Assembly: GCF_000737315.1 (NCBI RefSeq)
Contig: NZ_JMCB01000037.1
Coordinates: 1-9,257, forward strand
Length of the DNA: 9,257 nucleotides
From: Hyalangium minutum
GTDB taxonomy: Bacteria; Myxococcota; Myxococcia; Myxococcales; Myxococcaceae
Direction: 5' to 3'
Under the pieces are notes generated by a model that worked only from the letters and a program-made list of their open reading frames with translations, was not told the DNA's origin and did not search any database. This document shows, one piece after another, positions 1-9,257 of this stretch (position 1 is its first letter; the number at the start of each line of letters is the position of its first letter). Position numbers and translations under genes: made by a program.

Positions 1-16
1 GTAAGAGTTCACCGGC

Positions 17-1459
17 TCAAGCAGCCAGAGCAGCCGGAGCGGTCTCGAAGCTCGGGAGTAGCGAGGGAGGCTGGAGGCCGTGGCGGTGCGCCGCCAAGGC
101 TTGCGTCAGGTAATCCAGCACGGAGCGTTCCTGCAGTTTGAGCGTCGTGACGGTCGTGAGGACCCTTTCAACGAAGCGACTGCCCTCGGGGCTGCGGGTA
201 CCGAAGGAGGTTTTGCGGTACATGACGCCTGGACGGATGCAGCGCTCGGCGAAGTTGTTGGTCGGCTCCAACTCGGGCACGTCGACGAACGTCCACAGGC
301 ACTTCTCCAGCTTGAGGATTTCCTCTGCCATGCCTGCCGTCCTCTGCTCGGCGCACACCACCGCCTCACGCAGCAGGCGCCCCACGGCCCGCTCCACCTT
401 GCGCATCCGCCGCTGGAATACCTCTCTGGACAGAGTGCCGTCACGCACGCGGCGCCACCAGCGGAACATCTTGTCCCTCTGGGACATGAGCTGCTCGCCC
501 AGGCGCGCCCCTTCGCCGCCCCGGTCGATGAACCCTTGAAAGTCACGCGTCAAGTGTGCCCAGCACACTTGGCGCAGCCCCGCGTCATACCAGTTGTAGG
601 CACTCCACCTGTCCGTCACCAGCCAGCCCAGGAAGTCCTCACCCAGCAGCGCTTTGATGACTTCGCTGCCCCGGCTGGTGCTGATGCGGAACACCGCCAC
701 CAGCGTGGTGGCCACTACCCACAGCCACGCGCGTGCGCTCCGTCCCCTCTCCACGCCCTGGGCCCACCCAGTCTCATCGGCATGCACCCCGTCGGCTTGG
801 CGCACAAAGGCCTCGGCTTCGGTGACAGGCCCGGCCAGCGCCGCGCTCATCTCCCGCTCCAGGTTGATGACGCTGCCTACCGACAACTCCACCCCCACCA
901 AGTCCGACAGCGCGTCGCGCACCAGGCGCTTGGACAGCCGGTATTTGCCTACCAGCACGCTGGCCACCGCGGCCAGCCGCTCCCCAAAGGCGCTCGTCAC
1001 CTCCGGCGGCAGGGGGGCCCGCGTGGCACTGCCGCACCCCGCGCACTCCAACTGGTGGCAGCGGTACTCCGTCACCACCGCCGCTACTGGCGGCAGTTCC
1101 ACAACCTGGTGGCGCTCAGGCGTGGTGTCTTTCCCGCTTAGCCTCCTCTGGCAGCGCTGGCATCTGCTAGGCACCAAATCCACGAAGTGCTGCACCTGCT
1201 CGGGTGGCACCAAGGCCCGCTCGTGCTTCTTGTGGCCGGGCTGTCCACCGGGGCGTCGGCCTCTGCTGGGCTTCTGCAGGGGACGCACTGTGCCGGGCGG
1301 ATCACTCGAGGGAGGCTTCGAGCTGTTGGTCGAGTTCTGCTCCAAGCGCGAGCGCAACTGCGCATTCTCCTCCTCCAACTGCCTTATCCGCTCCAACGCT
1401 GCCGCCAGCAGCGCCTGAAGCTGAAGTACCTGGGCTTCTAATGACTCGGAGGAACTCAC
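17..1459 (-). CDS. tnpC: IS66-family DDE transposase (TnpC-like, 480 aa), apparently intact
   Basis: N-terminal coiled coil, NSSKPPSSD and GGQPGH motifs, zinc finger CQRC...CAGC, catalytic-region motifs VHADETGW, LVTDRWSAY, QVCWAHLTRDF, PTNNFAERCIR and SFGTRSPEG. GTG start; stop abuts the terminal IR. Confidence 0.95.
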   Translation of the reverse strand: MSSSESLEAQVLQLQALLAAALERIRQLEEENAQLRSRLEQNSTNSSKPPSSDPPGTVRPLQKPSRGRRPGGQPGHKKHERALVPPEQVQHFVDLVPSRCQRCQRRLSGKDTTPERHQVVELPPVAAVVTEYRCHQLECAGCGSATRAPLPPEVTSAFGERLAAVASVLVGKYRLSKRLVRDALSDLVGVELSVGSVINLEREMSAALAGPVTEAEAFVRQADGVHADETGWAQGVERGRSARAWLWVVATTLVAVFRISTSRGSEVIKALLGEDFLGWLVTDRWSAYNWYDAGLRQVCWAHLTRDFQGFIDRGGEGARLGEQLMSQRDKMFRWWRRVRDGTLSREVFQRRMRKVERAVGRLLREAVVCAEQRTAGMAEEILKLEKCLWTFVDVPELEPTNNFAERCIRPGVMYRKTSFGTRSPEGSRFVERVLTTVTTLKLQERSVLDYLTQALAAHRHGLQPPSLLPSFETAPAALAA

Positions 1460-1537
1460 TCAGCAGGTAGAACACGGCACGGCCTACCTGCTCAATAGGG
1501 TTCTACTCCGGCTGCTCTCTCCCCAACCAAGTCCCTC

Positions 1538-1552
1538 CCGGTGAACGGTTAC
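1538..1552 (-). repeat. IS66 left terminal inverted repeat (partner at 1-15)
   Basis: CCGGTGAACGGTTAC is the reverse complement of 1-15 with 2 mismatches. Confidence 0.9.
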
Positions 1553-1560
1553 AGTTCAAC
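1553..1560 (+). repeat. 8-bp target-site duplication AGTTCAAC (copy after the IS)
   Basis: Identical to 9151-9158. 8 bp is the canonical IS66 direct-repeat length. Confidence 0.9.
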
Positions 1561-1635
1561 ATGCCCCGGAAAACGACTCCCATACGACGGATCTAAAGCA
1601 TGATGTGGGGCATCCCGGCTCAGATGCGGCCAATG
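1561..1635. repeat. Continuation of the degenerate 84-bp repeat interrupted by IS66
   Basis: 9141-9158 joined to 1561-1626 forms one 84-nt unit. It aligns without gaps to 8973-9056 (about 47/72 over the best part) and 9057-9140 (about 47/84), by hand count. Confidence 0.65.
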
Positions 1636-1911
1636 TTCCCCCAAGCGGAGGAGGCGAGAGCGGGGAGTGAGGCAGCGGCCAGGAAGGAGCGGATGAAGCA
1701 GAGGACGCCGCGAGTGGATTGGGCAGAGTTGCTGAAGAGGACGTTCGACTTCGACGTGTTCGCCTGCGTCAGGTGTGGAGGCAGGCGGCGGGTCTTGGCG
1801 TATGTGAAGGCAGGCAGGGGAGTGCGAGCGATACGGGAGCACCTGGGCTTGCCCACGGCAGGTGTGAGCCTGGCCCCGGCGCAAGAATCAATCCAGGCCG
1901 CGGGGTGTTAA
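1636..1911 (+). pseudogene. 3' fragment of an IS91-like (Y2/HUH rolling-circle) transposase of myxobacterial type
   Basis: RTPRVDWAELLKRTFDFDVFACVRCGGRRRVLAYV...VRAIREHLGLP matches the C-terminal W..LL.R.F..DV..C..CGG...I..HLGLP signature of IS91/ISCR-like transposases. The catalytic N-terminal part is absent; the left boundary is approximate. Confidence 0.8.
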
Positions 1912-2115
1912 GGCTCACCCCTCCCCAGAGCCAAAAGGCCCAGTCCCCTACCGCGCCCCCCATGGGAGGGCGGCCTGGGCAGGCGTGTACCTCAAGGGGC
2001 TGCGCGGCCTGTCCACCGACCGGGCGCACTGCTCGGGCGGCACCTGTCAGCGGTCCTCCTCGGCACCTCCGCTCCAGTCCTCACCCGCAACATGGCCTCT
2101 ATCCTGCCTATACGC
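1912..2115 (+). mobile_element. IS91/ISCR-like 3' end with oriIS-like terminus (...TCCTGCCTATACGC)
   Basis: About 200 bp of GC-rich, hairpin-containing non-coding DNA downstream of the transposase stop, ending in CCTATAC. The position and terminal motif resemble ISCR/IS91 oriIS ends (recalled, not searched). Confidence 0.65.
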
Positions 2116-2221
2116 GCGGCTGATTCCGTAGCGCTGCCCATGGGCCGGGGCACGATTTCTCGCTCTGTGCGACATGATCACCGACACTCTCCGGCCGCTA
2201 CAAGGCAAAGGACGGTCGGCC

Positions 2222-4717
2222 ATGGGGACCACTTTCGTCAACCACCACATCTACCAAGAGGGAGACGCCTACGGGCTCGTGTACGCGCTGCTGCTGAGCC
2301 GGGCCAAGCTGGGCGATCCGATGAGGGGGCTCCTGTGGGTGGACGAGGGGCTGTACGACGACGGAATCGACCCCTTGCTCAAGAAGGCCGTCGACTACAA
2401 GCGGAAGGTCGATGGGCGGCTGGGCTACTTCTCGTCATTCGGCCTGCTCGACAGCGAACTCTGCATCGTCCGCTGCCGCTTCGAGAAGGACGTCGATCTC
2501 GTGGAGTTCCATGAGGAGCCAGGCTCCCTCCTGGTGATCGCGGACAAGGACTTCTTCAACAGCAACCCCCGCCTCCTGTCGCGCTTCCTCACCACGAAGG
2601 AGAACCCCATCGGCGGCTGGCTCGAGGAGAAGGAAGCGGCGCTGGCCCTCAAAGTGGATGAGCGCTCGCTCGAGCATGCGGCGGCGGTTCTCGGCATCTC
2701 ACTGTCGGGCAGGGTGTCGTGGTCGAACGCCGAGCGGTTGCGTGGCTTCCTCCGCGTACACTCCTTCTACAAGGAGGCGGCTCTTGACGTCATGGAGGTG
2801 GGGCTCGTCGCCCGCCGCCGTCAGGAGTTCTCGGATGCCGTCATGAAGGCGTTCCACGGTGGCAAGGGGCAGATCGCCTTCGCTTACATCGATGCCTCGA
2901 CGAACTACGTCCTGAGCTGCGTGGACAAGAAAGGCTTCGCGCCAGTGGTGAGCGCGCTCCGGCTGGAGATCCTCAACGCCACCAGCAAGTTTTCCCAGGC
3001 GAACGAAAAGTTCATCTCGACCTTCGTCGAGGATCTGGAGTTGCGCAAGGGCGGAGTCCGAGAGGCCACGCCCGTCCTGGTGCTGTTCTGGATCCGCGGC
3101 GCGAAGCCCGACGAGGAGCGCGCCATCCTCGCGGACTTCGGCCTCGGGCAGGAGAGAACGAGCCCCGGCAAGCCGCAGCACCATACCAACTTCACGCTCT
3201 ACAAGCAGGTCAGGCAGATCGTCTCCGACATGGCGGCCGAGCTGAACGCGCCGATCCGGTTCATCCCCATCGGCGACGAGCTCAAGGAAGAGCTCGGGAA
3301 GCTGTCGGCCCCGATCTCCTCGAGAGCGATGGCGAGGGGCGAGGACCTCTCCATGGGCCAGAACGCGCTCGAGCACACGGCGATGGTCCTCGGCATCTCG
3401 CTCTACGAGAACCTCTCGTCGGAGGATCGGACGCGGATCCAGAGCTACCTCCTGCACCACTACGGAATCTCTGAGAAGAAGAGCGACGAGATGTTGACGC
3501 TCTCGTACCGCAAGAGCCCATCGTCCCATAACTTGATCCGGTTCTGGGAGCGCGAGCCCTTCAAGGGCCAGCCGATGGGGGCTCAGATCAACTTCCTGCT
3601 CAACCTCTCCCTCCGCTATCCGGTGATCCAGATCGGCATGCGCAGCGGCTCGATGGAGCGCCTGATGTACCTCGGCGTGCCGACGATCTACTTCGACCGC
3701 ACGCAGTCGGAAGACGACCTCCAGAACCCGGTAGGGGCGACGCGGATCAAGCAGCTCTGTGGGTTCCAGGGCCGCTCGCTGCAAGAGCTCATGGCCTACC
3801 TGATCCGGCTCAATGCGTCGCTGGATGGCGGGGGCCGCGGAACCACCAAGGGGTTCCCGCTGTTCTTCCAGATCGAGAACCGGGACACCGGCTTCCTCCG
3901 GTACTCCGCGCTCCAGAACACCACCGTCAGCCGCACCATCGAGCGGATCGCCGGGAGCGAGACCCTGAGCGAGTACAACAGTTTCAAGCAGGCGCTGCTG
4001 CAGAAGAAGTACCTCACGTCGAAGCTCTCCGAGTTGGCACGGTCACTCCTTCATCTCGGCGGACTCGTCGACGAGGAGGAGCAGAAGATGCGCGCCTTGG
4101 TCTGGTTCATCGTGTTCGCCTACCCACGGTATGCGAGCCGCTTCCCCAACACGGGCATCACCGCGAAGCTCAAGCTCTTTGGGAAGATCGGCGACACCCA
4201 GAAGTTCTTCCAGCAGTCCAGTCACAAGGAGAAGTCGCTGGAGCAGCTCAAGCAAGCGTTCCGCGCGGACAAGAAGGTCTCCAAGACCGCTCCCGAGTCC
4301 AAAGTGGGAGATACAATTCGCGTCTCGGATCCGTCGACCTACCAGGGCTTCGAGATCGTCGGCGAGGTCACCGAGCTGACCGAGACGCACATCAAGCTGA
4401 AGGCGAAGGCGTGCTATCAGACCGGCACGATGATCCTCGAAACCACAACGCAGACGAAGAAGCTGGTGGGAACGACGATCGACTGGCCGCGCGCGGTCCA
4501 GTTCAAGAAGGGGGACCGGATCCGCATGGCCAACGCGCTCTTCCACCCCGGCGTCGATGTGGTCGGCGAAGTGATCGATGTGGACACCAGCTTCGTCACG
4601 CTGTCCATCGACAAGTGCTACAAGGCCAGCACCACGACGAACGACGTGACCGGGGCGAAGCTCATCGGAAAGAAGGTGAAGTGGCGGCGGGACCGGGTGG
4701 TGCGCAAGGAGGGCTGA
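2222..4717 (+). CDS. Large hypothetical protein (831 aa from ATG 2222; ORF open from 2174): GT-B/GT9-like glycosyltransferase fold plus two C-terminal SH3/Sm-like repeats
   Basis: Long uninterrupted ORF with strong GC3 bias and AAGGA upstream of ATG 2222. N-terminal IYQEGDAYGLVYALL resembles the GT9 GD motif. VLFWIRG...PQHHTN...IRFIPIGD...IGMRSGSMERLMYLGVPTIYF resembles GT9 IG.DSG.MHLA.A.GVPT.ALF. Coding status is certain; function is inferred. Confidence 0.9.
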   Translation: MGTTFVNHHIYQEGDAYGLVYALLLSRAKLGDPMRGLLWVDEGLYDDGIDPLLKKAVDYKRKVDGRLGYFSSFGLLDSELCIVRCRFEKDVDLVEFHEEPGSLLVIADKDFFNSNPRLLSRFLTTKENPIGGWLEEKEAALALKVDERSLEHAAAVLGISLSGRVSWSNAERLRGFLRVHSFYKEAALDVMEVGLVARRRQEFSDAVMKAFHGGKGQIAFAYIDASTNYVLSCVDKKGFAPVVSALRLEILNATSKFSQANEKFISTFVEDLELRKGGVREATPVLVLFWIRGAKPDEERAILADFGLGQERTSPGKPQHHTNFTLYKQVRQIVSDMAAELNAPIRFIPIGDELKEELGKLSAPISSRAMARGEDLSMGQNALEHTAMVLGISLYENLSSEDRTRIQSYLLHHYGISEKKSDEMLTLSYRKSPSSHNLIRFWEREPFKGQPMGAQINFLLNLSLRYPVIQIGMRSGSMERLMYLGVPTIYFDRTQSEDDLQNPVGATRIKQLCGFQGRSLQELMAYLIRLNASLDGGGRGTTKGFPLFFQIENRDTGFLRYSALQNTTVSRTIERIAGSETLSEYNSFKQALLQKKYLTSKLSELARSLLHLGGLVDEEEQKMRALVWFIVFAYPRYASRFPNTGITAKLKLFGKIGDTQKFFQQSSHKEKSLEQLKQAFRADKKVSKTAPESKVGDTIRVSDPSTYQGFEIVGEVTELTETHIKLKAKACYQTGTMILETTTQTKKLVGTTIDWPRAVQFKKGDRIRMANALFHPGVDVVGEVIDVDTSFVTLSIDKCYKASTTTNDVTGAKLIGKKVKWRRDRVVRKEG

Positions 4718-4726
4718 TCGTGTCGC

Positions 4727-4788
4727 TCCTCCTCGGCACCTCCGCTCCAGCCCTCACCAGCAACATGGCCTCTATCCTGCCTATACGC
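4727..4788 (+). repeat. Second oriIS-like end: 62-bp direct repeat of 2054-2115
   Basis: 60/62 identical (mismatches at 2078/4751 and 2086/4759). Starts 10 bp after the stop of the large ORF. Confidence 0.92.
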
Positions 4789-5219
4789 CGGCTGCGCACG
4801 TTGAGGCCCAGGTTGGCCAGCAGCCGGGTGCCGCTCTCGAAGGCGTAGTCCGCCGCGAGCCGCGGCTGCACGCCAAACCCCTTCTGGCCCTGAAGCTCCG
4901 AGGCGTCCGCCGTGGGCATCACCATTGGCGCCGCGAGCCCCAGCCGCAGGGTGTCGCGTTCTAGAAGTAACACCTTGGGGACGAGCCGGAGGTCACCCAG
5001 GCCGCCCTTCCACGACTGCTCCAGGTTGCCGGTGGGCAGCTCGTTGAACTCGCCGCGCTCGATCTTGAGCGGGGCCACGAGGCCCAGCTCGAAGCGCTCC
5101 CCCAGGCCGGTGGAGCCGATCAGGTCGAAGCCGAGCTGGTTGCGCACCAGGTGCTGCAGCCGGTCGGCGTTGGCCGGGTTGATGACGACGAGCGGCTCAT
5201 GGGCGTAGTTGAAGAAGAG
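4789..5219 (-). pseudogene. Internal fragment of a myxobacterial OmpA-family outer-membrane beta-barrel gene
   Basis: LFFNYAHEPLVV...GLGDLRLVPKVLLLE...GVQPRLAADYAF...LLANLGLNVR is typical of the N-terminal barrel of myxobacterial OmpA-family proteins. There is no signal peptide or OmpA C-terminal domain, and the frame runs straight into the oriIS repeat. Confidence 0.7.
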
Positions 5220-5583
5220 TGGAGACGATCTTCCGGAAGCGCGGCGTTTCGATCGCGGGGTGCGCGATCCTTGGTGCATAGGGGTGATCAGGCAAGCGCG
5301 GGTCGGATCAGCATCGCTGTCGATGGCTCTTCCTGGTCCCTTGCTCGACCTCCGGACGCCCGATGGGTGTACGTGGCACCAACTTCCGCTCTGCCGCTGG
5401 GCTCTTGAACAAGAGAGTACCTCATTCCCTGCTGCGGGCGGCAAGCCGCACTCGTCATGACCATCGGCGGAAGTGACGGCGATCGTTGGAGCGCGGGACT
5501 CGTGCCCGCGCTTCGTCGCGATCGACGGGATCGAAATCCCTCGTTATTGGAAGATCGTTTCCAATGAAGGGCTTGTGCGCCGG

Positions 5584-5680
5584 CCCGGAGTGCGGCTCAT
5601 GGGCTCCCCGTCAGCGTCCCTCACCTCCCGCTCTGCTCCCGCCCGCTACGCCCAAGAGGGCTCCGGTCCTTCCTATGCTC
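5584..5680 (+). mobile_element. Diverged third oriIS-like end (...TCCTTCCTATGC)
   Basis: 5610-5680 aligns to 2046-2115 at roughly 46/70 by hand, sharing GTCAGCG, GCTCC and TCCT.CCTAT.C. It abuts a 5'-truncated gene. Confidence 0.6.
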
Positions 5681-5914
5681 AACGGCGAGTTGGGAGACCA
5701 GGAAATGGGCGACCTGCTCCCCATGCGCGACCTGGCGTTCGAAAAGAAGGGGATCGAACACCCGAGCCGCACCTACGTCCGGTTGAACGGCGCGGGCGAG
5801 GTGGAGTGCATCGCCATCGAGGGCCAGGGCGGGGACAAGACGCTCATCTACTTCGAGCACCTGCCCGCCCTGCCGGCGGAGCTCACCTCTTTCGAAAGCC
5901 AACCGGGGCAGTGA
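5678..5914 (+). pseudogene. 5'-truncated, internally deleted DUF5335-like gene
   Basis: ELGDQ..LLPMRDLAFEKKG / IEHPSRTYV...GEVECIAIEG..GDKTLIYFE resembles myxobacterial DUF5335 proteins (recalled). It lacks the N-terminus and the segment normally found between EKG and the HRI.P motif. Confidence 0.6.
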
Positions 5915-5923
5915 GTGCGAACG

Positions 5924-5949
5924 GGAGCTCGAAGAGTGATTCGAGCTCC
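5924..5949 (+). terminator. Perfect 10-bp stem-loop just after the DUF5335 stop; terminator-like
   Basis: GGAGCTCGAA-gagtga-TTCGAGCTCC; no strong U-tract. Confidence 0.5.
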
Positions 5950-6108
5950 TCTGGCTCAGTGCAGAACCTTCCTGATGGTCCGGAGCCGTTCCAGTATGGC
6001 GCGCTGGGCGGGGAGGATGCTGTTTTGGGAATAACCGGGTTTCGTGCGCTGGAGGCCAGCAGCTTCAAGCGGCCAAGTCGCGAAGCGGCCGCGCAGGAGC
6101 AAGATCGC

Positions 6109-6744
6109 CTACTCCGCGGCACGTGTTCCCGTCAGCAGGACCATCAGCACATGGTCGACCAGTCCAATCAGACGCTCGCGCGGAATTGATGCACCAGCCG
6201 GTCCAGCGTAATGAGCCAGCAGCGCGACGACCGTATCGCACAGAACGTCGAGTTCGACCTCCGACAGTGGCGCGTGTCCCGCATCGGCCGCTCGGGTGGC
6301 GAGCTTGTCCAGCTCGGCCCGAACGAACGTGCCGAAGCGCTCGGTGAGAGTCCGATAAAGGTCCGGGTGCAACCGCGCCATCTCCATCGTCGCGGTCACA
6401 ACCTCGGGACTGTCGTCGCAATTGCCGGCTTGCTCCATCAACGCGAGGAGATCGTCGCGCAGTGACGTGCCGGGATAGCGCGGCGTGGTCATCGGATTCA
6501 GCGTAGCGACGGCGTCGGTCACAAGATCTGCCTTTGCCGTCCAACGTCGATACAGCGTCGCCTTCGACACCCCCGCACGCGCCGCCACATCAGTCATCGT
6601 CAGGCTATGATAGCCCTTTTCGGCGAGCAGCTCGAGCGCTGCGCCGATGATGAGATCGTCGCGGCTTCTGTCCTGCGCGCGCCCCCGTTCCGCCGGCGGA
6701 AGGCGACGCTGATGACGGTGAGACAGATCGTTCATGGCAATCAT
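6109..6744 (-). CDS. TetR/AcrR-family transcriptional regulator
   Basis: N-terminal HTH IIGAALELLAEKGYHSLTMTDVAARAGVSKATLYRRW. Divergent from the NmrA-family gene. The true start may be ATG 6735. Confidence 0.95.
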   Translation of the reverse strand: MIAMNDLSHRHQRRLPPAERGRAQDRSRDDLIIGAALELLAEKGYHSLTMTDVAARAGVSKATLYRRWTAKADLVTDAVATLNPMTTPRYPGTSLRDDLLALMEQAGNCDDSPEVVTATMEMARLHPDLYRTLTERFGTFVRAELDKLATRAADAGHAPLSEVELDVLCDTVVALLAHYAGPAGASIPRERLIGLVDHVLMVLLTGTRAAE

Positions 6745-6758
6745 AATAGATTCTTAAT

Positions 6759-6796
6759 TACGAAAATCAACCGTACCGGAACTCTTGCGTTTCGTA
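6759..6796. promoter_or_regulatory. Candidate TetR operator / divergent promoter region
   Basis: Inverted repeat TACGAAA (6759-6765) / TTTCGTA (6790-6796) in an AT-rich intergenic region between divergent tetR and nmrA-like genes. The 24-bp spacer is wider than usual. Confidence 0.4.
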
Positions 6797-6866
6797 TCGG
6801 GTAGCCCTATCCTTGGGTCAGCACTTCCCCGGCGCCGTGCGCGATATCCCTTAGGAAAGGCTTCCC

Positions 6867-9257: not shown

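What the first reader, a model, noticed from the sequence alone, without database searches (positions are those of the whole stretch)
2054..4788. Intact large gene packaged between two oriIS-like direct repeats: possible rolling-circle (HUH) gene cassette
Seen: a 62-bp sequence (60/62 identical) ends 106 bp before ATG 2222 and recurs 10 bp after the stop, so 2116-4788 is exactly leader + gene + one ori end. The first copy is the 3' end of an IS91-like transposase remnant; the second has no transposase. Both are followed by a similar sequence (GCGGCTG / CGGCTG). Known: IS91/ISCR transposases nick at oriIS downstream of tnp and copy back toward terIS, capturing DNA on that side without target duplication. 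Inference: the gene lies on the inside of the second ori, so this could be a non-autonomous cassette in which cargo has replaced the transposase. Such modules might stack ori-to-ori like an integron-like array driven by a HUH enzyme.
Basis: partly seen in the sequence, partly recalled or inferred. Interest (0 to 1): 0.8.

Follow-up and report, generated by a model that had tools for sequence, protein, structure and literature searches.

The report
Gene bracketed by IS91-family end fragments
An intact 831-residue gene of unknown function sits between two same-direction copies of the right end of a rolling-circle (IS91-family) insertion sequence common in myxobacteria, most likely because a 62-base end stub carried the gene along by one-ended transposition, a known behaviour of this family and not a new cassette system.

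Summary
The repeat is real: 2054-2115 and 4727-4788 match 60/62, or 68/72 once the flanks and one gap are included. It is the transposase-distal end (...CCTATACGC|) of a ~1.8-kb IS91-family element found in 62 loci of Myxococcaceae/Archangiaceae. Copy 1 (1625-2115) is a 0.5-kb truncated copy. Copy 2 is a 62-nt stub.

Such end-anchored fragments, 6 to about 740 nt long, are common. Neighbouring ends are co-oriented in 23 of 26 cases. Eight junctions show a fragment starting directly after a preceding end. One MAG carries a full-length copy followed by six truncated copies within about 29 kb.

The gene is not at home. Its closest ortholog (91% DNA identity) lies beside a HEAT-repeat gene and has no repeats nearby. 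The shared DNA ends at the last sense codon.

Best reading (about 0.5): the unit 2116-4788 is a one-ended, read-through transposition product that was pasted next to an existing end and depends on a transposase supplied in trans.

The integron-like idea is not supported. Only 2 of 15 spacers hold a complete ORF ending at the next fragment. No gene homolog elsewhere carries the repeat. The two genomic copies belong to one 7.6-kb duplication. Short repeats at the junctions (CGGCTG, GGCTGAT) remain unexplained. The finding is a new member of a known kind and of moderate interest.

The parts
1..1552 (-). IS66-family insertion sequence. The transposase ORF is 17-1459 on the minus strand. The 8-bp target duplication AGTTCAAC lies at 1553-1560 and 9151-9158. 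It is context only and is not part of the repeat-gene-repeat unit.
   Evidence: Pfam DDE_Tnp_IS66 2.4e-37. Terminal inverted repeats GTAAGAGTTCACCGG / CCGGTGAACGGTTAC and the duplication were read. Bases 1-99 equal 9159-9257.
1625..2115 (+). 5'-truncated copy of an IS91-family element, positions about -493 to 0 counted from the right end. It holds only the C-terminal tail of the transposase gene and the ~200-nt untranslated right end.
   Evidence: 94% identical to the full-length copy in L036. Alignment A3. Tail homologs P0019-P0138. No catalytic domain.
2054..2115 (+). Repeat copy 1 (ori1): the last 62 nt of the element, ending ...CCTATACGC.
   Evidence: In 68 related copies the flanks diverge immediately after CGC.
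2116..2221 (+). Leader of the gene. Bases 2143-2221 are clearly homologous to the ortholog's upstream region, and 2116-2142 only weakly. It contains GCGGCTG (2116-2122) and GGCTGAT (2118-2124).
2222..4717 (+). Intact 831-aa gene ('G') of a small family restricted to myxobacteria. Function is unknown. The model suggests a GT-B-like body with two C-terminal Tudor/SH3-like barrels.
   Evidence: 18 homologs in total. No Pfam, NCBIfam, PADLOC or PDB-sequence hit. AF2 model with pLDDT 78.5. Only weak Foldseek hits, E >= 7.5e-3.
4712..4726 (+). Junction stretch GGCTGATCGTGTCGC between the end of homology with the ortholog (4711) and the stub. It supplies the last codon GGC and the stop TGA, repeats GGCTGAT of 2118-2124, and ends in CGC.
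   Evidence: A shared 7-mer between two 22-nt windows has p ~0.02.
4727..4788 (+). Repeat copy 2 (ori2): a 62-nt stub of the same element's right end (65 nt if 4724-4726 are counted). No transposase sequence is attached.
4789..5215 (-). Fragment of an outer-membrane beta-barrel gene (Phenol_MetA_deg family), cut by the stub at profile position ~148 of 242. It forms the right flank and starts with CGGCTG.
   Evidence: Pfam 4.7e-05 and 1.6e-06. The left flank of the other genomic copy does not continue this gene.

Best explanation
The structure is a by-product of rolling-circle transposition by an IS91-family insertion sequence that is abundant in Myxococcaceae/Archangiaceae. It is not a dedicated cassette system.

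Copy 1 (1625-2115) is a 5'-truncated copy. Copy 2 (4727-4788) is a 62-nt stub of the same right end. The 2,673-nt unit 2116-4788 (leader, gene and stub) looks like a one-ended, read-through product. In this model a transposase supplied in trans nicks at the stub's ...CCTATACGC| end. Strand displacement then runs back through the stub and, because the stub has no proper terminator, on through the neighbouring gene. It stops about 106 nt upstream of the ATG.

The unit was then pasted immediately 3' of the CGC that ends a resident copy. This family prefers to insert after [CA]GC, so an existing end is an ideal target. That preference would explain the head-to-tail, co-oriented stacking seen in the survey.

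Shown: the identity of the repeat; the truncation series; the left-flank [CA]GC preference; the head-to-tail junctions and arrays; and the non-native position of the gene, with boundaries that coincide with the two ends.

Inferred: that the gene moved as one unit with the stub, the order of events, and that the right end is the functional origin.
For: (1) All 68 unique flanks at related right ends begin to diverge immediately after CCTATAC-GC, and the ends lie in different flanks in 62 loci, all from Myxococcaceae/Archangiaceae.
(2) Full-length ~1.8-kb copies encode a Zn_Tnp_IS91 + Y2_Tnp transposase. The repeat lies downstream of its 3' end, the side where IS91 and ISCR elements carry oriIS (PMC13181058, PMC9376610).
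(3) Fragments anchored on the right end range from 6 to ~740 nt, and there is a recurrent precise internal boundary at about -478 (|TCCCCCAAGC) found in different flanks and genera. IS801 behaves the same way, producing 229-, 360- and 679-nt right-end fragments in 26% of events and also carrying up to 1.4 kb of upstream DNA (PMC3189936).
(4) Left flanks of the -478 units end in GC in 10 of 12 cases and in [CA]GC in 9 of 12, p ~1e-8. The element's own end is ...ACGC.
(5) Eight junctions show an end-anchored piece starting directly after a preceding CCTATACGC.
(6) 23 of 26 neighbouring ends within 10 kb are co-oriented. MAG CAVSWU010000003.1 has one full-length copy plus six truncated copies on one strand within about 29 kb.
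(7) In that array a 2.7-kb unit (spacer plus copy) is 90% identical to another spacer plus copy, and its homology starts exactly at the preceding end.
(8) The closest ortholog of the gene (86% aa, 90.9% DNA without gaps) lies after a HEAT-repeat gene with no IS fragment nearby. Homology spans window ~2143-4711 and stops at the last sense codon. No ortholog of that neighbour turned up from this genome in the protein collection.
Against: (1) The gene-stub link is seen only in this genome, and both copies lie in one 7.6-kb duplication. No donor configuration (gene plus stub in its native context) was found.
(2) The flanks outside the composite are not two halves of one gene, so at least one further rearrangement is needed.
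(3) The repeat runs 6 nt past the element's end (CGGCTG after both copies, p ~0.003), and GGCTGAT brackets the segment shared with the ortholog (p ~0.02). A clean transposase cut does not predict either.
(4) The last 62-125 nt of the right end contain no significant hairpin, whereas IS91 and IS801 have subterminal palindromes at oriIS.
(5) The conserved flank nucleotides lie on the left side, not next to the presumed origin as in IS91. The assignment of origin and terminator, and of the transferred strand, is therefore by analogy only.
(6) No full-length transposase from this genome was seen. All of the 120 best-scoring homologs of the tail (of 221 found) are 61-179 aa. The genome scan did not return the window's own genome.
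(7) The survey was seeded with a right-end pattern, so the excess of right-end fragments is partly ascertainment.
Confidence: 0.5

Rival explanations
1. Reorganisation rather than transposition. A 0.5-kb fragment and a 62-nt stub arrived independently, or are leftovers of larger copies. Homologous or illegitimate recombination and deletions between dispersed IS fragments then shuffled the gene into its present place. The two ends bracket it by accident of history.
For: Bardaji et al. concluded that most IS801 fragments in finished P. syringae genomes come from reorganisations, not from one-ended transposition (PMC3189936). The region is a patchwork of gene fragments, an IS66 element and a small inverted-repeat element. 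The outer flanks are not contiguous parts of one gene. End fragments are frequent enough in these genomes to provide recombination substrates.
Against: Both boundaries of the foreign segment coincide with element ends to within 0-15 nt, and the ORF is intact. Head-to-tail junctions exactly at CCTATACGC recur in eight other places. The stub's left flank ends in CGC, as at bona fide insertions.
Confidence: 0.25
2. Template switching during repair or replication at a transposase nick. Synthesis leaving the resident end and its flank (…CGC CGGCTG) jumped by microhomology to the gene's locus, copied it, and returned to the resident element 62-65 nt before its end. This duplicated the end together with 6 nt of flank.
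For: The duplicated stretch includes 6 nt beyond the element's terminus, giving 68/72 with one gap. GGCTG occurs at all three junctions: 2118, 4712 and 4790. Chance estimates are 0.003 and 0.02. There is a 1-nt indel at the first junction.
Against: It needs two or three switches. No independent example was found in the survey. The 2116-2142 stretch aligns weakly with the ortholog's own upstream region, so GCGGCTG may simply be native sequence.
Confidence: 0.12
3. The gene segment 2125-4711 is itself a mobile insertion that makes a 7-bp target duplication (GGCTGAT). It landed in a 17-nt spacer between two nearly tandem ends that were already there.
For: An exact 7-bp direct repeat brackets exactly the segment shared with the ortholog. 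Homologs sit in unrelated contexts in every genome examined. Near-tandem end pairs with short spacers of 36 and 142 nt exist elsewhere.
Against: There are no terminal inverted repeats. The protein looks like a GT-B-type enzyme with Tudor-like barrels, not a transposase. The ortholog locus has only an imperfect, offset GC-rich repeat. An element whose stop codon lies outside it is unusual.
Confidence: 0.07
4. A dedicated integron-like system: gene cassettes, each carrying one origin, stacked origin-to-origin and shuffled by a HUH enzyme.
For: Co-oriented arrays of ends with 0.9-8.2-kb spacers exist. A HUH enzyme could in principle start at one end and terminate at the next.
Against: Only 2 of 15 spacers are single complete ORFs ending at the next fragment. 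The others are cut genes, several genes or genes on either strand. Upstream of 19 other truncated fragments (24-266 nt), no complete ORF was found ending at the fragment. No cassette is seen in two independent contexts. The fragments vary in length rather than forming a fixed recombination site.
Confidence: 0.03

Closest known systems
One-ended transposition of IS91-family elements (IS91, IS801, IS1294/IS1294b), including the miniature right-end fragments of IS801
   Same: The transposase has the Zn-finger and Y2/HUH domains and the two ends are functionally different. The survey, which was seeded on the right end, shows a series of fragments keeping that end and lacking variable amounts of the left side. 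There are recurrent internal left boundaries, no target duplication, and DNA on the left side can be carried along (PMC3189936, PMC13181058).
   Different: Here the presumed driver next to the cargo is only a 62-nt stub with no transposase. The conserved flank nucleotides ([CA]GC) lie on the left side, whereas IS91 has a tetranucleotide next to oriIS. No subterminal palindrome is found at the right end. Units are often found directly after an existing right end. Nothing was tested experimentally.
ISCR elements and their resistance-gene arrays
   Same: The parent transposase scores best against NCBIfam 'ISCR element clade Ia' (3.7e-79). Genes sit next to element ends, and truncated copies accompany captured DNA. 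The boundaries are inferred from sequence (PMC9376610).
   Different: The score is far below the curated cut-off (267 vs 925 bits). The host is a myxobacterium and the cargo is an uncharacterised gene. There is no integron or resistance context. ISCR mobility by rolling circle is itself unproven (PMC9376610).
Helitron gene capture and tandem arrays (eukaryotic rolling-circle transposons)
   Same: Both involve a HUH/Y2 enzyme, terminator bypass that transduces flanking DNA, and non-autonomous copies far outnumbering autonomous ones (PMC4778049 for the mechanism; the remainder is from my own knowledge).
   Different: The protein family (RepHel) and the ends differ, and the hosts are eukaryotes. 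The resemblance is in logic only, and no membership is claimed.
Integron gene cassettes
   Same: Both show ordered, co-oriented modules, each ending in a recombination-type site.
   Different: There is no integrase or attI. The 'site' varies in length from 6 to 740 nt. The modules are not single promoterless ORFs.

Membership tests
IS91 family insertion sequence (parent element of the repeat) | Transposase with an N-terminal zinc-binding domain and a HUH/Y2 catalytic domain | tested here: met
   The full-length copy in L036 has Pfam Zn_Tnp_IS91 5.3e-17 and Y2_Tnp 2.3e-28, both above gathering cut-offs. NCBIfam IS91 1.5e-28 and ISCR clade Ia 3.7e-79 are both below their curated cut-offs. In the window itself only the non-catalytic C-terminal tail remains.
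IS91 family insertion sequence (parent element of the repeat) | Two different ends, no terminal inverted repeats, and a left (terIS) end with a GC-rich stem-loop | tested here: met
   In four of the full-length or left-end copies the left end carries the hairpin GGAGGCGGCGGG-AATCGAA-CCCGCCGCCTCC or a close variant (perfect in L019). The right end is ...CCTATACGC and is unrelated to it.
IS91 family insertion sequence (parent element of the repeat) | oriIS end with subterminal palindrome(s) | tested here: not met
   Folding the last 62-125 nt on either strand gives energies no better than shuffles, z = +0.7 to +1.3.
IS91 family insertion sequence (parent element of the repeat) | No target-site duplication, and a conserved target tetranucleotide adjacent to oriIS | tested here: inconclusive
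   No duplication flanks the -478 units. The right flank shows no consensus across 68 unique flanks. The last conserved bases, (A)CGC, could themselves be the target remnant. The left flank ends in [CA]GC in 9 of 12 cases.
IS91 family insertion sequence (parent element of the repeat) | One-ended transposition products: fragments keeping the origin end, and transduction of DNA beyond the terminator | tested here: met
   Truncation series and recurrent boundary. This is sequence evidence only and is biased by the right-end search pattern.
Non-autonomous unit mobilised in trans (cargo plus origin stub) | The same unit with identical ends at two or more independent loci, or a detected circle junction | tested here: not met
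   Both genomic copies lie inside one 7.6-kb duplication that is 100% identical from 1958 on. The protein collection holds no other close relative with the repeat. The metagenome scan with the junction 24-mer found only an unrelated gene. Circles cannot be tested with these tools.
Non-autonomous unit mobilised in trans (cargo plus origin stub) | A cognate full-length transposase in the same genome | not testable with these tools
   The window's genome was not returned by the genome scan. All of the 120 best-scoring homologs of the tail (of 221 found) are 61-179 aa.
Integron-like cassette array | Each module is one complete gene ending next to a recombination site of fixed form | tested here: not met
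   This holds for 2 of 15 spacers. Fragment lengths range from 6 to ~740 nt.
Integron-like cassette array | A dedicated recombinase and primary attachment site at the head of the array | tested here: inconclusive
   In the MAG array a full-length IS91-family copy lies at the upstream end, but its reading frame is interrupted near the C-terminus. In the window there is no transposase at all.

The most novel reading that the evidence does not exclude
In this myxobacterial IS91 lineage the element's own right end is the preferred landing site for end-anchored units of any length. Co-oriented arrays would then grow next to a resident copy, and any gene that acquires a short stub could be copied into such an array by a transposase acting in trans. 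That would be a rolling-circle route to gene shuffling that works without a transposase in the moved unit.
Probability: 0.15. Interest if true: 0.6.

Novelty: new member of a known kind. Interest (0 to 1): 0.35.

Why it matters
If the gene really travelled with a 62-nt stub, very short IS91-family end fragments would be enough to move whole genes in trans. Bardaji et al. raised this possibility for IS801 (PMC3189936) but did not demonstrate it. That would extend the known gene-capture ability of IS91/ISCR elements, which matters for the spread of resistance and virulence genes, to large myxobacterial genomes. The survey also gives a first description of an uncharacterised IS91-family element in Myxococcaceae/Archangiaceae: its ends, an internal secondary boundary, a flank preference, and co-oriented arrays. 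For the window itself the practical message is modest. It is an ordinary mobile-element scar around an accessory gene of unknown function.

Tried and rejected
- I first read the 0.5-kb remnant as a MITE with a fixed left end at ~1625. That was wrong: longer copies continue upstream in frame with the transposase. A real recurrent boundary does exist at about -478.
- I tested whether 2116-2142 is a piece of the element's left end, because of a resemblance to GGTAGCGTGTGCCCTGG. That stretch lies ~130 nt inside the element, not at its terminus. The window stretch aligns about as well with the ortholog's own upstream region. I dropped the idea.
- I tested whether the composite is a simple insertion into the outer-membrane gene. 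The left flank of the other copy does not continue that gene.
- I looked for the native site in this genome through the ortholog's HEAT-repeat neighbour. No ortholog of that neighbour turned up from this genome.
- I looked for conserved synteny of the gene family. There is none.
- I searched metagenome contigs for the gene-end/stub junction. The single hit, L072, is an unrelated membrane-protein gene.
- Promoter and terminator scans of 1900-4900 found nothing above background.
- ARAGORN calls no tRNA at the tRNA-like left hairpin.
- The gene has no hit in Pfam, NCBIfam, PADLOC or PDB sequences. Foldseek gave only weak matches.
- The Toleman ISCR review (PMC1489542) is not held, so I could not check the published oriIS consensus.
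Full report
**1. The observation**

The window is the whole 9,257-nt contig JMCB01000037.1 of assembly GCA_000737315.1; from memory this is Hyalangium minutum DSM 14724. The repeat finder gives 2051-2115 vs 4724-4788 at 62/65. With one gap, BLAST extends the similarity to 2122/4794, 68/72. So the 'GCGGCTG / CGGCTG' remark is correct. The repeat therefore runs 6 nt past what turns out to be the element's terminus.

The ORF 2222-4717 is intact at 831 aa. Copy 1 ends 106 nt before its ATG. Copy 2 begins 10 nt after its stop.

**2. What the repeat is**

The 103-aa ORF upstream of copy 1 has 221 homologs. All of the 120 best-scoring ones are short (61-179 aa), and several are mis-named 'HrpA'. The longer ones carry the end of Pfam Y2_Tnp.

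A scan of one genome per species with CATGGCNTCTATCCNGCCTATAC returned 62 loci, all from Myxococcaceae/Archangiaceae. In 68 unique flanks the sequence is conserved up to ...CCTATAC-GC and diverges immediately afterwards. This defines a mobile-element terminus at window positions 2115 and 4788.

Two loci hold essentially full-length copies of ~1.75-1.8 kb (L036, L057). Their transposase has Zn_Tnp_IS91 and Y2_Tnp domains and the HFH motif. It also scores against NCBIfam ISCR clade Ia and IS91, below the curated cut-offs. The left end carries a 12-bp-stem hairpin.

The repeat lies downstream of the transposase gene's 3' end, the side on which IS91 and ISCR elements carry oriIS (PMC13181058, PMC9376610). 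The window's copy 1 corresponds to about -493 to 0 counted from that end. Copy 2 corresponds to -62 (or -65) to 0.

**3. How this element behaves elsewhere**

Mapping all fragments in the 62 loci shows the following.
- Right-end-anchored pieces occur at many lengths: 24, 34, 61-77, 87-92, 120-220, 270-445 and up to ~740 nt.
- Internal-deletion derivatives also occur.
- A precise boundary recurs at about -478 (|TCCCCCAAGC) in unrelated flanks and in several genera.
- The left flanks of those -478 units end in GC in 10 of 12 cases and in [CA]GC in 9 of 12, p ~1e-8.
- Right flanks have no consensus.
- Neighbouring right ends within 10 kb are co-oriented in 23 of 26 cases, p = 4e-5.

Five contiguous 8-kb blocks of MAG CAVSWU010000003.1 hold one full-length copy followed by six truncated copies on the same strand. 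Five of these are exactly 478 nt and three are 100% identical to each other. The spacers are 2.2-8.2 kb.

Eight junctions show an end-anchored piece starting directly after a preceding CCTATACGC. The pieces range from 6, 7 and 11 nt up to more than 300 nt. In the MAG array, one spacer-plus-copy unit (28370-31081) is 90% identical to another (17161-19684). Its homology begins exactly at the preceding end.

This is the pattern described experimentally for IS801. Right-end fragments of 229, 360 and 679 nt arise by one-ended transposition in 26% of events, and read-through carries 0.3-1.4 kb of upstream DNA (PMC3189936). For IS91 and IS1294, termination fails in 1-14% of events, and the bottom-strand ssDNA circle is the functional intermediate (PMC13181058).

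**4. The gene and its boundaries**

The gene has only 18 homologs in the protein collection. Every one that carries a source name is from a myxobacterium. The closest (P0002, 86% aa) lies on two Logan contigs, downstream of a 451-aa gene and a 651-aa HEAT-repeat gene. It has no IS fragment nearby.

DNA identity is 90.9% without gaps over window 2143-4711. On the right, homology stops at the last shared sense codon. The ortholog then reads TAG. The window reads GGC TGA TCGTGTCGC and then the stub. On the left, clear homology starts ~27 nt after copy 1, and a weaker alignment reaches its end.

No ortholog of the HEAT-repeat neighbour turned up from this genome in the collection. More distant homologs sit in unrelated contexts without IS fragments. 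The gene is therefore not at an ancestral position, and the foreign segment is bounded on both sides by the element's ends.

The protein has no Pfam, NCBIfam, PADLOC or PDB-sequence match. An AlphaFold model (pLDDT 78.5) gives only weak Foldseek hits: GT-B enzymes for the body, and tandem Tudor/Agenet/MBT barrels that presumably match the two C-terminal beta-barrel domains (about residues 695-831). All have E >= 7.5e-3. Its function remains unknown.

**5. Best explanation and its weak points**

The unit 2116-4788 has the anatomy of a read-through product. It would start at the stub's end and be pasted 3' of the CGC that ends a resident truncated copy. This matches the flank preference and the head-to-tail junctions seen elsewhere. 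The stub's own left flank also ends in CGC.

Several things speak against a clean story.
- The gene-stub link is unique to this genome. Its two copies (contigs 35 and 37) are parts of one 7.6-kb duplication that differs only inside the IS remnant.
- The outer flanks are not halves of one gene.
- CGGCTG follows both ends (p ~0.003), and GGCTGAT brackets the segment shared with the ortholog (p ~0.02). This points to microhomology or to another process.
- The right end has no hairpin.
- The flank rule lies on the opposite side from IS91's target tetranucleotide, so origin and terminator are assigned by analogy only.
- The survey was seeded on the right end, which biases it.

I put the one-ended-transposition reading at about 0.5. 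The rivals are recombinational reshuffling (0.25), template switching at a nick (0.12), the gene segment being a duplication-making insertion of its own (0.07) and a dedicated integron-like system (0.03).

**6.

The 'oriIS-like end' and 'non-autonomous module' parts hold up as plausible. The 'integron-like array of cassettes' part does not.
- Of 15 spacers between co-oriented ends, only the window and L057 have a complete ORF ending within 15 nt of the next fragment.
- Upstream of 19 other truncated fragments (24-266 nt), no complete ORF was found ending at the fragment; the few ORFs present are on the other strand or run into the fragment.
- The fragments are not of a fixed form.
- No unit is seen in two independent contexts.

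**7. Novelty and verdict**

This is a new member of a known kind: IS91-family one-ended transposition and gene capture, here in an unnamed myxobacterial element with an uncharacterised cargo. Two features go beyond what the papers I read describe. One is end-targeted, co-oriented stacking. The other is a cargo apparently driven by a 62-nt stub. Both are inferred from sequence only. Interest 0.35.

Noticed in passing
window 1-99 and 9159-9257; 1553-1560 and 9151-9158: The contig starts and ends with the same 99 nt, the start of the IS66-family element. The 8-bp duplication AGTTCAAC flanks the IS across the contig ends. The contig is therefore a cycle: either a tandem repeat of [7.6-kb segment + IS66 + 64 nt] or a 9,158-bp circle. 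Contig JMCB01000035.1 enters the same segment from unique DNA and also ends in the IS66 start.
   Followed up: partly
window 1786-1789, 1919, 1957 vs L001 9565-9568, 9698, 9736: All differences between the two genomic copies of the 7.6-kb segment lie inside the IS91 remnant, and none lies in the other 7.3 kb. This suggests gene conversion from other IS copies, or consensus noise in a repeat.
   Followed up: no
L036 ~2355-2385 (minus strand), L057, L019, L033, L043 and about 20 other loci: On the other strand the left-end hairpin of the full-length element reads like the 3' end of a tRNA (T-arm plus acceptor), but ARAGORN calls no tRNA. The same ~80-nt piece occurs alone in many loci. In several it lies 36-190 nt downstream of a right end, after a conserved stretch with repeated TTTGGTCC motifs. 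In five of those loci the right end also cuts a gene beginning MSKTWIGKW. A similar overlap of a putative terIS with an integrase att site is reported for CR2/GIsul2 (PMC9376610).
   Followed up: partly
L010, L011, L013, L014, L017, L026, L027, L063, L067 (right flanks of the element): In different genomes the right end is fused to nested positions of one and the same ~100-nt sequence. This looks like end-adjacent deletions or repeated hits in one target.
   Followed up: no
L036 about -480 from the right end; also L057: Both near-full-length transposase genes change reading frame in their C-terminal part. In L036 the change lies at the run TTCTGG TCCCCCAAGC, the same spot as the recurrent -478 boundary of the miniature copies.
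   Followed up: no
window 4713-4759 vs L072 861-901: The junction stretch plus the first part of the stub is 41/47 identical, with a 24-nt exact run, to a membrane-protein gene in an unrelated metagenome contig, reading LIVSLLLGTPALS (possibly ccmB, my guess). This is probably chance in GC-rich codons, but the element's untranslated end reads AVLLGTSAPALT in that frame.
   Followed up: partly
window 5220-5563: A 344-nt stretch is bounded by 48-nt imperfect inverted repeats (73%). It sits at the other break of the outer-membrane gene fragment, and GCGGCTCATGGGC occurs on both sides (5198-5210, 5592-5604). It may be a small MITE.
   Followed up: no
window 8647-8682: An exact 18-nt tandem duplication (CTACAATGCGTCAGCAAT x2) lies inside ORF 8378-8917 and adds six residues. 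The G+C content drops to ~51% from 8,900 to 9,158.
   Followed up: no
window 2644-2703 vs 3343-3402: There is an internal 60-nt repeat (72%) within the gene, encoding two copies of a ...LEH(A/T)A(A/M)VLGISL... helix. This suggests an internal domain duplication in the protein.
   Followed up: no
window 7880-7901 and 8063-8084: A 22-nt inverted repeat (91% complementary) with arms 161 nt apart overlaps the start of the DUF2379 ORF.
   Followed up: no
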